From the NCBI GenBank assembly GCA_024695935.1, contig JAILHH010000001.1, positions 990 to 64,989 of the forward strand: 64,000 nt of DNA. Direction: 5' to 3'. This stretch comes from Acetatifactor sp. (GTDB lineage: Bacteria; Bacillota; Clostridia; Lachnospirales; Lachnospiraceae). How positions within the stretch are numbered: the first letter of the stretch is position 1; the number at the start of each line of letters is the position of its first letter. Under the pieces are notes generated by a model. The model ran no database searches and was not told the origin of the DNA. It saw nothing but the letters and a program-made list of their open reading frames with translations. Below, piece by piece: positions 1 to 64,000 of this stretch. Both the position numbers and the translations under genes were made by a program.

Positions 1-293
1 CTTATAATGTTATTCAGCAGTGCAAAGCTGACGGAACTCTTGATCAGCATGTAAAGCTCATCATCACTGATATCGAGATGCCTGAAATGGATGGTCACAG
101 ACTTACAAAACTTGTAAAGTCAGATGATGTTACAAAGCATATTCCCATCGTTATCTTCTCATCCCTTGTAAATGATGAGATGAAGAAAAAAGGTGAGGCA
201 CTTGGCGCTGATGCTCAGTTGTCTAAGCCTGAGATCGGAAATCTGGTCCGTATCATTGACGGAATCGTGGCTGAAAAAGGATTGGATAAATAA
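1..293 (+). CDS. C-terminal fragment of a CheY-like receiver domain, probably CheV (CheW-CheY fusion). The 5' end lies outside the window.
   Basis: Frame 3 reads through from position 3 without stops. It translates to ...DLIITDIEMPEMDGHRLTKLVKSD...IPIVIFSSL...KPEIGNLVRIIDGIV, which carries receiver-domain motifs (DIEMPxMDG, conserved Lys after the beta-5 region). A terminator follows. Confidence 0.6.
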   Translation, partial: YNVIQQCKADGTLDQHVKLIITDIEMPEMDGHRLTKLVKSDDVTKHIPIVIFSSLVNDEMKKKGEALGADAQLSKPEIGNLVRIIDGIVAEKGLDK

Positions 294-307
294 TAGTACA
301 TTTACCT

Positions 308-338
308 GAGCCGGTTAAATGACCGGCTCTGTTTTTTT
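308..338 (+). terminator. Rho-independent terminator after the cheV-like gene
   Basis: Hairpin gagccgg-ttaaatga-ccggctc followed by tgttttttt. Confidence 0.7.
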
Positions 339-347
339 GGAGTAGTT

Positions 348-1082
348 ATGGAAGATTTGTTTTTTGATGAATTAAAAAAAGATATTGAGGATGCAGAGCT
401 TGTTTTGATAGGCCTTGGCGAAGAGTTTGACCCCACCGAAAAGTGTTCTGTGGAAGAATTCGGATCTTTTGCACCTGTGATAAATTCAGAGATTGATGCG
501 GAAAAAGCAGACAGGATGACAAAAGGACTTGAAAAGCTTCAGGCTCTGATCGGTGGGAAAAATCATTTTTATATTTCCACATCCGTTAATCCTAGGATCA
601 ATAAGGTCTTTGTAAATGATGAAAAATTCGTTGCAACATGTACCGGTGCAATAGCTTTTCAGTGCCCTGCAGCATGTCTCGAAGGATACGCTTTCGGGGA
701 TGAAGAAGAGGTAAAAAAGATAGTAAGCATCAGGGATACAAAAGATTTTCAGCAATTTGGAAAGTGTCCGAAATGCGGAGAATACAGAGTGTTTAACAAT
801 ATATATGCACCCAAATATGACGAGCAGGGGTATCTGCCCATGTGGCAAAAATATACCAAGTGGCTGGAGGGAACAGTTAATAAAAAACTGGTTATCATTG
901 AATTGGGAGTTGGTTTTAAATTCCCTTCTATCATCAGATTTCCCTTTGAAAAGGTTGCATCTTATAATAAAAAGGCCAGATTTTACAGGATCAACGGGAT
1001 CTTTAGCAGCTTAACCGATACCATATCGGAAAAAGGTCATCATGTTTCCAAGAATGCGATTGAATGGCTTGAATTACTGTGA
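348..1082 (+). CDS. Hypothetical protein with a Cys4 module (QCPAAC ... CPKCGEY) flanked by hydrophobic beta-strand-like motifs (ELVLIGLGEEF, KKLVIIELGVGF). Possibly a Rossmann-like fold with an inserted zinc ribbon.
   Basis: 244-aa ORF with an RBS (ggag) 6 nt upstream of the ATG. I do not recognise a confident family. Confidence 0.55.
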   Translation: MEDLFFDELKKDIEDAELVLIGLGEEFDPTEKCSVEEFGSFAPVINSEIDAEKADRMTKGLEKLQALIGGKNHFYISTSVNPRINKVFVNDEKFVATCTGAIAFQCPAACLEGYAFGDEEEVKKIVSIRDTKDFQQFGKCPKCGEYRVFNNIYAPKYDEQGYLPMWQKYTKWLEGTVNKKLVIIELGVGFKFPSIIRFPFEKVASYNKKARFYRINGIFSSLTDTISEKGHHVSKNAIEWLELL

Positions 1083-1127
1083 TAAACTTTAATTGATTAA
1101 ACGAATAAACTACCCAGGGGGAAAGAC

Positions 1128-3962
1128 ATGTCATCACAGGAAGATTATCTTGATAGTTTATTAAAAGACATGACGGAAAATGTTCCGGAAAATTCAGCAG
1201 AGTCCAGATTGACGGAGTCTGGTTTTTATAATGCCAATAATACTGAAAATGAAGAAAAATCTGATGTTGAGGACTTAAGTTCAGAAGCCGAGGTCTTGAA
1301 TTCCGATGTTGATGCTGTAAATACTATTTCTGAGGATTTGAATTCAGATACTGAGAATTTTGATGAGGGGGATCTTAATTTTGAAGATTTGGATTCCCTG
1401 CTTGAGGATGTGTCTCTCGACAGTTCTTTGGCAGAAACTGTGGAAGCAGAGGTTCCTGAAGTGGATGTTTCGGAATCAGTTGAAACTCCTAATATAGATG
1501 AAGGTGCCACGGAAGATTTTGATGCAAATGCAATTGAAAATATCGAAGAAAGCGTCGATGAAGACATTAATACAACTACAGATGAAATAAAATTCGGTGA
1601 GGGTGAATTTACAATTACCGACGAGGAACTTTATGGTGAATCGTCAGATCCTGAAGCTCAAAGTGAACCTGATTTTATGCCTGTTACCGAAGAAGAAACA
1701 GTTGCAGAAGATTTACCCATAGAAGATACAGTTGTAGATGAGTCTCCTGTTGAGGAGATGCCTTTAGAAGAGGCAGATACTGAGTTATCTTTAACGGAGG
1801 AAATTCCTGCAGAGGAAGATATTCCTGCAGGTGCTTTAGCTTCTGCAGATTTAGAAGTTATTGATGATACAGATGTTTTTGCTGAGTCAGACATTCCTAT
1901 AGAGTCAGAAATCCCTGTAGAATCAGAAATCCCTGTAGATACAGAGATCCCCAATGAGACAGAGATGCCTTTAGAAGAGGCAGATACTGAGTTATCTTTG
2001 ACAGAGGAGATACCCGCTGAGGAGGATATTTTTGCAGAGCCTGAAACTCCTGATGAAGCCGAAATTCCTGCCCGGGCGGGCGTGGTGGCAGAGGAAATCG
2101 GACCTGAAGTTATAGATGGTCCGGGCGACCTTTTAAATGAAACAGGCGATGTGGATGCAGATGCAGATATTGTAGCTCCCACAGTGGAAGACACCGCAAA
2201 TATGTCTGCGGAAGATATTGAGAAAATGCTTCAGAACGCTGAGGCTTTAGGAAGTGAACCCGAAACTGCAGCTGAACCTGATCTCATGGATATGCTCGCT
2301 GCAGAAGACGGCGAGGACTTTAAGGATATTGAGGAAAGCCTTAAAAAAGATGAAAACAACGAGGCTATAAGTGCAGATATAGAGGCCATGCTCTCAAGTG
2401 ACAGCGATGAAAAAGAAATAGACCTGGATGACCTTGATAATATAGATGATGTACTGAATGATTCTGTGGCCGGCACCGAAAACGAAGCCGTTGAATCTGA
2501 GGAATCTGAGGAAGAAAGCCCCAAAAAGAAAAAGTCTCTTTTCGGAGGTCGAAAGGGCCGTAAGGATAAAAAGAATAAGGGTAAGGACAAAGAAGCTGAA
2601 GCCGATGAAGAGGAAATGACAGACGAACCGTCAGGTCCTTCTGAGACGGAGCTTGAATTTGCTGCCATGCAGGAAGAAAAATCTGCCGAGGCTTTGGAGG
2701 AAGTCCCTGAGGAAACCGAAGAAAAAATTGTAGATCTTACAAATCCCGTCATCGACCTTGAGCCCGACGCAGGCAAAGAGGATGAGCTTACTCCCATTGA
2801 TGATATGGATGATATAGATTCACTTCTTGCTTCTGCCAGCAAAACCGTGGATGCAAACGGTGAAGTGGTTGATGATCTTATGCCTTTGGAGGAGGATTTC
2901 CCCATTCTGGATGAAGGGGAAGACCTTGTTCCTCTGGATAGTGAGATGAGTGATGCACCAGCGAAGGATGCAGGTGAGCCAAAGGAAGAGGAAAAGAAAG
3001 GCTTCTTTGCGAAGCTTTTCAGCAAACTGACAGAGTCTGAGGATGATGATAAGCCCGAGGCCGAGCAGATCCAGCTTTCTGATGAAAATAAAGAGATCCT
3101 GGAGGAGATGGACAAAGACAAAAAGGGCAAGAAGGATAAAAAGAAAAAAGGCAAGAAGGGTAAGGGCAAGGAAGAAGGTGCAGATGCCGAGGCAACTGAG
3201 GGTGAAGACGGCGAAGAAGCACCAAAGGAAGATAAGAAAAAGAAAAAGGAAAAGAAACCTAAAAAGGAAAAGAAAGAAAAACTTGAGGAAGTCAGTCCCT
3301 ATGCTTCCACAAAGAAACTTTCATTAAAAAAATGCCTTCCCATAATTTTATTTGCAGCAACCATAGGCGGTGTGATCTTGTTTGTGGTAAATGTGGGCGG
3401 AAGTTTTGCCATGAAGAATGCAGCCCATAAGGCATTTTATGAAGAGGACTATGAGACAGTATATCAGAATCTTTACGGTAAGAAACTGAATGAGTCCGAA
3501 GAAGCCATGATGGGTAAGGCCGAGAGTATTTTAAAGATCAAATTCTGGTTAAGAGAATACGAGATGTTTGCTGACAACGGTGAAGAAGCAAAGGCTTTGG
3601 ATAATCTGATCCAGTCTGTTGGCCATTACGGCACTTTATATGACAAGGCGGTTAAGTATAATGCCGCGTCCGAAGTTGCAGAAGTATATTCAAAGTTCAT
3701 TATGATACTTGGTGACAAATATCATCTGACCGAGGATCAGGCCTTTGAGATATATGAGACCAAGAATGATATCGATTATTCCAGAATGATCTATACAATT
3801 ATCCGGGGAGGTCAATATGGTGACTGGGTTGGTCAATACGAGCTTTCGGAGGAAGAGATCCGGGCCATTTACGATGAAGTAAACGGTGGCAGTTCCTCTG
3901 CCGGTGACAAGATCCCCGGAGAAGAAGATATAAAAGAGACAGAATATATACTTGGAGAATAA
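1128..3962 (+). CDS. Large, highly acidic, low-complexity single-pass membrane protein. It has about 720 aa of D/E-rich repeats and two K-rich patches, then one TM helix, then a roughly 210-aa C-terminal globular domain.
   Basis: 944-aa ORF with a strong RBS (cagggggaaagacATG). The composition is dominated by E/D/S/T. TM segment LPIILFAATIGGVILFVVNV lies near residue 720. The C-terminal domain has normal composition. Confidence 0.8.
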   Translation: MSSQEDYLDSLLKDMTENVPENSAESRLTESGFYNANNTENEEKSDVEDLSSEAEVLNSDVDAVNTISEDLNSDTENFDEGDLNFEDLDSLLEDVSLDSSLAETVEAEVPEVDVSESVETPNIDEGATEDFDANAIENIEESVDEDINTTTDEIKFGEGEFTITDEELYGESSDPEAQSEPDFMPVTEEETVAEDLPIEDTVVDESPVEEMPLEEADTELSLTEEIPAEEDIPAGALASADLEVIDDTDVFAESDIPIESEIPVESEIPVDTEIPNETEMPLEEADTELSLTEEIPAEEDIFAEPETPDEAEIPARAGVVAEEIGPEVIDGPGDLLNETGDVDADADIVAPTVEDTANMSAEDIEKMLQNAEALGSEPETAAEPDLMDMLAAEDGEDFKDIEESLKKDENNEAISADIEAMLSSDSDEKEIDLDDLDNIDDVLNDSVAGTENEAVESEESEEESPKKKKSLFGGRKGRKDKKNKGKDKEAEADEEEMTDEPSGPSETELEFAAMQEEKSAEALEEVPEETEEKIVDLTNPVIDLEPDAGKEDELTPIDDMDDIDSLLASASKTVDANGEVVDDLMPLEEDFPILDEGEDLVPLDSEMSDAPAKDAGEPKEEEKKGFFAKLFSKLTESEDDDKPEAEQIQLSDENKEILEEMDKDKKGKKDKKKKGKKGKGKEEGADAEATEGEDGEEAPKEDKKKKKEKKPKKEKKEKLEEVSPYASTKKLSLKKCLPIILFAATIGGVILFVVNVGGSFAMKNAAHKAFYEEDYETVYQNLYGKKLNESEEAMMGKAESILKIKFWLREYEMFADNGEEAKALDNLIQSVGHYGTLYDKAVKYNAASEVAEVYSKFIMILGDKYHLTEDQAFEIYETKNDIDYSRMIYTIIRGGQYGDWVGQYELSEEEIRAIYDEVNGGSSSAGDKIPGEEDIKETEYILGE

Positions 3963-3967
3963 TTTTT

Positions 3968-4588
3968 ATGATCGCTTTAATAGATTATGATGCGGGAAAT
4001 ATCAAGAGTGTTGAAAAAGCTCTTGATTTTCTTGGCGCGGAAAATGTTTTGACCAGAGACCCCTCTGTGATATTGAATGCTGATGGTGTTATCCTGCCCG
4101 GTGTTGGAAGCTTTGGCGATGCCATGGAGAGATTAAAGGGTTACGGTCTTTGTGATGTTATTAAAAAAGTATGTGAAAAAGGCACTCCTTTTTTGGGTAT
4201 CTGTCTGGGACTTCAGCTTTTGTTTGATTCTTCCGAAGAATCAGTCGGTGTTGAAGGCCTGGGTATCTTAAAGGGAAAGGTTAAAAAGATTCCGGACGCG
4301 GAAGGACTCAAGGTTCCTCACATGGGCTGGAATGACCTTTCATATCCTTCAAAGGGTAGACTTTTTTTGGGGATTCCCGAGAATTCTTATGTCTATTTTG
4401 TTCACTCTTATTATCTTGAGGCACAGGATGAAAGCATTGTGAAAGCCACAACAGATTATGGCACACTTATACATGCTTCCGTTGAACAGAGAAATGTATT
4501 TGCATGTCAGTTTCATCCGGAAAAAAGCAGTGAAGTGGGTCTAAAGATCCTGCAAAACTTCCTGAATGTAGTAAAGGAGGGAAAATAA
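3968..4588 (+). CDS. hisH: Imidazole glycerol phosphate synthase, glutamine amidotransferase subunit
   Basis: [15 protein letters not shown]...[14 protein letters not shown]...GICLGLQLL...FHPEKS. Classic class-I GATase HisH motifs (catalytic Cys in GICLG, His/Glu near the C-terminus). Confidence 0.92.
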
Positions 4589-5349
4589 TGTACACAAAGA
4601 GGATCATTCCCTGCCTTGATGTAAAGGACGGAAGAGTTGTAAAAGGTGTTAATTTTGTTAATTTAAAAGATGCCGGTGATCCGGCTGAACAGGCGTCTGT
4701 TTATGACAAGGCCGGCGCGGATGAACTTGTTTTTTTGGATATAACCGCTTCAAGTGATAACAGAGATACACAGCTTGAATGGGTCAGAGAAGTTGCTGCC
4801 AATGTTTTTATCCCCTTTACTGTAGGGGGAGGCATCAAGACTGTTTCTGACTTTAAAGCAATTCTCCGTGAGGGCGCGGACAAGATCGCCATCAATTCGG
4901 CGGCTATCATGAATCCGAAACTCATAAACGAGGGAGCTGAAAAATTCGGAAGCCAATGTGTTGTTGTAGCAATAGATGCAAAGAAAAGGCCTGATGCTGA
5001 AGGCTGGACCATCTACAAAAACGGCGGAAGAGTTGACATGAACATTGATGCCGTGGAGTGGGCCAGACGCGCCGAAAAACTGGGCGCCGGTGAAATCCTT
5101 TTAACCAGTATGGACTGTGACGGCACGAAGTCAGGGTACGACCTTGAACTTACAAAGGCCATCGCATCATCGGTTTCAATTCCGGTTATTGCCAGCGGCG
5201 GTGCGGGCAGTTTAAAGGATTTTTATGATGTTTTTGATGAGGGATGTGCAGATGCAGCCCTTGCGGCATCTCTTTTCCATTACAAGGAACTTGAGATCAG
5301 AGAAGTAAAAGAGTATTTGAAGGATAAAGGCATCAGTGTTCGTCTATGA
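4588..5349 (+). CDS. hisF: Imidazole glycerol phosphate synthase, cyclase subunit
   Basis: [20 protein letters not shown]...[11 protein letters not shown]...AIDAKK. HisF TIM-barrel signatures. The start overlaps the hisH stop (TAATG). Confidence 0.92.
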
Positions 5350-5367
5350 TGCCGGATTTGGAATATT

Positions 5368-6042
5368 ATGGGAATGATCGAAAACGACTGGCTAGCGCCA
5401 TTGTCGGTTGAATTTAAAAAAGATTATTATAAAGAACTGTTTAAATTTGTAAAGAAAGAGTATTCGGAATATACGATTTTCCCAAGGTCAGAGGATATTT
5501 TCAATGCTTTCCATTACACGCCTTTAAAAGACGTGAAGGTGGTGATCCTCGGACAGGACCCGTATCATGATTTCGGTCAGGCACACGGGCTTTGCTTTTC
5601 GGTTTTGCCCGGAGTGGACACGCCCCCTTCGCTTGTAAATATTTACAAAGAATTACAGGATGATTTGGGCTGCAGGATCCCTAATAACGGATGCCTCGAA
5701 AAATGGGCTCGCCAGGGAGTGTTGCTTTTAAACACGGTTTTGACTGTCAGAGCTCATCAGGCTAATTCCCACAGAGGAAAAGGCTGGGAAGAGTTTACGG
5801 ATGCGGTCATACGTATACTGGATCGTGAGGACAGACCCATTGTTTTCATACTTTGGGGGAAGCCTGCTCAGACCAAGAAAGGGATGTTAAAAAATCCAAA
5901 GCATCTGATCCTTGAAGCGCCTCATCCCAGTCCGTTATCTGCTTACAGAGGATTCTTTGGCAGCAAGCCATTCAGTAAGACCAATGAATTTTTGGAAAAA
6001 AATGGACTTTCACCTATTGACTGGCAGATAGAGGACATATAA
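5368..6042 (+). CDS. ung: Uracil-DNA glycosylase
   Basis: [10 protein letters not shown]...[10 protein letters not shown]...[17 protein letters not shown]...HPSPLSA. Family-1 UDG motifs. Confidence 0.92.
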
Positions 6043-6134
6043 AATATAAAAGAATATTTGAGAATCAAAAGCAGGGTCGCTTAACATATAGGCGTATTCT
6101 GCTTTTTTGTTTGGAAAAATGAGAGTTAAAAATA

Positions 6135-6163
6135 TTGACTTTAGCACATCAGTGTAATATAGT
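6135..6163 (+). promoter_or_regulatory. Sigma-A type promoter upstream of ddh
   Basis: TTGACT, 17-nt spacer, TATAGT. Confidence 0.5.
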
Positions 6164-6224
6164 TTTACTATCGTTTTTCAACTTGTATTTACATCAGTTA
6201 ATAAAATAAAAAAGGAGATAAACA

Positions 6225-7208
6225 ATGACAAGAGTAGGAATTCTGGGATACGGAAATCTCGGCAGAGGAATCGAATCTGCCATTAGACAAAATAAAGATA
6301 TGGAGCTTGTATGTGTTTTCACAAGACGTGATCCCGCATCGGTAAAGATAGCTACTGAGGGCGTTAAGGTTCTCAATGTTTCAGAGGCAGAGTCAATGAA
6401 GGACAAGATCGATGTCCTCATCATCTGCGGCGGTTCCGCAACAGACCTTCCAAAGCAGACTCCCGAGTATGCAAAATTCTTTAATGTTATCGACAGCTTT
6501 GACACTCATGCTAACATTCCCACACATTTTGCAAATGTTGATAAAGCTGCAAAGGAAAGCGGACATGTAGCACTTATTTCCTGCGGATGGGATCCCGGTA
6601 TGTTCTCATTAAACAGACTTTATGCAAATTGCATTCTGCCTGAAGGAAATGATTATACATTCTGGGGTAAGGGCGTAAGTCAGGGTCATTCAGATGCAAT
6701 CAGAAGAATTGACGGAGTATTGGATGCAAGACAGTATACCGTACCCGTTCCCGAAGCTCTTGCAAGCGTTAGAAACGGTGAGAATCCGGAACTTACCACC
6801 AGACAGAAGCATACAAGAGAGTGCTATGTTGTTGTCAAAGAAGGTGCAGATAAGGCAAGGATCGAAAATGAGATCAAGACCATGCCCAATTACTTTGCAG
6901 ACTATGATACAACCGTTAATTTCATCTCTCAGGAAGAACTGGACAGAGATCACAAGGGAATTCCTCACGGCGGTTTCGTGATCCGTTCGGGAAAGACAGG
7001 CTTTAATAAAGAAAACAATCATATTATTGAATACAGCCTTAAACTGGATTCAAATCCTGAGTTTACAGGTTCAGTTATAACAGCATATGCACGTGCTGCC
7101 CACAGACTTGCAAAAGAGGGTCAGACAGGCTGTAAGACTGTGTTTGATGTGGCTCCCGCTTATCTTTCTCCTCTGAGCGCTGAAGAGATGAGAGCTCATC
7201 TTCTTTAA
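6225..7208 (+). CDS. ddh: meso-Diaminopimelate D-dehydrogenase
   Basis: MTRVGILGYGNLGRG N-terminal NADP-binding motif, CGWDPGMFS, 327 aa. This matches the Ddh family in length and motifs. RBS aaggagat. Confidence 0.8.
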   Translation: MTRVGILGYGNLGRGIESAIRQNKDMELVCVFTRRDPASVKIATEGVKVLNVSEAESMKDKIDVLIICGGSATDLPKQTPEYAKFFNVIDSFDTHANIPTHFANVDKAAKESGHVALISCGWDPGMFSLNRLYANCILPEGNDYTFWGKGVSQGHSDAIRRIDGVLDARQYTVPVPEALASVRNGENPELTTRQKHTRECYVVVKEGADKARIENEIKTMPNYFADYDTTVNFISQEELDRDHKGIPHGGFVIRSGKTGFNKENNHIIEYSLKLDSNPEFTGSVITAYARAAHRLAKEGQTGCKTVFDVAPAYLSPLSAEEMRAHLL

Positions 7209-7284
7209 TTGTTTTTTTTAACATACTGAATTTAAGTTTTTAGATTTTTGGTTTTGTGTTAATATAATATTGATGTGTTGATTC

Positions 7285-7313
7285 CCGGGTGGCACATGCC
7301 ACCCGGTTTTTTT
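7285..7313 (+). terminator. Rho-independent terminator after ddh
   Basis: ccgggtggc-acat-gccacccgg followed by ttttttt. It overlaps the upstream part of the long ORF call, which argues that the next gene starts at 7333. Confidence 0.85.
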
Positions 7314-7332
7314 GCTTAACAGAGGGATAACC

Positions 7333-8379
7333 ATGAGATATGGCAGTTTTTTAAAAGGAAACGGAACAGTGGGCTTTATTGCTCCTTCATTTGGATGTGC
7401 CACAGAGCCTTACGATCTGCTCTTTGACAAAACATTGGAAAAACTTGAAAGTATGGGATACCGATACAAACTTGGTCCTAATTGCAGGATCTCGGAAGGG
7501 GTGGGTATAAGTAACACCCCACAAAAATGCGGCCTTGAAGTAATGGATTTTTTTAAAGATCCTGAGAGTGACGTCCTTATTTCCTGCGGTGGTGGAGAGT
7601 TGATGTGTGAGATCCTGGACTTCATTGACTTTGATGAATTAAAGAAGCTTCCGCCCAAACTCTTTATGGGTTATTCGGATAATACCAATCTGATTTTTTT
7701 GCTTAACACTCTGTGTGACACGGCAGCCATCTACGGCCCCTGTGCAGCCGAGTTTGGAAAGAATACCTGGGAAGAGTCGGATAAAGACGCATTTCAAATG
7801 TTATGTGGTAATAAACTTGAAGTTCATTCATATGATAAATGGCAGGCAGACGATGAAAAATTCGAGGATATATATGCCGGATACAATATGACCCACGACA
7901 GGATCCATGTGATTTATAATAACGGAAAAGTGTTTAGATCCACGGAAGAGTACCCTGAGTTTTCTTTTGATGGCAGGATCATCGGAGGGTGCCTGGACTG
8001 CCTGGTAAATATCTGTGGAACAAAGTTTGATAAGGTTTCAGAATTTGTTGAAAGATACAGGAACGAAGGCATAATTTGGTTTTTGGAAAGCTGTGAACTC
8101 AATGTCTTTTCTATCAGAAGGGCGCTGTGGAATCTGGACAGAGCAGGATGGTTTAAATATACCAAAGGTTTTTTGATCGGCAGGAGTTTAAACGGCGGGG
8201 AATTATTTAACCTGGACAACACAAATGCATATGTGGGAGCCCTTTCAAAATACAATGTTCCCATTATTATGGATATGGATATAGGGCATCTTGATCCTAT
8301 GATGCCTATACTGTCCGGAGCTTTTTCAGAAGTTTGCTCAAAGCAAAATCAAGTTTTGATAAAATTTCGATTAATTTAA
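7333..8379 (+). CDS. LD-carboxypeptidase (peptidase S66, MccF-like)
   Basis: GFIAPSFG N-terminal motif, GYSDNTNL Ser-nucleophile motif, C-terminal His region. Start chosen at MRYGSF, downstream of the terminator, with RBS agaggga. Confidence 0.8.
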   Translation: MRYGSFLKGNGTVGFIAPSFGCATEPYDLLFDKTLEKLESMGYRYKLGPNCRISEGVGISNTPQKCGLEVMDFFKDPESDVLISCGGGELMCEILDFIDFDELKKLPPKLFMGYSDNTNLIFLLNTLCDTAAIYGPCAAEFGKNTWEESDKDAFQMLCGNKLEVHSYDKWQADDEKFEDIYAGYNMTHDRIHVIYNNGKVFRSTEEYPEFSFDGRIIGGCLDCLVNICGTKFDKVSEFVERYRNEGIIWFLESCELNVFSIRRALWNLDRAGWFKYTKGFLIGRSLNGGELFNLDNTNAYVGALSKYNVPIIMDMDIGHLDPMMPILSGAFSEVCSKQNQVLIKFRLI

Positions 8380-8461
8380 GTTAATTGCTTGAAAAATTAC
8401 TAAAAATAGTATATTATTCTAAATATATAACTGAATACTTATTAACACTAGGAGGGACTGC

Positions 8462-8935
8462 ATGGTAGACGTTAACGTAATCAATCCGTTTCTTGAAGCA
8501 GCAATATCCACCCTTGAAATGGTTGCACAGATTAAACTTACCGTAGGAAAACCTTTCTTACGTGAGAACCTCGATTTTAGCGATGAAAATGTTCTAACTA
8601 TAGTTGGTATTACCGGCGCCATGAAGGGTCGTGTTATTATGGCTCTTCCCGCTTCAAATGCTAAAAATGTGGCCAGTAATATGATGATGGGCATGCCGGT
8701 GGATGAACTTAACGAAATGGCATTGTCGGCATTATCAGAACTTGGAAATATGACCATGGGAACTGCGGCAACAATTTTCTCTACCAAAAATGTTTTGATA
8801 GACATCACTCCTCCCATGATTCAACATGGTACAGTGAAGATGGAAACTTTCAATTCCCAGATGATCTGTGTTCCTATGCTTAAAGACGGAACAGATTTCA
8901 TGGAGATTAACATCATTTTAAAAACAAACAATTAA
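8462..8935 (+). CDS. cheX: Chemotaxis CheY-P phosphatase CheX (CheC/CheX/FliY family)
   Basis: MVDVNVINPFLEAA..., ALSELGNMTMG and DITPP motifs that closely resemble characterised CheX. 157 aa, strong RBS ggaggg. Confidence 0.85.
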   Translation: MVDVNVINPFLEAAISTLEMVAQIKLTVGKPFLRENLDFSDENVLTIVGITGAMKGRVIMALPASNAKNVASNMMMGMPVDELNEMALSALSELGNMTMGTAATIFSTKNVLIDITPPMIQHGTVKMETFNSQMICVPMLKDGTDFMEINIILKTNN

Positions 8936-8947
8936 GGAGACTAACAC

Positions 8948-9313
8948 ATGGCAAAATCAGTACTTGTTGTAGATGACGCGGCTTTCATGAGAATGATGCT
9001 TAAGGATATTCTTACAAAGAACGGATTTGAGGTTGTTGGTGAAGCCGTAGATGGTGGTGACGCACTTAAAAAATATGAAGCGTTAAAACCCGATCTGGTA
9101 ACACTTGATATCACAATGCCTGAGATGGACGGAATCACAGCACTTAAAGAATTAAAGAAAATGAATCCTGATATTAAAGCGGTAATGTGTTCGGCAATGG
9201 GTCAGCAGAGCATGGTTATCGAAGCTATTCAAAACGGAGCGAAGGATTTTATCGTTAAACCCTTCCAGGCGGAACGTGTTGTGGAAGCTTTGACAAAGGT
9301 TGGCAATATGTAA
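8948..9313 (+). CDS. cheY: Chemotaxis response regulator CheY
   Basis: Single receiver domain, 121 aa: VLVVDDAAFMR...DITMPEMDG...KPF. RBS aaggag. Confidence 0.9.
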   Translation: MAKSVLVVDDAAFMRMMLKDILTKNGFEVVGEAVDGGDALKKYEALKPDLVTLDITMPEMDGITALKELKKMNPDIKAVMCSAMGQQSMVIEAIQNGAKDFIVKPFQAERVVEALTKVGNM

Positions 9314-9320
9314 GATTTTT

Positions 9321-9357
9321 AAAGGTACATACATTGAAATGTATGTACCTTTTAGTT
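9321..9357 (+). terminator. Rho-independent terminator after cheY
   Basis: aaaggtacatacat-tgaaa-tgtatgtaccttttag. Confidence 0.8.
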
Positions 9358-9369
9358 TCGAAATTTTAC

Positions 9370-9398
9370 TTGTCAGGCAAACAATTATATGTTAATAT
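9370..9398 (+). promoter_or_regulatory. Sigma-A type promoter for tRNA-Leu
   Basis: TTGTCA, 17-nt spacer, TAATAT, about 18 nt upstream of the tRNA 5' end. Confidence 0.55.
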
Positions 9399-9416
9399 TC
9401 ATATTGTTGTTGAGAA

Positions 9417-9499
9417 GCCGGTGTGTCGGAATGGCAGACGAGGCAGACTCAAAATCTGTTTGTGGCAACACAGTGTGGGTTCAAGTCCCACCACCGGCA
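9417..9499 (+). tRNA. tRNA-Leu (anticodon CAA), class II with a long variable arm; no encoded CCA
   Basis: Acceptor stem GCCGGTG / CACCGGC plus discriminator A. Anticodon loop CTCAAAA (CAA at positions 34-36). Long variable arm. T-loop GGTTCAAGTCC. Confidence 0.85.
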
Positions 9500-9503
9500 T
9501 TGA

Positions 9504-9529
9504 CTCCGAAAATTTTTTCGGAGTTTTTT
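9504..9529 (+). terminator. Rho-independent terminator downstream of the tRNA
   Basis: ctccgaaaa-tttt-ttcggag followed by tttttt. Confidence 0.75.
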
Positions 9530-9639
9530 ACTTTATAGGAAATTGCTTCGCATTCCTATAAAGTAAAAAGCGCTCCGCTATGGATGCGCACTCGCACGAT
9601 TGGTATCATGTTGACTGTCGTCAACCGCGCTCGGCGCGA

Positions 9640-9666
9640 GCATGTCGCAAGCGACATGCTTTTTTG
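9640..9666 (+). terminator. Second rho-independent terminator, closing a hairpin-rich segment
   Basis: gcatgtcgc-aa-gcgacatgc followed by ttttttg. Confidence 0.7.
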
Positions 9667-9791
9667 TTGGCTGTAATTCTTATGTTCAATGAGCCATTCT
9701 TTGGTGGCACTTTTCCATGAAATGTAGTATATTATTTATGTATGTAAATTCGATGTTTTTTGTATACAATAATTGTATACAAGGAGGATTT

Positions 9792-10112
9792 ATGGATTGC
9801 AAAGAGTTTGAAAAGCTTATACCTGACTTTATCGACAGGAAGCTTGATTATAAGACCCTTAACCGCTTTTATCGTCACAGAGAGGAATGTGACAGCTGCC
9901 GGGAAGAACTGGACATTCAGTTTTTGGTTTCAAAAGGTATGCAAAAGCTGGAGGAGGGGGATTCCTTTGATTTAAAAAAGGATCTGGAAAATTATCTTTC
10001 GGACGTGGAAAACGACCTTAAGATCCACCGAAAAAGGGTCATTAAAAATATTGTATTTGAAACAATTTCCGTGATCATCGTCATCGCAGGAGTTTTGTGG
10101 ATATTGTTTTAG
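9792..10112 (+). CDS. Putative zinc-finger (zf-HC2) anti-sigma factor with a C-terminal TM helix
   Basis: MDCKEFEKLIPDFID...HREECDSCREEL (H-x3-C-x2-C motif typical of RsrA/zf-HC2 anti-sigma factors) and C-terminal TM VIIVIAGVLWILF. Start chosen at the ATG with RBS aaggagg rather than the upstream ORF start. Confidence 0.6.
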   Translation: MDCKEFEKLIPDFIDRKLDYKTLNRFYRHREECDSCREELDIQFLVSKGMQKLEEGDSFDLKKDLENYLSDVENDLKIHRKRVIKNIVFETISVIIVIAGVLWILF

Positions 10113-10123
10113 GTTGGGAGAGT

Positions 10124-12835
10124 ATGAATAAGAAACTTGTTTTGATAGACGGACACAGTATTTTAAACAGAGCATATTACGGGGTTCCGCCCCTTACCAA
10201 TGCAGACGGGCTTCATACTAATGCTGTCTATGGTTTTTTGAATATAATGTTTAAGATCCTCGACGAGGAAAAACCGGATTATCTAACTGTGGCTTTTGAT
10301 GTCAGCGCACCCACTTTCAGACATAAAATGTATGATGAGTACAAGGGCACCAGAAAACCCATGGATCCGGAATTAAAAGAGCAGGTTCCCGTTATAAAGG
10401 ACCTGTTAAAGGCTATGAATATAGTCATTGTGGAACAGGCCGGATTCGAAGCCGATGATATCCTTGGCACCCTTGCCAAAAAGGCTGAGGCGGACGGGCT
10501 CAGTGTTTCTCTTGTTTCAGGGGACAGGGATCTGCTTCAGATCGCATCCGATAACATCAAGATCTGTATACCCAAGACAAAGGGTGGCAGGACCGAGATG
10601 TTTACTTATTATGCAAAGGATCTGTTTGAGGAGCAGCATATCACACCGAAACAGTTTATCCAAAAGAAAGCTTTGATGGGAGATACCGCAGACAATATTC
10701 CCGGCGTTCCAAAGATCGGTGAGGTAACTGCGGGAAATCTGATAATTGAATTCGGAAGTATAGAAAATCTGTATGCAAATCTGGATAAAATTTCAAAGAA
10801 AAGCGTGAGGGAGTCCCTCGAAAACAACAGAGATCTCTGTGATCTGAGTTTAAAACTTGCAACCATAAAGACCGACTGCGATCTCCAGGTCGGATATGAG
10901 GATGCTGTGGCCGGGGACTTTTTTACTCCTGAAGCTTATGTGATCTTTAAAAAACTCGGTTTCAAAAATTATCTTGCAAAATTTAATTCTGAAGAGAGAA
11001 AAAATACTGAGACAAAATGTGATTTTAAACTTGTTGATTCCTGTGATGAATTTGTCACTGCTCTTAATAAATACAGTTCAAATTCCCATGTGGGACTTCA
11101 TTTTGTATTTGAAAAAAAGGAGCTTCGCGGTATCGCTTTATGCGGCGAAGAATCGGAAACATATTTCCTTAATACGTGTATAGATCCTGAACCGGTTCAG
11201 ATGACTTTGTTCGATCTTTTGGATGATGAAAAAGAATGCAAAGCAAAGATAAACAGTGAAGATTTTAAAAAGGTATGCGAAGCCATAAACAGTCTGTTGG
11301 GAAAAGTGAAATTATCCGTTTTTGACATAAAGCCCGCATACAGGATCTTAGACTATGAAAATCTGGAAAACTATTTTGATGTTTTGATAGGGGCATATCT
11401 GATAAATCCCTTGAAGAGTGATTTTGATATGGAAACTATTGCGGATCAGTATGTTTCCATGACTATACCCGGTTATAAAGAGGTCTTTGGAAAGGATGAT
11501 TTTGAAACTGCTTTCAAGAATGATCCGAAAAAGGTATCGGCTTTTTACGGTACAATGGCTTTGGTTTCTTTTAAGAGTTTTGAGCCGATCAGAGCAAAAC
11601 TATCCGAGTTTGGAATGGAAGACCTCATGAAAGATATTGAGATGCCTCTTTCATATGTTTTATATGACATGGAAAAGGAAGGGGTATCGGTTAACAGAGA
11701 TGCTTTATTAGAGTATACGGATAGCCTTAAGGGGAGGATTACCGAGCTTGAAGATTCTATCCACGAACAGGCCGGGGATAGGGATTTTAATATCAATTCA
11801 CCTAAGCAGCTGGGAGAGATACTCTTTGAAAAGATGGGGCTTGAAGGCGGAAAGAAGACAAAGACAGGTTATTCCACAGCGGCGGACGTCCTTGAGAAGC
11901 TTGCACCGGAAAATCCTATCATAAGCGATATCTTGGAGTACAGGACTTTGACGAAATTAAAGTCAACCTATGGTGAGGGCCTTGCCGAGTGTATAGCAGA
12001 GGACGGCAGGATCCATACAAACTTTAACCAGACCATTACGGCAACCGGAAGGATCAGTTCCACCGAGCCAAACCTTCAGAACATTCCAATGAGGATGGAA
12101 CTGGGCAGACGCATCAGGAAAGTATTTGTGCCAAAGAAGGGCTTTGTATTTATGGATGCGGATTATTCTCAGGTGGAGCTCAGAATACTGGCTCATATGT
12201 CAGGGGATGAACAGCTGATAGAAGCCTACAAGAGTGCACAGGATATACACAGGATCACGGCTTCAAAGGTGTTTAATACACCCATTGATGAGGTTACGGA
12301 TCTGCAGAGAAGGAATGCCAAGGCTGTGAATTTCGGTATCGTATACGGTATAAGTTCTTTCGGACTCAGTCAGGATCTGTCAATATCCAGAAAAGAGGCT
12401 GAAAGCTATATCGAACAGTATTTTAAGACCTTCCCGGGGATCAAAAAATATCTTGATGAAACCGTGGAAAAGGCTAAAAAAGACGGTTTTGTTACAACCT
12501 CCTACGGCCGCAGGCGTCCTATACCGGAACTGTCACAGAAAAATTTCATGATAAGGCAGTTTGGAGAACGAGTGGCAATGAATTCACCGATCCAGGGAAC
12601 TGCTGCGGATATCATGAAGATAGCCATGATAAAGACCTGGAAGAGGTTAAAGGATGAAGGATTAAGATCAAAGATACTTTTGCAGGTACATGATGAACTT
12701 TTGATCGAAACTGCAGAAGACGAGGTGGATAAAGTCAGAGAGATCCTGACGGATTCCATGCAGAACGCAGCCGAATTAAAGGTTGAATTAAAGATCGATC
12801 TTCATATGGGTAACGACTGGTTCGATGCTAAATAG
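10124..12835 (+). CDS. polA: DNA polymerase I
   Basis: MNKKLVLIDGHSILNRAYYG (5'-3' exonuclease N-terminus) ... RRxAKxxNFGIxYG and VHDE polymerase motifs. About 903 aa. Confidence 0.93.
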   Translation: MNKKLVLIDGHSILNRAYYGVPPLTNADGLHTNAVYGFLNIMFKILDEEKPDYLTVAFDVSAPTFRHKMYDEYKGTRKPMDPELKEQVPVIKDLLKAMNIVIVEQAGFEADDILGTLAKKAEADGLSVSLVSGDRDLLQIASDNIKICIPKTKGGRTEMFTYYAKDLFEEQHITPKQFIQKKALMGDTADNIPGVPKIGEVTAGNLIIEFGSIENLYANLDKISKKSVRESLENNRDLCDLSLKLATIKTDCDLQVGYEDAVAGDFFTPEAYVIFKKLGFKNYLAKFNSEERKNTETKCDFKLVDSCDEFVTALNKYSSNSHVGLHFVFEKKELRGIALCGEESETYFLNTCIDPEPVQMTLFDLLDDEKECKAKINSEDFKKVCEAINSLLGKVKLSVFDIKPAYRILDYENLENYFDVLIGAYLINPLKSDFDMETIADQYVSMTIPGYKEVFGKDDFETAFKNDPKKVSAFYGTMALVSFKSFEPIRAKLSEFGMEDLMKDIEMPLSYVLYDMEKEGVSVNRDALLEYTDSLKGRITELEDSIHEQAGDRDFNINSPKQLGEILFEKMGLEGGKKTKTGYSTAADVLEKLAPENPIISDILEYRTLTKLKSTYGEGLAECIAEDGRIHTNFNQTITATGRISSTEPNLQNIPMRMELGRRIRKVFVPKKGFVFMDADYSQVELRILAHMSGDEQLIEAYKSAQDIHRITASKVFNTPIDEVTDLQRRNAKAVNFGIVYGISSFGLSQDLSISRKEAESYIEQYFKTFPGIKKYLDETVEKAKKDGFVTTSYGRRRPIPELSQKNFMIRQFGERVAMNSPIQGTAADIMKIAMIKTWKRLKDEGLRSKILLQVHDELLIETAEDEVDKVREILTDSMQNAAELKVELKIDLHMGNDWFDAK

Positions 12836-12847
12836 AAAGGCAAAAAG

Positions 12848-13450
12848 ATGAGATTTATAGGCATAACCGGAGGCGTTGGAGCCGGGAAAAGCGCGGTTTT
12901 GGACTATATAAGAGATAATTACAACTGCAGGATTTATCTTGCCGACAATGTGGCCCATCTTTTGTATGAAAAGGGCACGGATTGCTATAAAGAGCTGGTG
13001 AAGCTTTTATCGGAAAGCATTCTGGATGAAGAGGGTAACATTGATAAAAAAAAGATGGCTGCCGCTATTTTTGCTGACGGATCGCTTTTGGACAAGGTTA
13101 ATGATATCGTTCATCCGGCAGTCAGAGAATATCTCTTAAGAGAGTTTGAATTGGCAAAAGAATCAGGTGAGTATGACTTTTTCTTTGTGGAAGCCGCTCT
13201 TTTGATAGAGACGGGCTACAAGGATCTGGTGGATGAATTGTGGTATATATATGCGGATCCGGATGTGAGACGAAAACGCTTAAAGGAAAGCCGCGGATAT
13301 GATGATAAAAAGATCGATTCAATACTGGAGAGTCAGCTTTCTGATGAGGAATTCAGGAAAAATTGTGATGTGATCATAGACAACAGCGGGGACCTTTTTG
13401 ATGTCTATTGCAAAATTGATAAAATACTGGAGGGTTACAAATGTCATTAA
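12848..13450 (+). CDS. coaE: Dephospho-CoA kinase
   Basis: MRFIGITGGVGAGKSAV Walker A; 200 aa. Confidence 0.9.
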   Translation: MRFIGITGGVGAGKSAVLDYIRDNYNCRIYLADNVAHLLYEKGTDCYKELVKLLSESILDEEGNIDKKKMAAAIFADGSLLDKVNDIVHPAVREYLLREFELAKESGEYDFFFVEAALLIETGYKDLVDELWYIYADPDVRRKRLKESRGYDDKKIDSILESQLSDEEFRKNCDVIIDNSGDLFDVYCKIDKILEGYKCH

Positions 13451-15600
13451 CTAAAGAGGGTCAGGGACAACTTGTTTTCGGATTGGATATCGGAACCAGA
13501 AGTATCGTAGGCACTGTGGGATTTATGAAGGATAATAAATTCCATGTGATAGCTCAGAGGGCAAAAGAGCATGAGACCAGAGCCATGCTTGACGGACAGA
13601 TCCACGATATCATAAAGGTGGGCTCCAGCATAAAGGCTGTAAAGGAACAGCTGGAGGAAGACCTGAATGTGGAATTAAAGGATGTCTGCATAGCTGCTGC
13701 GGGACGTGTGTTAAAAACCGTAACCACCCATGCAGAGACCGACTTTGAGTCTGACAAAGAGGTGGAGGAGATCGATATCAACAATCTCTCAAGCTATGCC
13801 ATAGAGAGAGCTTATGAGCAGTTTCAAAAGGAAAATGATACGGATCTGAAGTTTTATTGTGTGGGATACACCCCCATGCGCTATTATATGAACGGATATC
13901 AGATAGGTAATCTGGAAGGGCACAAGGCAAGGCAGATAGGCCTGGACCTGATCGCCACGTTTTTGCCGGATGATGTTGTGGATGGCCTGTACAAAGCGGT
14001 GGAGCTTGCAGAACTCCACGTTGCAAATCTGACTTTGGAGCCCATAGCCGCCATTCAGGTTGCCATCCCGGAGAAATTCAGGATGCTCAATATGGCTCTT
14101 GTTGATGTGGGAGCCGGCACAAGCGACGTTTCCATCACAAAGGACGGAACCATCACTGCATACGGAATGATACCTGTTGCGGGGGATTCCCTTACGGATA
14201 TCCTGGTTCAGCACTGCCTTGTTGATTTTGACACCGCAGAGATGATAAAGAGAAAATCCGGTGTTGAAGATATAATAGAATATAACGATATCATGGGATT
14301 AAAGCAGACCATTTCCGCAAAGGAAGTCTCAGAACTTTTGCAAACAGAAGTGGAGAGCATGACGGAAAAGGTTGCAGAATGCATAAAGGATTTAAACGGT
14401 GACAAGCCTGTAAGCGCCGTGTTTGTGGTAGGCGGAGGCGGAACCGTTCCGGGTTATACCGAAAGCCTTGCAAAGAAGCTTGGAATAGTGACAGAGAGAG
14501 TTGCCATCAGAGGCGAGGAAGTCATGGGCAATATTGTTTTTGACATGGAAAATGCCGAAAAAAGTTCCCTTATGGTAACGCCCATCGGAATATGTCTCAG
14601 CTATTATGAGCAGAATAATAACTTTGTCATCGTTGATTTTAATGGGGAGAGAGCAAAGCTTTATGACAACGGACATCTGACTGTGACGGATGCCGCCATG
14701 CAGCTGCAGTTTCCCAATGAGGATCTGTTCCCGAAGCGCGGAAAGGCACTTACTTTTACCGTTAACGGAAAGAGCCATATGATGCGTGGTTCCCTCGGGG
14801 AAGCTGCCATTATCAAGGTAAATGACGAACCTGCGGATATGTATACCCAGGTTCACGGCGGGGATATCATTTCCGTTATTCCTTCCACAACCGGTGAGGA
14901 TGCAAAGATCGAGATCGGAAGGATAAAAGAATTTACAGAGCAGATATCCATTGTTGTAAACGGCAAAAAGATCGTTCTGCCTAAAACAGCAAACGTATCC
15001 GGGAAACTGGTAAATGAATATACATCCGTTTTAGAAGGAGACAATATTGAGATCCACAACTATTATACCGTAAAGGAAGTTGCTGAATTTTTGGATCTTG
15101 ATATCACAGGTGATATATTTGTAAACGAGACAAAGGCAAATTTAAATACAAAGGTTTATGAAGGATTTACCTTATCCTTTGAAAATGATGCCGTGTCTGT
15201 TTATGCAAAAGAAAACGAAAATAATGCAGAGGATAAAGAGCCGGATAAAGATCCTGTAAAAACCGGTGCTTCAGTTAAAAATGAAGGATCAGTATCCGGT
15301 CAGGGAAGTAACGAAATCCACGAAGAAAAACCTGCAGAAAAGAATGATGAAAGCGCAGAAGAATCAAACACTTCATCAACTGATCAGGTATTGAATATAC
15401 CTTTAAGTGTGACGGTCAACGGCAAGCTTTACAGGCTTTCAGGAAAGCCATCCTATGTATTTGTAGACGTCTTTGATTATATAAACTTTGACCTTAAAAA
15501 TTCTCAGGGCAGATCCATAGTCACTCAGTTAAACGGAAGAAGCGCTGAGTATATGGAAAAACTCAAAGACGGAGACGTTATAAATATTTATTGGAAATAA
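13441..15600 (+). CDS. FtsA-like actin-family ATPase with a long C-terminal extension containing three beta-grasp-like repeats
   Basis: LVFGLDIGTRSIVGTVG phosphate-1 motif, FtsA-like SHS2 insert, DVGAGTSD phosphate-2, VVGGGG adenosine motif. The C-terminal 300 aa contain three VNGK...GDxIxI modules. Confidence 0.7.
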   Translation: MSLTKEGQGQLVFGLDIGTRSIVGTVGFMKDNKFHVIAQRAKEHETRAMLDGQIHDIIKVGSSIKAVKEQLEEDLNVELKDVCIAAAGRVLKTVTTHAETDFESDKEVEEIDINNLSSYAIERAYEQFQKENDTDLKFYCVGYTPMRYYMNGYQIGNLEGHKARQIGLDLIATFLPDDVVDGLYKAVELAELHVANLTLEPIAAIQVAIPEKFRMLNMALVDVGAGTSDVSITKDGTITAYGMIPVAGDSLTDILVQHCLVDFDTAEMIKRKSGVEDIIEYNDIMGLKQTISAKEVSELLQTEVESMTEKVAECIKDLNGDKPVSAVFVVGGGGTVPGYTESLAKKLGIVTERVAIRGEEVMGNIVFDMENAEKSSLMVTPIGICLSYYEQNNNFVIVDFNGERAKLYDNGHLTVTDAAMQLQFPNEDLFPKRGKALTFTVNGKSHMMRGSLGEAAIIKVNDEPADMYTQVHGGDIISVIPSTTGEDAKIEIGRIKEFTEQISIVVNGKKIVLPKTANVSGKLVNEYTSVLEGDNIEIHNYYTVKEVAEFLDLDITGDIFVNETKANLNTKVYEGFTLSFENDAVSVYAKENENNAEDKEPDKDPVKTGASVKNEGSVSGQGSNEIHEEKPAEKNDESAEESNTSSTDQVLNIPLSVTVNGKLYRLSGKPSYVFVDVFDYINFDLKNSQGRSIVTQLNGRSAEYMEKLKDGDVINIYWK

Positions 15601-15632
15601 AGAAAGAAAATAATGAACTAAAGGTAACAGTT

Positions 15633-16433
15633 ATGAGATTATGCAGTATTGCCAGCGGTAGCAGCGGCAATTGTATCTATGTTGGTTCCGATGCGACCCA
15701 CCTGCTGGTGGATGTGGGTATCAGCGGTAAAAGAACAGAGGCCGGAGTAAACAGCTTAGGGCTTAGTATGAATGATATTGACGGGATCTTTATAACCCAT
15801 GAGCATGCCGATCATATAAACGGTCTGGGGGTCATCTCAAGAAAGTATCAGATTCCTATTTATGCCACCCCGGGAACCATCGAAGCCATTAAAAAATGTA
15901 ATACTCTTGGAAAAATCGATGAGGATCTGTTTATCCCTGTAAAGGCCGATGTGAAATGTGCTGTAAAGGATCTGTTCATTAATCCCATGAGGATCTCGCA
16001 TGATGCCGCAGAGCCTGTGGCTTACAGGTTTAATTATGGCAAAAAAAAGGTTGCGGTCTGCACGGACCTTGGGGTTTATACGGATTATACAATCGAATGT
16101 TTAAGAGGATTGGATGCAGTTTTACTGGAGGCAAATCATGATGTGAAAATGCTTCAGGTGGGACCATATCCATATTATTTAAAACAGAGGATCTTAGGTG
16201 ACAGAGGGCATTTGTCGAATGAAAATTCCGGAAGGCTTCTTGCAAGTATTTTGCATGACAACTTAAAGGCCGTGATATTAGGGCATTTAAGCAAGGAAAA
16301 TAATATCCCTGAGCTTGCATATGAAGCAGTCAGAATGGAAGTCACCATGGGGGACAATCCATACAGGGGAGAGGATTTTAACATATCCGTTGCAAAGAGA
16401 AGCGAAGTATCCCCTGTTGTGGAGATAGCCTAA
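15633..16433 (+). CDS. MBL-fold metallo-hydrolase (YycJ/WalJ-like)
   Basis: MRLCSIASGSSGNCIYV...ITHEHADHINGLG (HxHxDH). 266 aa. Confidence 0.85.
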   Translation: MRLCSIASGSSGNCIYVGSDATHLLVDVGISGKRTEAGVNSLGLSMNDIDGIFITHEHADHINGLGVISRKYQIPIYATPGTIEAIKKCNTLGKIDEDLFIPVKADVKCAVKDLFINPMRISHDAAEPVAYRFNYGKKKVAVCTDLGVYTDYTIECLRGLDAVLLEANHDVKMLQVGPYPYYLKQRILGDRGHLSNENSGRLLASILHDNLKAVILGHLSKENNIPELAYEAVRMEVTMGDNPYRGEDFNISVAKRSEVSPVVEIA

Positions 16434-16511
16434 AGCATAAAAAACTTCTTGAAATAATTTAAGTCTTGGAGTTTAATTTAGAATAAAAGTGCGTACATGA
16501 GGAGAGAATTC

Positions 16512-16784
16512 ATGAAAAAGACAATTATTACTGTAGTTGGAAAAGATACTGTGGGCATCATTGCCAGAGTGTGTACATATCTGTCGGAGAACAATATCAA
16601 TATTCTTGATATCTCACAGACCATCGTCTCAGGTTATTTTAATATGATGATGATCGTCGATACCAACAATATGACAAAGCCTTTCGGAGATATGTGCGAT
16701 GAGCTTGAAGTTCTCGGAAACGAGATAGGGGTCAGCATCAAGAGCCAAAAGGAAGAAATCTTTGACAAGATGCACAGAATCTAA
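16512..16784 (+). CDS. ACT domain protein (UPF0237 family)
   Basis: MKKTIITVVGKDTVGIIARV... It is paired with a downstream UPF0210 gene, as in many Firmicutes. Confidence 0.8.
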   Translation: MKKTIITVVGKDTVGIIARVCTYLSENNINILDISQTIVSGYFNMMMIVDTNNMTKPFGDMCDELEVLGNEIGVSIKSQKEEIFDKMHRI

Positions 16785-16804
16785 ACTGAAAGGTAATCAA
16801 GGTT

Positions 16805-18169
16805 ATGATAAATTTAAAGGAAGTTACCGAAACCAACAAGATGATCGCGGAAGAGAACCTGGATGTGAGGACTATCACCATGGGAATCAGTCTTTTGGAC
16901 TGTATCGATTCGGATCTTAACAGGGTTAAGGATAAAATCTACAAAAAGATATACGAAGCCACAAAGGATTTAGTGGTAACCGGAAATGAAATAGCAAAAG
17001 AGTACGGTATACCTATCGTAAACAAGAGAATTTCAGTGACTCCCATAGCCATCGTGGGCGGAGCCGCTTGTAAGACTGTGGAAGATTTCGCATCTATTGC
17101 AGAGACTCTTGATAAAGTTGCAAAGGAAGTGGGAGTGAATTTCATCGGTGGTTATTCAGCCCTTGTCAGCAAGGGAATGACACCTGCAGATGAACTTCTG
17201 ATCAGATCCATACCTCTTGCTCTTTCAAAGACAGAGAGAGTATGCTCTTCCGTGAATGTGGGTTCCACAAAGACCGGTATCAATATGGATGCCGTAAAAC
17301 TTATGGGTGAGATGATAAAGGAGACTGCAGAATATACAAAGGAAGATGATTCCCTTGGATGCGCAAAGCTTGTTGTATTCTGTAATGCTCCCGATGACAA
17401 TCCTTTTATGGCCGGAGCTTTCCACGGTGTGACAGAGGCAGATAAGATCATAAATGTCGGTGTCAGCGGTCCCGGCGTTGTAAAGACAGCCCTTGAAAAA
17501 GTAAGAGGCGAGAGTTTTGAGATCCTCTGTGAGACCATAAAAAAGACTGCATTTAAAGTTACACGTGTGGGTCAGCTGGTGGCAAAGGAGGCTTCGCAGA
17601 GACTCGGAGTGCCTTTTGGTATCGTTGATCTCTCACTTGCGCCTACTCCTGCAATCGGTGATTCCGTTGCGGATATTCTGTGTGAGATCGGACTTGAGCA
17701 CGCGGGAGCCCCCGGTACTACGGCAGCCCTGGCTCTTTTAAACGATCAGGTTAAAAAGGGCGGTGTAATGGCTTCTTCCTACGTGGGAGGTCTTTCGGGA
17801 GCATTTATTCCCGTCAGCGAGGATCAGGGAATGATCGATGCGGTAAATGCAGGAGCTCTTACTCTTGAAAAACTTGAGGCAATGACATGTGTATGCTCTG
17901 TGGGTCTTGATATGATAGCGATCCCGGGAGATACAAAGGCAACCACCATATCCGGTATCATTGCTGATGAAATGGCCATCGGTATGGTAAATCAAAAGAC
18001 AACAGCCGTGAGACTTATCCCCGTTATCGGAAAAGGTGTTGGTGAAGTGGTTGAATTTGGCGGCCTTTTGGGATATGCGCCAATCATGCCGGTCAATAAT
18101 TTCTCCTGTGATGCTTTTGTAAACAGAGGAGGAAGGATCCCCGCACCTATTCACAGCTTTAAAAACTAG
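16805..18169 (+). CDS. UPF0210 family protein (DUF711)
   Basis: 454 aa; its conserved partner is the preceding ACT protein; Gly-rich core motifs. Confidence 0.75.
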
Positions 18170-18183
18170 ATTTTTAAAAACAA

Positions 18184-18224
18184 TAAACCCGCCTTGGATC
18201 ATTTTCCAAAGCGGGTTTTATTTA
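18184..18224. terminator. Bidirectional rho-independent terminator between the UPF0210 gene (+) and tmcAL (-)
   Basis: aaacccgccttgg-atcattttc-caaagcgggttt, with A/T runs on both sides. Confidence 0.8.
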
Positions 18225-19436
18225 CATTATGACAGCTTCTTTTGACAAGTCGCTTATGATATTTTTTGAATATTTTCTGTGCAGGATCAGATCGTAATTA
18301 CTCTCTATACGCATTTCTTCATGATATAAAAACTTAAGCTTTTCGTCTTTATAAATATATTTGTCATAATCATTTTTATTGACTATAAGCGGCACCACAG
18401 CATTGTTTGAGATATTTTTAAGTAAGGGCGCAGCACTCTTTTTAAAACCAAGGACCTTAATATATTTGCCGTAACCGCTTTCCTTGTAGGATTCAACTCT
18501 TTCCTGTAAAAGTCCCGTGAAAATATGAAGAAGTCCTCTGCTAATCGTTGAATATGCCACGTTTTTACTCTTTAACAGATCACAGAAATCCGTGCAGTTT
18601 CTGTATTCAGGGATCATTATACGAATTCTTTCCGACATATCTTTTGAAACATCCAGATATTTTTCAAATCCGTACAGACTTTCATTTAATAGTTTATAAT
18701 GCAAAAACTCAGAATAATCATCCTTAAAAACAGGATATTTAAGGATCGTTTTATCAAAATCTGCGGGAAGAAGTTTGGTGATCTCAATAGTTTTGTTTTC
18801 TTTTATAAGGCTTCTGATCGCCAGGGCAGAAGCGATATTGCCTAAGGTCTCGCAGGAGTTATATCCGGGATCATTTCTTTTTGTGATATATGTATCAAAA
18901 CCGATTTTGTGTTTTAAGATCGCAGTTTCATATTCCAGGGCAAGGATATTGTTCGGATCACTTAATAATCCCTGTTCTGCGCCGTAGATATCACAAAGAG
19001 CGTTTTGCCTTGCCAAGGCAAAGCTTTGGCCGTTTTTCAGATTTTCCTGAATGGCTGTTTTTAGTTTATGTTCTTCGGCGGATAAAATTTTTGCTGTATT
19101 TTTGAATCCCGTTGGATCATCGCTTTCAGCACCAAAGCAAAGAGTGTCAACCACGCCAAGCTTTGACAGGTTTACGACAGCTCCTTCCGCAAAATAACCT
19201 GCGGATGCGGAGGAGATAAGGGGACTTAACTCAAGCACCAGATCCGCCCCGTTTTTTAAGGCTTCTTTTGCACGTATATATTTGTCAGTTATGGCGGGTT
19301 CACCCCTCTGGACGAAGTTACCGCTCATTATCACTATGGAAAAATCCGCACCGGTGCTGTTTTTGGCATCCTTCAGGTGAAAAGCGTGTCCGTTATGAAA
19401 GGGGTTGTACTCGGATATGATGGCATTGATCTTCAA
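18222..19436 (-). CDS. tmcAL: tRNA(Met) cytidine acetate ligase (YlbM/UPF0348 nucleotidyltransferase family)
   Basis: MKINAIISEYNPFHNGHAFHL HxGH nucleotidyltransferase motif; 404 aa. Confidence 0.8.
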   Translation of the reverse strand: MKINAIISEYNPFHNGHAFHLKDAKNSTGADFSIVIMSGNFVQRGEPAITDKYIRAKEALKNGADLVLELSPLISSASAGYFAEGAVVNLSKLGVVDTLCFGAESDDPTGFKNTAKILSAEEHKLKTAIQENLKNGQSFALARQNALCDIYGAEQGLLSDPNNILALEYETAILKHKIGFDTYITKRNDPGYNSCETLGNIASALAIRSLIKENKTIEITKLLPADFDKTILKYPVFKDDYSEFLHYKLLNESLYGFEKYLDVSKDMSERIRIMIPEYRNCTDFCDLLKSKNVAYSTISRGLLHIFTGLLQERVESYKESGYGKYIKVLGFKKSAAPLLKNISNNAVVPLIVNKNDYDKYIYKDEKLKFLYHEEMRIESNYDLILHRKYSKNIISDLSKEAVIM

Positions 19437-19669
19437 ATTTTTACCTCGGTTTTTTAAAAAGTAAAAGCAAATATGTTTTTAATTTTATACAATGCATTTA
19501 CTTGTATCATGTATCTTCAAATAGTATAATTAGTTCAGGATTGTGTTTCAAGACTTTTAGAGATACATGAAATATGTAACAGGCTTTAAATTTTATTTTG
19601 GTTTTGATGCAGTGAAGTGTACCTATTGTTTTGAAGGTAGCTAAAATGCTACAGAAATGGAGATATTGT

Positions 19670-20671
19670 ATGGCATATATAGACAAGATTAAAGACAGAG
19701 CCAGAAGAGACAAAAAAACTATCGTTCTTCCGGAGTCAAATGACAAGAGAACGCTTATCGCGGCTTCAAAGATCCTTGAGGAAGGGATCGCAGATCTTAT
19801 CATGATCGGTGATGAAGAAAAGATCATGGACGGTGCAGGATGGCTTGAAGTTGAACTTGACGGACTTCAGATCGTTAATCCAAAGACCTGCGAAAAACTT
19901 GACTCATACGTGGATCTTCTCTATGAGACAAGAAAAAATAAAGGTATGACACCGGAGAAGGCAAGAGAGATCCTTCTTTCCGATTATCTTACTTTCGGTA
20001 TAGTTATGGTAAAGGCAAATGATGCCGACGGAATGGTGGCAGGAGCCTGTCACTCAACAGCTGACACATTGAGACCTGCACTTCAGATCTTAAAGACAGC
20101 TCCCGGAGTCAAACTTGTATCTGCTTTCTTTGTACTCGATACAGTTATGAAGGACCTTGGAGAAAACGGAACCTTCCTTTTTGCTGACTGCGGATTAAAC
20201 CAGGATCCCACAGCTGAGGAACTTGCGATCATTGCAGATACTTCCGCAAGAAGCTTCAGAAATCTCGTTGGTCCCAAACCTGTTATAGCAATGCTTTCTC
20301 ACTCTACAAAGGGCAGTGCTAAGCATCCGCTGGTAGATAAGGTGGCTGATGCGACCAGGATCGCTCATGAGCAGTATCCCAATCTTACCCTTGACGGAGA
20401 ACTTCAGCTTGATGCCGCACTTGTTCCCGGAGTTGCAAAGACAAAGGCTCCCGGTTCAGAAGTTGGCGGAAAGGCAAATGTTCTCGTATTTCCTAACCTT
20501 GATGCAGGAAATATCGGCTACAAGCTTGTGGAGAGACTCGGAGGCGCAGATGCTTACGGACCCATGCTCCAGGGTATCGCAAAACCTGTAAATGACTTAT
20601 CAAGAGGATGCTCATGGCAGGATATCGTAGGTGTTGTTGCACTTACTGCTGTTCAGGCTCAGTTAGTATAG
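19670..20671 (+). CDS. pta: Phosphate acetyltransferase
   Basis: [27 protein letters not shown]... Pta family. Start at the ATG with RBS ggaga; the upstream TTG-initiated extension was rejected. Confidence 0.9.
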
Positions 20672-20693
20672 ATTATAAAAGGAGATCATTTTT

Positions 20694-21890
20694 ATGAACG
20701 TTTTGGTAATAAATTGCGGAAGTTCAAGTCTTAAGTTTCAGGTGATCGATTCCGTATCAGAGAAATGTCTTGCGAAGGGACTTTGCGAGAGGATCGGCAT
20801 CGAGGGCAGTATGATCAGCTATACTCCCGACGGTGGGGAAAAAGAAAAGAAAGAGATTCCAATGCCTGATCATACAAAGGCGATCAGCCTGGTGCTCGAG
20901 GCTCTTACAAATGAAAAGACAGGAGTCATCAAAGATCTTTCCGAGATCGGTGCTGTCGGTCACAGGATCGTTCACGGCGGAGAAAAATTCGCAAATTCTA
21001 CTGTTATAGACGATGAAGTGTTAGAGGCTATAAAAGAGTGTAACGACCTTGCACCTCTTCACAACCCCGCAAACCTTATCGGTATAAATGCTTGCAGAGA
21101 ACTTATGCCGAATACTCCCATGGTTGCCGTATTCGATACCGCATTCCATCAGACAATTCCCGCCAAGGCATATATGTACGGTCTTCCCGTATCTTTATAT
21201 GAAAAATACAAGATCAGAAGATATGGTTTCCACGGAACCAGCCATTCATATGTTTCACACAGATGTGCTGAGCTTATGAACAAAAAATACGAGGATGTAA
21301 AGATGATCGTCTGCCACCTCGGAAACGGTGCTTCCGTTTCAGCCATCAAAGATGGAAAGTGTGTTGACACATCCATGGGTCTCACCCCTCTTGAGGGACT
21401 TATCATGGGAACCAGATCCGGTGATATCGATCCTGCCATCATCGAGTTTTTGGCTCACAAGGAAAATCTTTCAATCGATGAAGTGATGACAATACTCAAC
21501 AAAAAGTCCGGAGTTTTAGGACTTTCAAACGGTGTATCCTCTGATTTCAGAGATATCGAGGATGGATACAGAGCAGGAGATAAGTACATGACCCTTGCAA
21601 TGGAAGCTTTCTGCTACAGAGTTGCAAAATATGTGGGTGCTTATGTCGCTTCATTAAACGGTGTCGATGCCATCTGCTTTACGGCAGGTATCGGAGAAAA
21701 CGCTCCTGTTGTCAGAAGCCTTGTATGTGAATACTTAGGTTACCTGGGCGTTTGCTTAAATGAGGAGAATAACAATAAGAGAGGTCTTGATATCGAGATA
21801 TCAGAGCCCGAATGTGCCACAAAGGTGTTTGTTATCCCCACAAATGAGGAACTTGCCATTGCCAGAGAGACTGTAGCTTTGGTTAAGTAA
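20694..21890 (+). CDS. ackA: Acetate kinase
   Basis: MNVLVINCGSSSLKFQV...; 398 aa. Confidence 0.93.
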   Translation: MNVLVINCGSSSLKFQVIDSVSEKCLAKGLCERIGIEGSMISYTPDGGEKEKKEIPMPDHTKAISLVLEALTNEKTGVIKDLSEIGAVGHRIVHGGEKFANSTVIDDEVLEAIKECNDLAPLHNPANLIGINACRELMPNTPMVAVFDTAFHQTIPAKAYMYGLPVSLYEKYKIRRYGFHGTSHSYVSHRCAELMNKKYEDVKMIVCHLGNGASVSAIKDGKCVDTSMGLTPLEGLIMGTRSGDIDPAIIEFLAHKENLSIDEVMTILNKKSGVLGLSNGVSSDFRDIEDGYRAGDKYMTLAMEAFCYRVAKYVGAYVASLNGVDAICFTAGIGENAPVVRSLVCEYLGYLGVCLNEENNNKRGLDIEISEPECATKVFVIPTNEELAIARETVALVK

Positions 21891-21906
21891 TTTTTTAAAA
21901 CATTTG

Positions 21907-21935
21907 TTGACAAATGATTTTTCCCTATGTATAAT
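21907..21935 (+). promoter_or_regulatory. Consensus sigma-A promoter upstream of yceD-rpmF
   Basis: TTGACA, 17-nt spacer, TATAAT (perfect hexamers). Confidence 0.7.
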
Positions 21936-21976
21936 AATCGAGTGTGTGAAAATTCTACGCACTTTTAGGAGTCAGC

Positions 21977-22504
21977 ATGTTAATTAATTTATCCGATGTT
22001 TTGACAAAGGAAGGTAAGACATTAAAAACGCAGGCTGATATAGAGATGAAGGAATTTAAAAGTGGTTTCGGTTCATTTGAGATCACGGAAAATTCCGGAG
22101 TTTTTCTTGAGATAAGCTTTAACGGTGTGAATGAAGCGATACTTAAGGGAAATGCAAAAGTTTCTTTCAGCGCTCCCTGCGACAGATGCCTTAAAGACAC
22201 ATCAGTTGATCTTGATATGGATTTCGAATATGTTATCCATGGACCTGAATTTGTCGGTGAGGATGAAGAGGATGATGACCAGAAGCCATTCATTGACGGT
22301 TATTATCTTGACACTGAGGCTCTTATTAATAACGAGATTTTAGTGAATTGGCCATTAAAGATCCTATGCAAGGAAGATTGCAAGGGTGTATGTCCCGTAT
22401 GCGGACAGGATCTAAACGAAAAACAGTGTGGCTGTGATACTTTTGTCCCGGATCCCAGAATGGCAAAATTTCAAGATATCTTCAACGCGAATAAGGAGGT
22501 GTAA
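21977..22504 (+). CDS. yceD: YceD/DUF177 family protein (large ribosomal subunit accumulation)
   Basis: C-terminal CDRC...CPVCG Cys4; sits immediately upstream of rpmF, as is conserved. Confidence 0.85.
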   Translation: MLINLSDVLTKEGKTLKTQADIEMKEFKSGFGSFEITENSGVFLEISFNGVNEAILKGNAKVSFSAPCDRCLKDTSVDLDMDFEYVIHGPEFVGEDEEDDDQKPFIDGYYLDTEALINNEILVNWPLKILCKEDCKGVCPVCGQDLNEKQCGCDTFVPDPRMAKFQDIFNANKEV

Positions 22505-22506
22505 CG

Positions 22507-22686
22507 ATGTCTATTTGTCCTAAGAATAAATCTTCAAAAGGTAGAAGAGATAAGAGAAGAGCAAACTGGAAGATGAGTGTTCCCGGATTGGTAAAATGCA
22601 GCAAGTGCGGTGCACTTATGATGCCTCATAGAGTTTGTAAGGCTTGCGGTTCTTATAACAAGAAGCAGGTTGTCAGCGTTGACTAA
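22507..22686 (+). CDS. rpmF: 50S ribosomal protein L32
   Basis: MSICPKNKSSKGRRDKRRANWK...CSKCG...CKACGSY; 59 aa. It is below the ORF-track size cutoff, so I translated it by hand. Confidence 0.9.
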   Translation: MSICPKNKSSKGRRDKRRANWKMSVPGLVKCSKCGALMMPHRVCKACGSYNKKQVVSVD

Positions 22687-22705
22687 TTAATATATTCAAC
22701 ATGAA

Positions 22706-22747
22706 TTTACGGCTTTCTCCATTATTTTGGAGAGAGCCTTTTTCATT
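22706..22747 (+). terminator. Terminator after rpmF
   Basis: ggctttctcca-ttatttt-ggagagagcc followed by tttttc. Confidence 0.65.
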
Positions 22748-22800
22748 TTAGGAGGAAAATAATTTTCTGATACATGGCGGTTTACTTTTCCTTTTTTTTC

Positions 22801-22829
22801 TTGATTTTTGATAGTCCCTTTAGTATAGT
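22801..22829 (+). promoter_or_regulatory. Sigma-A type promoter upstream of plsX
   Basis: TTGATT, 17-nt spacer, TATAGT. Confidence 0.5.
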
Positions 22830-22861
22830 TAAAGAGATGTTTATGATGCACGAAAGGAATT

Positions 22862-23872
22862 ATGGAAATGGCAGAAATGGTCAGAGTTGCCGTTGACGCA
22901 ATGGGCGGAGACAATGCTCCCGCTGAGATAGTCAAAGGCGCAGTTGAAGCTGTTAATGAAGATGATCGTGTGAAGGTTTTGCTGGTGGGCATTGAGGAAG
23001 CGGTCGCTTCTGAGTTAAGTAAATATACTTTCCCGGCAGACAGGATCGAGATCGTAAATGCTTCTGAAGTTATCGAGATGGGTGAACCTCCCGTTATGGC
23101 CATCAGAAAGAAAAAAGATTCCTCCATCGTAAAGGGCCTCACCATGGTTAAGTCAGGTGAAGCTGATGCTTTTGTCTCTGCCGGTAGTACAGGTGCCGTT
23201 TTGGTAGGCGGAACCGTTATCGCAGGCAGGCTTAAGGGTGTTGAGAGAGCACCTCTTGCTCCCCTTATCCCTAACAAAGACGGAGCCTCGCTTCTTATCG
23301 ACTGCGGTGCGAATGTTGATGCAAGACCTTCTCATCTTGTTCAATTTGCAAAGATGGGCAGTGTCTACATGGAAAATGTTGTGGGCATTAAAAATCCCAG
23401 GGTCGCTATCGTAAATATCGGTGCAGAGGAAGAAAAAGGAAATGCGCTTGTCAAAGAGACTTTTCCTCTTTTGAAGGCTTGTCCCGAGATCAATTTCATC
23501 GGAAGCATAGAGGCCAGAGATATCCCGGCAGGAGCAGCGGATGTCATTGTCTGTGAAGCTTTTACGGGAAATGTTATCCTGAAAATGTATGAAGGCGTGG
23601 GCGCTGTACTTATTTCAAAGGTAAAAGAAGGTCTCATGACAAACTTAAGATCAAAGATAGGTGCTCTTTTGATCAAACCTGCTTTGAAAAAGACTTTAAA
23701 GGGCTTCTCCCTGGAAGAATACGGCGGAGCTCCTTTGCTTGGACTTAACGGTCTGGTCGTAAAGACCCACGGAAGTTCAAAGGCAATTGAAATCAAACAT
23801 TCGATCTTGCAATGTATAGATTTTTCAGAGATGAAGATCAATGACAAGATCCGCGAGATTATTTCTTGCTAA
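22862..23872 (+). CDS. plsX: Phosphate acyltransferase PlsX
   Basis: VRVAVDAMGGDNAP...; 336 aa. Confidence 0.92.
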   Translation: MEMAEMVRVAVDAMGGDNAPAEIVKGAVEAVNEDDRVKVLLVGIEEAVASELSKYTFPADRIEIVNASEVIEMGEPPVMAIRKKKDSSIVKGLTMVKSGEADAFVSAGSTGAVLVGGTVIAGRLKGVERAPLAPLIPNKDGASLLIDCGANVDARPSHLVQFAKMGSVYMENVVGIKNPRVAIVNIGAEEEKGNALVKETFPLLKACPEINFIGSIEARDIPAGAADVIVCEAFTGNVILKMYEGVGAVLISKVKEGLMTNLRSKIGALLIKPALKKTLKGFSLEEYGGAPLLGLNGLVVKTHGSSKAIEIKHSILQCIDFSEMKINDKIREIISC

Positions 23873-23896
23873 CACAAAAGAAAGAAGGATTTTTAA

Positions 23897-24127
23897 ATGG
23901 AATTTGAAAAGTTAAAACAGATTATTGCAGATGTACTCAACGTTGATCCCGAGGAGATCAAGCCTGAGACAACTTTTATGGATGACCTTGGTGCAGATTC
24001 ACTCGATGTTTTCCAGATAATTTTGGGAATCGAGGATACTTTTCAGATCGAAGTACCTGCTGAGAAGGCCGAAAAGATCACAACTGTTGAGGAAGCTGTT
24101 GAATTGATCAAAAGCGCTATCAATTAG
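23897..24127 (+). CDS. acpP: Acyl carrier protein
   Basis: DLGADSLD phosphopantetheine-attachment motif; 76 aa. Confidence 0.93.
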   Translation: MEFEKLKQIIADVLNVDPEEIKPETTFMDDLGADSLDVFQIILGIEDTFQIEVPAEKAEKITTVEEAVELIKSAIN

Positions 24128-24199
24128 TTTTATGAAGACTTCAAGTATTCCTGGATGATAATCATTCAGGAATACTTGTTTTAATATCGGAGATTTTGC

Positions 24200-24913
24200 A
24201 TGAGTAATACTTTTGATGATTCTATTTTAGAGGAGAGGATCGGCTATAAATTTAAAGACAGATCACTGCTTATGAGAGCTCTTACCCATTCCTCTTATAC
24301 CAATGAACAAAAGATAAATAAAGTTGAGGACTATGAGCGCCTTGAGTTTTTGGGAGATGCTGTTTTGGAGCTGGTGACCAGCGAAACTCTCTTCAGGGAA
24401 CATCCCGAAATGAAAGAGGGACAGCTTACCAAACTGCGCGCATCCATGGTATGTGAGCAGGCACTGGCTTATTGCGCAAAAGATATCAAACTTGGTGATT
24501 TTATCAAGCTCGGAAAAGGTGAGGAAGCCAGCGGCGGCAGAAACCGTGAAAGTATTACAAGTGATGTCATGGAAGCACTTATAGGTGCCATGTATCTGGA
24601 TGGCGGTATGGATGTTGCCAGAAAGCATATCGAGACGTTCATATTAAATGACCTTGAGGAAAAAGTATTGTTTGTAGACTCCAAAAGCTCGCTCCAGGAG
24701 CTGATCCAGGGCGTTTTACACAGAGATTTTGAATATGAATTTGTGGGAGAAAAAGGTCCCGAACATGACAAGACATTTGAAGTAAAGATCGTTATGGACG
24801 GGGAAGAAATTGGTCGCGGTGAGGGTCGCACCAAAAAGGCTGCACAGCAGGCAGCTGCCTATGAGGCATTAGTATATTTAAGGGGAAAAGGTTATGTATT
24901 TAAAAAGTATTGA
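24200..24913 (+). CDS. rnc: Ribonuclease III
   Basis: ERLEFLGDAVLEL signature plus C-terminal dsRBD. Confidence 0.93.
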   Translation: MSNTFDDSILEERIGYKFKDRSLLMRALTHSSYTNEQKINKVEDYERLEFLGDAVLELVTSETLFREHPEMKEGQLTKLRASMVCEQALAYCAKDIKLGDFIKLGKGEEASGGRNRESITSDVMEALIGAMYLDGGMDVARKHIETFILNDLEEKVLFVDSKSSLQELIQGVLHRDFEYEFVGEKGPEHDKTFEVKIVMDGEEIGRGEGRTKKAAQQAAAYEALVYLRGKGYVFKKY

Positions 24914-27900
24914 AGTACATGGATTTAAGTCCTTTGCCAATAAAATTCTATTTCAGTTTCACAATGGAATTACAGGTATAGTAGGTCCCAACGGATCCGG
25001 AAAAAGTAATGTTGCGGATGCGGTCAGGTGGGTACTTGGAGAACAGCGTATAAAGCAGCTTCGAGGCGCCAGCATGCAGGACGTCATCTTTTCCGGTACT
25101 GAGCTCAGAAAGCCTTTAAGCTATGCCTATGTTGCCATCACTCTTGATAATTCAGATCATCAGCTTTCCGTAGATTATGATGAGGTTACTGTCGCAAGAC
25201 GTCTCTACAGGTCGGGAGAGAGTGAATATCTGATAAACGGTACTCTTTGCCGTTTAAAGGATGTAAATGAACTATTCTATGATACCGGTATCGGTAAAGA
25301 AGGATATTCTATTATCGGTCAGGGTCAGATCGACAAGATATTAAGCGGTAAGCCTGAGGAAAGACGTGAGCTTTTCGATGAAGCCGCAGGTATCGTTAAA
25401 TTTAAAAAGCGTAAGGCTGCAGCCATTACCAAACTGGAAAATGAAAAGGCAAATCTCCTGCGTGTAAACGATATTTTATCTGAGATCTCAAGACAGGTCG
25501 GACCTTTGGAAAAGCAATCTGAAAAGGCAAAGATTTTCCTGAAAAAGAAAGAGGAATTAAAGACTTTAGATCTCAATGTGTTTATGCTTGAGAATAACAG
25601 ACTGAACGATCAGTTAAATCAGGTCTGTGAAAAATATGATATTGCCAATAATGAACTTACTGCCGCAAATGAGAAATTTGAAGGTGTCAAGGAAGAATAC
25701 GAGAGAGTTCAGGCTGATATCGAGTCACTTGATATAGCTATAGAAGAAGCCCGTCAGAATCTTTCCGACACAGGCCTTAAGAGAAATCAGCTTGAAGGCC
25801 AGATCAATGTCCTCAAGGAACAGATAAATTCCGATAAAGGAAGCGAAAAGCATCTTACAAATCGCCGTCAGGCCCTGAATGATGAGATCGCCGCAAAAGA
25901 TGTGGAAAAGGAAAATATCCTCAGAGAAAAGAGCGGCATTGATGAGCAGGTAAAGGATATTGTTGATGAAGCCGGTAAGGAAAAACAGGCTTTGGAAGAA
26001 CTTCAAAACAAGATCGAACAGTTAAACTCCGCAATTGAAAGCGGTAAAAATACCATTATCGCGGAACTTAACCAGCGTGCTGTCATCAAATCCAAAATGG
26101 GTCGTTATGATACCATGATGGAGCAGATAAATATCAGAAAAGCTGAGCTTAATTCCAGGATCCTTCGTGCAAAGACCGATGAGGCAGAGCGTGAGGAAGC
26201 CATTAAGGCTTTGGAGGAAGAATTTCAGGATATCACAAAAGAGATAGGCAAGTTAAACGAGACCATCGCCGCAGGTGAGAATGAACTGGGAGAGATCAGG
26301 ATCACACTTACGGATAAGGATACTCTCCTCAGAGAAAAGGAAAACAAGTTCCACCAGGAAAAATCAAAACTCGATGCCCTGAGTAATATCACAGAGAGAT
26401 ATGAAGGCTACGGCGGTTCCGTAAAGCGTGTTATGGAGAAAAAAGATTCCGTAAAAGGAATCGTAGGTGTTGTAGCCGATATCATAAAGGTTGATAAAAA
26501 GTATGAGACTGCCATCGAGATAGCACTCGGCGGAAATATCCAGAACATTGTCACAGACGATGAGGATACCGCAAAGAAGATGATCTCATATTTAAAGGAA
26601 AATAAGCTTGGACGTGCCACATTCCTGCCTCTTACAAGCATCACAAATCCTCAGGAGTTTAAAAATCCCGAGGCTTTAAGTGAAAAGGGGGTCATCGGAA
26701 TGGCCGATGAGCTGGTTGACATTGACAAAAAATACAAAGACGTTGCCAAGGCAATGCTCGGACGTATTGTGGTCGTTGACAATGTGGACAATGCCGTAAA
26801 GATCGCAAGGAAATTCGATTACGGTATCCGTATGGTCACTCTCGAAGGAGAACTTCTTGTTCCCGGAGGAGCCATCAGCGGAGGTACATTTAAGAATAAC
26901 AGTAATCTCCTGGGACGAAGACGTGAGATGGATGAACTCGAAAAATCTGTCAAAGCGCTGTCCGCCGATATTGACAGATTAAACATCGAGATCGAAGAGG
27001 ACAAGACAAAGAGAAACAAGCTTCGTATGGAGATAGAGACCTTAAAGACAGATCTTCAGCGCAAATCTATTGAGCAGAATACCGCCAGGATCAACGTGGA
27101 GGCGGCAAGAAACCGTATGGAAGAGGAAGCGGAAGGAGTTGTCAGCTTAAAGGCTGAACAGCAGGATATCGAATCCCAGATCTTTGAGATCACAAACAGC
27201 AAGGAAACCATTAACGAGGAACTTAAAAATTCCGAGGAAAGCGAAGCAAAGACAAAAGAAGACATCGATGCATTTCAGGCAGAACTTGATAAACTTCGCC
27301 ATGAGGAGACCGAGGCTGCAGCTAAAGTTAACGAATGGGATATCAAGGTGGAAAAGATGCTTCAGACCCAGGGCTTCCACCAGGCTAACGTTGATCGTAT
27401 AAATGAGGAAATATCCGCAAGACAGTCAGAACTTGACGAGATCGTTGAAGCCCTTACTAAGACTGCAGCTGATATTTTGGAAAAAGAGCATAATATCACA
27501 GAGATCACAAAGACTATCGAGGCATCCCATGATGCCCAGTCCGAATCTCAAAAGAAGCTTTCTGCAGATATTGCCAGAAAAGAAGAACTTTCCGCAAAGC
27601 AAAAGAATTTCTTTAATTCCAGAGAAGAACTCTCCGACAAGATCACCAATCTTGACAAGGAAGTATACAGATTATCTTCTCAAAAGGAAAAGTTCGAGGA
27701 ACAGATCGAAAACCAGATCAATTACATGTGGGAAGAATATGAGATCACTCTTTCCGATGCCGCAAGCGTCAGAAACGAGGAGATGAATGATCTGTCCGCC
27801 ATGAAAAAGGATATTGCTTCAATAAAGGACGAGATCAAGAAACTGGGTGATGTCAATGTTAATGCCATTGAGGATTACAAGAACCTCATGGAGAGATACA

Positions 27901-28454
27901 CATTCCTTCAGACACAGCATGACGATCTGGAAGAAGCAGAAAAATCTCTTGAGGGTATCATTGCAGAACTTGATGTAAATATGCGCAAGCAGTTTACGGA
28001 AAAGTTCGCAGAGATCAATCATGAGTTTGACAAAGTATTCAAGGAACTGTTCGGAGGTGGAAAAGGTTCCATCGAGCTTATGGAGGATGATGATATCCTG
28101 GAGGCAGGAATCCGTATCATAGCTCAGCCACCCGGAAAGAAACTGCAGAACATGATGCAGCTCTCCGGTGGAGAGAAGGCCCTTACTGCCATCGCGCTTT
28201 TGTTTGCGATCCAGAACTTAAAGCCTTCACCCTTCTGTCTGCTTGACGAGATCGAGGCTGCTCTTGATGATAACAACGTGGGAAGATTTGCAAAATATCT
28301 TCACAAGCTTACCAAGAATACGCAGTTTATCGTTATCACTCACAGACGAGGCACCATGGAACAGGTGGACAGACTTTACGGTATCACCATGCAGGAAAAA
28401 GGTGTTTCCACCCTTGTCAGCGTAAATCTTATCGATAAAGATCTGACGGATTAA
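24894..28454 (+). CDS. smc: Chromosome segregation protein SMC
   Basis: MYLKSIEVHGFKSF...GPNGSGKSN Walker A, long coiled coils, hinge, LSGGEK signature, C-terminal Walker B. Confidence 0.95.
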   Translation: MYLKSIEVHGFKSFANKILFQFHNGITGIVGPNGSGKSNVADAVRWVLGEQRIKQLRGASMQDVIFSGTELRKPLSYAYVAITLDNSDHQLSVDYDEVTVARRLYRSGESEYLINGTLCRLKDVNELFYDTGIGKEGYSIIGQGQIDKILSGKPEERRELFDEAAGIVKFKKRKAAAITKLENEKANLLRVNDILSEISRQVGPLEKQSEKAKIFLKKKEELKTLDLNVFMLENNRLNDQLNQVCEKYDIANNELTAANEKFEGVKEEYERVQADIESLDIAIEEARQNLSDTGLKRNQLEGQINVLKEQINSDKGSEKHLTNRRQALNDEIAAKDVEKENILREKSGIDEQVKDIVDEAGKEKQALEELQNKIEQLNSAIESGKNTIIAELNQRAVIKSKMGRYDTMMEQINIRKAELNSRILRAKTDEAEREEAIKALEEEFQDITKEIGKLNETIAAGENELGEIRITLTDKDTLLREKENKFHQEKSKLDALSNITERYEGYGGSVKRVMEKKDSVKGIVGVVADIIKVDKKYETAIEIALGGNIQNIVTDDEDTAKKMISYLKENKLGRATFLPLTSITNPQEFKNPEALSEKGVIGMADELVDIDKKYKDVAKAMLGRIVVVDNVDNAVKIARKFDYGIRMVTLEGELLVPGGAISGGTFKNNSNLLGRRREMDELEKSVKALSADIDRLNIEIEEDKTKRNKLRMEIETLKTDLQRKSIEQNTARINVEAARNRMEEEAEGVVSLKAEQQDIESQIFEITNSKETINEELKNSEESEAKTKEDIDAFQAELDKLRHEETEAAAKVNEWDIKVEKMLQTQGFHQANVDRINEEISARQSELDEIVEALTKTAADILEKEHNITEITKTIEASHDAQSESQKKLSADIARKEELSAKQKNFFNSREELSDKITNLDKEVYRLSSQKEKFEEQIENQINYMWEEYEITLSDAASVRNEEMNDLSAMKKDIASIKDEIKKLGDVNVNAIEDYKNLMERYTFLQTQHDDLEEAEKSLEGIIAELDVNMRKQFTEKFAEINHEFDKVFKELFGGGKGSIELMEDDDILEAGIRIIAQPPGKKLQNMMQLSGGEKALTAIALLFAIQNLKPSPFCLLDEIEAALDDNNVGRFAKYLHKLTKNTQFIVITHRRGTMEQVDRLYGITMQEKGVSTLVSVNLIDKDLTD

Positions 28455-28467
28455 TTAAGGAGACCAA

Positions 28468-29385
28468 ATGGGTTTTTTTGAAAGATTAAAAAATGGATTA
28501 TCAAAGACCAGAGACAATTTCGTCAAAGGTATAGATAATGTTTTCAGCGGTTTTTCATCCATAGACGAGGATCTGTTTGAGGAACTCGAAGAGATACTCA
28601 TAATGGGAGATTTAGGTGTAAAAGCCACTGAAGAGATCCTGGATAAATTAAAAAAGGATATCAAAGAAAAGCATATCAAGGAGCCTGAAGAGTGCAAACA
28701 GCTTTTAATCGATTCCATCATGGAACAGATGAAGCAGCCGGAGGATTCCTATGCTTTTGAAAATGAGCAGTCCATAATTATGGTCGTAGGTGTGAACGGT
28801 GTGGGAAAGACTACATCCGTGGGAAAACTTGCCGGATTGTTAAAAAGTAACGGCAGGAAAGTTCTGATCGCAGCCGCCGACACATTCAGGGCAGCTGCCG
28901 GAGATCAGCTTGAAATGTGGGCTGAGAGAGCCGGTGTCCCCATGGTAAGAGGTACCGAAGGAGCAGATCCTGCCAGCGTTGTTTATGATGCTGTCAATGC
29001 CGCAAAGGCCAGAAATGTAGATGTTCTTTTGATCGATACCGCAGGAAGACTCCATAACAAGAAAAATCTCATGGAAGAGCTTCGCAAGATGAACAAGATC
29101 GTAGACAATGTTTTCCCCGATGCACACAGGGAAAACCTCATTGTTTTGGATTCTACCACAGGTCAGAACGCTCTGGTTCAGGCCAGAGAATTCGGAGATG
29201 TCTGTGACCTTACGGGAATCATCCTTACAAAGATGGACGGAACCGCAAAGGGCGGTATAGCTATTGCCATTGAGTCCGAGATTGATGTCCCCGTTAAGTT
29301 TATCGGTGTGGGAGAAGGTATCGAAGACCTGCAAAAATTCAATTCCGAAGATTTTGTAAATGCTTTATTTGACATTTCACAATAA
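28468..29385 (+). CDS. ftsY: Signal recognition particle receptor FtsY
   Basis: GVNGVGKTT, DTAGR and TKMDGTAKGG SRP-GTPase motifs; 305 aa. Confidence 0.93.
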   Translation: MGFFERLKNGLSKTRDNFVKGIDNVFSGFSSIDEDLFEELEEILIMGDLGVKATEEILDKLKKDIKEKHIKEPEECKQLLIDSIMEQMKQPEDSYAFENEQSIIMVVGVNGVGKTTSVGKLAGLLKSNGRKVLIAAADTFRAAAGDQLEMWAERAGVPMVRGTEGADPASVVYDAVNAAKARNVDVLLIDTAGRLHNKKNLMEELRKMNKIVDNVFPDAHRENLIVLDSTTGQNALVQAREFGDVCDLTGIILTKMDGTAKGGIAIAIESEIDVPVKFIGVGEGIEDLQKFNSEDFVNALFDISQ

Positions 29386-29437
29386 AGTGATAGAATAGCC
29401 TTGATAAAAATTTTAAAAGAAGCTTTACAGCCGAGCA

Positions 29438-29472
29438 AATCCGCATATATTTCATATGCGGATTTATTTTTT
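29438..29472 (+). terminator. Rho-independent terminator after ftsY
   Basis: aaatccgcatat-atttc-atatgcggattt followed by attttttg. Confidence 0.8.
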
Positions 29473-29486
29473 GGGGGATTTAAGCC

Positions 29487-30434
29487 ATGTTTGATAATTT
29501 AAAATCTAAAATGACTGATTCGGGAATTATGAGTATCTTAAAAGAGAATGAGATAGATAAGAAAAACCTTGAAAAAAAGACTAATTTTCAGAGACTCCTG
29601 GATTATTTTGTGATCACTGTGGGCGCTTTTTTATATGCTGTTGCAGTAAGCCTGTTTCTGGACCCGAACAATTTTGCACCGGGAGGAGTTACAGGTGTTT
29701 CCATCATACTGAGCCGTTTCGTGAATCTTGAGACAGGTACTCTGATCTTTATCATCAATATTCCGATTATGATACTGGGCATGGTGAAGTTTGGTTTCAG
29801 ATTTATTCTTTCAACCATATATTGTACCTCCCTTGTTTCATTTTTTACCAATTTATTATCGCCGCTTGGGGCTGCCACGGATGACAGATTTTTGGCTTCC
29901 ATTGTGGGCGGTGCGCTTACTGCGGTTTCCCTTGGAATTGTATTTAAGGCCGGTGCCACCAGCGGAGGAACGGATATCATTATCAAGGTTTTGAGATTAA
30001 AATATCCATATTTAAAGACCGGGGCATTATTTATGATAATGGACTCCACCATCGTTGCCATATCAGCCTTTGTTTTCCATGATCTGAATACAGCGTTATA
30101 TGCCGGTGTTGTAGTGGTAGTCACTTCGCTTTTGATCGATGTGGTGCTTTATGGAAGAGACGGAGCGAAACTTATATTTATAATCTCAGACTATTCTGAA
30201 GCAATTACGTCAAGGCTCCTTGAGGAACTGGATGTGGGAGTGACTCATATGGATGGAAAGGGCGCTTATTCCGGAAAGGAAAAGCAGGTCATAATGGCCG
30301 CAGTCAAAAAGACCCTCGCCGGCAAGGTGGAGACCATCGTAAAGGAGGAGGACCCTCTGGCTTTTATGATCATTAGCTCAGCCACCGAGATCTACGGAGA
30401 AGGGTATAAGAATATTTTCAGTGAGAAGCTATAG
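29487..30434 (+). CDS. YitT family membrane protein (DUF161 plus DUF2179)
   Basis: Multi-TM N-terminal domain with a C-terminal soluble DUF2179-like domain; 315 aa. Confidence 0.75.
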   Translation: MFDNLKSKMTDSGIMSILKENEIDKKNLEKKTNFQRLLDYFVITVGAFLYAVAVSLFLDPNNFAPGGVTGVSIILSRFVNLETGTLIFIINIPIMILGMVKFGFRFILSTIYCTSLVSFFTNLLSPLGAATDDRFLASIVGGALTAVSLGIVFKAGATSGGTDIIIKVLRLKYPYLKTGALFMIMDSTIVAISAFVFHDLNTALYAGVVVVVTSLLIDVVLYGRDGAKLIFIISDYSEAITSRLLEELDVGVTHMDGKGAYSGKEKQVIMAAVKKTLAGKVETIVKEEDPLAFMIISSATEIYGEGYKNIFSEKL

Positions 30435-30465
30435 GTGATGCCTGTTTTTGGGTGCCGGTCCGACT

Positions 30466-30640
30466 TAAAATTGTAAACTATGAGAATAGTCGGTATGCTA
30501 TATCCGACCGAACAGACAAATATTGTAAATTAGTCGGTAAAAATTACTTCTCCATTAGAAAAGTAATGGAAAACCACCTGCTAAATGAAGAAAAAGCTTA
30601 GCTTAGTCGGTTTATGAGTACCGACTATACTAAGCTTTTA
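30466..30640. repeat. Cluster of short direct and inverted repeats built on a TAGTCGGTA core (attgtaaa-N-tagtcggta twice, and the hairpin gcttagtcggt/accgactaagc), plus the nested hairpin attacttctccattagaaaagtaat
   Basis: Read directly from the sequence; it lies at the left edge of the AT-rich island. Confidence 0.6.
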
Positions 30641-30765
30641 ATAGTTTTAGTAGGAATAAGGATTCGAAATGCATCATATTAGCTATAACTAAAATGAGTA
30701 ATATATCTATTTGTATGAAATACAATTTTTGTTTGATTTGATAAGGGTATCCTTCACTTATGAAG

Positions 30766-30798
30766 GAGAGATCGATAAGCAATCGGTCTCTTTTTTTT
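30766..30798 (+). terminator. Orphan rho-independent terminator inside the intergenic region
   Basis: gagagatcgat-aagca-atcggtctctc followed by tttttttt. There is no CDS upstream within 330 nt. Confidence 0.65.
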
Positions 30799-30928
30799 AC
30801 TTGATTTTTTAAGTCTTTAAAAAATAGAATTAGGGATTATTTGAAGATGTAGAATAATAATGATAAGGCCTGTAGCTATTGTAAGTGAGATTGGACAAAC
30901 GTAGCGTGTTCATGAGAAAAAAAGATAG

Positions 30929-31174
30929 TTACTGCGGCTTGATTAGTTCTTCGAATGTTACATCAAATAGGTCACAAATCTTTTGTAATTCAATATCAGT
31001 AACGTAACGCTTTTGTGTTTCAATCCTGGTTATAACATTTTTGTCGACATCGCATCCTCTAATTTGTAATTGATGAGCTAAATCGCGCTGTGAAAGACCA
31101 TACTTTTGTCTTAATTTTATAAGGTTATCTGCTATTAAGTTTTTCTTTCCTAAATCTGATAGTGGCTTTGGCAC
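30929..31174 (-). CDS. XRE-family helix-turn-helix transcriptional regulator
   Basis: LRQKYGLSQRDLAHQL HTH; 81 aa; GTG start with AGGAGG RBS; divergent from the downstream cassette. Confidence 0.8.
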   Translation of the reverse strand: MPKPLSDLGKKNLIADNLIKLRQKYGLSQRDLAHQLQIRGCDVDKNVITRIETQKRYVTDIELQKICDLFDVTFEELIKPQ

Positions 31175-31348
31175 AAAACATGCCTCCTTCTCATACCTTG
31201 AAATCTAATTTTAGCCCGAAAATACGTGCAAATCGGTTGTAAAAATGAGACAAAAATGATAACATTAAAAAATAAAGATAGAAGATTTTTATGCAAAGTA
31301 AACAAATTAGTGCTGCAGGTGATTGAAAACAAAAATAGGAGGCATCAT

Positions 31349-32653
31349 ATGGCAATCGTTGAAGTTGTTAAATATAACGGGGCGGCAAATGTTTTTGCCT
31401 GGAAATATCCAAGCGAAGAATTAGGTACTTGGACTCAGCTTATCGTAAATGAATCTCAAGAAGCTGTGTTGTTTAAAGGTGGAAAAGCATTAGATGTATT
31501 TGGAAGTGGAAGACATACTTTAGAGACAAAGAATATTCCCCTATTAAATAAAATAGTAAATCTTCCCTTTGGCGGGAGATCTCCATTTACGGCGGAAGTA
31601 TGGTATGTTAATAAGCTTTTCAAACTTGATATCAAATGGGGGACAGCATCTCCAATTCAGATCCAAGACCCTAGATATGGAGTATTTGTACCTGTAAGAG
31701 CTAATGGTATGTTTGGAATTCAGATTGATGATTCTAATAAGTTTCTTGTTAAATTAGTAGGCTCTATGCCAGTCTTTGACGAACAAAGCATTATTAAGTA
31801 TTTCAGGGGATTGTATGTTACGAAGGTCAAGGATGCTATTTCTTCATATGTTGTAAAGAAGGGAATAAGCTTACTTGAAATAAATGCTTATATCGATGAA
31901 CTTTCTTCATTTATGAAAGAAAGAATTTGTCCTGAAATGTCAGATTATGGAATTAATTTAGTTAGTTTTTTCGTAAATGAGATAAGCATTCCTGAAGAGG
32001 ATCCTGCGGTAAAGAGATTAAAGGATGCATTAGCTAAGAAAGCTGAAATGAATATTATTGGATATAACTATCAGCAAGAAAGATCGTTTGATACGATGGA
32101 ATCTGCTGTTAAAAATGAAAGTATGGGCGCAGCACCGTTTATGGGAGCTGGAATGGGAATCGGTATGGGTGTTGGCGTCGGCGGTGTAATGGCAGGTTCT
32201 ATGGCAAATCTTGCAGGACAGATGAAGTTTGATGGAAATGATAATATGATTGAATGTCCTAAATGCCATTCGAAAATGGTTAAAGGTCAAAGATTTTGCG
32301 GATCTTGTGGATTTGATGCTCAGCAGGAAGAAACTTCATCCACCACAATAAAAATAATAAAATGTGCAAAGTGTGGAGCAGATAATAAAGGAGCAAAATT
32401 CTGTATGGTGTGTGGGAAAAAATACATTCCCTGCCCTGAATGTGGTGCTGATATGAATGAGGGTGAAACATCATGTGGTATATGTGGACATGAACTTCCT
32501 ATGAAGTGTCCCAGTTGTGGTGCAGATTTGCCTAGAGGTATAAAGTTCTGTCCTGAATGCGGAGCATCTGTGGTTAAGAAATGCCCTAATTGTGGCGTTA
32601 CAATAGAAGGCAATCCTAAATTCTGCCCTGAATGCGGAGAAAGTTTGAGGTGA
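31349..32653 (+). CDS. SPFH/Band-7 (Band_7_1-like) domain protein fused to a Gly/Met-rich linker and five tandem zinc ribbons
   Basis: The N-terminus has the Band_7_1 pattern (KYP...QLIV.ESQEAVLFKGGKA.DVFGSGRHTLETKNIPLL...FGG). The C-terminus has 5x CxxC-x9-10-CxxCG. Start chosen at the ATG after RBS ataggagg. Confidence 0.75.
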   Translation: MAIVEVVKYNGAANVFAWKYPSEELGTWTQLIVNESQEAVLFKGGKALDVFGSGRHTLETKNIPLLNKIVNLPFGGRSPFTAEVWYVNKLFKLDIKWGTASPIQIQDPRYGVFVPVRANGMFGIQIDDSNKFLVKLVGSMPVFDEQSIIKYFRGLYVTKVKDAISSYVVKKGISLLEINAYIDELSSFMKERICPEMSDYGINLVSFFVNEISIPEEDPAVKRLKDALAKKAEMNIIGYNYQQERSFDTMESAVKNESMGAAPFMGAGMGIGMGVGVGGVMAGSMANLAGQMKFDGNDNMIECPKCHSKMVKGQRFCGSCGFDAQQEETSSTTIKIIKCAKCGADNKGAKFCMVCGKKYIPCPECGADMNEGETSCGICGHELPMKCPSCGADLPRGIKFCPECGASVVKKCPNCGVTIEGNPKFCPECGESLR

Positions 32654-32657
32654 TTGA

Positions 32658-33341
32658 ATGAATAGATTAAAAACAGCCACAACAATAGGATGCGTATGTA
32701 TTCTGGCAACTATTATTATTTTTGCACTCTTTCATCCAGTAATACGACTATCAACAATTGTTGCATTTATCTTTATGCTGTATGCAGAGATTGTATTTTT
32801 TGGTGGTTTTCTATTTGTTGAGATCTTGGCAAAAAGAACTTCGGGAATACTTAGTAGAGCTGGAGTAGGTGTGACTATTGCGGGTTATTCTATCGTGGTT
32901 TTTCTGTCATCATTATTGTATTTGTTACATGGAAGCTTCTTTGTTCGACGGTTTCTAATATTACAGATATTCTTCTTTGTTGTAGCGTTTGCTATAGTTG
33001 CTATTTTAGCCTCATTTGCAAATTCTGCAGAGACAAGTGATTGTAAAATTCTGCAAGCTGATGCGATGATAAATAATTTCATAACAGAATTATCATTGAT
33101 AAGAGAAAAAGTAAAAGATAAATCATTAATTGACAAATTAATTGAATCGATTCGCTTTTCGGATTCATCGGTTGTGGTTGATTGTGATATAGAAATTGAA
33201 GAAAAGATTTCACAACTAAAGAAAATTGTGGCGGATGAGCAAATAGAATCCGAAGAGTATAAAAAACTGATTGAAGAGATAGAAATCTTAATAAAAAAGA
33301 GAAATATTCAAACAAAAAATATGAAGCAAGGTGGAGTCTAG
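32658..33341 (+). CDS. Membrane protein with 4 predicted TM helices and a C-terminal coiled-coil-like tail
   Basis: Hydrophobic stretches at residues 8-28, 32-55, 62-90 and 95-120; the C-terminus is charged and repetitive (EE/KK). No recognisable family. Confidence 0.6.
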   Translation: MNRLKTATTIGCVCILATIIIFALFHPVIRLSTIVAFIFMLYAEIVFFGGFLFVEILAKRTSGILSRAGVGVTIAGYSIVVFLSSLLYLLHGSFFVRRFLILQIFFFVVAFAIVAILASFANSAETSDCKILQADAMINNFITELSLIREKVKDKSLIDKLIESIRFSDSSVVVDCDIEIEEKISQLKKIVADEQIESEEYKKLIEEIEILIKKRNIQTKNMKQGGV

Positions 33342-33354
33342 GAGGAGAATGATT

Positions 33355-33984
33355 ATGGAAAAAGTAAAGAAATCGCCGTCATGGGTTGCTATTGTATTAT
33401 GGTTTATTTTCTTTTGGCCGGTAGGTGTTTATTTGCTAATTAAGAAAGTTACAAATGACAAGTCAGCCGCAATGCACAATAGCAAAGTTCTGCTAGGCAT
33501 AGGTATTTTTTTTCTGTTTTGTGCGTTTGTTATGATTACACAGTTGTTTGATTCTTCATCAGATACCAGTTCGACGCTATCTGGAGTTCTGTTTTACGGA
33601 GCAGGTGGAGGCGGGCTTATTTATGCGGCTAAACGTCTAAAAGATACTGGTGAAAGATACAAGAAGTTCATTGATATAGTAATTAATCAGAGGCAGACAA
33701 CGATTGATAATATCGCTTCTCAAATGGGGCTTGGATATGACGAGACCGTTAATGGTTTGCAGAAAATGATTGATAAGGGTTACTTTAATGGGGCTTATAT
33801 AGATCAGGGAAATCATGAAATTGTGTTGCTTAATATAAGTAATAACCAACCTATGGTTAATGATCATATTACAAATGTGAATGCTCAGCAGAGGACAGTT
33901 AAGTGTCCTAATTGTGGTGGAAATAATATTATTTACGTAGGGCAAGTTGCAGAGTGCGAGTTCTGCGGATCACCGATAGAATAA
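33355..33984 (+). CDS. Small membrane protein with 3 TM helices, a Gly-rich segment, a possible helix-turn-helix-like region and a C-terminal zinc ribbon (CPNCGG...CEFCG)
   Basis: Start at the ATG after RBS aggagg. TM segments WVAIVLWFIFFWPVGVYLLI, VLLGIGIFFLFCAFVMI and GVLFYGAGGGGLIYAA. Confidence 0.6.
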   Translation: MEKVKKSPSWVAIVLWFIFFWPVGVYLLIKKVTNDKSAAMHNSKVLLGIGIFFLFCAFVMITQLFDSSSDTSSTLSGVLFYGAGGGGLIYAAKRLKDTGERYKKFIDIVINQRQTTIDNIASQMGLGYDETVNGLQKMIDKGYFNGAYIDQGNHEIVLLNISNNQPMVNDHITNVNAQQRTVKCPNCGGNNIIYVGQVAECEFCGSPIE

Positions 33985-34089
33985 ATAATAGTTATTGTGT
34001 ATTAAAGGAATATAATGCCATCTATTTATTATTTGAATTAATCAAAAGACATTCAGTGATTGTAAAACGATGAGTTTGGGAGAGAAAAA

Positions 34090-35484
34090 ATGACTAATCT
34101 GCAACTAGAAATAGATGAGGGTATACTTCTTGAAAGTGATTCTTCATCATGGCTATCAAATGAGGATTATATACTTGAAAGTCTTGTTCTTACTAACAAG
34201 CATCTTTATTGTGTCTGTGAAAAAAGTAATGGTATTTTTAAAGGATATTCACATGAGACTATTACGTTTCTAATATCAGAAATTAAGATTATAAATGGAC
34301 AAGCATTGGTAAAACAAATAAAGATAGATGGCAGATGGTGCCTTCAAATTCAATTTAATCAAAGCATTGAATATTTTGAATTTTATGAAGTGCCAAAGAA
34401 AATTATTCCTACTTGGGTTTCTGAAATAAATAAGGTCCTGGGAATTGAGGAAATCAGTGAGCCTACAAATGGAAAAGAAACAAAATCCCAAAAGAGCGTA
34501 AGAGTTAGTAGTTTTTTTGTAAGCAAGAATCTTAAACAAGCAAATGAGACTGCAAAAGAGGCTGATTTGCTTGGTGAATCACAAGCCATCCAAGAAGTTA
34601 AACAAGATATAAAGCAAGAGATTAAGGAAGAGATAAAGCAAGAACTTAAGTTAGAAGAAAAAAGCGAAGATAATTTATTATATTGTATTGAATGTGGAAG
34701 TAAACTGTGCGAAGGAACTAACTATTGTCCGGAATGTGGTCGAATGTTAGTTCCTGGAAAAAAACATATTTTTTCAGATAAAGGGAATGCGGTGACATGT
34801 CTGGAAGAATCTGTCGACGTTTCAAGTGAACAGAAGCAACAGAGTGATGCTGAACGCTCACAATCAAATAAACAAGAAGAATATGTTGGAAAGGTTTTCA
34901 AATGCCCAAATTGTGGAGATATAATTGATTCGTTTACTCTGATTTGTCCATCCTGCGGCGTCGAGTTAAGAGGGATTGAAGCTTCAAAAACTTTGCATTC
35001 ATTTATGCTAGAGTTAAAGAATTCAGCATCAGACAGAGAAAAGGCAGCTATCATCGGTAATTTCCCCGTTCCAAATACAAAAGAGGATATTTATGAGTTT
35101 TTTGTAATGGCATCATCGAGTGTACTCGGGGAGAACTCTGAAGTGTTATTTGATGCATGGAATGTTAAAATGAACCAGTGTTATCAGAAAGCAAATTTAT
35201 CGATAAATGACGAGGCTGAGCTTGATAAGATACAGAGGATTTATGATAGTACATGTAAGCAGCTTGAGAAAAAAAGATCTAAACTCAGCGTTAATAAGAT
35301 CATATCAGTAATAAAAAAAGTTTTTTCCATTTTCCCTAATCCTATAGTTGCAGTAGTTTCGGTTTTTTTGGTAATTTTTGAAATTGAAAGACTGATACGC
35401 TTGGAATTCAATGGAACTGACATAATTTTTTGCGCTTTGATTTTAGGGCTTACATATAAGATATCATCCAAAAAACGAAAATGA
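34090..35484 (+). CDS. Bacterial PH-like (GRAM/bPH-like) N-terminal domain protein with a KQEIKEEIK repeat linker, two zinc ribbons and a C-terminal two-TM anchor
   Basis: The N-terminal 100 aa look like alternating beta strands with a hydrophobic core, typical of bPH. CIECG...CPECG and CPNCG...CPSCG. C-terminal hydrophobic helices IVAVVSVFLVIF and IIFCALILGL. Confidence 0.6.
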   Translation: MTNLQLEIDEGILLESDSSSWLSNEDYILESLVLTNKHLYCVCEKSNGIFKGYSHETITFLISEIKIINGQALVKQIKIDGRWCLQIQFNQSIEYFEFYEVPKKIIPTWVSEINKVLGIEEISEPTNGKETKSQKSVRVSSFFVSKNLKQANETAKEADLLGESQAIQEVKQDIKQEIKEEIKQELKLEEKSEDNLLYCIECGSKLCEGTNYCPECGRMLVPGKKHIFSDKGNAVTCLEESVDVSSEQKQQSDAERSQSNKQEEYVGKVFKCPNCGDIIDSFTLICPSCGVELRGIEASKTLHSFMLELKNSASDREKAAIIGNFPVPNTKEDIYEFFVMASSSVLGENSEVLFDAWNVKMNQCYQKANLSINDEAELDKIQRIYDSTCKQLEKKRSKLSVNKIISVIKKVFSIFPNPIVAVVSVFLVIFEIERLIRLEFNGTDIIFCALILGLTYKISSKKRK

Positions 35485-35501
35485 TTTGTGTACTTAATGT
35501 G

Positions 35502-35538
35502 AAAGGGTGTCAAGAAAAAATACTTGACACCCTTTTCT
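35502..35538 (+). terminator. Rho-independent terminator closing the accessory cassette
   Basis: aaagggtgtcaag-aaaaaatac-ttgacaccctttt. Confidence 0.8.
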
Positions 35539-35568
35539 TATTATTGTATTATAGCCAAGGTGATTTAA

Positions 35569-35919
35569 ATGGAGAAGATATTTGAGCAGGCTCTGTTGTA
35601 TGATTTTTACGGGGAACTGCTTACTGAACATCAAAAGAATATTTATGAAGCGGTAGTCTTTGATGATATGTCACTTTCAGAGATAGCTCTGGAGCAGGGC
35701 ATATCCAGACAGGGTGTGCATGACCTTGTGAAGAGATGTGACAAGATACTGCTTGGCTATGAAGAAAAACTCCATTTGGTTGAAAAGTTTACCGATGCCA
35801 AGAAAAAGATAGGCGGCATTGTGGAACTGCTGGATTCAGCTTCGGAAAACGCTGAGAACGTAGGAGAGAAACTTGAGTCCATCAAAACTCTTTCCAAAGA
35901 GCTTTTGGAAGATTGGTAG
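35569..35919 (+). CDS. ylxM: YlxM/UPF0122 putative DNA-binding protein, the conserved partner of ffh
   Basis: 116 aa with a sigma-70 region-4-like HTH (LSEIALEQGISRQGVHDLVKR); immediately upstream of ffh. Confidence 0.85.
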   Translation: MEKIFEQALLYDFYGELLTEHQKNIYEAVVFDDMSLSEIALEQGISRQGVHDLVKRCDKILLGYEEKLHLVEKFTDAKKKIGGIVELLDSASENAENVGEKLESIKTLSKELLEDW

Positions 35920-35927
35920 GATAAAGC

Positions 35928-37307
35928 ATGGCATTTGAAAGCCTTACAGATAAACTGCAAAATGTTTTCAAAAACCTGAGGGGCAAGGGAAGACTTTCCG
36001 AAGAGGATGTTAAACTTGCTTTAAAGGAAGTAAAAATGGCTTTGCTTGAAGCCGATGTTAACTTCAAAGTTGTAAAAAACTTTGTAAAGACTGTTGAGGA
36101 GAGGGCTGTGGGACAGGATGTCCTTACAGGCTTAAATCCCGCTCAGACAGTTATAAAGATAGTCAACGAAGAGCTTACATCCCTCATGGGAAGTGAGACA
36201 ACCGAGCTTTCGTTTCAGCCCGGAAAAGCCATTACGGTCATAATGATGGCGGGTCTTCAGGGTGCCGGTAAAACTACTGCAACCGCAAAGATCGCAGAGA
36301 AGTTAAAGACAAAGGGCAAGAAAAGCTTACTGGTTGCATGCGATATTTACAGACCTGCAGCTATTGAGCAGTTAAAGATAAACGGTGGAAAGATAAATGT
36401 TCCCGTATTTGATATGGGTACTGACAATCCTCCTCTGAGAATCGCGACAGAAGGTATCAAAGAAGCCGAAAAGATCGGTGCAAATGTTGTGATCTTAGAT
36501 ACGGCGGGACGACTTCATGTCGATGACGATATGATGAAGGAACTTGCCGAGATCAAGGAAAAAGTCGGTGTTCACCAGACCCTTTTGGTAGTCGATGCTA
36601 TGACCGGTCAGGATGCCGTTAACGTGGCAAACGAGTTCAATGAAAAGATCGGTATCGACGGAGTTGTTCTCTCAAAGATGGATGGCGATACAAGGGGCGG
36701 TGCCGCACTTTCAATCAAAGCGGTTACCGGAAAACCCATATTGTTCGTAAGCCAGGGTGAAAAACTTGAGGATCTGGATCAGTTTTATCCGGACAGAATG
36801 GCAGGCAGAATCCTGGGTATGGGAGACGTGCTCTCCCTTATTGACAAAGCAACTCAAAGCATTGATATAGATGAAGAAAAAAGCCGTGATATGGCCGGCC
36901 GTATGAAGAAAGGTAAATTCGATTTTGAAGATTACCTTGAAAGCATGAAACAGATGCGAAAGATGGGCGGACTGGCAAGTATCATGGGAATGCTTCCCGG
37001 GCTCGGGATGAAGAATATGAATGTGGATACGGATGAGTCGGAAAAACAGCTTAAGCGCACTGAGGCCATCATCCTGTCCATGACTCCTGAGGAGAGAAAA
37101 AATCCCAAGATATTAAATCCCAGGAGGAAATTCAGGATTGCCAAGGGTTGTGGCCTTGACATTGCAGAGGTCAACAGATTCGTAAAACAGTTTGAACAGA
37201 CCCAGAAGCTGATGAAACAGTTCGGAGGCGGCAAAAAACACGGCCGCGGAATGTTCCCCGGTATGGGCGGTTTCGGCGGAATGGGCAAAGGCGGATTTCC
37301 CTTTTGA
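35928..37307 (+). CDS. ffh: Signal recognition particle protein Ffh
   Basis: GLQGAGKTT, DTAGR and SKMDGDTRGG motifs, M-domain, Gly/Met-rich C-terminus. Confidence 0.95.
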   Translation: MAFESLTDKLQNVFKNLRGKGRLSEEDVKLALKEVKMALLEADVNFKVVKNFVKTVEERAVGQDVLTGLNPAQTVIKIVNEELTSLMGSETTELSFQPGKAITVIMMAGLQGAGKTTATAKIAEKLKTKGKKSLLVACDIYRPAAIEQLKINGGKINVPVFDMGTDNPPLRIATEGIKEAEKIGANVVILDTAGRLHVDDDMMKELAEIKEKVGVHQTLLVVDAMTGQDAVNVANEFNEKIGIDGVVLSKMDGDTRGGAALSIKAVTGKPILFVSQGEKLEDLDQFYPDRMAGRILGMGDVLSLIDKATQSIDIDEEKSRDMAGRMKKGKFDFEDYLESMKQMRKMGGLASIMGMLPGLGMKNMNVDTDESEKQLKRTEAIILSMTPEERKNPKILNPRRKFRIAKGCGLDIAEVNRFVKQFEQTQKLMKQFGGGKKHGRGMFPGMGGFGGMGKGGFPF

Positions 37308-37403
37308 TCCATTTAAGTAAATAAATTTAGTTGGATATGAACATTTGAAAAAAGGTTCTTACCATATATAACAATCATTTTTTTTAAAACGGAGGAAAAT
37401 AAA

Positions 37404-37649
37404 ATGGCAGTTAAGATCAGATTGAGAAGAATGGGACAGAAGAAGGCTCCTTTCTATAGAATCATCGTTGCTGATTCTCATTCACCCAGAGACGGTAGAT
37501 TCATCGAGGAGATCGGTACATACGATCCTTCAACAGATCCCAGCACCTTCAGAATCAATGAGGAAGCAGCTAAGAAGTGGCTTGCTAACGGTGCTCAGCC
37601 TACAGAGGTTGTTGGAAAACTTTTCAAGGCAGCCGGAATTGAGAAATAA
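37404..37649 (+). CDS. rpsP: 30S ribosomal protein S16
   Basis: [25 protein letters not shown]. Confidence 0.95.
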
Positions 37650-37676
37650 TAAGTTAGTCTGCGCCGGAGGTGGATT

Positions 37677-37904
37677 ATGAAGGAATTAGTGGAAGTAATT
37701 GCTAAAGCCTTAGTTGACAAACCCGAAGAAGTTGTAGTTACAGAAAAAACAGAGGGCAAGAATATTATTATCGAGCTCCACGTTTCTTCTTCCGATATGG
37801 GAAAAGTAATCGGAAAACAGGGCAGAATAGCTAAAGCTATCAGAGCTGTAGTAAAGGCAGCATCATCTAAGGACAACACAAGAGTTGACGTTGAGATCGT
37901 CTAA
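37677..37904 (+). CDS. KH-domain RNA-binding protein (YlqC-like)
   Basis: VIGKQGRIAKAIRAV GXXG KH motif; 75 aa; conserved position between rpsP and rimM. Confidence 0.85.
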   Translation: MKELVEVIAKALVDKPEEVVVTEKTEGKNIIIELHVSSSDMGKVIGKQGRIAKAIRAVVKAASSKDNTRVDVEIV

Positions 37905-37981
37905 AATGAATTCAAGGAGAGGCACACAGTGTTTCTCCTTGTTTTAATCAAGAGGATTTATATACGCAGGAAAGAGAGATT

Positions 37982-38488
37982 ATGGAAAAAGAATTCAAGA
38001 TCGGTGTGATAACACAGCCTCACGGTGTCAGAGGAGAAGTAAAAGTATTTCCCACCACTGATGATCCCGGCAGATTCAAGAAATTAAAATCCTGTATTCT
38101 GGATACGGGCAAAGAGCGAAGCGTTGTAGAGATAGAGAGTGTCAAGTTTTTCAAACAGTTCGTCATAATCAAATTCAAAGGCTTTGATTCCATGAATGAT
38201 GTGGAAAGGCTCAGACAAAGTGAACTTTTGGTAGAAAGAGAAAAGGCAGTGAAACTCTCTAAGGATGAGTATTTTATTGCCGATCTCATAGGTATAGAAG
38301 TCTTTGATGAAAATGATGTAAAGATCGGTGAGATCACTGATGTGATGCAGACAGGTGCCAACGATGTTTATGTCGTAGGGACAGTTAGCGGTGAAGAGAT
38401 CCTCTTACCCGCCATCAAGGACTGTATTTTGAATGTGGATATTGAAAATCTGAAAATGACCGTTCATATCATGGACGGATTGATATAG
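37982..38488 (+). CDS. rimM: Ribosome maturation factor RimM
   Basis: IGVITQPHGVRGEVKV N-terminus and PRC-barrel C-terminus. Confidence 0.9.
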   Translation: MEKEFKIGVITQPHGVRGEVKVFPTTDDPGRFKKLKSCILDTGKERSVVEIESVKFFKQFVIIKFKGFDSMNDVERLRQSELLVEREKAVKLSKDEYFIADLIGIEVFDENDVKIGEITDVMQTGANDVYVVGTVSGEEILLPAIKDCILNVDIENLKMTVHIMDGLI

Positions 38489-38497
38489 GAATAAAAC

Positions 38498-39751
38498 ATG
38501 AAATTTTCCGTGCTTACCCTGTTCCCGCAAATGATCGAGGATGTTGTAAACACCAGCATCATCGGAAGGGCTAAAAAGAACAATTTAATAGATGTATCGG
38601 CTGTAAATATCAGGGATTTTTCCGATGACAGACATGGAAAGGTTGATGATTATACTTATGGCGGCGGAGCAGGTATGCTTATGCAGGCTGAACCTGTGTT
38701 TAAGGCCCATGGTTTTGCAACAGAGGGTAAAAAGGTCCGCACGGTTTACGTTACACCTCAGGGAAAGCCTTTTAACCAGGAAATGGCAAAGGATTTTGCC
38801 GGTGAAGATGAACTGGTCATAATATGCGGCCATTATGAGGGTATAGATGAGAGAGTTTTAGAGGAAGTTGTAACGGATTATGTCTCTGTGGGAGATTTTG
38901 TCTTAACCGGAGGAGAACTTGCTGCTCTTATCATAATTGATGCCACATCCAGATTTATAAACGGAGTTTTAAACAATGATGCATCCAGTGAGACAGAGTC
39001 CTTTCATCTGGATCTCTTAGAATATCCACAATATACCAGGCCGGAAGAGTGGCGCGGAAAGAGGGTTCCGGAAGTGCTCTTAACCGGAAATCATAAGGAC
39101 GTGGAAGCCTGGAGACTTGAAAAGTCAATAGAAAAGACAAAGGCTGTACGCCCGGATCTTTATCTTAATTATGAAAACAGACAAAATATCATAAACAAGC
39201 TTTCAAAGAAAAAGAGAAATAATATCTTTGCCATTGAATCCCTTAAAAGCGGCAGAGGGACGGTTTTTTATGAGGATGAAAATTTCCTTTTGATAAGAGA
39301 AACCGAAGGCGTATTTTTGGAAGTTACATATACAAATACAGAAAAAATGGCTGATGCAGAAAGTATTTATGAAGGCCTGCTTGGTAATCTCTCAGGGAAA
39401 ATACGCTTTTTATATACAACGGATCCTTTATTGAAGACAGTTTTCGAAAAGAAACAGTTATTTAGCGGATTTAAAGCTTTTGACATGTTTTGTTATACAG
39501 TCAGAGAAAATCTGAAATGTAAGACGAATTCCTATGACAGGGATATTTATGATCTTAATGAGATCATGGGAATAACAGTAAAAAAAGAAATGAGCAAGGG
39601 TGACGAGGCAGGCCTGTCATTTCTTATAAACAGCTTAAAGACATCAGGAACTCCTTTTGTCTTTTGCACAGGCGAAAATAACCGTATTATCCTGGAAAAA
39701 CTCGGTCTTTACAGAGCGGACAGAGAGATATTTGTGTTTACAAATAGATAG
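38498..39751 (+). CDS. trmD: tRNA (guanine37-N1)-methyltransferase TrmD with an unusual C-terminal extension of about 170 aa
   Basis: The N-terminal 235 aa are canonical TrmD (MKFSVLTLFPQM..., GGGAGM, ICGHYEGIDERV). Residues after about 240 have no TrmD counterpart. Confidence 0.85.
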   Translation: MKFSVLTLFPQMIEDVVNTSIIGRAKKNNLIDVSAVNIRDFSDDRHGKVDDYTYGGGAGMLMQAEPVFKAHGFATEGKKVRTVYVTPQGKPFNQEMAKDFAGEDELVIICGHYEGIDERVLEEVVTDYVSVGDFVLTGGELAALIIIDATSRFINGVLNNDASSETESFHLDLLEYPQYTRPEEWRGKRVPEVLLTGNHKDVEAWRLEKSIEKTKAVRPDLYLNYENRQNIINKLSKKKRNNIFAIESLKSGRGTVFYEDENFLLIRETEGVFLEVTYTNTEKMADAESIYEGLLGNLSGKIRFLYTTDPLLKTVFEKKQLFSGFKAFDMFCYTVRENLKCKTNSYDRDIYDLNEIMGITVKKEMSKGDEAGLSFLINSLKTSGTPFVFCTGENNRIILEKLGLYRADREIFVFTNR

Positions 39752-39795
39752 ATGACCGTTATTAATTTGCGTATTTTTATATATTAACAAATTGA

Positions 39796-41316
39796 ATGCA
39801 AAATGATACAATAGATACTAAGTATTCAGAAAATATTTACTTGAAAGGGTATGGTGAATCTATGTTAAGCAAAGAGCAGTATCTAAGTATCGACAAAAGA
39901 GTATTTATTGTAATCATGGTCATGTCGTTTTACATGATCCTGTCAAAGATCTATCCATTTACCAACGGAACCGCAGCGGGAACGGATCTGTTTCAGCTGA
40001 TATTCGTTGTTTTGATGTGTGTAATTTCAATCGAAGGTTATGTGGGATTTCGTGGTAAGAGGATCAGCGGTTCTCTTATGACCGGTCCCGCGGCTTTATC
40101 TTTTGCAGTTCTTTTGATCCTGGGCACAGAGGAAAGTATTTTCGTTTATGCATTTCCCGTTCTTATTGCTTCCATTATGTATATGAATAAAAGGTTTGCC
40201 GTTGTGGGATCCCTTATTATTTTAGTGGCAAATCTGGTTAAATCCGTAACGACGGCGGTGCTTCATATTCAGAATACGGGAAGCCCGGAGCTTCGTTGGA
40301 TTATATCCGTAATTGTATGTATCGGTGTATATGTGGTTATGGATATTTCAGAGAAGTTTAATCTGGGAAGGATTCAAGAGGCTGAAAGAGCCGCTCAGAT
40401 TCAAAAGGAAAACATCGATAAGATGAATGCCACCGCAGATCAGATCAATACCAGTTTTGAACAGGCAAATGATTCTCTGGTGGATCTGATGGATTGTATC
40501 AATTCCAGCGACATTTCCACTCAGAATATTGCAGCGGGAATGCGTACAGCTTCCACAGCGGTTGCGGAACAGTCAGGTATGTGTGATGAGATCCAGAAAA
40601 ATACGGATAAGGCAAAAGAAGAAAACAGTAAGGTCAAGGAAATTTCTGATGTTACCGCAGACAATGTTGCCGCAGGTGCAAAACTTATGCGTGATCTGAA
40701 GGCACAGGCCGCAGATGTGGAAAATACCAGCAAGGCTACTTATGAAGCTACTACCAGACTTACATCAAAGGTTGATGAAGTACAGAATATAATCGGAGAT
40801 ATTTTGAATATTTCCTCACAGACTAATCTTCTTGCATTAAATGCTTCCATCGAGGCGGCAAGGGCCGGAGAAGCGGGAAGAGGATTTGCCGTTGTGGCAG
40901 ATGAGATCAGACAGCTTTCAGAGCAGACCAAATCTGCAACCGAAAAGATTACAAATATCATCGGAGAACTGATATCGGATGCAAAGGTTGCGGGGGACAG
41001 CGTAGAACATTCTGTTGAAACCATTGCAAAGCAGACGGAAATGATCGATGTCACCGAAGAGAAATTCCAGGTTATTGATGCTCAGGTTGTAGATTTGAAG
41101 AACAGTATCGAAAGCATGGATAAGTCCATGATGGATATAGTTCAGGCCACTGATGTCATCGCAAACAATATCAGCAATCTCTCAAGCACCACGGATTCAG
41201 TTACTCAATCCACCAACGATGGCACAGAAAAGAGCCGTGAAGCTGTTAAAAAGATGGAAGAGTGTGTTGAGAAACTTGCAAACATCAGCAAGCTTGCCGA
41301 GTCGCTGAAAAGCTGA
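39796..41316 (+). CDS. Methyl-accepting chemotaxis protein with a multi-TM N-terminal sensor region (about 5-6 TM helices)
   Basis: The C-terminus has the MCP signalling-domain core [34 protein letters not shown]. The start is uncertain (39796 or 39862). Confidence 0.85.
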
Positions 41317-41447
41317 AATCGCCGAATATTTTGAAAAATGCTTGCAATTTATAATGTCTTATGATAACATACCAATGTTGTCAAAAATCAGATGGTCCTC
41401 TGTTACTATATGTATTAAGAACATCCCATTTATCAAGGAGGCTTATA

Positions 41448-41795
41448 ATGAGCGATATTATTAAAGAGATCGAAGCAGCACAGCTTAAAGAGAACATTGA
41501 TGATTTCAATGTAGGTGATACTGTAAAAGTTTACGGTAAGATCAAAGAGGGTAACCGTGAGAGAATCCAGGTTTTCGAGGGTACTGTTCTCAAGAGACAG
41601 GGCGGAAGCAACAGAGAGACTTTCACAGTCAGAAAGTTCTCAAACGGTGTTGGTGTTGAGAAGACTTGGCCTTTACATTCTCCCAATGTAGAGAAGATCG
41701 AGGTTGTCAGACGTGGTAAGGTTAGACGTGCTAAGCTTAACTACTTAAGAGACCGTATCGGTAAGAAGGCTAAAGTTAAGGAACTTGTTAAATAA
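41448..41795 (+). CDS. rplS: 50S ribosomal protein L19
   Basis: [14 protein letters not shown]...; start at the ATG with RBS aaggagg; the upstream ORF extension was rejected. Confidence 0.93.
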
Positions 41796-41807
41796 TATAA
41801 GCAAGCC

Positions 41808-41840
41808 AAAGGGCAACTACTTTTGTAGTTGTCCTTTTTA
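41808..41840 (+). terminator. Terminator after rplS
   Basis: aaagggcaactac-ttttg-tagttgtccttttt. Confidence 0.8.
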
Positions 41841-41900
41841 TTTTCAGCAATATATGGTATACTTTTTCTTGGTAAAATACAAAAGTTTAAGGATGAAATT

Positions 41901-42479
41901 ATGGCACGCAACAAGGGATTAAGCTTTTATCGCAGAAAGAAGAAAATTAATAACGCCGTCATAAGAGAGATCTTTAACTGGTTCTTCGGTATTTTCGCTT
42001 CGGTTTTTCTGGCCCTTGTGGGAGTATATTTCTTTGGAATGAGCGTCAATGTGGTGGGTATTTCCATGGAGGATACTCTTTATAATGCTCAAAAGATCTT
42101 AGTCAACAGATTCGTCTATATAATAACTTCTCCCAAGATAAATGATTGTGTTGTATTCCTCCCAAAGGGTAATGAAAATACCCATTATTATGTAAAAAGA
42201 GTCGTGGGTGTGCCGGGGGATACTCTCTATATCGCGGACGGTGTACTGTATGTTAACGGCAAGCCTTCGGAGCTTTATGAAAACGGTATTTCCGATCCCG
42301 GAATATTATCAGTGGAATTGACTCTAAAGAGCGGAGAATATTTTTGTATAGGTGATAATCCGGATAATTCCGAAGATTCCAGAAGTGCCAACATAGGCGT
42401 CGTAAGAGACGAATATCTGGTGGGAAAAGCCTGGTTCAAATTCAAATGTCCGGGCGGAAAAGCCGGATTTATAGACTGA
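41901..42479 (+). CDS. lepB: Signal peptidase I (paralog 1)
   Basis: GISMEDTL (Ser box), YVKRVVGVPGDT (Lys box), GDNPDNSEDSR. Confidence 0.88.
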   Translation: MARNKGLSFYRRKKKINNAVIREIFNWFFGIFASVFLALVGVYFFGMSVNVVGISMEDTLYNAQKILVNRFVYIITSPKINDCVVFLPKGNENTHYYVKRVVGVPGDTLYIADGVLYVNGKPSELYENGISDPGILSVELTLKSGEYFCIGDNPDNSEDSRSANIGVVRDEYLVGKAWFKFKCPGGKAGFID

Positions 42480-42513
42480 TATTACAAATTACATTTTGAT
42501 AAAGGAAATATAG

Positions 42514-43401
42514 ATGAGTGAGAATAAAACTACCATAAACTGGTTTCCGGGTCATATGACCAAGGCCAAGAGGATGATGGAGGAGAATATCAAGCTGATC
42601 GACTTGGTCATAGAGCTGGTTGATGCAAGAGTCCCTCTCTCCAGCAGAAATCCCGATATCGACAAGATGGCCGCAAACAAATACAGAATTGTTCTGTTAA
42701 ATAAATCCGATATGGCAGATCCAAGGGCAACGTCCGAATGGATCTCGTATTTTGAAAAACAGGGCTGTATCACGGCAGAGATAAATTCAAAGACCGGTGC
42801 AGGTGTTAAAAATATCCAGTCCCTGGTGCAGGCTGCCTGCAAGGAAAAGATCGAAAAGAATTTAAAGCGCGGCATCAAAAACAGGCCCATCAGAGCAATG
42901 ATCGTTGGCATACCCAATGTGGGAAAATCCACATTTATCAATGCTTTTGTCGGTAAGGCTGCCACAAAGACAGGTAATAAGCCCGGTGTCACAAAGGGTA
43001 AACAGTGGATTGCAAAGGGAAAAGATCTGCAGCTACTGGATACTCCCGGAATCCTGTGGCCAAAGTTCGAAGATCAGGAAGTGGGCAGAAGGCTTGCTTT
43101 TATAGGTTCTATCAACGATGAGATCATCTATACGGATGAACTTGCATGCGACCTTTTGGAATATCTTAAAAAACTCTATCCTGACTCTTTAAAGGACAGA
43201 TATGGCATCGATTCTTTTGACCTCACCCCTGTGGAAATATTAAAGGAGATCGCTCTTGTCAGAAAGGCGATCCTAAAAGGAAAAGAGCCTGATATCAATA
43301 AGGCTGCAGGCATACTTATCGATGATTTTCGAAGCGGGAAACTGGGGCGCATCTCTTTAGAAAGGCCAAATAAAAAACTCGGAGGAATTAACCTAGCATG
43401 A
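42514..43401 (+). CDS. rbgA: Ribosome biogenesis GTPase A (YlqF)
   Basis: Circularly permuted GTPase; NWFPGHM, G4 motif NKSD before G1 motif GIPNVGKST. Confidence 0.92.
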   Translation: MSENKTTINWFPGHMTKAKRMMEENIKLIDLVIELVDARVPLSSRNPDIDKMAANKYRIVLLNKSDMADPRATSEWISYFEKQGCITAEINSKTGAGVKNIQSLVQAACKEKIEKNLKRGIKNRPIRAMIVGIPNVGKSTFINAFVGKAATKTGNKPGVTKGKQWIAKGKDLQLLDTPGILWPKFEDQEVGRRLAFIGSINDEIIYTDELACDLLEYLKKLYPDSLKDRYGIDSFDLTPVEILKEIALVRKAILKGKEPDINKAAGILIDDFRSGKLGRISLERPNKKLGGINLA

Positions 43402-43937
43402 ATAAGGTTTTAAAGGAATTGTTGAGCACTGCATTATATATACTTTTTATTCTCTTTGTAACATATATCGTTATCACTTATGTGGGACAGAGAACACTGG
43501 TTGAAGGCACCAGTATGATGAACACTTTAAGCGACGGGGATAATCTATGGGTTGATAAACTGTCCTACAGATTTAAGGATCCGGAGAGGTTTGATATTGT
43601 GGTATTTCCGCCCAGAAGCGACCTCTCAACCCATTATATCAAGAGAATAATCGGTCTTCCGGGAGAGACTGTAAGGATCGATGAAGAGGGATATATATAT
43701 ATTAACGGAGAGATCCTTGACGAGAGTTTCGGCAGAGAAGTTATAAGGGAAGATATGCGTGGAAGAGCTGAAAATGATGTTATCCTCGGACCGGATGAAT
43801 ATTTTGTCATGGGAGATAACAGAAATGAAAGCCTTGACTCAAGATTTGATATAGTCGGAAATATCAAACGAAATGAACTTACCGGAAAAGGAGCATTCCG
43901 GATCTGGCCTTTAAATAAATGGGGTAAGGTTAACTAA
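43398..43937 (+). CDS. lepB: Signal peptidase I (paralog 2)
   Basis: GTSMMNTL, IKRIIGLPGET, GDNRNESLDSR; overlaps the rbgA stop by 4 nt. Confidence 0.88.
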   Translation: MNKVLKELLSTALYILFILFVTYIVITYVGQRTLVEGTSMMNTLSDGDNLWVDKLSYRFKDPERFDIVVFPPRSDLSTHYIKRIIGLPGETVRIDEEGYIYINGEILDESFGREVIREDMRGRAENDVILGPDEYFVMGDNRNESLDSRFDIVGNIKRNELTGKGAFRIWPLNKWGKVN

Positions 43938-44693
43938 ATGGAAAGTGCAAGCAAGATCAAAGAAATATTAAAGGCTTCTTCCGATAATGAGTTGCCTGAA
44001 CTTATAAAAGAATTTGAAAACGATGACAGAAAAGCTGTTGTTACTCTGGTTGAAGCGGCTAAAAAGAGACTGCAAAAACTGGAGATAGAAAAAAAGCGTA
44101 TAGAAAAGCTGTGGGAATTTGAGAGAAAATATCCTGACTATGAATTTATCTGCGGAATAGACGAGGTGGGGAGAGGACCCCTGGCGGGGCCCGTTGTGGC
44201 CGGAGCAGTCATACTTCCAAAGGATTGTGACATTCTCTATGTTAATGATTCAAAGAAATTATCCGAAAAAAAGAGAGAAGAGCTCTATAGCATTATTGAG
44301 GAAAAAGCCATAAGCGCAGCGGTCGGATTTGCATCCCCCGAGAGGATAGATGAGATCAACATCCTGCAGGCAACCTACGAGGCAATGAGAGAAGCGATTT
44401 CAAAACTTTCACCTGCCCCGGATCTTTGTCTTAATGACGCCGTAAAGATTCCCGGTATCGATATAAAGCAGGTACCCATCATAAAAGGTGATGCGAAAAG
44501 CATTTCCATCGGTGCGGCCAGCATTTATGCCAAGGTTACCAGGGACAGGATGATGGTGGATTATGATTATGTATATCCCGAGTACGGATTTGCTTCAAAT
44601 AAGGGATACGGCAGTGCAGAGCATATTGCGGCATTGCAAAAATACGGTCCCACTCCCATCCACAGGAAAACTTTTATAACACATTTTATCTAG
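43938..44693 (+). CDS. rnhB: Ribonuclease HII
   Basis: ICGIDEVGRGPLAGPVV. Confidence 0.93.
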   Translation: MESASKIKEILKASSDNELPELIKEFENDDRKAVVTLVEAAKKRLQKLEIEKKRIEKLWEFERKYPDYEFICGIDEVGRGPLAGPVVAGAVILPKDCDILYVNDSKKLSEKKREELYSIIEEKAISAAVGFASPERIDEINILQATYEAMREAISKLSPAPDLCLNDAVKIPGIDIKQVPIIKGDAKSISIGAASIYAKVTRDRMMVDYDYVYPEYGFASNKGYGSAEHIAALQKYGPTPIHRKTFITHFI

Positions 44694-44702
44694 GAAGATC
44701 AT

Positions 44703-46460
44703 ATGAATTTGAGCGAATTGTTCTTTGGAAACAATCAAATATCGAATTCAATTCAAACACCCGCCGGCGAGTCGTATCAGTCAAAGATCGATGCCGGTGC
44801 GGCTTTGACTCGTACAATCATGTCTTTGATCCCCGGTTCTACCATTACAGGTGAAATCCTCTCAAGAGAAAACGATCTGGCAGAGGTAAAAATAGCCGGA
44901 GATATGATCCTGAATGCAAAGATAGATGCTTCTATCAGTCTGGAGACAGGAAAACCCATAACATTTGAAGTAAAAAACAACGGACGAAACCTAAGCCTTT
45001 CTCCTTTGTTTACAAATACAGCGTCATCTCAGACAGCGACGAAAGCACTTAACATGGCATCACTTCCTGTAAATGACATTACTCTTGCCATGACAAGAAA
45101 TATGATGGGTAAGGGTATGAGTATCGACATAAACTCACTTCAAAATACTTACAAGGACATCATAAATTTCGGAAATGACAAAATGGACAGTATCATTTCA
45201 CTCCGTGAGATGAACTGCCCGGTAAACGAAAAGACTTTGCAGGAATACAAGGCCGTATCAGAACTTGAGTTTAAAATGGAGGAGGGTTTTGCAAAAACCT
45301 TTGACAGCCTTAGGAATGTATTTAATTCTCTTTCTGAAGGCGGAAATACCAAAGAGGCTGTAAGCCTGTTAAACGATCTTCAAAACCTGTATGAAACCTT
45401 TAAATCCGAGAGTGAAGTTAATAATGTCAATGGAGAGCAGGTTAAAAACCTATTGCCTGATGGAGACACTGCTGAAACCGGTTTTACTTTAAAACCGGCT
45501 TCGGAACCTGTAAATAACGGAAATACCTTAGAAACAGTATCAAATGAATCAGGAAAGACTCTCCTAAATGAGGGCGGGGATCTTAATACTCTTGATACCG
45601 CAAAAGGAACTGTCGGTGATAAGGGGAGCCTGATTTCATCGGATCCTTACGGCTTGGAGAAAACTTACGGATCTGCCGATCCTGATAATAAAATTAAGTC
45701 TGAAAATATAAATCCTAATGAGAAAAACGGTAACAATGGATCAGGGATTATCAAAAATAACGGTTCGTATTTTTCGGGAGAAGTATTTAATGAGATTCCG
45801 GATAAAGAAACCGTGGATAAGTTTTTTGATAAATTAAAGACCATGGTTCATTTAAATGAAAAGGAACTTGCCTCAAAAGAGGAGGTCAGGGAACATTTTT
45901 CAAAGGTTTCCAAGATGGGAGACTCCCTTGGAAAGATACTCGATAATCTGGAAGTGACTGACAGGACCGCTGCACTTTTAAAAGAAACCGTTACAGGAAT
46001 GAACAATCTTTCCGAAAACCTGGAGTTCATAAATCAGTTTAATAATCTCTATACATTTATGCAGATGCCTTTTAAATCTCTTGACGGACAAGAGGACGGA
46101 GATCTGTATATATATGCCAATAAAAAGCATCTTGCGGACAGCGACGGCACCATTACCGCCTTCCTTCATTTAAAGACCAACAATATGGGTCCTGTTGACG
46201 TGTATGTGGCCATGACGGGCGAAAATATATCCACTGATTTTTATGTTGAAAATGACCGTATTTTGGACTTTTTAGAGGCCAATATGGATCTGTTAAACAG
46301 GAGACTGACTGAAAAAGGATATAATCTTGAAGTGAACGCTTCCCTTTCAAAGGACATGAAGAATAATCCTGCCTTCCCCGGTTCGATGCAAGGTAACGGT
46401 ACCGGTGAAGCAGGAAAAAATGTTCCTTCCGGAGAGTATTCCTTTGATGTAAGGACATGA
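44703..46460 (+). CDS. YlqG-like protein with a FliK-type hook-length-control C-terminal domain
   Basis: The C-terminus (DGDLYIYANKK...AFLHLKT...VDVYV) looks like the FliK C-terminal fold. Its position after rnhB matches B. subtilis ylqG. Confidence 0.6.
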   Translation: MNLSELFFGNNQISNSIQTPAGESYQSKIDAGAALTRTIMSLIPGSTITGEILSRENDLAEVKIAGDMILNAKIDASISLETGKPITFEVKNNGRNLSLSPLFTNTASSQTATKALNMASLPVNDITLAMTRNMMGKGMSIDINSLQNTYKDIINFGNDKMDSIISLREMNCPVNEKTLQEYKAVSELEFKMEEGFAKTFDSLRNVFNSLSEGGNTKEAVSLLNDLQNLYETFKSESEVNNVNGEQVKNLLPDGDTAETGFTLKPASEPVNNGNTLETVSNESGKTLLNEGGDLNTLDTAKGTVGDKGSLISSDPYGLEKTYGSADPDNKIKSENINPNEKNGNNGSGIIKNNGSYFSGEVFNEIPDKETVDKFFDKLKTMVHLNEKELASKEEVREHFSKVSKMGDSLGKILDNLEVTDRTAALLKETVTGMNNLSENLEFINQFNNLYTFMQMPFKSLDGQEDGDLYIYANKKHLADSDGTITAFLHLKTNNMGPVDVYVAMTGENISTDFYVENDRILDFLEANMDLLNRRLTEKGYNLEVNASLSKDMKNNPAFPGSMQGNGTGEAGKNVPSGEYSFDVRT

Positions 46461-46548
46461 CAAGCCGGATAAAAGAGCATTAACAAAAGTCCATCGGTAT
46501 TTAAGGGTTAGTTTTTATATATTTTAATTCGATTTTAGAGGGAAAAAT

Positions 46549-46839
46549 ATGAGTGATTCAAATAAGCAAAAGAGAGCGGTTGCTCTGGGGTATGATCCTT
46601 CGGATGAAGCACCAAAAGTTTTGGCAACGGGAACCGGAGTCCTTGCGGAAAAGATCATAGATAAAGCAAAAGAGAGCGAAGTGCCCGTTCACAGGGATGA
46701 TAAACTGGCAGAAAATCTTGCAAATCTGGATGTTGGAGAGTACATTCCTCCTGAGTTATATGAGGTTGTGGCAGAAATATTGGTATTTGTAAATTCTGTG
46801 GACAATAAACTTGACAGGATAAAGGATAAGGTCAGATGA
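46549..46839 (+). CDS. FlhB C-terminal-domain-like protein (YlqH/EscU-YscU family fragment)
   Basis: 96 aa; KRAVALGYDP...APKVLATGTG...VPVHRDDKLA resembles the FlhB C-terminal autocleavage domain (here NPSD is replaced by DPSD). Confidence 0.75.
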   Translation: MSDSNKQKRAVALGYDPSDEAPKVLATGTGVLAEKIIDKAKESEVPVHRDDKLAENLANLDVGEYIPPELYEVVAEILVFVNSVDNKLDRIKDKVR

Positions 46840-47228
46840 CAAATACCCGTGAGATCGGCTCAAATAAAGAGAATATTGCCAGGATGTTTTTGGAGCAAAA
46901 TAATGTAAAGATCCTCGAACAAAATTTCTATTTTCACAAGCTTGGAGAGATCGACCTGATCGGCAGAGTCACCGAAAATGTCACAACTCCCATTGTTAAC
47001 AGATCCGTCGAATATCTGGTGTTTTTTGAAGTGAAATTCAGAAAAGACTGCGGACACGGATATGCAGCCTTTGCGGTAAATAAAAAGAAGCAGGCACAGA
47101 TAATCCGCGTGGCTGAAGGGTACTTGAAAGCAAAGGGCATAAATGGTAATATACCTATACGTTTTGATGTAATAGCAATTGACGGTGAAAAAATCAACTG
47201 GATAAAAAATGCCTTTGGGCGTTCATAA
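46836..47228 (+). CDS. YraN family (UPF0102) endonuclease
   Basis: GEIDLIG...VFFEVKFR motifs; 130 aa; overlaps the previous stop (ATGA). Confidence 0.85.
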   Translation: MTNTREIGSNKENIARMFLEQNNVKILEQNFYFHKLGEIDLIGRVTENVTTPIVNRSVEYLVFFEVKFRKDCGHGYAAFAVNKKKQAQIIRVAEGYLKAKGINGNIPIRFDVIAIDGEKINWIKNAFGRS

Positions 47229-47335
47229 TATTTTGAATAATATTAATACTAAATTAAGCAATATTTATAAAAATTCACAAACCAGTATGGGATAATCTTT
47301 TCGATATATCATTTCTTTAGGGGAAAGGAAACAGT

Positions 47336-48031
47336 ATGAGTAATATTTTAGTGTGTGATGATGATGCAGAGATCGTAGAAGCCATAGAGATTTATTTAAA
47401 GCAGGAAGGTTACAATATCTTTAAGGCTTATGACGGAATAAAAGCTCTGGAGATAATCCAGAATGAGGATATTCATCTCATAATCATGGATGTTATGATG
47501 CCAAAACTGGACGGTATCAGAGCTACGCTTAAGATCAGGGAAAACAGTTCTGTGCCCATCATAATGCTTTCTGCAAAGAGTGAGGATACGGATAAGATTC
47601 TGGGCCTTAATATCGGTGCGGATGATTATATTTCAAAGCCCTTTAATCCATTGGAACTTATTGCCAGGGTTAAATCAAATTTAAGGCGTTATACAAGTCT
47701 TGGAAGCATCAATCAGAGCAATAAATCAGTTTATAAAGTGGGGGATCTGGTGATCGATGATGAGACCAAGTCCGTTACCGTTGACGGAGATAAGGTAAAG
47801 CTTACTCCCATTGAGTTTAACATCCTGCTTTTATTGGTAAAGAATGCAGGCATAGTATTTTCCATCGATCAGATCTATGAAAAGATCTGGAATGAGGATG
47901 CCATCGGAGCGGACAATACGGTTGCCGTTCATATCAGACATATCAGGGAAAAGATAGAGATCAATCCAAAGGAACCCAAATATTTGAAGGTTGTCTGGGG
48001 CGTCGGTTACAAAGTGGAAAAACAGGATTAG
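47336..48031 (+). CDS. OmpR-family two-component response regulator
   Basis: Receiver domain (ILVCDDD...DVMMPKLDG...KPF) plus winged-helix trans_reg_C (VHIRHIREKIE...YLKVVWGVGYK). Confidence 0.9.
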   Translation: MSNILVCDDDAEIVEAIEIYLKQEGYNIFKAYDGIKALEIIQNEDIHLIIMDVMMPKLDGIRATLKIRENSSVPIIMLSAKSEDTDKILGLNIGADDYISKPFNPLELIARVKSNLRRYTSLGSINQSNKSVYKVGDLVIDDETKSVTVDGDKVKLTPIEFNILLLLVKNAGIVFSIDQIYEKIWNEDAIGADNTVAVHIRHIREKIEINPKEPKYLKVVWGVGYKVEKQD

Positions 48032-48034
48032 TAT

Positions 48035-50716
48035 ATGAAAAAATTTACTTTTCAAAGATTTATATTTGAGCTTTTATCCCATATCGTGCTGGGATTTCTG
48101 GCCCTCATCATAGGCTTGATCCTCTCTTTGTCAAATATTGAGATCAATTCCCTGTCCGGTACAAAGGAATATAATTTTGATTTTTTTAAGACGGTGGGGA
48201 TCTTTGAGGATTCGGAACTATTTTCGGAGCTTTTCAAAGAATCCATAGAAGATATCGCAAGGCTCGTTGTCATCAAGGAACAGTTTGAGGATAAAGGCAG
48301 TTTTAATCCCTCAAAACTCATTGATGTCACTAATTTTGTGGAGAGAAAAGGTGAATATTCGGGAACCTTCGCCACGGCAGTCTATGAATTGGACGATCTC
48401 ATCAAATGGGGCAGATTCGGAATAGAATACGAAGACTTTTCCATGGGTTCATACGGCTTTGCTGAATTTTTCGGAAATATTATTTATCCCGAGAATTTTG
48501 CCTTTGATCAGTATGGAAATCTGTATTTTGACGGCTTTTATACTGTTGATACATTAAACTCAGTGGATTTCTATTTTGATAATCGTACGGTTTTGACACC
48601 GGAAGCCCACGATGCTTTGGTGAGCGAGATCCAGGAAAAATACGGTCTTGGTTCCGAGACAGGCGTAAGTCTTCATGTTCAGGCCGAACTTGACAGTATG
48701 ACTTATTCCGAGATCATGGATCTGGTGGTGGCTTATCTTGTGACATCTCTTCAGGACGAGATCGACTTAGAGACCAGTGATGCCGGTGAATTAATGGTTT
48801 CCTTCAGCATGATCAGTGAGAGATATGCTACCTATGACGGTCAGAGTACTATCTTTACCTGTGTGGACAACTGGATTGATTATTTCGCCCTTCAGAATAA
48901 TCTGGTGGATGCCATTGAAAGTATTTCCGTAAATTACGATCAATACGTAAAGAGTATGGAATATTACGGTGAAAATGAGGGCAATCTGAAATATGCCATT
49001 CGTATGACTGATGACCTGGGTGTTAATCATACTTTCACGAATATTTCCGAGCGGGAAAATTATTCCGATGAGCAGCTTACAGAGTATTTTGGTGAGTACA
49101 GAAAGTTTTTTATCTATTATCCCGATTCCCTGGATTTTACGGGTAACTCATCCTTTACCGAGGAGACTATTTTTAATATCATCAGAAATTATGATTATGC
49201 TTATCCCACAAATACCATGATCTGGGTAGGTGTTGATACCAATTATCCCATAAAGGATGCGTTTTATGATGCAAATCTGGCATATAACAGAGTATCCCAA
49301 AACAGCAGAAGACTTCTTGTGATCATGCTGATACTCCTTGGCATGTGGCTCATAGATCTGGTTTATCTGACCATGATCATGGGCAGCTCATCATTTGATG
49401 AGTCGGAAGGGGAGATAAGCCTGTATCCCATAGACCGGATAAAGACGGAAATCTTATTGCTTTTCGGGCTTGTGATGGCAGGACTCATAGCCACGGAGTA
49501 TTCATATTTTTACGATCTTGCCCTTCGGGCAGACTTTGGAGTGTGGTTTGTTTACGGCTTCTGGATAAGTCTTTCATTCAGCCTTGTCTGGTACAGCCTT
49601 GTGAGAAGATTCAGGTTCAGGACTTTGTATGAAAACAGCCTGGCCAGGTCTTTGTCCGACTTGTCAAAAAAAGTGGTGGATTTTTCGTCAAAACACGTGG
49701 ATTCGGCTTTTTCATCCATCATGACTTACTTTTTGTATATTCTCATTAACGGTGTATTTTTGTATGGCATATACAGATACAGAGACCAAAAGCTGGGTAT
49801 TATCCTGATAGTGATCCTGTCCGTTATAGACCTTGCCGTTGCAGGTATCAGATTTAAAACTACCGCAGAGAGAAATGATATCATGGACGGAATCCGCAGG
49901 ATCAGAGACGGTGAAGTAGACTATAAAATAGACAATGAAAATCTTCATGGATACAACAGAGAACTTGCGGATGCGGTTAATAATATCGGAGAGGGTATCA
50001 GAAAAGCTGTCCGCACTTCCATGAAGGATGAACAGATGAAGACGGATCTTATCACAAACGTATCCCACGATCTAAAGACTCCGCTCACGTCCATCATAAA
50101 TTATGTTGATTTGTTAAAGAGGCTTAAGATCCGGGATGAAACCGCAAATGCTTATATTTCCATCCTGGATTCAAAATCCCAGAGATTAAAGACTTTGACG
50201 GAAGACCTTGTGGAGGTATCCAGAATATCGTCCGGAAATATCAATCTTGAAATGGGAAAGATCAATCTCTTCGAACTGGTAAATCAGGCGGCAGGAGAGT
50301 TTGCGGACAAATTCGAGGACTCAAATCTCACTCTTTTTATAAACAAAAAAGGGTCGGATATGAATGTATATGTGGACAGCAAGAGAATGTGGCGAGTGAT
50401 CGAGAATCAGTTCAATAACATATGCAAATATGCCCTTGAAAATTCCAGAGTTTACGTGGATGTGGAAGAAAAGGACGGCAATGTGGTACTGTCTTTGAAA
50501 AATATTTCAAAGGCTCAGATGAATATCACCCCGGATGAACTGACAGAGAGATTTATCCGCGGAGATTCTTCCAGAAGTACTGAGGGAAGCGGACTGGGAC
50601 TTTCTATTTCCAAGAGTCTGGTGGAAGCCATGGGAGGAAGTTTTGAGATAGTTTTGGACGGAGATCTGTTTAAGGCAGTCATTTCCTTCCCGGTTTATAA
50701 AGAAAATGAAGAATAA
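48035..50716 (+). CDS. Sensor histidine kinase with a large extracytoplasmic domain of about 400 aa between two TM segments
   Basis: TM at residues 15-35; a second TM cluster around 445-600 with several helices; HisKA H-box SHDLKTPLTSI; HATPase_c N, G1 and G2 boxes (GSGLGLSI). Confidence 0.88.
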   Translation: MKKFTFQRFIFELLSHIVLGFLALIIGLILSLSNIEINSLSGTKEYNFDFFKTVGIFEDSELFSELFKESIEDIARLVVIKEQFEDKGSFNPSKLIDVTNFVERKGEYSGTFATAVYELDDLIKWGRFGIEYEDFSMGSYGFAEFFGNIIYPENFAFDQYGNLYFDGFYTVDTLNSVDFYFDNRTVLTPEAHDALVSEIQEKYGLGSETGVSLHVQAELDSMTYSEIMDLVVAYLVTSLQDEIDLETSDAGELMVSFSMISERYATYDGQSTIFTCVDNWIDYFALQNNLVDAIESISVNYDQYVKSMEYYGENEGNLKYAIRMTDDLGVNHTFTNISERENYSDEQLTEYFGEYRKFFIYYPDSLDFTGNSSFTEETIFNIIRNYDYAYPTNTMIWVGVDTNYPIKDAFYDANLAYNRVSQNSRRLLVIMLILLGMWLIDLVYLTMIMGSSSFDESEGEISLYPIDRIKTEILLLFGLVMAGLIATEYSYFYDLALRADFGVWFVYGFWISLSFSLVWYSLVRRFRFRTLYENSLARSLSDLSKKVVDFSSKHVDSAFSSIMTYFLYILINGVFLYGIYRYRDQKLGIILIVILSVIDLAVAGIRFKTTAERNDIMDGIRRIRDGEVDYKIDNENLHGYNRELADAVNNIGEGIRKAVRTSMKDEQMKTDLITNVSHDLKTPLTSIINYVDLLKRLKIRDETANAYISILDSKSQRLKTLTEDLVEVSRISSGNINLEMGKINLFELVNQAAGEFADKFEDSNLTLFINKKGSDMNVYVDSKRMWRVIENQFNNICKYALENSRVYVDVEEKDGNVVLSLKNISKAQMNITPDELTERFIRGDSSRSTEGSGLGLSISKSLVEAMGGSFEIVLDGDLFKAVISFPVYKENEE

Positions 50717-50748
50717 AAAAGTCCCTGCATTGCAGGGACTTATTTATT
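50716..50748. terminator. Bidirectional terminator between the histidine kinase (+) and the prs-like gene (-)
   Basis: aaaaaagtccctgca-t-tgcagggacttattt. Confidence 0.85.
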
Positions 50749-50770
50749 GCACATCTGATGCACGAAGGTA

Positions 50771-51955
50771 TTAATTTGATTTTTCTCTCTTGTTATATTC
50801 ATCAAGAAACTCACGCATTTTCTCGGCAGGAGTCAGGATATTTGACATTGAAGCATCATGATTCATGAAATCGATGATGGATGCAATGAATTTATAAAGG
50901 TCTGCCTCAATGAAGTAAGGTCTGTTATAAATTTCGGGAGGAAGAGCTGTGAGGTTTGTGGTGATTATCTTGTCGAAATCGCCTCTCTCATAAGCTTCGT
51001 CAAATTTTGAAAATCCTTCCGTAAACAGACCAAAGGAAGAGCAGATAAATACATGTTTTGCCTTCATAGCCTTAAGCTGTTTTGCGGTATCTATCATTGA
51101 ACCGCCGGATGCGATCATGTCATCGATGATGATAACGTCTTTTCCTGTCAGGTCGTCGCCCAAAAATTCATGTGCAACGATAGGATTTTTGCCGTTTACG
51201 ATGGTGGTATAATCCCTTCTCTTGTAGAACATTCCGGTGTTAACACCAAGTACGGAAGCAAAGTATATTGCTCTGTCAAGAGCGCCTTCGTCAGGGCTTA
51301 TGACGATGAGATGATCCTTATCTATGATCAGATCGTTTTCGCTGTTTAAAAGTGATTTGATAAATTGATATTGAGGCATGAAATTATCAAATCCGTTTAA
51401 GGGTGTGGCATTTGCAACTCTGGGGTCGTGAGCATCGAATGTAACAAAGTTGTCAACGCCGTAATCCTTTAATTCCTGAAGCATGAAAGCACAGTCTAAT
51501 GACTCTCTCAAAGTTCTTCTGTGCTGACGGCTCTCATACATAAAGGGCATGATGACATTGATCCTTTTTGCCTTTCCGTTACAAGCGGCAATAACCCTTT
51601 TTAAATCCTGATAATGATCATCGGGAGACATGTAATGCTTATATCCGTTCAGATCATAGGAGATACTGTTGTTTACCACATCCACAAGTAAAAACAGATC
51701 CTTTCCGCGGACACTTTCCAAAAGTTCAGCCTTTGATTCGCCGCTGCCGAATCTGGGTACATTTATGGGGAGCAGATATGAACTCTCGATGTAACCTTCA
51801 AAAGCGGGATCGTTTTTGACTTTGCTGTTTATCTGTTTTCTGTAATCAACTACATAATCATTGATCCTGCGTCCCATTTTTTCTGCTGAAGGAAGTGCTA
51901 CGATCTTTAAAGGTGCCACAGGCATTTTGTTTTCAATACTCTCAAGATTTGGCAA
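50771..51955 (-). CDS. Ribose-phosphate pyrophosphokinase family protein (long, divergent Prs paralog)
   Basis: GESKAELLESVRGKDLFLL, DAHDP and DDMIASGGSM PRPP-binding motifs; 394 aa against about 315 for canonical Prs. Confidence 0.7.
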   Translation of the reverse strand: MPNLESIENKMPVAPLKIVALPSAEKMGRRINDYVVDYRKQINSKVKNDPAFEGYIESSYLLPINVPRFGSGESKAELLESVRGKDLFLLVDVVNNSISYDLNGYKHYMSPDDHYQDLKRVIAACNGKAKRINVIMPFMYESRQHRRTLRESLDCAFMLQELKDYGVDNFVTFDAHDPRVANATPLNGFDNFMPQYQFIKSLLNSENDLIIDKDHLIVISPDEGALDRAIYFASVLGVNTGMFYKRRDYTTIVNGKNPIVAHEFLGDDLTGKDVIIIDDMIASGGSMIDTAKQLKAMKAKHVFICSSFGLFTEGFSKFDEAYERGDFDKIITTNLTALPPEIYNRPYFIEADLYKFIASIIDFMNHDASMSNILTPAEKMREFLDEYNKREKSN

Positions 51956-52124
51956 TTTTTAATGCCTCCTGTTCATGAATTTTAACATCTATTTTATATC
52001 ATTATGCTAGTGACACGTCAAGGAAATTCGAGTACAATAAAATATGTATGTGAAAGCGGTCTCATACTTTTTTATGTATGTTTTTACTTTATTTTACAGA
52101 TCGTTTTTAAAAAGGAGATTTTAA

Positions 52125-53474
52125 GTGACAGGCGATAAGAATATAAAAGGACATTTGGTCAGTAAGATCCTGCCCGGTTCCATCGCTGAAGAGATGGAAA
52201 TCGAACCCGGGGACAGACTGTTGTCCATTAATGATACGGAAATAGAGGATATATTTGATTATCAGTATCTGGTTCAGGACTCGGACATTGATGTGTGCAT
52301 ACAAAAACCTGATGGTGAAGAGTGGGTCCTTGAGATCGAAAAGGATCCCGACGAGGATCTGGGTATTGTATTTGAAAGCGGCCTTATGGATGAGTACAGG
52401 CATTGTTCCAATAAATGTATTTTCTGTTTTATCGATCAGATGCCAAAGGGCATGAGAGAGACCCTTTATTTTAAAGATGATGACTCCAGACTCTCATTTT
52501 TGCAGGGTAATTATGTAACCCTTACCAATATGTCCGACAAGGATGTGGAGAGGATATGTAAATATCATTTATCCCCTATAAATATCTCGATCCAGACCAT
52601 GAATCCGGAGCTTAGATGTATGATGCTCCACAACCGTTTTGCCGGCACTGCTTTAAAAAAGATAGACAGACTCTGTGAAGCCGGTATTGTCATGAACGGT
52701 CAGATTGTTTTATGTAAAGGTGTAAATGACGGAAAAGAACTGGAATATTCCATTGAAAAACTGATGGAATACATGCCCCATTTTCAGAGTGTTTCGGTAG
52801 TACCCGTAGGTCTTTCAAAATACAGGGAAGGGCTTTATCCGCTGGAGCCTTTTACAAAGGAAGATGCTGTAAAAGTCCTTGAGACAATACATAAATATCA
52901 AAAGATCTGCTATGAAAAGTATGAGAATCATTTCGTTCACGCATCGGATGAATGGTATATCCTGGCGGAGGCTAAGCTTCCGGATGAGGACAATTATGAC
53001 GGATATAATCAGCTTGAAAACGGCGTCGGAATGATAAGGCTTCTTTTGAATGAATTTGAAGACGCAAAAAACATAAGGCTGTCAAATAAAATGATCCCTT
53101 CTGCAGATGTCCGCGGAGAGATATCCATGGCAACGGGGCTTTTGGCTTATCCCTTCATAAAGAAAATGTCGGATGAGATCATGAGCTTTTATCCCAATAT
53201 AGAGATTCACGTCTACGGGATAGTCAATGAGTTCTTCGGAGAAAAGATCACAGTTTCAGGGCTCCTTACAGGTGGGGATCTCATGAAGCAGCTTCAGGGG
53301 AAAAAACTTGGGGAAAGACTTATCTTACCGGAAAATGTGTTAAGGAGCGGAGAGGATGTTTTCCTAGATGACTATCACGTATCAGACCTTGAAAAAACTT
53401 TACAAGTAAAGGTTAATATTGTAAAATCTACCGGGTACGATTTTTGGAACATAGTTGACGGAAAGGAAGTATAA
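52125..53474 (+). CDS. PDZ domain / radical-SAM-like / DUF512 protein
   Basis: N-terminal PDZ (ILPGSIAEEMEIEPGDRLLSIND), CxxxCxxC (CSNKCIFC), C-terminal DUF512-like region; GTG start with RBS aaaggag; conserved neighbour of der in Clostridia. Confidence 0.75.
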   Translation: MTGDKNIKGHLVSKILPGSIAEEMEIEPGDRLLSINDTEIEDIFDYQYLVQDSDIDVCIQKPDGEEWVLEIEKDPDEDLGIVFESGLMDEYRHCSNKCIFCFIDQMPKGMRETLYFKDDDSRLSFLQGNYVTLTNMSDKDVERICKYHLSPINISIQTMNPELRCMMLHNRFAGTALKKIDRLCEAGIVMNGQIVLCKGVNDGKELEYSIEKLMEYMPHFQSVSVVPVGLSKYREGLYPLEPFTKEDAVKVLETIHKYQKICYEKYENHFVHASDEWYILAEAKLPDEDNYDGYNQLENGVGMIRLLLNEFEDAKNIRLSNKMIPSADVRGEISMATGLLAYPFIKKMSDEIMSFYPNIEIHVYGIVNEFFGEKITVSGLLTGGDLMKQLQGKKLGERLILPENVLRSGEDVFLDDYHVSDLEKTLQVKVNIVKSTGYDFWNIVDGKEV

Positions 53475-53475
53475 A

Positions 53476-54816
53476 ATGGCAAAGAAAAAAGGCAAGCCTA
53501 TAGTGGCTATCGTGGGACGCCCCAATGTGGGAAAGTCCACTCTTTTCAATGCTCTTGCAGGCGAGGATATCTCCATTGTAAAAGATACCCCCGGTATTAC
53601 AAGAGACCGTATTTATGCCGATGTTACATGGCTTGACAAAACCTTTACCTTGATAGATACAGGTGGTATTGAGCCTGATTCGGATGATATCATTCTTTCA
53701 CAGATGAGAGCCCAGGCTGAGATTGCCATGGAGACCGCAGATGTGATCATTTTCCTTGTGGATGTGAGACAGGGACTTGTGGATTCCGATTCAAAAGTTG
53801 CGGACATGCTCAGAAGAAGTCATAAGCCTGTTGTGCTTGTGGTCAACAAGGTGGACAGCTATGAAAAGTTCATGCCTGATGTGTATGAGTTTTACAATCT
53901 CGGCATCGGCGATCCTCATCCCGTTTCATCCGTAAACAGACTGGGATTCGGTGACATGCTTGAAGTTGTATGTGAGTATTTCCCCGAAGACCTGGCAAAT
54001 GAAGAGGAAGATGACAGACCCAGGGTTGCCATCGTCGGTAAACCAAACGTTGGAAAGTCTTCTCTTATCAACAAGCTTCTGGGTGAGGACAGACTCATTG
54101 TTTCCGATATTGCCGGAACCACCCGTGATGCAGTTGATACTGAGATAAAATATAATGACAAGGAATATGTATTTATTGATACGGCGGGACTGCGCAGAAA
54201 GAACAAGATCAAAGAAGATTTAGAGCATTTTATGATCGTTCGAACCGTGGCTGCTGTTGAAAAGTCGGATATCGTGGTGCTTGTGATAGACGCGACTGAA
54301 GGCGTTACCGAGCAGGACGCAAAGATCGCAGGTATTGCCCATGACAGAGGAAAAGCTGTTATTATCTGTGTAAATAAGTGGGATGCCATTGAAAAAAATG
54401 ACAAGACCATTTATGAATACACCGACAAGATCAGAAACATCCTTTCGTACATGCCCTATGCCGAGATCCTGTTTGTATCCGCAAAGAGCGGTCAGCGTCT
54501 GCCTAAGCTTTTCGAGACCATAGATATGGTTTCCGAAAATCATGCCATGAGAGTTCAGACAGGTGTTCTCAACGAGATCATGGCGGAAGCTGTGGCAATG
54601 CAGCAGCCCCCTGCGGACAAGGGAAAGAGGCTTAAGCTTTATTACATCACTCAGGTATCGGTTAAACCCCCTACCTTTGTTATCTTTGTAAATGATAAAG
54701 AGCTTATGCATTTTTCATATACACGTTATATCGAGAATCAGATCAGAGACACCTTTGGCTTTAAAGGTACGCCTCTCAGATTTATCATAAGAGAAAGAAA
54801 GGAAAAAGAGCAATAA
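53476..54816 (+). CDS. der: Ribosome-associated GTPase Der (EngA)
   Basis: Two tandem GTPase domains (GRPNVGKST ... GKPNVGKSS) plus a KH-like C-terminus. Confidence 0.93.
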   Translation: MAKKKGKPIVAIVGRPNVGKSTLFNALAGEDISIVKDTPGITRDRIYADVTWLDKTFTLIDTGGIEPDSDDIILSQMRAQAEIAMETADVIIFLVDVRQGLVDSDSKVADMLRRSHKPVVLVVNKVDSYEKFMPDVYEFYNLGIGDPHPVSSVNRLGFGDMLEVVCEYFPEDLANEEEDDRPRVAIVGKPNVGKSSLINKLLGEDRLIVSDIAGTTRDAVDTEIKYNDKEYVFIDTAGLRRKNKIKEDLEHFMIVRTVAAVEKSDIVVLVIDATEGVTEQDAKIAGIAHDRGKAVIICVNKWDAIEKNDKTIYEYTDKIRNILSYMPYAEILFVSAKSGQRLPKLFETIDMVSENHAMRVQTGVLNEIMAEAVAMQQPPADKGKRLKLYYITQVSVKPPTFVIFVNDKELMHFSYTRYIENQIRDTFGFKGTPLRFIIRERKEKEQ

Positions 54817-55472
54817 TGGAAAGGCTGTTATGTCTCTTACTCGGTTATGTTTTCGGACTTTTCCAAACCGCAATAATCTATGGAAAAGTTCATGGAGTCG
54901 ATATCACAAAGCATGGAAGCGGTAATCCCGGAACTACAAACACCCTGAGAGTTATGGGGGCAAAGGCCGGTGGAATGGTGCTTCTGGGCGATGCATTAAA
55001 GACCATCATCCCTATAGTGATCATCAGATGTACTCTTGGAGCCGCTCATCCCGAGATGAAGCTTTTATATGCACTTTATGTTGGTGCAGGTGCAATACTT
55101 GGACATAATTATCCTTTTTATCTTAAATTCAAAGGCGGTAAAGGTATCGCAGCAACAGCAGGGCTTATCATCGCATTTAACCCCTGGTTTGTGTTGGTGG
55201 GAGTGATAGTTTTCTTTGGAAACTTCTTTACAACACATTATGTTTCACTGGGTTCCCTTCTCGTATATATCACCTTCATGATCGAGATGGTTCTCTTTGG
55301 ACAAAAGGGCTGGCTTGGCGATATACCGCAGGTTGTACTTAATGAAATGTATGTAATAACATTCCTTCTTGCATGTCTTGCTTTTTGGAAGCACAGGACC
55401 AATATCGTGAAGCTGATAAACGGAAACGAGCGAAAGACTTATCTTTCAAAGGACAAAAATAAGGCAGAATAA
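54816..55472 (+). CDS. plsY: Glycerol-3-phosphate acyltransferase PlsY
   Basis: HGSGNPGTTN motif, multi-TM, 218 aa. Confidence 0.92.
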   Translation: MERLLCLLLGYVFGLFQTAIIYGKVHGVDITKHGSGNPGTTNTLRVMGAKAGGMVLLGDALKTIIPIVIIRCTLGAAHPEMKLLYALYVGAGAILGHNYPFYLKFKGGKGIAATAGLIIAFNPWFVLVGVIVFFGNFFTTHYVSLGSLLVYITFMIEMVLFGQKGWLGDIPQVVLNEMYVITFLLACLAFWKHRTNIVKLINGNERKTYLSKDKNKAE

Positions 55473-55494
55473 CTTATATCGGGAGATGATTAAT

Positions 55495-56502
55495 ATGGCA
55501 AAAGTAACTATACTCGGCGGAGGAAGCTGGGGAATCGCCCTGGCGGTACTTCTTGATAAGAACGGTTGTGATGTCACCATCTGGAGTGCTCTTCCAAAGG
55601 AGATCGAGACCCTTAAACAAAACCATGAGCATCCTATGCTACCGGGGGTAAAACTCTCCGAGAATATGATATTTACAACAGATGACAAAGAGGCTGTAAC
55701 TGGTAAAGACATGATCGTTATGGCAGTTCAGAGTTCATATACCAGATCCACTGCAAAAAGGCTTTCACCCCTTGTAAGGGAAGGTCAGATCATAGTGGAT
55801 GTGGCAAAGGGTATTGAGGAAGGAACTCTTATGACTTTATCTCAGCAGATCAAGGAGGAGATGCCACAGGCGGATGTGGCTGTTTTGTCAGGTCCTTCCC
55901 ATGCTGAGGAGGTCGCAAGAGAGATACCCACGACCATCGTTGCCGGAGCAACTTCAAGAAAGACTGCTGAATTTGTGCAGAATCTGTTTATGAACGAGGT
56001 TTTCAGAGTTTATACAAGCCCTGATATTTTAGGCATGGAGCTTGGCGGTTCTTTAAAGAACGTTGTGGCCCTTGCGGCGGGAATTGCAGACGGACTGGGA
56101 TACGGAGATAATTCAAAGGCAGCCCTTATCACCAGAGGGATCGCAGAGATATCGAGACTTGGTATCGCCATGGGCGGAAAAGCCGAGACTTTTTACGGTC
56201 TTACAGGAATCGGCGATCTGATCGTAACCTGTGCCAGCATGCATTCCAGAAACAGAAGAGCCGGAATTCTTATAGGTCAGGGAAAGACTTATGAGGAAGC
56301 AATGGATGAAGTTAAAATGGTGGTTGAAGGCGTATACAGCGCGAAGGCTGCCGTTGAACTGGCTCATAAATACAATATTGAAATGCCCATCATAGAGCAG
56401 GTCAACAAAGTCCTTTTTGAGGGAAAAGATGCGGCACTTGCAGTTAAAGAATTGATGCTTCGCGACAGAAAAGTGGAGATCAACGATACCTGGGAAGATT
56501 AA
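55495..56502 (+). CDS. gpsA: NAD(P)H-dependent glycerol-3-phosphate dehydrogenase
   Basis: KVTILGGGSWG, GSLKNV. Confidence 0.93.
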   Translation: MAKVTILGGGSWGIALAVLLDKNGCDVTIWSALPKEIETLKQNHEHPMLPGVKLSENMIFTTDDKEAVTGKDMIVMAVQSSYTRSTAKRLSPLVREGQIIVDVAKGIEEGTLMTLSQQIKEEMPQADVAVLSGPSHAEEVAREIPTTIVAGATSRKTAEFVQNLFMNEVFRVYTSPDILGMELGGSLKNVVALAAGIADGLGYGDNSKAALITRGIAEISRLGIAMGGKAETFYGLTGIGDLIVTCASMHSRNRRAGILIGQGKTYEEAMDEVKMVVEGVYSAKAAVELAHKYNIEMPIIEQVNKVLFEGKDAALAVKELMLRDRKVEINDTWED

Positions 56503-56511
56503 GGAGATTAC

Positions 56512-57324
56512 ATGAACAACGAGTTTTCTAGTACACAGGAATATGTTGCCAGTGAAGAACTTATGGCATCCGTAAATATTGCCATCGCTTTAAAAAAGCC
56601 ACTCCTCATAAAGGGTGAGCCGGGAACCGGAAAGACCATGCTTGCGGAAGCGGTTGCAAAGGCACTTTCAAAGAAACTTATCATATGGAATATTAAATCC
56701 ACCACAAAGGCTCAGGATGGTCTGTATGTATATGATACAATTCAGCGACTCTATGACGGTCAGTTTGGCGAGGAAGGTGTAGATGATATCGCCAGATATA
56801 TAAAGCTGGGTAAGCTCGGTGAGGCGTTTGACAGTGATGAGCAGGTGGTGCTTCTTATCGATGAGATCGACAAGGCGGATCTTGAATTCCCCAACGACCT
56901 TCTGTGGGAACTTGATCAGATGGAATTTTATATCAATGAGACAAAGCGCACAGTAAAGGCAAAGCATCGTCCCATTGTTATCATTACATCAAATGCGGAG
57001 AAGGAACTTCCCGATGCATTCCTCAGAAGATGTATTTTCCATTATATTGAATTCCCTTCAAGGGAGCTTATGGAGGAGATAGTAAAGGTTCATCATCCGA
57101 ATGTGGAGGAGAATCTGCTACAGAATGCAATGGATGTGTTTTATGCCATCAGAGGCATCAGAGATATCCGAAAGAAACCCAGCACCTCAGAACTTATTGA
57201 CTGGGTAAATGCACTTCAGATAGGCGGCATCAGCGCAGACAGGATAAAGGAAGCGCTTCCTTTTATCGGAGTTGTGGTTAAAAAAGACGAAGATCTGGAA
57301 CTTGCCAAACACGAGACATATTAA
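56512..57324 (+). CDS. MoxR-like AAA+ ATPase
   Basis: GEPGTGKT Walker A, LLIDEIDKA Walker B, 270 aa. Confidence 0.85.
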   Translation: MNNEFSSTQEYVASEELMASVNIAIALKKPLLIKGEPGTGKTMLAEAVAKALSKKLIIWNIKSTTKAQDGLYVYDTIQRLYDGQFGEEGVDDIARYIKLGKLGEAFDSDEQVVLLIDEIDKADLEFPNDLLWELDQMEFYINETKRTVKAKHRPIVIITSNAEKELPDAFLRRCIFHYIEFPSRELMEEIVKVHHPNVEENLLQNAMDVFYAIRGIRDIRKKPSTSELIDWVNALQIGGISADRIKEALPFIGVVVKKDEDLELAKHETY

Positions 57325-57351
57325 TTTTTTTAGATCGTTATACGGAGAATT

Positions 57352-58554
57352 ATGTTTATAAAATTTTTTGAGACTCTTCGTGAAAAAGGATTGAATGTTA
57401 CCCTGGGAGAATGGCTTGATCTTCAAAAGGCTCTGGAGATGGGACTTTGTGAAAGTTCCCTTACTCAGTTTTACTATGTTGCCAGGATGATCCTTGTAAA
57501 GAGCGAAACCGATTATGATAAATTTGATATGGCTTTTGAAGAGTGTTTTAAGGCAACACAGAGGGAAACCGAAGTGGGCGCGGAAATGCTCAGATGGCTC
57601 GATAAATCCGATATGCTGGAACTTGCCCATGAAGAGGCAAGGGATCATTTAAACAAGATGGAAGAGGCTCAGATCGACAAAGAGGATGTGGAGCAGAAAT
57701 TCAAGGACCGTTTAAAAGATCAGGATTCTGAACATAACGGCGGAAGCTTTTGGATCGGAACCATGGGTAAAACCTCATTCGGAAATATGGGCGGTAACGT
57801 GGGCGGCGTCAGAGTCGGCGGTCAGACCGGATATCAGTCTGCTTTTTCCGTTGTGGGAGCCAGAAGATTTCGAGACTTTCGTGATGACAGAGTCCTTGAT
57901 AACAGGCAGTTTCAGCTGGCCTTTAGAAAACTCAGACAGTTTTCATCTAAGCTTGATATTCCGGAGACGGAGCTTGACATAAACGGTACTGTGGACAAAA
58001 CCTGTAATAACGGGGGATGCCTGCAGATCGTAATGCAAAAGCCCAGAAAAAATTCCGTTAAGCTTTTGCTTTTAATGGATTCAGGCGGAACCATGATTCC
58101 TTTTTCCGCACTTTTAAACGACCTGTTTCAGGCCGTTCATAAATCAAACCATTACAAGGATGTAAAGACATATTATTTTCATAACTGTATTTATTCCCAT
58201 GTCTATAAAACTCCGGAGTGTGACTACGGTGACTGGGTTGAGACCGAGTGGATGTTCAGAAACCTGGACAGCGATTACAAGGTGATAATCGTGGGAGATG
58301 CTGCTATGGCTCCCGAGGAACTATGGTCGAAGGATGGCAATTACAGAGGTCCTAACGACGGTCTCACAGGTTATGAATGGCTGGAACTCATAAAGAAAAA
58401 ATATAAAAAAGTCGTCTGGTTAAATCCAAAGATGGCTCCGGGTCATGCGCCCTGGAGAGAAGCGGAGACAGCCATAAAGGAAATGTTTCCCATGTACAAG
58501 CTTACAGTTGACGGATTAAACAGAGCGATGACCAAGCTTATGACAAATAAATAA
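57352..58554 (+). CDS. VWA-domain protein (CoxE/DUF58-like partner of MoxR)
   Basis: LLLMDSGGTM MIDAS-like motif in the C-terminal half; paired with the preceding MoxR ATPase. Confidence 0.75.
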   Translation: MFIKFFETLREKGLNVTLGEWLDLQKALEMGLCESSLTQFYYVARMILVKSETDYDKFDMAFEECFKATQRETEVGAEMLRWLDKSDMLELAHEEARDHLNKMEEAQIDKEDVEQKFKDRLKDQDSEHNGGSFWIGTMGKTSFGNMGGNVGGVRVGGQTGYQSAFSVVGARRFRDFRDDRVLDNRQFQLAFRKLRQFSSKLDIPETELDINGTVDKTCNNGGCLQIVMQKPRKNSVKLLLLMDSGGTMIPFSALLNDLFQAVHKSNHYKDVKTYYFHNCIYSHVYKTPECDYGDWVETEWMFRNLDSDYKVIIVGDAAMAPEELWSKDGNYRGPNDGLTGYEWLELIKKKYKKVVWLNPKMAPGHAPWREAETAIKEMFPMYKLTVDGLNRAMTKLMTNK

Positions 58555-58565
58555 AACAGATCATT

Positions 58566-58598
58566 AAAAGCCCAGGTATGGCCGGGGCTTTTAATTTG
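58566..58598 (+). terminator. Terminator after the VWA gene
   Basis: aaaagccc-aggtatggcc-ggggctttt followed by aattt. Confidence 0.65.
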
Positions 58599-58635
58599 GG
58601 CTGTGATTTTTAAAATCAATATTATCGGAGTTTAT

Positions 58636-60372
58636 ATGAAACAGAAGTTAAAGTGGGCACTGGCATTTTTACTGCCGGTTTTCAATTACCTTTTAGTAGG
58701 ATTTTGCACTTATAATCCAATATTAAATACATATTTCAGGGCACATATCTTAAATATCCTTTTATTTGAAGGCTTAGTGCTTTGTTTTTGGGCGATATTT
58801 GGCAGATTAAATGTGGCTATCTGTATAGAGACCGTGCTTTCCGTAATATTCGGTGCAGCATTTTTTTATGTACTCAGATTTAAGAATACTTCCATAATGC
58901 CATGGGACATATTCAGCTTTGGAACCGCAATGAGTGTTGCGGACAATTATGATTTTACTCCCGACATTCGTCTTACTATAATATTAACCTGCTTTGTCCT
59001 GGTTTTCGTTATCGGTATATTTGCGGGAAAAGGTGATAAATTAAAGATTAAAAAGAAGATTCTGGTGGGTGTTTTAGGTCTTACCATGATCACAGGTGTG
59101 ACCGGCCTTGTACAGAATCCTGCATTTGTAAAAGCGTATAAGCTTTATTCCGTCCTGTTTTATCCCGACAGAATGACTTACAGAAACGGAACACTGGTAG
59201 GTTTTTTGATGGAAATAAAATATATGGTTCCCGAAAAACCCGAGGGTTATGACAAGACTTTGATAGAGGATAATTATAACGAGCTTGTGGAGGAGTCACT
59301 AAAACAAATCCCTGAGATCTCAAAACAGGATCTTCCAAACATCATTGTGGTGATGAATGAAACTTTTGCGGATCTGTCAATGTATGGCAGTCTGAATATC
59401 GAAGAGGACGTAATGCCTTTTGTGAGAAGCCTTAATAAAAACGGCGCAAATACAAAGTCAGGTACTTTAAATGTGTCAGTTTTTGGTGGTAATACTGCCA
59501 ATTCCGAATTTGAGTTTCTGACGGGTCAGTCCATGAACTTTTATCCTGAGGGAAGCATTCCATATCAGCAATACATCTGGAGTGAACTTCCGAATCTGAC
59601 TTCCTACTTAAAAGAGCTGGGTTATTCCACAACTGCAGTCCATCCTTTTAAGCCCGGTGGCTGGAGCAGGACTAAAGCCTATCCATATCTTGGATTTGAC
59701 AGGTTTTTATCTGAGGGGGATTTTGAGGATCCGAAGCTTATCAGAGAATATATTTCCGATGAATCCGCCTATGACAAGGTGATAGAACTTTTTGAGAACA
59801 AGACGCAGGATCCCATGTTTACTTTTCTTGTGACCATGCAAAATCACGGCGGATACACAGAGGATTTTCCCAATTTTAATGTGGATGTTTTTGCTGCAAA
59901 TATCAGAAATCCTGTGGTGAACAGATATCTGTCCCTCATCAAATATGCCGATAAGGCAGTGGAAGGCTTGATATCTTATTTTGAAAATGTGGATGAAGAT
60001 ACCATCATCGTATTTTTCGGAGATCATCAGCCTGCAGCTTCTGTCACATATCCTGTAATGTATTCCAAGGGTATTGATGTTTATAATCTCACCGATGAAG
60101 AGGAAAAGAAGTGCTACAAAGTGCCTTATTTTATATGGGCTAATTTTGATATAGAAGAAGAACACGATCTTGAGACCAGCGCTAATTACCTGTCCCTTGA
60201 TCTGATGGATGTGGCAGGCATCGAGTATTCTCCTTTTATGAAGGTCGTTAACGATGCCAGAAAAGATGTGCCCTTGTTAAGTTCAAAGATCAGACCTTAC
60301 AAAGAGACTGACAGCTACAGAAAGTACAGAGATACAGCTTATTATCTGTTATTTGATTACGGAGATAAATAA
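58636..60372 (+). CDS. LTA synthase family protein (sulfatase-like alkaline phosphatase superfamily, LtaS-like)
   Basis: N-terminal 5-TM region plus an extracellular sulfatase domain (IIVVMNETFAD, NTANSEFEFLTG). Confidence 0.8.
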   Translation: MKQKLKWALAFLLPVFNYLLVGFCTYNPILNTYFRAHILNILLFEGLVLCFWAIFGRLNVAICIETVLSVIFGAAFFYVLRFKNTSIMPWDIFSFGTAMSVADNYDFTPDIRLTIILTCFVLVFVIGIFAGKGDKLKIKKKILVGVLGLTMITGVTGLVQNPAFVKAYKLYSVLFYPDRMTYRNGTLVGFLMEIKYMVPEKPEGYDKTLIEDNYNELVEESLKQIPEISKQDLPNIIVVMNETFADLSMYGSLNIEEDVMPFVRSLNKNGANTKSGTLNVSVFGGNTANSEFEFLTGQSMNFYPEGSIPYQQYIWSELPNLTSYLKELGYSTTAVHPFKPGGWSRTKAYPYLGFDRFLSEGDFEDPKLIREYISDESAYDKVIELFENKTQDPMFTFLVTMQNHGGYTEDFPNFNVDVFAANIRNPVVNRYLSLIKYADKAVEGLISYFENVDEDTIIVFFGDHQPAASVTYPVMYSKGIDVYNLTDEEEKKCYKVPYFIWANFDIEEEHDLETSANYLSLDLMDVAGIEYSPFMKVVNDARKDVPLLSSKIRPYKETDSYRKYRDTAYYLLFDYGDK

Positions 60373-60374
60373 AT

Positions 60375-62873
60375 ATGAAAAATGAAACGGGAAAGATGAA
60401 AGTTTTAAATTACATATTGGCTTTTGTTTTACCCGTTTTTTTGCTGCTTTATGTTTTTAAAGTGAGGCAAATTTATCCTTTTGGCTCTAAAACCTTTTTG
60501 TTTTCGGATGCCTCATTACAGTATCTGCCATTTATAAGAAGCTTTTGTCAGGCGCTTGCTGAGGGTGGTTTTAAGGATATTTATTTAAGATTCGGCCTTG
60601 GAACGGAATTACCTGCTGTGTTTGCCTATTATCTGACAGATCCTTTAAGCCTTATTGCAGGATTTTTAAGTGGGGCTAACAGTATCGATTATCTGACCGT
60701 TTTAACTGTAATAAAAATATCTCTCTGCTCCGTTTCTGCTTATTTTTATTTTGAACATCACTTTGAAAGAGTTTCGCTCCTTCCGCTTGCTGCGGCATAT
60801 TTTTATGCTTTCAGCGGATTCTTTGCGGCATATGAATATAATTTTATATGGCTTAATTCTTTGATGGTTTTTCCTTTGACTGTTTATTTCCTGGAAAAAT
60901 TCGTTGAGAACAAGTCAAAAAAAGGGCTTGTCATCACGCTTTCCCTGTCAATATTTTTTAATTTTTATATAGGCATGATAATCTGCATTTTTCTTTTGGT
61001 TTATTATCTTGCTCTTATTTTTGATCTGGGAAAGGGTAAAACTTTTGTAAAGGATGTTTTACAGTTTATCAAGTGCATGGCACTTTCAGTATGCATAAAT
61101 GCAGCCATACTTTTCCCGGTAATGGGATTTATGATAAATAATCCTTCATTAAATCCTGAGAGTAAAGGTGGCGGGTCGTTTATTTTCTTTGACCTCTTAA
61201 CCTTTTTATCACGGCATATGACGGGAGTTGATACGAATCTTTCAAACGGTGAGATACCCAATATTTATTCAGGTATTTGGATTTTTATCCTGATACCGCT
61301 GTTTTTCCTTACAGACAGCAGATATATTTCAAACAGAAAAAAGATCTCAAGAGGGGTTTTACTTTTATTTCTTATTGCAAGCTTCATGATAAGACCTCTG
61401 TATATTCTGTGGCATGGATTAAATTACCCCAATAACCTTCCTGCAAGATTTGGATTTATATATGTGTTTTTGCTTTTATCCATGTGCGTTGAGAGCCTTA
61501 AATACAAGCATTCACAAAATGTAATGATCAGTTCTTTTGTGTTTGCAATAGGAGCGGTATTTTGCAATATCTATTATTCGGGAGCCGAAAATGAATTAAA
61601 ACACGCAGAGTGGTATGGCGGCATATTTGTATTGTTTTATTGCATTTTCGGTCTGTATTTCCTCTTTTCCAAAAAGATTAAAAACAATAAGGGCTTTGAA
61701 TTTATTTTGTTTATAGCCCTGATATTTGAGTGCGGATTTAATTTCTATGCCACAGGTATAAGGACTGTGGACAGAGAGCGTTATGTAAATATTTACGCCT
61801 GTGGAGATGAAATTAAAAATTGTTTTATTGATGAAAAGAAAGATGCGTTTAGAACCGAGACCTTTCCGAAGACTGATATAAATTCCGGCCTGATGTATGG
61901 CTTTAAATCCGCAAGTCTGTTTTCGTCTTTTGTAGACGGTAATGTTCAAAAATTATATAGGAGACTTGGCATGATGACGGATGATGTCAGCTACTGCCTT
62001 GAAGGGGCAACGCCGCTTTCATTTATGATGCTAAATGTGGATCGTGTACTTATACCCTCATCCAAATTTGAAGGGGAATTATTTGAACTTACAGGGGAAA
62101 CAAGCAGATTTTTAGCGGATCAAAAGCTTAACGGTGAAACAGAGTATCTTTATGATTTAAAATATTCAGTGCCCTTTGGATATGTGATCCCGGAGAGCTT
62201 TTTTATAAGTTCTAACAGTGATTTATCGGATCTGCCTGATGAGATCCTTGTGAATATGAGTGAATTTGAAGGCCTAGATCCCGCCGGATTTCAGAATCTG
62301 ATCTCAAAAAAATTATGCGGTGAAGAATTATTATTACCTGTTAAATCTCTTAATGATGAAAACGGGGATCATTATATTACAGAAAGTGACGGATATTATT
62401 TTGCATTAAACTGCGGGGAGGAAATAAGCAGGGCAGTGGTAAAAGGGGGACTGATTTTTAAAAGACCCGTTAAAAACTTAAAAAACAGTGAGATAATTGA
62501 CTTTGGTTTTGTAAATAAAGGAACCGACCTGTCGGTTTATGACGGATATGGGAAAAGTACCTTTACAGGTTCTTTTTATAAGTTGAATTTAAGTGCATTG
62601 GAAAAGATCAGTGAGACTCTAAATACAAACACAACAGGGATAAAGGTATTTTCCGTTCCGTACAGCAGGGATTTTTCTGTTTATATTGATGGGAAAAAGA
62701 CTAAGACATACAGGTTTTTGGACTCTCTTTTAGCCGTAAAGGTTACGGGGGATGAAAGCAATATCGAATTAAAATATGTTCCTAAAGCCTTTTTGGTGGG
62801 AGCATTAATTTCCCTGATAAGTCTTTTTATATTTATATTTGATATTAAGAAAGGTCAGAATTTAAGGGATTAA
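60375..62873 (+). CDS. YfhO family membrane protein (putative glycosyltransferase for teichoic acid or glycolipid modification)
   Basis: 832 aa, many TM helices at the N-terminus, typical YfhO N-terminal signature (ILAFVLPVFLLLYVF...). Confidence 0.75.
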   Translation: MKNETGKMKVLNYILAFVLPVFLLLYVFKVRQIYPFGSKTFLFSDASLQYLPFIRSFCQALAEGGFKDIYLRFGLGTELPAVFAYYLTDPLSLIAGFLSGANSIDYLTVLTVIKISLCSVSAYFYFEHHFERVSLLPLAAAYFYAFSGFFAAYEYNFIWLNSLMVFPLTVYFLEKFVENKSKKGLVITLSLSIFFNFYIGMIICIFLLVYYLALIFDLGKGKTFVKDVLQFIKCMALSVCINAAILFPVMGFMINNPSLNPESKGGGSFIFFDLLTFLSRHMTGVDTNLSNGEIPNIYSGIWIFILIPLFFLTDSRYISNRKKISRGVLLLFLIASFMIRPLYILWHGLNYPNNLPARFGFIYVFLLLSMCVESLKYKHSQNVMISSFVFAIGAVFCNIYYSGAENELKHAEWYGGIFVLFYCIFGLYFLFSKKIKNNKGFEFILFIALIFECGFNFYATGIRTVDRERYVNIYACGDEIKNCFIDEKKDAFRTETFPKTDINSGLMYGFKSASLFSSFVDGNVQKLYRRLGMMTDDVSYCLEGATPLSFMMLNVDRVLIPSSKFEGELFELTGETSRFLADQKLNGETEYLYDLKYSVPFGYVIPESFFISSNSDLSDLPDEILVNMSEFEGLDPAGFQNLISKKLCGEELLLPVKSLNDENGDHYITESDGYYFALNCGEEISRAVVKGGLIFKRPVKNLKNSEIIDFGFVNKGTDLSVYDGYGKSTFTGSFYKLNLSALEKISETLNTNTTGIKVFSVPYSRDFSVYIDGKKTKTYRFLDSLLAVKVTGDESNIELKYVPKAFLVGALISLISLFIFIFDIKKGQNLRD

Positions 62874-62889
62874 CATCGGAAATTTTCCG

Positions 62890-62918
62890 TTGACATTTAT
62901 TTTTGGATTAATTATAAT
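62890..62918 (+). promoter_or_regulatory. Consensus sigma-A promoter of the tyrS T-box leader
   Basis: TTGACA, 17-nt spacer, TATAAT. Confidence 0.7.
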
Positions 62919-62924
62919 CAATTA

Positions 62925-63190
62925 AAACATGAATTTAGCGTTGAAGAGAAGAAGTAACCGGAATAATTGTACTGACAGAGAGTTGCCGGCAGGTGAGAGG
63001 CACGAGGAAAATCCGGAGAAATACATCTTGGAGCTGCAGAGGTGAACTTACAGTAGTCTTTGCCGGTGGGCACCGTTAACGGCCGGGGTATTGATTGATA
63101 CCTGTTAAGGCAGTATTTGTGAGAATACTGTGAAAAAAGGTGGTAACACGAGACAGATGCTCGTCCTTTAAGGGACGGGCTTTTTTTGTT
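62925..63190 (+). ncRNA. T-box riboswitch leader (probable tyrosine specifier) with a terminator/antiterminator
   Basis: Conserved T-box sequence AAAGGTGGTAACACGAG (about 63136-63152), then terminator cgtcc...ggacg plus ttttttt (63159-63190). A GAGA/AGAGA stem-I element lies at about 62975. The downstream gene is tyrS, and a UAC-containing loop (GAAAUACAU) lies near 63025. Confidence 0.75.
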
Positions 63191-63363
63191 ATTGCAACGA
63201 GCCGGGTAGCTGTCTGAGTTTACTCAGGCAGATATTAGGCGACTGCAAATCACCGAAAGGCATAGGCCTTGAGGTGATATCGAGCAGGAGTCAGCCTGCT
63301 CGATAAATAACTTTATTATCGCTAAATTTACTGTGAAAATCTATATTAAAAAGGAGACTGAAA

Positions 63364-64000
63364 ATGGGAATTTTCGAAGAACTTAAGGAGCGCGGACTCC
63401 TGGCACAGCTTACCGATGAAGATCTTATCAGAGATATGATCAATAACGGTAAGGCAACATTTTATATCGGCTTTGACTGTACCGCAGACAGTCTTACCGC
63501 AGGTCATTTTATGGCGCTTACTCTGATGAAGAGATTACAGATGGCAGGTAACAAGCCCATCGCTCTTATCGGTGGAGGTACCACTATGATCGGTGACCCT
63601 TCAGGACGTACCGATATGAGAAAAATGCTCACCAGAGAAGATATTGATCACAATGCTGAGTGTTTTAAAAAGCAGATGGAGCGTTTCATTGATTTTGGCG
63701 AAGGCAAGGCTATGATGGTTAACAATGCAGACTGGCTCCTTGACTTAAATTATGTGGAACTGTTACGTGAGGTAGGCCCCTGCTTTTCAGTTAATAACAT
63801 GCTCCGTGCCGAGTGCTACAAACAGCGTATGGAGAAGGGACTCAGCTTCCTTGAATTCAACTACATGATCATGCAGTCCTATGACTTTTATTACATGTTC
63901 CAGAAATACGGCTGTAATATGGAGTTTGGCGGTGACGATCAGTGGAGCAATATGCTTGGCGGAACAGAGCTTATCAGAAAGAAACTCGGCAAGGATGCTC
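63364..64000 (+). CDS. tyrS: Tyrosine--tRNA ligase, N-terminal part (the 3' end lies outside the window)
   Basis: [19 protein letters not shown]...[17 protein letters not shown] (HIGH-like) ... Class-I TyrRS N-terminus; RBS aaaggag. Confidence 0.85.

What the first reader, a model, noticed from the sequence alone, without database searches (positions are those of the whole stretch)
1128..3962. 944-aa hyper-acidic, intrinsically disordered N-terminal region anchored by one TM helix to a 210-aa C-terminal domain
About 720 residues are dominated by D/E/S/T with interspersed EIP/ESEIP motifs. Two strongly basic K-rich patches (KKKKSLFGGRKGRKDKKNKGKDK and KKGKKDKKKKGKKGKGK...KKKKKEKKPKKEKKEK) lie within the acidic sea. 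A single TM helix follows, and then a well-composed C-terminal domain that would be extracytoplasmic if the acidic part is cytoplasmic. The gene sits between a cheV-like gene with a Cys4 hypothetical and hisHF. Such architectures are seen in scaffolds of motility or chemotaxis, anti-sigma-like and phase-separating proteins.
Basis: seen in the sequence. Interest (0 to 1): 0.6.

Follow-up and report, generated by a model that had tools for sequence, protein, structure and literature searches.

The report
CheV-linked acidic disordered membrane scaffold protein
This gene encodes a real, conserved but unnamed gut-bacterial (Lachnospiraceae) membrane protein with a very long, acidic, floppy tail inside the cell that carries short conserved docking motifs; it always sits next to the chemotaxis gene cheV, so it may be a membrane scaffold for the swimming-control machinery, though this is untested.

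Summary
ORF 1128..3962 (+) encodes a 944-aa protein: residues 1-735 are 33.5% D/E (net charge -181, pI 4.05), followed by one TM helix (736-758) and a confidently folded all-alpha C-terminal domain. AlphaFold gives pLDDT <50 for 618 residues. The only ordered cytoplasmic pieces are short helices that coincide with conserved motifs.

Conserved elements are an N-terminal "MPSQEDYLDxLLK", a four-unit island of EIDAL-like helices, basic tracts, "KKGFFxKLF", "LSDENxxIL", the TM helix, the alpha domain and an acidic "LPEEEEL" tail.

Every one of about 70 loci with upstream sequence has cheV immediately upstream, across four or more different flanking contexts. Two Fusicatenibacter loci keep hisH-hisF-ung but lack both genes.

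Best reading (about 0.4): an N-in/C-out membrane-anchored scaffold that recruits chemotaxis or flagellar partners. It would be a Gram-positive analogue of HubP/FimV or ChePep, not a member of either family. The Cys4 neighbour is a SirTM-like sirtuin with its catalytic residues replaced. Function remains inferred.

The parts
3..293 (+). 3' end of cheV (C-terminal part of its receiver domain; the gene is cut by the window start)
   Evidence: Response_reg hit. Full-length orthologues are CheW + Response_reg. Receiver signature residues ITDIEMPEMDG / IFSS / LSKPE are present.
308..339 (+). Intrinsic-terminator-like hairpin plus T-run just after cheV, ending 9 nt before the next start codon
   Evidence: 9-bp stem with 6 GC pairs, then TGTTTTTTTG. 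There is no room for a promoter before 348.
348..1082 (+). 244-aa SirTM-like (class M sirtuin fold) protein with a Cys4 zinc ribbon and replaced catalytic residues; accessory partner gene present in most but not all clades
   Evidence: An ortholog profile hits PDB 5A3A SpySirTM at E=4e-20. GAG->GEE, N118->S, Q137->C, R192->V against the residues defined in PMC4518038. The gene is absent in L050/51/64-66, L069-77, L081-89.
1116..1122 (+). Ribosome-binding-site-like AGGGGGA upstream of the ATG at 1128
   Evidence: Read directly from the sequence.
1128..3962 (+). The 944-aa gene: bitopic N-in/C-out membrane protein of an unnamed Lachnospiraceae family
1128..1178 (+). N-terminal conserved motif MSSQEDYLDSLLKDMTE (family consensus MPSQE[DE]YLDxLLK), predicted amphipathic helix
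   Evidence: Present in 119/151 representatives. M1, E5, Y7, L8, D9, L11, L12 are invariant in A4. Helix 4-17 has pLDDT 70-74. Hydrophobic moment 0.38.
1377..1406 (+). Extra EIDAL-like copy NFEDLDSLLE
   Evidence: Motif scan with shuffle control.
1755..2052 (+). Lineage-specific expansion of the acidic region: 91-nt duplication (1755-1845 / 1962-2052) flanking an 18-nt ESEIPV tandem repeat (1884-1951)
   Evidence: Not conserved in homologues.
2184..2396 (+). Conserved island of four tandem EIDAL-like helical units (MSAEDIEKML / PDLMDMLA / FKDIEESLKKDENNEAI / ADIEAMLS)
   Evidence: Alignments A4 and A6. Helices 353-373, 386-391, 396-409, 416-422 have pLDDT 55-80. Motif enrichment is 9-46x over shuffles.
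2520..2591 (+). Basic patch 1, PKKKKSLFGGRKGRKDKKNKGKDK (a K/A-rich tract in homologues)
2802..2834 (+). Extra EIDAL-like copy DMDDIDSLLAS (closest in this protein to literal EIDALL, 2 mismatches)
2988..3032 (+). Basic-aromatic motif EEKKGFFAKLFSKLT at a fixed distance (about -118 residues) from the TM helix
   Evidence: Helix 626-635. Amphipathicity is not significant.
3069..3113 (+). Conserved helix IQLSDENKEILEEMD (family LSDENxxIL, about -90 residues from the TM helix)
   Evidence: Present in 152/199 members. S651, E653, N654 are invariant. Helix 652-662 has pLDDT ~79. Hydrophobic moment 0.50.
3114..3281 (+). Two juxtamembrane lysine tracts (residues 663-681 and 701-718) separated by an acidic spacer
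   Evidence: K-runs at about -77 and -42 in 196/199 members.
3333..3401 (+). Single transmembrane helix CLPIILFAATIGGVILFVVNVGG
   Evidence: KD 2.66. One TM in 203/204 members with a positive-inside N-flank. Helix 733-771 in both models.
3402..3884 (+). Extracytoplasmic all-alpha domain (about 7 helices) with no recognisable relative
3906..3959 (+). Acidic C-terminal tail DKIPGEEDIKETEYILGE (family consensus LPEEEEL....F[IV]DN)
   Evidence: P207 and E209 of A1 are invariant or near-invariant.
3968..6042 (+). hisH, hisF and ung: downstream genes tightly packed with the target (5-nt gap), conserved block
   Evidence: Pfam; synteny.

Best explanation
The gene encodes a bitopic membrane protein with its N-terminus in the cytoplasm and its C-terminus outside. 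It belongs to a large, unnamed, Lachnospiraceae-wide family.

A long, hyper-acidic, intrinsically disordered cytoplasmic arm of freely varying length carries a fixed set of short helical docking motifs:
- an N-terminal SQEDYLDxLL helix;
- an island of four EIDAL-like helices;
- basic tracts;
- a juxtamembrane module at fixed distances from the membrane: KKGFFxKLF, LSDENxxIL and two lysine tracts.

A single TM helix connects this arm to an orphan all-alpha domain in the cell envelope.

I propose it works as a membrane-anchored scaffold or landmark. The external domain and the lysine-rich juxtamembrane module fix it at the membrane or envelope. The acidic arm recruits or sequesters cytoplasmic components of the chemotaxis/flagellar system through its motifs. 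The most plausible partners are receiver domains (the adjacent CheV, or CheY-P) or FlhG, the two protein classes documented to bind EIDAL(L) motifs.

Functionally this would be a Gram-positive analogue of HubP/FimV or ChePep.

Shown: architecture, disorder, motif conservation, topology signal, and the conserved cheV adjacency. Inferred: the identity of the partners and the scaffold role.
For: (1) The family is real and large: 1,082 representative clusters, with the domain always C-terminal in proteins of 200-1,200 aa. The architecture is identical in about 200 members.

(2) The arm is disordered, with ordered helices only at conserved motifs. Conservation islands lie in an otherwise unalignable region.

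(3) The core [DE]-hydrophobic-[DE]-x-[LM]-[LM] is enriched 9x family-wide (279 observed vs 29.9 expected) and 46x in its strict form. Altered-spacing controls give 0.5-0.7x. The window protein has 4 copies vs 0.31 expected. 49/204 members have a hexamer within 1 mismatch of EIDALL, against 4.1 expected.

(4) EIDAL(L) is the documented CheY-P binding site of FliM/FliY (PMC6946799, PMC9126983). It is also necessary and sufficient for FlhG binding (bioRxiv 10.1101/2022.04.21.489128; PMC12826062).

(5) cheV lies immediately upstream in all loci with upstream sequence: about 58 of L001-L066, 7 of L068-L077, and 5 HisH-anchored contexts. This holds even though the genes upstream of cheV differ: RR-HK-ABC, tig-clpPX-engB, pfkB-ptsI, or a CBM protein.

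(6) Two Fusicatenibacter loci keep hisH-hisF-ung but lack cheV, the SirTM-like gene and this gene together. No discordant case was seen.

(7) The adjacent CheV has an intact receiver domain.

(8) Acidic, largely unstructured membrane-anchored or polar chemotaxis/flagellar organisers have precedent: HubP/FimV (PMC12918733) and ChePep (29.6% D+E, PMC3143842).
Against: - No experiment or complex prediction links any motif to any partner.
- The adjacency to hisH-hisF-ung is almost as conserved as that to cheV and is surely not functional, so synteny in this lineage can be merely inherited. All loci are from one family (Lachnospiraceae).
- The co-absence evidence rests on one genus, and only at this site.
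- The motif resemblance is class-level. Literal EIDALL occurs in 0/204 members, and the window protein has nothing within 1 mismatch.
- The most conserved N-terminal motif is offset by one residue relative to SQxEIDALL.
- The same S-x-E-E-I-E-x-M/L pattern occurs as a generic helix cap, for example the Hsp70 lid.
- The gene is tightly packed with housekeeping genes and not in a che/fla cluster. A terminator separates it from cheV.
- No flagellar genes lie in the part of the window that was annotated, up to about 22 kb.
Confidence: 0.4

Rival explanations
1. It is a general cell-envelope, morphogenesis or division scaffold. The architecture resembles MapZ or RodZ: a conserved N-terminal cytoplasmic motif, a disordered linker, a TM helix and an extracytoplasmic domain that reads the cell wall. 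The cheV adjacency would be inherited gene order without functional meaning.
For: The architecture fits. The gene is embedded among and tightly packed with housekeeping genes: hisHF, ung, DAP dehydrogenase, LD-carboxypeptidase, PolA. A terminator follows cheV. hisHF-ung synteny shows that non-functional linkage persists in this lineage.
Against: There is no sequence or fold similarity to any known envelope or division protein. cheV adjacency survives four different upstream contexts, and the pair is absent together in Fusicatenibacter while hisHF-ung stays. No division or wall-synthesis gene is consistently adjacent.
Confidence: 0.25
2. It is a transmembrane signalling or anti-sigma-like sequestration device. 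The external alpha domain senses an envelope cue, and the cytoplasmic motifs hold a regulator (a sigma factor, response regulator or similar) that is released on signal or proteolysis.
For: The bitopic N-in/C-out layout with a conserved extreme N-terminal motif is typical of anti-sigma factors. There are weak RskA_N hits in 5/24 island segments, best E 0.0023.
Against: There is no zf-HC2, RskA or other anti-sigma domain at significance. No sigma factor gene is adjacent in any locus. The conserved motifs sit 300-700 residues from the membrane in a hyper-acidic arm, unlike compact anti-sigma domains.
Confidence: 0.1
3. It is a non-specific polyanionic or condensate-forming element. The acidic arm with clustered lysine blocks would act as a cation buffer, an entropic brush or a self-associating (coacervating) layer at the membrane, without dedicated partners.
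For: Extreme composition: net charge -181, pI 4.05. Lys residues are strongly clustered into three blocks. The length of the acidic region is free to vary from 300 to 1,000 aa and expands by duplication.
Against: Position-specific conservation of several short motifs across clades that share only 26-30% identity in the folded domain argues for specific partners. The global charge-segregation measure is not above shuffles (z = 0.8).
Confidence: 0.08
4. It is the substrate or regulatory partner of the adjacent SirTM-like protein, for example through ADP-ribosylation or another modification of the acidic arm. That pair, rather than CheV, would define its function.
For: The SirTM-like gene lies directly upstream with a 45-nt gap in most Acetatifactor-type loci. 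Canonical SirTMs modify a small acidic protein encoded in the same operon (PMC4518038).
Against: The SirTM-like gene is missing in many clades that keep cheV plus target. Its NAD loop and all three catalytic positions are substituted. No macrodomain, GcvH-L or LplA2 is nearby. Loss of the N-terminal motif does not track loss of the sirtuin gene.
Confidence: 0.07

Closest known systems
HubP / FimV polar landmark proteins (Gammaproteobacteria)
   Same: A single-pass membrane protein with an envelope-exposed domain and a long, largely unstructured, acid-rich cytoplasmic region of highly variable length and repeat content. These proteins organise flagellar (FlhF/FlhG) and chemotaxis components (PMC12918733, PMC12826062).
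   Different: Topology is inverted: HubP has its N-terminus outside and C-terminus inside, while this protein is N-in/C-out. There is no LysM domain and no C-terminal FimV/TPR domain (Pfam). There is no sequence homology. The host is a Gram-positive Lachnospiraceae. Client binding is proposed to occur through short motifs in the acidic arm, rather than through a terminal TPR domain.
ChePep (Epsilonproteobacteria)
   Same: [quoted passage not shown] It is functionally tied to chemotaxis control and polar localisation (PMC3143842). The window protein's cytoplasmic arm is 33.5% D+E.
   Different: ChePep is soluble and has an N-terminal receiver-like motif. This protein has a TM helix and an external domain and no receiver domain. 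Instead it is encoded next to a receiver-containing CheV. There is no homology.
FliM / FliY N-terminal EIDAL(L) peptide
   Same: Short acidic amphipathic helices of the pattern S-x-[DE]-[DE]-I-[DE]-x-L-L, including one at the extreme N-terminus. 49/204 members have a copy within 1 mismatch of EIDALL, and 17 have EI[DE]ALL. The motif binds CheY-P and FlhG in FliM/FliY.
   Different: There is no CheC-like or SpoA domain, so this is not a switch protein. No member has literal EIDALL. The N-terminal motif has an extra residue (SQEDYLDxLL vs SQxEIDALL). Copies are multiple and internal. Binding is untested.
MapZ/LocZ (streptococci) and similar bitopic positioning proteins (comparison from my own knowledge)
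   Same: A conserved N-terminal cytoplasmic motif, a disordered linker, one TM helix and an extracytoplasmic domain.
   Different: There is no detectable sequence or fold similarity. The arm is far longer and hyper-acidic. There is no link to division genes.
SirTM (class M sirtuins), for the 244-aa neighbour
   Same: Full-length profile match to SpySirTM 5A3A (E=4e-20) with the Cys4 zinc ribbon retained.
   Different: The GAG NAD loop becomes GEE, Asn118 becomes Ser, Gln137 becomes Cys and Arg192 becomes Val. There is no macrodomain, GcvH-L or LplA2 operon partner.

Membership tests
HubP/FimV | Periplasmic LysM-like peptidoglycan-binding domain | tested here: not met
   No LysM hit in Pfam at E<=1 for the full protein or the C-terminal domain. 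The external domain is all-alpha.
HubP/FimV | C-terminal FimV/TPR client-binding domain in the cytoplasm | tested here: not met
   No such Pfam or NCBIfam hit. The C-terminus is extracytoplasmic by the positive-inside rule.
HubP/FimV | Single TM plus an extensive acid-rich, largely unstructured cytoplasmic region | tested here: met
ChePep | Conserved N-terminal response-regulator-like motif | tested here: not met
   No Response_reg hit in the 944-aa protein. The N-terminus is a 13-residue helix motif.
ChePep | Poly-E/D-rich composition (about 30% D+E) | tested here: met
   33.5% D+E in residues 1-735.
FliM/FliY switch proteins | EIDAL(L) CheY-P/FlhG-binding motif | tested here: inconclusive
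   The motif class is strongly enriched, but there is no literal EIDALL. The window protein's best copy is DIDSLL (2 mismatches). A generic helix-cap pattern is also possible. Binding was not tested.
FliM/FliY switch proteins | CheC-like middle domain and/or SpoA (FliN) C-terminal domain | tested here: not met
   No Pfam hit. The model shows no folded cytoplasmic domain.
Anti-sigma factors (zf-HC2 / RskA type) | N-terminal anti-sigma domain and a co-encoded sigma factor | tested here: not met
   Only sub-threshold RskA_N hits in 5/24 island segments. No sigma factor gene in any neighbourhood.
Known anti-phage defence systems (SIR2-containing) | Match to a PADLOC defence protein model; location in a variable island | tested here: not met
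   No PADLOC hit for either protein. The locus is core and syntenic across the family.
SirTM (for the neighbour at 348..1082) | Sirtuin fold with zinc ribbon | tested here: met
   Profile vs 5A3A at E=4e-20 over about 250 positions. Four conserved Cys.
SirTM (for the neighbour at 348..1082) | Catalytic Asn118, Gln137 and Arg192 and the GAG NAD loop (PMC4518038) | tested here: not met
   The aligned positions are Ser, Cys, Val and G-E-E respectively, conserved as such across 30 orthologues.
SirTM (for the neighbour at 348..1082) | Operon with a macrodomain, GcvH-L and LplA2 | tested here: not met
   None are present in any locus.

The most novel reading that the evidence does not exclude
Lachnospiraceae possess a previously unrecognised, non-homologous counterpart of the proteobacterial HubP/ChePep hubs. 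It would be a membrane-anchored, hyper-acidic disordered arm displaying a multivalent array of EIDAL-type decoy peptides. These would bind phosphorylated receiver domains (CheV-P or CheY-P) and/or FlhG at the membrane. The protein would thereby localise chemosensory components, buffer CheY-P, or set flagellar number and position. Its orphan external alpha domain would read the cell envelope for positioning. In one sub-lineage a catalytically rewired SirTM-like protein would act as an added regulator.
Probability: 0.3. Interest if true: 0.8.

Novelty: new variant of a known kind. Interest (0 to 1): 0.58.

Why it matters
Motile Lachnospiraceae (Roseburia, Agathobacter, Acetatifactor and relatives) are abundant gut commensals. 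From my own knowledge, their flagellins are prominent immune targets. Even so, almost nothing is known about how these Gram-positive anaerobes position and regulate their chemotaxis and flagellar machinery.

The reviewed landmark proteins (HubP, FimV, FipA) are proteobacterial. The recent review states that landmarking beyond monotrichous proteobacteria 'remains unclear' (PMC12826062).

A family with more than 1,000 sequence clusters that is invariably paired with cheV, and is built like an inverted HubP, gives a concrete, testable candidate. It would also be a clean bacterial example of function encoded by short linear motifs in a rapidly evolving disordered region.

Independently, the neighbouring SirTM-like protein, with all catalytic positions consistently replaced, is a lead for sirtuin-fold neofunctionalisation.

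Tried and rejected
Searches and jobs that gave nothing:
- The word-indexed homologue search with the C-terminal domain found nothing, and the alignment version found only 8 fragments named 'hypothetical protein'. The exhaustive representative search was needed.
- The single-protein scan of species genomes found nothing, and the 27-sequence alignment was too diverse for pattern design. A 6-sequence alignment worked.
- The exact-sequence look-up of the window protein found nothing.
- The plasmid search with hisH-ung found no match.
- The AFDB fold library was unavailable.
The PDB profile search replaced it.

Ideas rejected:
- The N-terminal motif is the docking site for the SirTM-like protein. 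Motif loss and gene loss do not co-vary: L035/43/47-49 have the gene but not the motif, and L051/L081-89 have the motif but not the gene.
- The pair is an anti-phage SIR2 system. There is no PADLOC hit and the locus is core and syntenic.
- KKGFFAKLF is an amphipathic membrane helix. Its hydrophobic moment equals the shuffle value (0.28 vs 0.27), so I describe it only as a basic-aromatic motif. From memory it resembles the GFFARL membrane-targeting motif of E. coli FtsY; this was not tested.
- The island is a known domain. Nothing is significant in the PDB or Pfam.
- The long antisense ORFs inside the gene (1658-2194, 2231-3169, minus strand) are genes. They are Ser-rich mirror images of the GA-rich codons.
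- The TALE-repeat hits of the C-terminal domain profile are meaningful. They are incidental, with no passing stretch.


Full report
**Observation.** The ORF is at exactly 1128..3962 on the + strand (ATG start, 944 aa). An AGGGGGA ribosome-binding-like site lies 5-6 nt upstream. Residues 1-735 contain 33.5% Asp+Glu and 8.8% Lys+Arg, giving net charge -181; pI is 4.05. The only hydrophobic segment is residues 736-758, with a Kyte-Doolittle 19-mer mean of 2.66. The Lys residues are concentrated in three patches (465-488, 658-681, 695-718). Each has 13 K/R per 24 residues, whereas shuffles never give three such windows. This is a recent, lineage-specific expansion and is not conserved in homologues. 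S+T is an unremarkable 12.7%.

**Disorder and fold.** I modelled the full-length protein with AlphaFold2 using 39 full-length homologues. 618 of 944 residues have pLDDT <50. Upstream of the membrane the only helices are 4-17, 353-373, 386-391, 396-409, 416-422, 626-635 and 652-662. These coincide with the conserved sequence islands described below. The TM helix runs directly into an all-alpha domain of about seven helices (residues ~759-919). That domain has pLDDT ~98 in a dedicated model.

**Family.** Pfam, NCBIfam, PADLOC and PDB sequence searches give nothing for the protein or its C-terminal domain.
- An exhaustive HMMER search of 1.84 billion representatives with residues 724-944 finds 1,082 clusters at E<=1e-3, of which 148 are at E<=1e-30. 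The match is always at the C-terminus of proteins of 200-1,200 aa.
- All named source genomes are Lachnospiraceae: Acetatifactor, Roseburia and many unnamed MAGs. The window itself comes from an Acetatifactor sp. MAG, shown by a 100% identical HisH.

**Conserved anatomy.** About 200 members share the same order of elements:
1. An N-terminal motif, MPSQE[DE]YLDxLLK, in 119/151 representatives. M1, E5, Y7, L8, D9, L11 and L12 are invariant among 40 full-length sequences.
2. An acidic region of freely variable length (about 300-1,000 aa).
3. A ~70-residue island (window residues 353-423) made of four tandem acidic amphipathic units. The consensus is MSEEEIERLL / DDLLDMLE / DLQDIQDLLEKSDNNEAV / DEIEALLQG.
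4. A basic K/A-rich tract.
5. A juxtamembrane module at nearly fixed distances from the TM helix:

| Element | Distance from TM helix | Occurrence |
|---|---|---|
| KKKG[FL]F[AS][KR][IL][LF] | about -118 residues | 106/199 by a strict pattern |
| LSDENxxIL | about -90 residues | 152/199 |
| Lysine tracts | about -77 and -42 residues | 196/199 |

6. One TM helix (203/204 members).
7. The alpha domain.
8. An acidic tail, LPEEEEL....F[IV]DN.

- **Topology.** Net charge of the 15 residues flanking the TM helix is +2.4 on the N side and +0.5 on the C side, with N>C in 160/204 members. There is no N-terminal signal sequence. This supports N-in/C-out.
- **Amphipathicity.** The N-terminal, island and LSDEN helices are amphipathic, with hydrophobic moments of 0.38-0.50, in the top 1-6% of shuffles. 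The KKGFFAKLF motif is not.
- **Divergent clades.** The most divergent clades keep different subsets of the N-proximal motifs. L064-66 lack the N-terminal motif but keep the island. L081-89 keep the N-terminal motif and only a compact or degenerate island. All keep the juxtamembrane module, the TM helix and the domain.

**Motif class.**
- *Enrichment.* The core [DE]-[ILMV]-[DE]-x-[LMI]-[LMI] occurs 279 times in 198 cytoplasmic arms against 29.9 expected from shuffles. The strict form occurs 113 times against 2.5 expected. Versions with one residue more or less between the acidic and Leu positions are not enriched (0.5-0.7x). The window protein has 4 copies against 0.31 expected.
- *Known partners of the motif.* This is the pattern of the EIDAL(L) motif at the N-terminus of FliM and FliY. 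That motif is the CheY-P docking site (PMC6946799, PMC9126983). It is also 'necessary and sufficient' for FlhG binding (bioRxiv 10.1101/2022.04.21.489128; PMC12826062).
- *Limits.* The resemblance should not be overstated. No member has literal EIDALL. 17/204 have EI[DE]ALL, and 49/204 have a hexamer within one mismatch (4.1 expected). The window protein's best copy is DIDSLL, with two mismatches. The N-terminal motif carries one extra residue relative to SQxEIDALL. The best (non-significant) PDB hits of the island profile are the Hsp70 lid helix LSKEDIEKMV, so the pattern also occurs as a generic helix cap.

**Neighbourhood.** The gene cut by the window start is the 3' end of cheV.
- Orthologous full-length genes are CheW + Response_reg. 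The receiver domain keeps the acidic pocket, phospho-acceptor Asp, Ser/Thr and Lys.
- In 66 species-representative loci the order is cheV - [244-aa gene] - target - hisH - hisF - ung.
- cheV is directly upstream wherever upstream sequence exists. This includes clades with only 26-30% identity in the conserved domain (L064-66; ten further metagenome loci) and five contexts reached independently through HisH.
- The genes upstream of cheV differ between clades: RR-HK-ABC/FtsX, tig-clpP-clpX-engB, pfkB-ptsI, or a CBM-containing protein. The cheV-target junction has therefore survived rearrangements on its left.
- Two Fusicatenibacter loci retain hisH-hisF-ung. In place of the trio they have an unrelated 234-aa protein and a BcrAD/DUF2229 gene. 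I saw no locus with only one of cheV and the target.
- The target evolves much faster than its neighbours: 44-62% identity where CheV is 79-92% and HisF about 75%.

Caveats on the synteny:
- All loci are from one bacterial family.
- hisHF-ung linkage is nearly as tight and is obviously not functional.
- Co-absence rests on one genus, and only at this site.
- A terminator-like hairpin (308-339) follows cheV and leaves no room for a promoter before 348.
- The target is followed after 5 nt by hisH. The rest of the annotated window is housekeeping.

**The Cys4 neighbour (348..1082).** A profile of 30 orthologues matches SpySirTM (PDB 5A3A) at E=4e-20 over its whole length, and a macro-SirTM fusion (8RSN) at 2.7e-12. 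I mapped the alignment onto the residues that PMC4518038 shows to be essential. The GAG NAD loop is G-E-E, Asn118 is Ser, Gln137 is Cys (a near-invariant 'PCG') and Arg192 is Val ('LNNVY'). The zinc-ribbon cysteines are kept, and no macrodomain, GcvH-L or LplA2 is nearby. It is therefore a rewired or inactive SirTM-like protein. It is absent from many clades that keep cheV + target, so it is an accessory and not the defining partner.

**Interpretation.** The shown facts point to a membrane-anchored scaffold whose function lies in short linear motifs. Those facts are a bitopic N-in/C-out protein, an orphan external alpha domain, a length-variable hyper-acidic disordered arm with position-specifically conserved helical motifs, and a lysine-rich juxtamembrane module at fixed spacing.

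The partners are inferred. The invariant pairing with cheV and the EIDAL-class motifs make receiver domains (CheV, CheY-P) or FlhG the leading candidates. The acid-rich hubs HubP/FimV and ChePep provide functional precedent. The protein fails the membership tests for all of these families: no LysM, no FimV domain, inverted topology, no receiver motif, no CheC/SpoA domains. The claim is therefore 'may work like', not 'is a'.

I put about 0.4 on the chemotaxis/flagellar scaffold reading. The rivals are:

| Rival reading | Confidence |
|---|---|
| General envelope or division scaffold, with synteny being incidental | 0.25 |
| Anti-sigma-like sequestration | 0.10 |
| Non-specific polyanion or condensate | 0.08 |
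| SirTM-partner function | 0.07 |

**Novelty.** I found no description of such a protein in the searchable literature, and no curated family covers it. I rate it as a new variant of a known kind (an acidic membrane-anchored hub), encoded by a new, large, lineage-specific family. Interest is moderate to high. The object is real, widespread and sharply defined, and the hypothesis is directly testable, but every functional statement is still inference.

Noticed in passing
window 348..1082 (+): The 'Cys4 hypothetical' is a SirTM-like class M sirtuin-fold protein (profile vs PDB 5A3A, E=4e-20). Its NAD loop and all three catalytic positions are consistently replaced (GAG->GEE, N118->S, Q137->C, R192->V). 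It has no macrodomain, GcvH-L or LplA2 partners, so it may be a pseudo-enzyme or a neofunctionalised sirtuin.
   Followed up: partly
window 308..347: A strong terminator-like hairpin plus T-run right after cheV ends 9 nt before the start codon of the SirTM-like gene. There is no room for a promoter. This implies either read-through from cheV or a promoter inside the cheV 3' end (a weak candidate lies at 229-256).
   Followed up: no
window 1755..2052: There is a recent internal 91-nt duplication (82% identity) and an 18-nt ESEIPV tandem repeat inside the acidic region. Homologues show other private repeats, for example IEEPV x many in L051. The disordered arm therefore grows by local duplication.
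   Followed up: partly
window 1658..2194 and 2231..3169 (- strand): Long antisense ORFs (178 and 312 aa, Ser-rich) lie inside the gene. They are mirror-image artefacts of the GA-rich acidic/lysine codons, not genes.
   Followed up: partly
window 3968..6042; loci L001-L090: hisH-hisF stand apart from other his genes and are always followed by ung (uracil-DNA glycosylase). This three-gene block is conserved even in Fusicatenibacter, where the cheV/sirtuin-like/target trio is absent.
   Followed up: partly
L079 9066..9770 and L088 5658..6362 (Fusicatenibacter): At the position of the trio these genomes carry an unrelated 234-aa N-terminally anchored protein with no Pfam hit, preceded by a 1,417-aa BcrAD_BadFG/DUF2229 protein.
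   Followed up: partly
window 13441..15600 (+): A 719-aa ORF has only a weak central FtsA/MreB/PilM-type actin-like ATPase match (E 1e-10 to 1e-7). It is much longer than canonical FtsA and has no counterpart cluster in the related loci compared.
   Followed up: no
window 62932..63171 (+) and 9417..9499 (+): A T-box leader (120 bits) lies near the window end and one tRNA gene lies at 9417-9499. Both are ordinary.
   Followed up: no
window 2988..3032 (residues 621-635): The KKGFFAKLFSKL motif, preceded by a long acidic region, resembles (from memory) the GFFARLKRSL membrane-targeting sequence that follows the acidic A-domain of E. coli FtsY. I did not test this. Its hydrophobic moment is not significant here.
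   Followed up: no
window 3702..3770 (approx. residues 859-881): The C-terminal domain profile gives incidental sub-threshold hits to TALE repeats (4OTO, 4HPZ), caused by a 'LTxEQAxEIA' helix-hairpin. I judged this not meaningful.
   Followed up: partly

Follow-up and report, generated by a model that had tools for sequence, protein, structure and literature searches.

Gene A of this Acetatifactor contig encodes an SPFH domain followed by five tandem zinc ribbons, and by its sequence it belongs, as a typical member, to the Band_7_1 (PF13421) branch of SPFH proteins. This branch, probably COG4260, also includes YdjI (SamI) of Bacillus subtilis. The architecture is standard for a large, annotated family; the Bacillus member of that family is being actively studied. 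Only two things set gene A apart from its B. subtilis counterpart: the number of ribbons, five; and the adjoining membrane-protein genes. Gene A is the first gene of a conserved operon, in which it is followed by members of two membrane-protein families without a Pfam match, B and C.

The sequence-only reading placed an SPFH/zinc-ribbon gene at 31349-32653, and this gene is real. The ATG at 31349, the AGGAGG before it, and the stop ending at 32653 are all in place, giving a protein of 434 residues. NCBI holds the product as MCR5254316.1, 'SPFH domain-containing protein [Acetatifactor sp.]'. A longer open reading frame, with a GTG start at 31226, is disfavored because the homologs and the NCBI record begin MAIVEV.

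Table 1. Features of the gene A locus; positions are those of the 64-kb window, the whole stretch of DNA that was analysed.
Feature	Position	Strand	Basis
Divergent XRE-family HTH regulator, 81 aa	30929..31174	-	Pfam HTH_3 E=2.2e-9
Shine-Dalgarno AGGAGG, 6 nt before ATG	31337..31342	+	sequence read directly
Gene A, SPFH (Band_7_1) protein with five zinc ribbons, 434 aa	31349..32653	+	ORF, Pfam, homologs, NCBI record
SPFH alpha/beta domain, aa 1-236 (Pfam Band_7_1 match aa 22-217)	31349..32056	+	Pfam, AF2 model, Foldseek
Two predicted helices after SPFH core, aa 219-236 and 242-255	32003..32113	+	DSSP on model; conservation
Gly/Met-rich segment GAAPFMGAGMGIGMGVGVGGVMAGSMANLAG, aa 259-289	32123..32215	+	sequence, ortholog conservation, hydropathy, AF2
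Predicted zinc ribbon 1, aa 303-320, CPKC-x10-CGSC	32255..32308	+	Pfam, module scan, conservation
Predicted zinc ribbon 2, aa 339-355, CAKC-x9-CMVC	32363..32413	+	Pfam, module scan, conservation
Predicted zinc ribbon 3, aa 362-379, CPEC-x10-CGIC	32432..32485	+	Pfam, module scan, conservation
Predicted zinc ribbon 4, aa 387-404, CPSC-x10-CPEC	32507..32560	+	Pfam, module scan, conservation
Predicted zinc ribbon 5, aa 412-429, CPNC-x10-CPEC	32582..32635	+	Pfam, module scan, match to YdjI ribbon
Gene B, 227 aa, 4 predicted TM helices, C-terminal coiled-coil-like region	32658..33341	+	ORF, TM prediction; no Pfam match
Gene C (C2 type), 209 aa per NCBI	33355..33984	+	ORF, NCBI annotation; no Pfam match
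Gene D, 464 aa, 'zinc ribbon domain-containing protein'	34090..35484	+	ORF, Pfam, NCBI
Terminator-like hairpin, 14 bp stem and T run	35501..35536	+	terminator scan

All of the Pfam families that the same reading had named (PF13421, and PF12773 and PF13240 for the ribbons) match significantly. The Band_7_1 match covers residues 22-217 (E=2e-46; 158.7 bits against a cutoff of 24), and together with a direct alignment to YdjI it bears out the N-terminal pattern proposed to be shared with that protein. Band_7 (PF01145) matches as well (E=5.6e-8; 33.5 bits, cutoff 23.6). An AF2 model from 31 close orthologs reached a pLDDT of 54.8 and was kept out of the fold search. With YdjI-clade sequences added, pLDDT was 68.2 and the SPFH domain was confident; this model was used for Foldseek. 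Most of residues 1-230 are predicted at block-mean pLDDT 70-90, with a low-confidence loop at residues 66-78.

Foldseek matched stomatin, HflK/C, prohibitin, flotillin, and QmcA at probability 1.00, with E-values down to 2.4e-9 (for these cage-forming proteins, from 2e-9 to 1e-6, at sequence identities of 11-16%). Every one of the first 45 PDB matches is either an SPFH protein or the vault shoulder domain, which is SPFH-like; the top ten have E-values of 2.4e-9 to 2.7e-7. The fold search alone reached these structures; a PDB sequence-profile search with the gene A protein reached no SPFH structure.

The gene A protein and the cage-forming proteins have in common the SPFH alpha/beta fold followed by helices. 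However, the latter carry an N-terminal transmembrane (TM) or hairpin anchor and long coiled coils that form the cage wall, whereas the gene A protein lacks an anchor, has a helical region of only about 35 residues, and ends in zinc ribbons. Its N-terminus is a β-strand in the model (YdjI makes the same exception), and no TM segment was found along its length, where no 19-residue Kyte-Doolittle window reaches 1.6. The helical region after the SPFH core includes a conserved AEMNIIGY.YQQERSF motif. By comparison with solved SPFH cages, its two predicted helices are a possible oligomerization region.

Some sources give these proteins the automatic name 'membrane protease subunit', which would make the gene A protein a regulator of a membrane protease, as in the HflK/C or stomatin-NfeD systems, and the SPFH fold does match HflK/C and QmcA. 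Yet the anchor of those proteins is absent, no gene for FtsH, NfeD, or another protease lies in the operon or in any neighborhood examined, and the name is a generic COG label. Protease regulation is highly improbable.

In the tail, the five CxxC-x9/10-CxxCG modules of the sequence-only reading stand, both by Pfam and by module position (CxxC-x10/x9/x10/x10/x10-CxxC, with Gly after each). The extent that it gave, the C-terminal 110 residues, does not: the modules start at residue 303, and the ribbon region is therefore the last 132 residues. DZR (PF12773) matches in five stretches (E=1.6e-26), alongside Zn_Ribbon_1 (E=2.2e-22) and Zn_ribbon_3 (E=1.5e-13). Nothing differs in kind from the DZR and Zn_Ribbon_1 (PF12773, PF13240) families: each module has the same pair of CxxC knuckles, separated by 9-10 residues, shows the usual CPxCG and KFCxxCG signatures, and exceeds the Pfam cutoffs; only the tandem number and fixed spacing are notable. 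Ribbons 2 to 5 are set apart by a fixed, short 6-7 residues.

All but one of the 20 ribbon cysteines are invariant across 31 orthologs (64-88% identity); the exception is C393, which is Asn in ortholog P0113. Five modules are present in 116 of the 120 best homologs. For both reasons, the array is not a product of chance. The five predicted zinc ribbons are a conserved trait of the subfamily, not a one-off. The array also looks old, judged at the protein level, because its ribbons are only 29-54% identical to one another and all five are kept in orthologs down to about 45% identity. AF2 predicts the ribbon tail with low confidence (pLDDT 58-71).

The Gly/Met-rich linker that was proposed to precede the ribbons is present. 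Its 31 residues include no charge, and glycine alternates with a hydrophobic residue; seven of these glycines (G266, 268, 270, 272, 274, 276, and 278) are invariant in the 31 orthologs. The 19-residue Kyte-Doolittle maximum of the whole protein (1.47, at residue 264) falls here, near the TM threshold of 1.6. Given an invariant glycine pattern and hydrophobicity close to that of membrane insertion, the gene A protein might bind membrane alone. One reading takes this further: the segment would be a membrane-dipping anchor, and the 20 cysteines, with zinc bound, would serve as a switch responsive to redox state or zinc, altering the scaffold under oxidants or metal stress. The alternating glycines, the missing charge, the near-threshold hydropathy, and the constancy of the ribbon cysteines all fit, as does the fact that the Clostridia hosting five-ribbon A proteins are strict anaerobes. 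Against it, AF2 predicts the segment to be disordered (pLDDT <50); invariant cysteines are expected in any structural zinc ribbon; and the operon is without thiol-redox or metal genes. Moreover, the equivalent segment of YdjI is less hydrophobic and without the strict G-x alternation, and YdjI requires YdjG/H for membrane localization (PMC8581546). Such an anchor and switch is unlikely.

The sequence-only reading did not recognize the SPFH and five-ribbon architecture as a described one, but it is both common and annotated. A search with the gene A protein hits more than 5,000 database proteins (5,112 matches). The best 120 of these are all full length with the same Pfam domain set as gene A, and they include the 116 five-ribbon proteins counted above. 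The SPFH part alone matches 3,501 50%-identity clusters. Close homologs are named 'SPFH domain-containing protein', and some sources add 'contains C-terminal Zn-ribbon domain'. Experiments have assigned a function only to the Bacillus homolog, which has one ribbon.

Ribbon number ranges from 0 to 5 among 128 diverse relatives, with five at the upper end. SHOCT or other tails replace the ribbons in some Band_7_1 relatives, and SHOCT has been reported as most often associated with PF13421 (PMC3581485). Other Band_7_1 proteins (with SHOCT, one to four zinc ribbons, or GYF-like tails) have the same SPFH core as gene A and usually share its NEG...GAGMGxGMG segment, and their C-terminus is a variable string of small modules. 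By contrast, the tail of the gene A subfamily is fixed at five ribbons in those 116 of the 120 closest homologs, and in the sample examined this subfamily is the form with a C-type neighbor.

YdjI has the same order of parts: an SPFH domain, a Met/Gly-rich low-complexity segment, and at its end a single CxxC-x9-CxxCG ribbon (B. tequilensis and B. subtilis sequences; Pfam). Scholz et al. 2021 (PMC8581546) and Ravi et al. 2024 (PMC11237479) both describe YdjI with this layout. BLASTP aligns the two proteins at 24% identity over 259 residues (E=4e-20), with ribbon-to-ribbon matches in addition. Both belong to the same Pfam family (Band_7_1 E=4.6e-42 in YdjI, 2e-46 in gene A), and both are free of TM segments. 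Ribbon 5 is the closest to the single YdjI ribbon (55% identity over 22 residues).

These relationships bear on the proposal that a new architecture arose here when a YdjI-like SPFH protein and a zinc-ribbon protein like YdjG were fused and the ribbon was multiplied five-fold. YdjG does carry two zinc ribbons, and a separate YdjG is absent from the window. But YdjI already has its own C-terminal ribbon after the Met/Gly-rich segment, so the 'fusion' is not new, and it is with this ribbon that ribbon 5 aligns best. The YdjG ribbons are N-terminal, in a different protein, and of the Zn_Ribbon_TF type with longer spacing; the five-ribbon form, for its part, occurs in thousands of proteins and is already annotated. 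Such a fusion is scarcely credible; the sequence of YdjI refutes it.

The Bacillus and Acetatifactor operons are alike in including integral membrane proteins, one of them with zinc ribbons. They differ in order and content. The SPFH gene is last in the YdjI operon (pspA-ydjGHI, which is pspA-samGHI) and first in the gene A operon, which has no pspA. The partners of YdjI are YdjG (two N-terminal ribbons, an NTF2-like domain, TM) and YdjH (TPM domain), whereas those of gene A are B (4 TM and coiled coil) and C (TM, winged-helix-like region, C-terminal ribbon). By BLAST, B and C have no homology to YdjG or YdjH, only CxxC-level matches. The pspA-ydjG-ydjH feature defines the Bacillus operon, not the Band_7_1 protein family. 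BLAST found no homologs of PspA, YdjG, or YdjH in the 64-kb window, and none of the three genes was called beside gene A orthologs at loci L001-L010. The PspA link of YdjI may not apply to gene A, because pspA is missing from the window and from beside the orthologs examined.

Gene B starts 4 nt after the gene A stop, and gene C 13 nt after the preceding stop; for C, an alternative GTG start is possible at 33331. The gene B protein ends in a conserved ...KRxxxVxxxKxGG[IV]. The gene C protein contains 2-3 N-terminal TM segments, a winged-helix-like middle (a tentative assignment, from sub-threshold matches only, to PCI, DDRGK, and HTH_36), and a C-terminal CxxC-x13-CxxCGS zinc ribbon. Homologs of B lie directly downstream of A at 18 of 33 metagenome loci, as well as at L004, L007, and L009, and C-type genes do so at 27 of the 33. 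The C gene follows 23 of 24 five-ribbon A genes versus none of four one- or two-ribbon A genes; these are raw counts, uncorrected for phylogeny, with few low-ribbon loci.

Gene D is possibly the last gene of the same transcript. Its product begins with a globular domain and ends in a TM segment; a K/E-rich linker and two zinc ribbons lie between them. The hairpin beyond gene D is the one strong terminator-like site in the interval from gene A to ylxM, where the scan found just one other, a weak 6-pair stem (35126-35141) inside gene D. Gene D is not conserved beside other A genes in the neighborhoods examined, and neither is the XRE regulator upstream of A in other genomes. No RNA element was found at the A locus at Rfam gathering thresholds; a T-box and tRNA lie elsewhere in the window. 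A defense system was considered and rejected, PADLOC having found nothing for A-D and only generic HTH matches for the XRE regulator. A phage origin was likewise set aside: PHROGs matches are to generic ribbons and HTH only, and 2.9 million viral contigs yielded one related locus.

The setting of the operon, between ftsY and ffh in this genome, also invites the thought that nucleic acid or the ribosome is a ligand of the ribbon array, the protein then serving as a membrane tether for RNA, DNA, or the translation machinery. A PDB profile search gives weak matches of the ribbons to a designed zinc-finger array (E=6e-6) and to an archaeal 'Zn-ribbon RNA-binding protein involved in translation' (E 0.007-0.03). 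Partner C has its weakly matched winged-helix-like region. But the ftsY/ffh location is not conserved, the genes flanking the A operon differing in every genome examined; the PDB matches are at the generic CxxC level; and the tail is nearly neutral (18 K/R against 15 D/E over 135 residues). Cys, Gly, Phe, and Pro aside, few positions in the ribbons reach at least 90% conservation or full invariance (D368, E403, K350, K358, K399, K424, Y359, and E431), and therefore no broad conserved surface (a basic patch, for example) can be made out. Nucleic acid or ribosome binding is very unlikely.

What is reported for the Bacillus protein suggests a different role. YdjI/SamI is a soluble protein that YdjG/YdjH, both membrane proteins, recruit; it also restrains SamGH signaling and has been reported as a higher-order oligomer. 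By analogy, we consider it slightly better than an even chance that the gene A protein forms an oligomeric SPFH scaffold in the cytoplasm, which B and C bring to the membrane and in which the ribbon array acts as a multivalent adaptor. The SPFH domain and helices would build a higher-order ring or cage under the membrane. This assembly would be recruited to the membrane proteins encoded downstream (B, C, and, here, D), and would organize or restrain them. Each subunit could offer its partners several docking points through a flexible Gly/Met tether carrying five rigid zinc beads. The module would probably serve membrane or envelope stress surveillance, without an operon-encoded PspA. Recruitment transfers from Bacillus by analogy only, because B and C are not homologous to YdjG/YdjH at the BLAST level.

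It is rather doubtful, going beyond this scaffold model, that A-B-C forms an undescribed PspA-independent membrane-surveillance module widespread in Clostridia, in which the five-ribbon tail docks on family C and ribbon expansion co-evolved with C. If so, family C could be membrane-tethered regulators checked by the SPFH scaffold, much as SamI restrains SamGH.

As a discovery, the architecture matters little; it is of modest use for annotation and as a lead. In annotation, a YdjI-type protein is to be described as an SPFH domain with zinc ribbon(s), numbering 0 to 5; this natural series is useful for asking what the ribbons do. The Clostridia five-ribbon form travels with two uncharacterized Pfam-less membrane-protein families and without PspA, and B and C are thus candidate partners for work on SamI or on SPFH scaffolds in gut anaerobes.

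The gene at the centre of this analysis, A, encodes a 434-aa protein (NCBI MCR5254316.1, "SPFH domain-containing protein [Acetatifactor sp.]"). The window's ORF list gives an open frame over 31226-32653. The start codon is the ATG at 31349: the spacing of AGGAGG (6 nt upstream), the N-terminus MAIVEVVKYNG common to all homologues of A, and the 434-aa NCBI record together argue that this is the real start. Pfam places Band_7_1 (PF13421) at residues 22-217 (E=2e-46) and also matches Band_7 (PF01145, E=5.6e-8), bearing out the SPFH domain that a sequence-only reading had assigned to the N-terminal part. The five tandem CxxC-x9/10-CxxCG zinc ribbons, read as following a Gly/Met-rich stretch, are likewise present: a regular-expression scan finds Gly after every one of the five modules, and Pfam reports DZR (PF12773, E=1.6e-26) in five stretches, along with Zn_Ribbon_1 and Zn_ribbon_3. 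The ribbon region is C-terminal as proposed; its extent, put at 110 aa, is in fact the last 132 residues.

Modelling of A by AlphaFold2 with 31 close orthologues only gave a pLDDT of 54.8, and YdjI-clade sequences were then added (alignment A2). With A2, block-mean pLDDT is 70-90 for most of the SPFH domain, and residues 237-297 are modelled as disordered. As for ribbon geometry, for which such a model had been proposed, the ribbons appear as separate small beta hairpins, with a pLDDT of 58-71. Top Foldseek matches of the model in the PDB are exclusively SPFH proteins (probability 1.00, E 2.4e-9 to ~1e-4): human stomatin, HflK/C, prohibitin, flotillin, QmcA, and archaeal stomatin cores. Searching the PDB with a sequence profile did not retrieve these SPFH structures.

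Features of gene A and of the genes 3' of it (window coordinates)
Feature	Position	Strand	Remarks
Gly/Met-rich stretch of A	32123-32215 (aa 259-289)		Gly alternates strictly with a hydrophobic residue
Zinc-ribbon modules of A, CxxC-x9/10-CxxC	aa 303-320, 339-355, 362-379, 387-404, 412-429		Regular-expression scan
Gene B	32658-33341	+	Starts 4 nt past A stop; four predicted TM helices; no Pfam domain
Gene C	33355-33984 (as annotated)	+	Starts 13 nt past B stop; two to three predicted TM helices; no Pfam domain
Gene D	34090-35484	+	Preceded by 105-nt gap; one or two predicted C-terminal TM helices; only generic ribbons in Pfam
Terminator-like hairpin	35501-35536		Strong; the only one; 3' of D

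The sequence-only reading saw in A an apparent fusion of YdjI-like and YdjG-like parts. This idea is wrong, because Bacillus subtilis-type YdjI (SamI, 323 aa) has a ribbon of its own: its sequence runs from the SPFH domain through a Met/Gly-rich segment (...GKMSGGGAASDMAGMMMGMNMANQMMNQ...) to a single C-terminal ribbon, Scholz et al. (PMC8581546) describe the SPFH plus C-terminal zinc ribbon layout, and the ribbon appears likewise in Ravi et al. (PMC11237479). The order of parts is that of A; the difference is one ribbon in YdjI and five in A. The ydjI gene was located through a published primer sequence, and the full B. subtilis-type operon was obtained afterwards. YdjI matches Band_7_1 at E=4.6e-42, and its ribbon is sub-threshold in Pfam (Zn_ribbon_3, 23 bits with a cutoff of 27; Zn_Ribbon_1 also sub-threshold). 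BLASTP aligns A with YdjI at 24% identity over 259 aa (E=4e-20), pairing ribbon 5 of A with the YdjI ribbon.

Nor is the architecture undescribed, as had been suspected. A word-indexed search across 5.8 billion proteins yielded 5,112 matches to A at E<=1e-5; the best 120 of these span 422-447 aa, with 64-88% identity and 97-100% query coverage, and all carry a Pfam set identical to that of A. Five ribbon modules occur in 116 of the 120, and one module is degenerate in the other 4. Source names of the homologues are "SPFH domain-containing protein" or a membrane protease subunit/Zn-ribbon label. The latter we take to be the name of COG4260; a full-text literature search for "COG4260" returned no paper. 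That A is a protease regulator we consider very improbable. Named hosts among the matches listed are all Clostridia: Lachnospiraceae, Ruminococcus gauvreauii, Inconstantimicrobium, Anaerocolumna, Anaerosporobacter, and Clostridium spp. Exhaustive HMMER searching restricted to the SPFH part found 3,501 clusters (50% identity) at E<=1e-3 and 598 at E<=1e-30. In the 128 best representatives with a length of 300 aa or more, ribbons number zero (53), one (7), two (33), three (24), four (7), or five (4). Of the 53 without ribbons, at least 11 have SHOCT-like tails, and GYF-like and NlpC/P60-like tails also occur among the sequences inspected; PF13421 is the commonest partner of SHOCT (PMC3581485). 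A belongs to a known family and already carries an automatic annotation; its five ribbons mark the upper end of what is normal for that family.

Conservation within the five-ribbon subfamily was read from an alignment of 31 orthologues (A1). The SPFH domain is strongly conserved. Of the ribbon cysteines, 19 out of 20 are invariant, and C393 is Asn in one sequence (P0113). Gaps between ribbons 2, 3, 4, and 5 are constant at 6-7 residues; the linker joining ribbon 1 to ribbon 2 is variable. The five ribbons of A share 29-54% identity with each other, and the array is kept in orthologues down to ~45% identity, which suggests that ribbon multiplication is old. Binding of nucleic acid or the ribosome by these ribbons seems quite improbable. 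In the Gly/Met stretch, seven Gly residues at every second position (G266 to G278) are invariant in the 31 orthologues; the stretch is therefore under constraint, not just a floppy linker, and its role may go beyond that of a flexible tether. It is also the most hydrophobic window of A (Kyte-Doolittle mean 1.47), and no segment of A exceeds the Kyte-Doolittle threshold for a TM helix. Perhaps A binds the membrane alone through this stretch, with its 20 cysteines serving as a redox or zinc sensor, but we think this unlikely.

The window belongs to the core chromosome of a Lachnospiraceae bacterium. Its genes include, in order, rnc, smc, ftsY, a YitT/DUF2179 gene, a divergent XRE regulator, A, B, C, and D, followed by ylxM, ffh, rpsP, a KH-domain gene, rimM, and trmD. 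GC content is 0.35-0.36 in the 30-36 kb block (XRE, A-D) versus 0.41-0.44 around it. In B. subtilis, ftsY adjoins ylxM-ffh, and for this reason the low-GC XRE-A-B-C-D block (~30000-36000), between ftsY/yitT and ylxM-ffh, looks inserted. D may share a transcript with A-B-C. Its 464-aa product (NCBI "zinc ribbon domain-containing protein") runs from a ~120-aa N-terminal globular domain through a K/E-rich linker and a pair of zinc ribbons to a C-terminal TM helix. Searches of defence systems, phage families, and viral contigs did not support a phage-defence role or phage origin for the operon.

Other features lie elsewhere in the window. The 8-mer TAGTCGGT has four copies, all inside 140 nt (30487-30627; chance expectation 0.68), in the non-coding gap between the YitT-like and XRE genes; a 35-nt imperfect hairpin (30577-30654) lies within this cluster, which has no Rfam match. 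The sole Rfam matches in the window are a T-box leader (62932-63171, 120 bits) and a tRNA gene (9417-9499). The TrmD ORF (38498-39751) encodes 417 aa with a C-terminal extension; the usual TrmD is ~170 aa shorter. A 944-aa protein (1128-3962) is extremely acidic, repeat-rich, and of low complexity; it also has a lysine-rich stretch, a single TM helix around residue 720, and a ~200-aa C-terminal domain.

The linkage of A to B and C recurs in other genomes. In five orthologue loci checked from assemblies, Pfam-less genes of the B and C families follow 5-15 nt past A on the same strand: B relatives (~228 aa, 32-45% identity to window B) and two paralogous C types, C1 (~150-190 aa) and C2 (~210-220 aa, 41-46% identity to window C, itself C2). 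Flanking genes differ at each locus (holA, thrS, ABC transporter, Fic), and the chromosomal site of the A-B-C operon differs in every genome examined. Among 33 metagenome loci where A is full-length and the 3' sequence extends for 1.5 kb or more, a C-type gene lies directly downstream in 27, a B-type gene in 18, and both in 16. D was not found beside other A genes in the loci examined. C follows 23 of 24 five-ribbon A genes and none of four with one or two ribbons; three-ribbon forms have B, and C in one of three. These raw counts, which ignore phylogeny, suggest that ribbon number tracks the C neighbour.

Profile searching retrieved 121 proteins of the C family; those with names are nearly all "hypothetical protein", and two bear automatic JGI labels instead (PCI-domain proteasome component, DeoR/GlpR regulator). 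No Pfam model covers the family (TM, winged-helix-like region, C-terminal ribbon). Its four C-terminal ribbon cysteines (CxxCG...N...CE[YF]CGS) are invariant in the family alignment (A3), the central region gives only sub-threshold winged-helix matches (PCI, DDRGK, HTH_36), and the profile search gave distant matches to PF10112 proteins (E 1e-10 to 1e-4). The C1 gene at L009:9049-9600 (also L010, L019; Clostridium sp. CP076620.1) has an in-frame stop just 5' of its zinc ribbon (...NPDDI*YVSITCPSCGG...); the gene is either split or a pseudogene. At L072:6095-6493 (also L071, L073-L075), A is a 132-aa fragment followed by an intact C1-type gene, which looks like decay of the SPFH gene.

Experiments on YdjI/SamI, the closest relative of A to have been studied, show a soluble protein whose membrane localisation requires the membrane proteins YdjG and YdjH; it interacts with YdjH and PspA, and PspA foci depend on it (PMC8581546). 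A 2026 preprint describes SamI as forming higher oligomers and as restraining the signalling of the SamG-SamH membrane complex. The solved SPFH relatives matched by Foldseek all form rings or cages on membranes. By analogy with YdjI/SamI and these cages, and building on the domain content, homology, and gene linkage observed for A, we lean slightly towards a membrane scaffold: A would oligomerise beneath the membrane, B and C would hold it there, and A would organise or restrain B and C. The ribbon tail would act as a multivalent adaptor, whose partners might be the C proteins with their own ribbon. Within the 64 kb there are no homologues of PspA, YdjG, or YdjH. Interest in A now lies in this absence of PspA and in the conserved Pfam-less partner genes, B and C.

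What the first reader, a model, noticed from the sequence alone, without database searches (positions are those of the whole stretch)
32658..33984. Two small polytopic membrane proteins of unknown family in the cassette
Gene 2 has 4 TM helices plus a roughly 100-aa charged coiled-coil tail with EE/KK periodicity. Gene 3 has 3 TM helices, a GAGGGG segment, a short region with helix-turn-helix character (IDNIASQMGLGYDETVNGLQKMIDKGYF) and a C-terminal ribbon. Gene 3 starts 14 nt after the gene 2 stop with a perfect AGGAGG RBS, suggesting co-translation. Neither matches a family I can name.
Basis: seen in the sequence. Interest (0 to 1): 0.55.

Follow-up and report, generated by a model that had tools for sequence, protein, structure and literature searches.

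The report
Two membrane partners of SPFH protein
These two small membrane proteins belong to unnamed families that always sit directly behind one kind of soluble SPFH (flotillin-like) zinc-ribbon protein in anaerobic bacteria, so they are most likely the parts that hold that scaffold at the membrane, a job done by unrelated proteins in Bacillus subtilis.

Summary
Gene 2 (32658-33341, 227 aa) has 4 TM helices and a ~110-aa cytoplasmic helical tail. Gene 3 (33355-33984, 209 aa) has 3 TM helices, a winged-helix domain, a variable linker and a C4 zinc ribbon. Neither reaches threshold in Pfam, NCBIfam, PADLOC, PHROGs or PDB sequence searches.

Both are real, conserved families. A gene 2 profile finds 607 cluster representatives.

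The main result is synteny. In every fetched gene 2 locus with readable flanks, the order is YdjI-like SPFH/Band_7_1 zinc-ribbon protein, then gene 2, then gene 3 (one or two copies). This holds in unrelated neighbourhoods from Lachnospiraceae, Synergistaceae, Clostridiales and a spirochaete.

The SPFH protein has no predicted TM segment. Its B. subtilis relative YdjI needs the membrane proteins YdjG and YdjH to reach the membrane. Genes 2 and 3 are not homologous to YdjG/H or to NfeD.

Best explanation (inferred, not shown): they form a non-homologous membrane receptor for the SPFH scaffold, in a module with no pspA gene nearby. Candidate contact points are the gene 2 C-terminus (K-x-G-[GS]-hydrophobic) and the acidic PCI/DDRGK-like winged helix plus zinc ribbon of gene 3.

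In this window the cassette is a low-GC island splitting ftsY...ffh. A phage-defence role remains open.

Verdict: new variant of a known kind; moderate interest.

The parts
30929..31174 (-). Divergently oriented small Cro/C1-type HTH_3 regulator at the left edge of the low-GC island. It is a possible local regulator and is not consistently linked to the cassette in other loci.
   Evidence: Pfam HTH_3 E 2.2e-9. The GC drop starts at about 30.5 kb. HTH_3 genes occur near the cassette in L001 and L015 but at variable positions.
31346..32653 (+). Gene 1: a soluble YdjI-like SPFH protein (435 aa). It has a Band_7_1 domain, a Gly/Met-rich low-complexity segment and an array of about five zinc ribbons. 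It has no predicted TM segment.
   Evidence: PF13421 E 2e-46; DZR and Zn_Ribbon_1 with 5 stretches. 24% identity and E 7e-21 to B. subtilis-group YdjI, with the same domain order. No hydrophobic window of KD 1.6 or more. The ATG at 31346 matches homolog N-termini MAIVEVVKYNG.
32658..33341 (+). Gene 2 (227 aa): 4 TM helices with predicted N-in/C-in topology, then a ~110-aa cytoplasmic helical domain and a conserved basic C-terminal tail ending K-x-G-G-[IVF]. Conserved intramembrane residues are Glu44 (TM2) and Gln103 (TM4). There is a conserved acidic loop Y-S-D-x-S-x(5)-D.
   Evidence: The family has 607 representatives. No Pfam, NCBIfam, PADLOC, PHROG or PDB match. Fold searches give only generic helical bundles.
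33340..33345 (+). AGGAGG ribosome-binding site for gene 3. It overlaps the gene 2 stop codon and lies 9 nt upstream of the ATG at 33355.
   Evidence: Read directly from the sequence.
33355..33984 (+). Gene 3 (209 aa). TM1 carries the conserved S-W...F-W-P-x-G motif. A basic loop follows, then TM2, an acidic outer loop and the Gly-rich TM3. The cytoplasmic part is a long helix, an acidic winged helix, a linker of variable length and a C4 zinc ribbon (CxxCG...CE[FY]CGS).
34090..35484 (+). Gene 4 (464 aa): an unassigned N-terminal domain, two zinc ribbons, a helical region and a C-terminal TM segment. It is in the same operon here but is not part of the conserved module.
   Evidence: Pfam Zn_ribbon_3 and Zn_Ribbon_1. 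TM at about residues 410-436. No homolog in any other cassette locus, apart from zinc-ribbon cross-matches.
35501..35536 (+). Intrinsic-terminator-like hairpin (14-bp stem followed by a T-run) that closes the gene 1-4 operon, just before ylxM/ffh.

Best explanation
Genes 2 and 3 are the integral-membrane subunits of a conserved three-part module: SPFH zinc-ribbon protein, then gene 2, then gene 3.

The SPFH protein (gene 1) is a YdjI-type scaffold with no membrane anchor of its own. Gene 2 and gene 3 most likely form a heteromeric receptor in the cytoplasmic membrane. That receptor would recruit and organise the SPFH oligomer on the inner face of the membrane. YdjG and YdjH do this for YdjI in B. 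subtilis, but with unrelated folds.

Proposed contacts, all inferred:
- The invariant-type C-terminal peptide of gene 2 (K-x-G-[GS]-hydrophobic-COOH), possibly with its acidic Y-S-D-x-S...D loop, docks onto the SPFH protein.
- The acidic PCI/DDRGK-like winged helix of gene 3, and its tethered zinc ribbon, act as a protein-protein adaptor for the zinc-ribbon array or Gly/Met-rich tail of the SPFH protein.
- The buried Glu44/Gln103 pair in the 4-TM bundle of gene 2 is a candidate sensing or ion-binding site that couples the state of the membrane to assembly.

The module carries no pspA gene. It is therefore either a PspA-independent membrane-microdomain or stress module, or it works with partners encoded elsewhere.

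Shown: the anatomy, the conservation and the strict synteny. Inferred: physical interaction, topology and the physiological role.
For: 1. Synteny. Every fetched gene 2 locus with readable upstream sequence has the SPFH zinc-ribbon gene, or at least its zinc-ribbon tail, immediately upstream: window, L001, L004, L007, L015, L016, L018, L021, L022, L024, L026, L028, L031. Every one with downstream sequence has gene 3 immediately downstream. All are on the same strand with gaps of 0-50 nt, in otherwise unrelated neighbourhoods.
2. Host range. Named sources are Acetatifactor/Lachnospiraceae, Clostridium, Clostridiales, Synergistaceae and the spirochaete Brucepastera.
3. Gene 1 has no TM segment. 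It is homologous to YdjI and shares its architecture.
4. YdjI is soluble. Its membrane foci require the membrane proteins YdjG and YdjH, and YdjH binds YdjI in a bacterial two-hybrid assay (PMC8581546, read).
5. Both proteins put their conserved soluble parts in the cytoplasm. The evidence is the positive-inside charge pattern and the presence of a zinc ribbon.
6. The gene 3 winged helix is net acidic in all 37 homologs (mean -3.4). Its best structural matches are protein-interaction winged helices, PCI and DDRGK1. DDRGK1 is itself a membrane-tethered adaptor.
7. The gene 2 C-terminal motif is present in about 50 of 56 diverse representatives. It survives in the L028 variant that has lost the whole helical tail (...KRGGF).
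8. YdjH ends ...SRGSF and YdjG ends ...MGGGF.
9. Between loci, SPFH and gene 2 identities are correlated (r = 0.78).
Against: - There is no direct evidence of any physical interaction.
- No PspA, YdjG or YdjH homolog occurs in the window or in any cassette locus, so the YdjI analogy may not extend to function.
- Some loci lack gene 2 (L008-L010: SPFH plus gene 3 only). One distant gene 3 pair has no adjacent SPFH gene (L027). Neither partner is therefore strictly obligatory.
- The C-terminal motif shared with YdjH is short. YdjH has a glycine-rich tail, which raises the chance expectation.
- Gene 3 identities do not track SPFH identities (r about 0.1), although gene 3 paralogy confounds this.
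- Low GC and mobile-element contexts fit an accessory or conflict function at least as well as envelope housekeeping.
Confidence: 0.55

Rival explanations
1. The triad is an accessory conflict module, for example anti-phage, abortive-infection or superinfection-exclusion. In this reading the 4-TM protein (gene 2) is a membrane-permeabilising or ion-conducting effector. The SPFH cage and gene 3 keep it in check, or trigger it, when the envelope is perturbed by infection.
For: - The cassette is a low-GC island (0.32-0.38 against 0.41-0.45) inserted into a housekeeping gene string.
- Its genomic neighbourhood differs in every locus.
- L024 is an IMG/VR contig in which the cassette abuts a contractile-tail phage module.
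- L028 is flanked by resolvase, AbiEii and a DDE transposase.
- Small HTH_3 regulators lie nearby in the window, L001 and L015.
- The partners evolve fast (22-51% identity) while the SPFH protein is conserved (59-82%).
- Gene 2 has conserved buried Glu and Gln residues.
Against: - PADLOC gives no hits at E of 0.01 or better for genes 1-3.
- PHROGs gives no significant hits for genes 2 and 3.
- A viral-contig scan with the gene 2 alignment found nothing, and the gene 3 alignment found only 3 viral contigs.
- No typical defence genes are consistently adjacent.
- No paper in the searched library links SPFH zinc-ribbon proteins to defence.
Confidence: 0.2
2. Gene 3 is a membrane-tethered transcription factor of the ToxR/CadC kind, or one released by regulated proteolysis. 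Its winged helix would bind DNA. The SPFH protein and gene 2 would control its activity, making the cassette a signal-transduction unit.
For: - Combinations of zinc ribbon and HTH recur in membrane-stress systems. DUF2089 is described this way in PMC11237479 (read).
- The flexible linker and the cytoplasmic position are compatible with this reading.
Against: - The winged-helix domain is net negative in every homolog (mean -3.4, range -9 to -1). The putative recognition helix carries almost no conserved basic residues.
- The best sequence and fold matches are PCI and DDRGK protein-interaction domains.
- Many loci carry two gene 3 paralogs, one of them soluble (L028), which fits an adaptor better than a site-specific regulator.
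- In P0268 the zinc ribbon is replaced by an XpaC-type helical domain, not by a signalling domain.
Confidence: 0.1
3. Genes 2 and 3 are clients rather than anchors. The SPFH assembly would enclose or regulate them, as HflK/C encloses FtsH. Their own activity, for example ion or proton conduction by the gene 2 bundle, would then be the output.
For: - SPFH cages enclosing membrane clients are established for HflK/C-FtsH (cited in PMC10936438, read).
- Gene 2 has a conserved intramembrane carboxylate (E44, 52 of 56) and a polar residue at position 103 in all 56.
- The best Foldseek match is the 4-TM V-ATPase proteolipid, although it is not significant (E = 1, probability 0.85).
Against: - The SPFH protein has no membrane anchor of its own, so something must tether it, and genes 2 and 3 are the only conserved candidates.
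- The fold match is not significant.
- The client and anchor roles are not mutually exclusive.
Confidence: 0.15

Closest known systems
B. subtilis PspA-YdjG-YdjH-YdjI system (YdjI = Band_7_1 SPFH zinc-ribbon protein; YdjG and YdjH = its membrane anchors)
   Same: - Gene 1 is a YdjI homolog with the same SPFH, Gly/Met-rich and zinc-ribbon layout.
- It is a soluble SPFH protein encoded with two small integral membrane proteins.
- One partner carries a zinc ribbon of similar type (gene 3 against YdjG, hhalign E 1.4e-4).
- The C-terminus of one partner ends in [KR]-G-[GS]-hydrophobic.
   Different: - Gene 2 and gene 3 are not homologous to YdjH (TPM domain) or YdjG (two zinc ribbons, an NTF2-like domain and a C-terminal TM): hhalign probability 0.1-0.2% outside the zinc ribbon.
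- Gene order is reversed, with SPFH first.
- No pspA is present in the window or in any cassette locus.
- The SPFH protein carries about five zinc ribbons instead of one double ribbon.
SPFH-NfeD operons (stomatin/QmcA-YbbJ, FloT-YuaF, FloA-YqeZ)
   Same: An SPFH gene is tightly coupled to a small polytopic membrane protein with a cytoplasmic soluble domain. The general logic is an SPFH scaffold plus a dedicated membrane partner.
   Different: - There is no NfeD (PF01957) match, and no OB-fold or ClpP-like domain.
- SPFH proteins of NfeD operons have their own TM or hairpin anchor. Gene 1 has none.
DDRGK1 and PCI-domain winged helices (eukaryotic protein-interaction modules)
   Different: - Sequence similarity is marginal for the window protein (PCI E 0.007 and DDRGK E 0.008, both below threshold).
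- There is no UFM1 or COP9 context.
- This is a fold resemblance, not a membership claim.
XpaC / PF10112 (5-bromo-4-chloroindolyl phosphate hydrolysis protein; a TM plus helical-domain membrane protein)
   Same: A distant gene 3 relative (P0268) fuses the gene 3-type TM and winged-helix region to a PF10112 helical domain (E 7.6e-16). This shows domain exchange with another small family that combines TM segments with a helical cytoplasmic domain.
   Different: The helical tail of gene 2 is not detectably related to that domain (hhalign probability 1.7%). The fusion protein is not encoded next to an SPFH gene.

Membership tests
YdjI / Band_7_1 (PF13421) SPFH zinc-ribbon proteins (applies to gene 1, the partner gene) | Band_7_1 SPFH domain above the Pfam threshold, a C-terminal zinc ribbon or ribbons, and no TM segment | tested here: met
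   PF13421 158.7 bits against a cut-off of 24. DZR 92.6 bits. BLASTP to YdjI E 7e-21. No TM window.
YdjH-like TPM-domain membrane anchors | [quoted passage not shown] | tested here: not met
   No TPM hit in Pfam for gene 2 or gene 3. hhalign of the gene 2 and gene 3 profiles against YdjH gives probability 0.1-0.2%.
YdjG-like proteins | Two N-terminal zinc ribbons, a YpeB/NTF2-like domain and a C-terminal TM segment (architecture as described in PMC11237479) | tested here: not met
   Only the 32-residue zinc ribbon of gene 3 aligns (probability 53%, E 1.4e-4). Gene 2 against YdjG gives probability 0.2%. The domain order is also opposite: TM segments first and the zinc ribbon last.
NfeD (PF01957) SPFH partner proteins | NfeD C-terminal OB-fold domain after the TM segments | tested here: not met
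   No NfeD hit for genes 2-4, or for 56 gene 2 family members, at E up to 0.1-1. The models are all-helical (gene 2), or winged helix plus zinc ribbon (gene 3).
PCI / winged-helix protein-interaction domains (the gene 3 cytoplasmic domain) | Pfam PCI match above the gathering score, and a helix-rich region followed by a winged-helix fold | tested here: inconclusive
DNA-binding wHTH regulators (MarR/ArsR/ToxR-like) | A winged helix with a basic DNA-contacting surface and a family-level sequence match | tested here: not met
MotA/ExbB/TolQ/ZorA-type membrane stators | A significant match to MotA_ExbB or ZorA models | tested here: not met
   Only weak PADLOC ZorA hits to the gene 3 TM region (E 0.016 and 0.4), and none for gene 2. 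No Pfam MotA_ExbB hit.
   None in Pfam, NCBIfam or PDB sequence searches. The best Foldseek match, the V-ATPase c subunit, has E = 1.
Known anti-phage defence systems (PADLOC-DB v2) | A match of any cassette protein to a defence-system model | tested here: not met
   Genes 1 and 2 have 0 hits. Gene 3 has only hits weaker than E 0.01. The HTH_3 gene hits generic HTH models.

The most novel reading that the evidence does not exclude
The SPFH/gene 2/gene 3 triad may be a previously undescribed, horizontally mobile membrane system with no pspA gene in or near it. Soluble YdjI-type SPFH scaffolds would be captured at the membrane through a short C-terminal docking peptide ([KR]-x-G-[GS]-hydrophobic-COOH). 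That peptide would have evolved convergently, or been retained, in unrelated anchors: the gene 2 family here and YdjH (possibly also YdjG) in Bacillus. If so, there would be a general recruitment rule for this SPFH clade. The 4-TM bundle with its buried carboxylate would act as a sensor or effector, possibly in phage defence.
Probability: 0.25. Interest if true: 0.7.

Novelty: new variant of a known kind. Interest (0 to 1): 0.5.

Why it matters
SPFH proteins (flotillins, stomatins, HflK/C) organise membrane microdomains in all domains of life. How the anchorless YdjI-type members reach the membrane is known only for B. subtilis.

This finding defines two unannotated protein families, one with at least 600 sequence clusters. 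They replace YdjG and YdjH as the obligate neighbours of a well-conserved SPFH zinc-ribbon clade in gut and sediment anaerobes. Three things follow:
- A second, independent solution to the same recruitment problem.
- A concrete candidate docking motif that can be tested by mutagenesis.
- A compact three-gene module that can be expressed heterologously to study SPFH assembly, or to screen for phage-defence or envelope-stress phenotypes.

It also gives annotators grounds to name two 'hypothetical protein' families as SPFH-associated membrane proteins.

Tried and rejected
- Family libraries. Pfam, NCBIfam, PADLOC and PHROGs gave nothing at threshold for gene 2 or gene 3. Scanning 56 gene 2 family members individually gave only scattered sub-threshold TM-region hits. 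The commonest was DUF6057, in 11 of 56, with best E 5e-4.
- PDB profile searches. No hit below E 0.01. The gene 3 zinc ribbon weakly resembles Rpb12/RpoP.
- Homology to YdjG and YdjH was rejected apart from the zinc ribbon.
- Homology of the gene 2 tail to the XpaC domain of P0268 was rejected.
- PspA, YdjG and YdjH homologs in the window and in all fetched cassette loci: none found.
- Recurrent weak DUF2852 hits to gene 3 TM1 (E 8e-4 to 4e-3, always below the 22.5-bit cut-off). These are not counted as membership.
- Gene 4 as part of the conserved module was rejected, because it is absent from all other loci.
- Viral-contig scan with the gene 2 alignment: no relatives. The scan with alignment A3 failed for lack of a conserved block.
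- Literature. Searches for Band_7_1, COG4260, and SPFH with zinc ribbon or with defence found no description of this triad.
- Mirror-tree check. SPFH against gene 2 gave r = 0.78, but SPFH against gene 3 gave r about 0.1. Gene 3 paralogy confounds this, so it is not used as evidence for gene 3.
Full report
**What is there**

The window comes from an Acetatifactor sp. MAG (Lachnospiraceae). Gene 2 and gene 3 are 100% identical to the NCBI 'hypothetical proteins' K6D96_00165 and K6D96_00170.

The two ORFs sit in a four-gene, same-strand operon:
- Gene 1, 31346-32653
- Gene 2, 32658-33341
- Gene 3, 33355-33984
- Gene 4, 34090-35484

A strong terminator-like hairpin at 35501-35536 closes the operon. 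Gene 1 and gene 2 are 4 nt apart. Gene 2 and gene 3 are 13 nt apart, with AGGAGG (33340-33345) overlapping the gene 2 stop codon and lying 9 nt before the ATG at 33355. Homolog N-termini (MEKxKKSPSW) support that start over the upstream GTG and ATG.

The region from about 30.5 to 35.5 kb has GC 0.32-0.38, against 0.41-0.45 on both sides. It includes a divergent HTH_3 gene at 30929-31174. The region interrupts an otherwise classical smc-ftsY-(YitT)...ylxM-ffh-rpsP-KH-rimM-trmD string. In this genome the cassette therefore looks like an acquired island.

**Gene 2**

Hydropathy gives four TM segments: 7-25, 34-52, 68-90 and 99-117. The N-terminus is basic, and there is a 110-residue C-terminal region. 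AlphaFold2 on a 16-sequence alignment (mean pLDDT 80.5) gives four long TM helices. The fourth extends about 30 residues into the cytoplasm and is followed by three more helices, at 156-166, 176-192 and 199-224.

An exhaustive profile search found 607 cluster representatives (50% identity clusters) at E of 1e-3 or better. Of these, 273 are at 1e-10 or better, and almost all are 225-240 aa. This is a sizeable family with a fixed architecture.

Conserved positions across 56 diverse members:
- Glu44 in TM2 (52 of 56)
- A polar residue at position 103 in TM4 (Gln 42, otherwise Glu, His or Asn)
- Tyr77 and Ser85
- An acidic loop Y-S-D169-x-S...D177 (D169 in 55 of 56)
- Arg215
- A C-terminus of the form K-x-G-[GS]-[IVFY]-COOH in about 50 of 56

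**Gene 3**

The alignment of 37 homologs and the AlphaFold2 model (mean pLDDT 77.6) show the following, from N- to C-terminus:
- TM1 with a conserved S-W...F-W-P-x-G kink
- A basic loop, net +3.4 and always at least +2
- TM2
- An acidic loop, net -1.7
- A disordered linker of 13-41 residues
- A zinc ribbon with four invariant cysteines (C184, C187, C201, C204)

The charge pattern and the zinc ribbon place the C-terminal half in the cytoplasm (inference).

**The decisive observation: synteny**

I fetched contigs carrying divergent homologs of either gene and annotated them with profile HMMs.

Every gene 2 locus with readable upstream sequence has the same kind of gene immediately upstream. That gene encodes a 400-435-aa Band_7_1 SPFH protein with a C-terminal zinc-ribbon array. 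In L031 it is a 271-aa version with a single ribbon. On short contigs only the zinc-ribbon tail is visible. These loci are the window, L001, L004, L007, L015, L016, L018, L021, L022, L024, L026, L028 and L031.

Every gene 2 locus with downstream sequence has one or two gene 3 family genes immediately downstream. The surrounding genes are unrelated from locus to locus: glycoside hydrolases, ABC transporters, a GGDEF regulator, P-type ATPases, phage tail genes and transposases.

Sources with names are Acetatifactor, Lachnospiraceae, Clostridium, Clostridiales, Synergistaceae and the spirochaete Brucepastera parasyntrophica.

Variants are informative:
- L008-L010 have SPFH plus gene 3 only.
- L007, L024 and L026 have two gene 3 paralogs.
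- L028 has a gene 2 reduced to the 4-TM part that still ends ...KRGGF, plus a soluble copy of the gene 3 winged helix and zinc ribbon.
- L031 has (GA)n insertions in the cytoplasmic linkers of both partners.
- L027 has a gene 3 pair without an SPFH gene.
- Gene 4 of the window recurs nowhere else.

Between loci the SPFH protein is 59-82% identical, while gene 2 (22-49%) and gene 3 (24-51%) evolve much faster.

**Relation to what is known**

Gene 1 is a YdjI homolog. It scores PF13421 E 2e-46, is 24% identical to YdjI (E 7e-21), and has the same order of SPFH domain, Gly/Met-rich segment and zinc ribbon. It has no predicted TM segment.

In B. subtilis, YdjI is soluble. It needs the membrane proteins YdjG and YdjH for membrane foci and for recruiting PspA, and YdjH binds YdjI in a two-hybrid assay (PMC8581546). 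Ravi et al. describe YdjG as two zinc ribbons plus an NTF2-like domain plus a TM segment, and YdjH as a TPM domain plus a TM segment plus a low-complexity tail (PMC11237479).

I retrieved the pspA-ydjGHI locus from B. subtilis-group genomes using a primer sequence printed in the paper, then compared profiles:
- Gene 2 and gene 3 are unrelated to YdjH (probability 0.1-0.2%).
- They are unrelated to YdjG except for a 32-residue zinc-ribbon match between gene 3 and YdjG (probability 53%, E 1.4e-4).
- No NfeD domain, the other classical SPFH partner, is present.
- No PspA, YdjG or YdjH homolog is encoded in the window or in any cassette locus.

Literature searches found no description of this triad.

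**Mechanism: best-supported reading (confidence about 0.55)**

Genes 2 and 3 form the membrane receptor that tethers and organises the anchorless SPFH scaffold. This would be a non-homologous replacement of YdjG and YdjH in a module that carries no pspA gene.

Shown:
- The anatomy and conservation of both proteins
- The strict gene order
- The absence of a TM segment in the SPFH protein
- The homology of gene 1 to YdjI

Inferred:
- Physical interaction and topology
- The contact points. Candidates are the gene 2 C-terminal K-x-G-[GS]-hydrophobic peptide and the gene 3 acidic winged helix plus tethered zinc ribbon.

The gene 2 peptide is retained even when the helical tail is lost (L028). It also resembles the C-terminus of YdjH (...SRGSF) and of YdjG (...MGGGF). 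By my rough composition estimate, a random protein matches [KR]-G-[GSA]-hydrophobic at its end with a probability of about 6e-4. YdjH's glycine-rich tail weakens that argument.

The buried Glu44/Gln103 pair suggests a sensing or ion-binding site, but nothing here tests that.

**Rivals**

- A mobile conflict or defence module, with gene 2 as a membrane effector (about 0.2). Support comes from the low-GC island, the variable contexts, the adjacency to a phage tail module in L024 and to AbiEii, a transposase and a resolvase in L028, and the fast-evolving partners. Against it, PADLOC and PHROGs give no matches and viral contigs are very rare.
- Gene 3 as a membrane-tethered transcription factor (about 0.1). 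The acidic winged helix and the PCI/DDRGK affinities disfavour this.
- Genes 2 and 3 as clients enclosed by the SPFH assembly (about 0.15). This is not exclusive with the anchor model.

**Verdict**

The result is two unannotated but well-populated membrane-protein families that are obligate neighbours of a YdjI-type SPFH zinc-ribbon protein.

The kind is known: an SPFH scaffold with dedicated membrane partners. The parts are new and unrelated to YdjG/H and NfeD. I therefore rate it a new variant of a known kind, with moderate interest (0.5). The interest lies mainly in a compact, testable three-gene system and a candidate docking motif.

Noticed in passing
window 34090-35484 (+): Gene 4 (464 aa) has an unassigned ~130-aa N-terminal domain, two zinc ribbons, a helical region and a C-terminal TM segment. 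It shares the operon with genes 1-3 but occurs in no other SPFH/gene 2/gene 3 locus. It may be a lineage-specific add-on, or it may stand in for the second gene 3 paralog seen elsewhere.
   Followed up: partly
window ~30500-35500: A low-GC island (0.32-0.38 against 0.41-0.45) splits the conserved smc-ftsY-YitT / ylxM-ffh-rpsP-rimM-trmD housekeeping string. A divergent HTH_3 gene (30929-31174, minus strand) bounds it on the left and a strong terminator (35501-35536) on the right.
   Followed up: partly
L024 1918-8845 (IMGVR_UViG_3300009117_000010): The SPFH/gene 2/gene 3/gene 3 cassette lies directly upstream of a contractile-tail phage or PBSX-like module: HK97 gp10-like protein, tail terminator, sheath, tube and XkdN-like chaperone.
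   Followed up: partly
L028 1-10618 (Synergistaceae MAG contig): This cassette variant has gene 2 reduced to its 4-TM part (147 aa, still ending KRGGF) and an extra soluble copy of the gene 3 winged helix and zinc ribbon (139 aa). It is flanked by resolvase, AbiEii and a DDE transposase.
   Followed up: partly
P0268 / L029 2592-3743: A distant gene 3 relative keeps the TM and winged-helix part but carries an XpaC-type (PF10112) helical domain in place of the zinc ribbon. It is not next to an SPFH gene.
   Followed up: partly
L031 151-2772: A Clostridiales triad with a short SPFH protein (271 aa, one zinc ribbon). Both gene 2 (301 aa) and gene 3 (303 aa) carry long (GA/GT)n low-complexity insertions in their cytoplasmic linkers.
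   Followed up: no
L012 2725-4508 (B. stercoris ydjG, ydjH) compared with window 33321-33341: YdjH ends ...SRGSF and YdjG ends ...MGGGF. The gene 2 family ends K-x-G-[GS]-[IVFY] in about 50 of 56 members, and several members end exactly KRGSF. This may be a shared SPFH-docking peptide or a coincidence of glycine-rich tails.
   Followed up: partly
gene 3 residues 6-37 (window 33370-33465) and homologs: The TM1 region (S-W...F-W-P-x-G) gives recurrent sub-threshold hits to Pfam DUF2852 (E 8e-4 to 4e-3; one homolog is pre-annotated with PF11014). This may be a distant relationship to that uncharacterised family.
   Followed up: no
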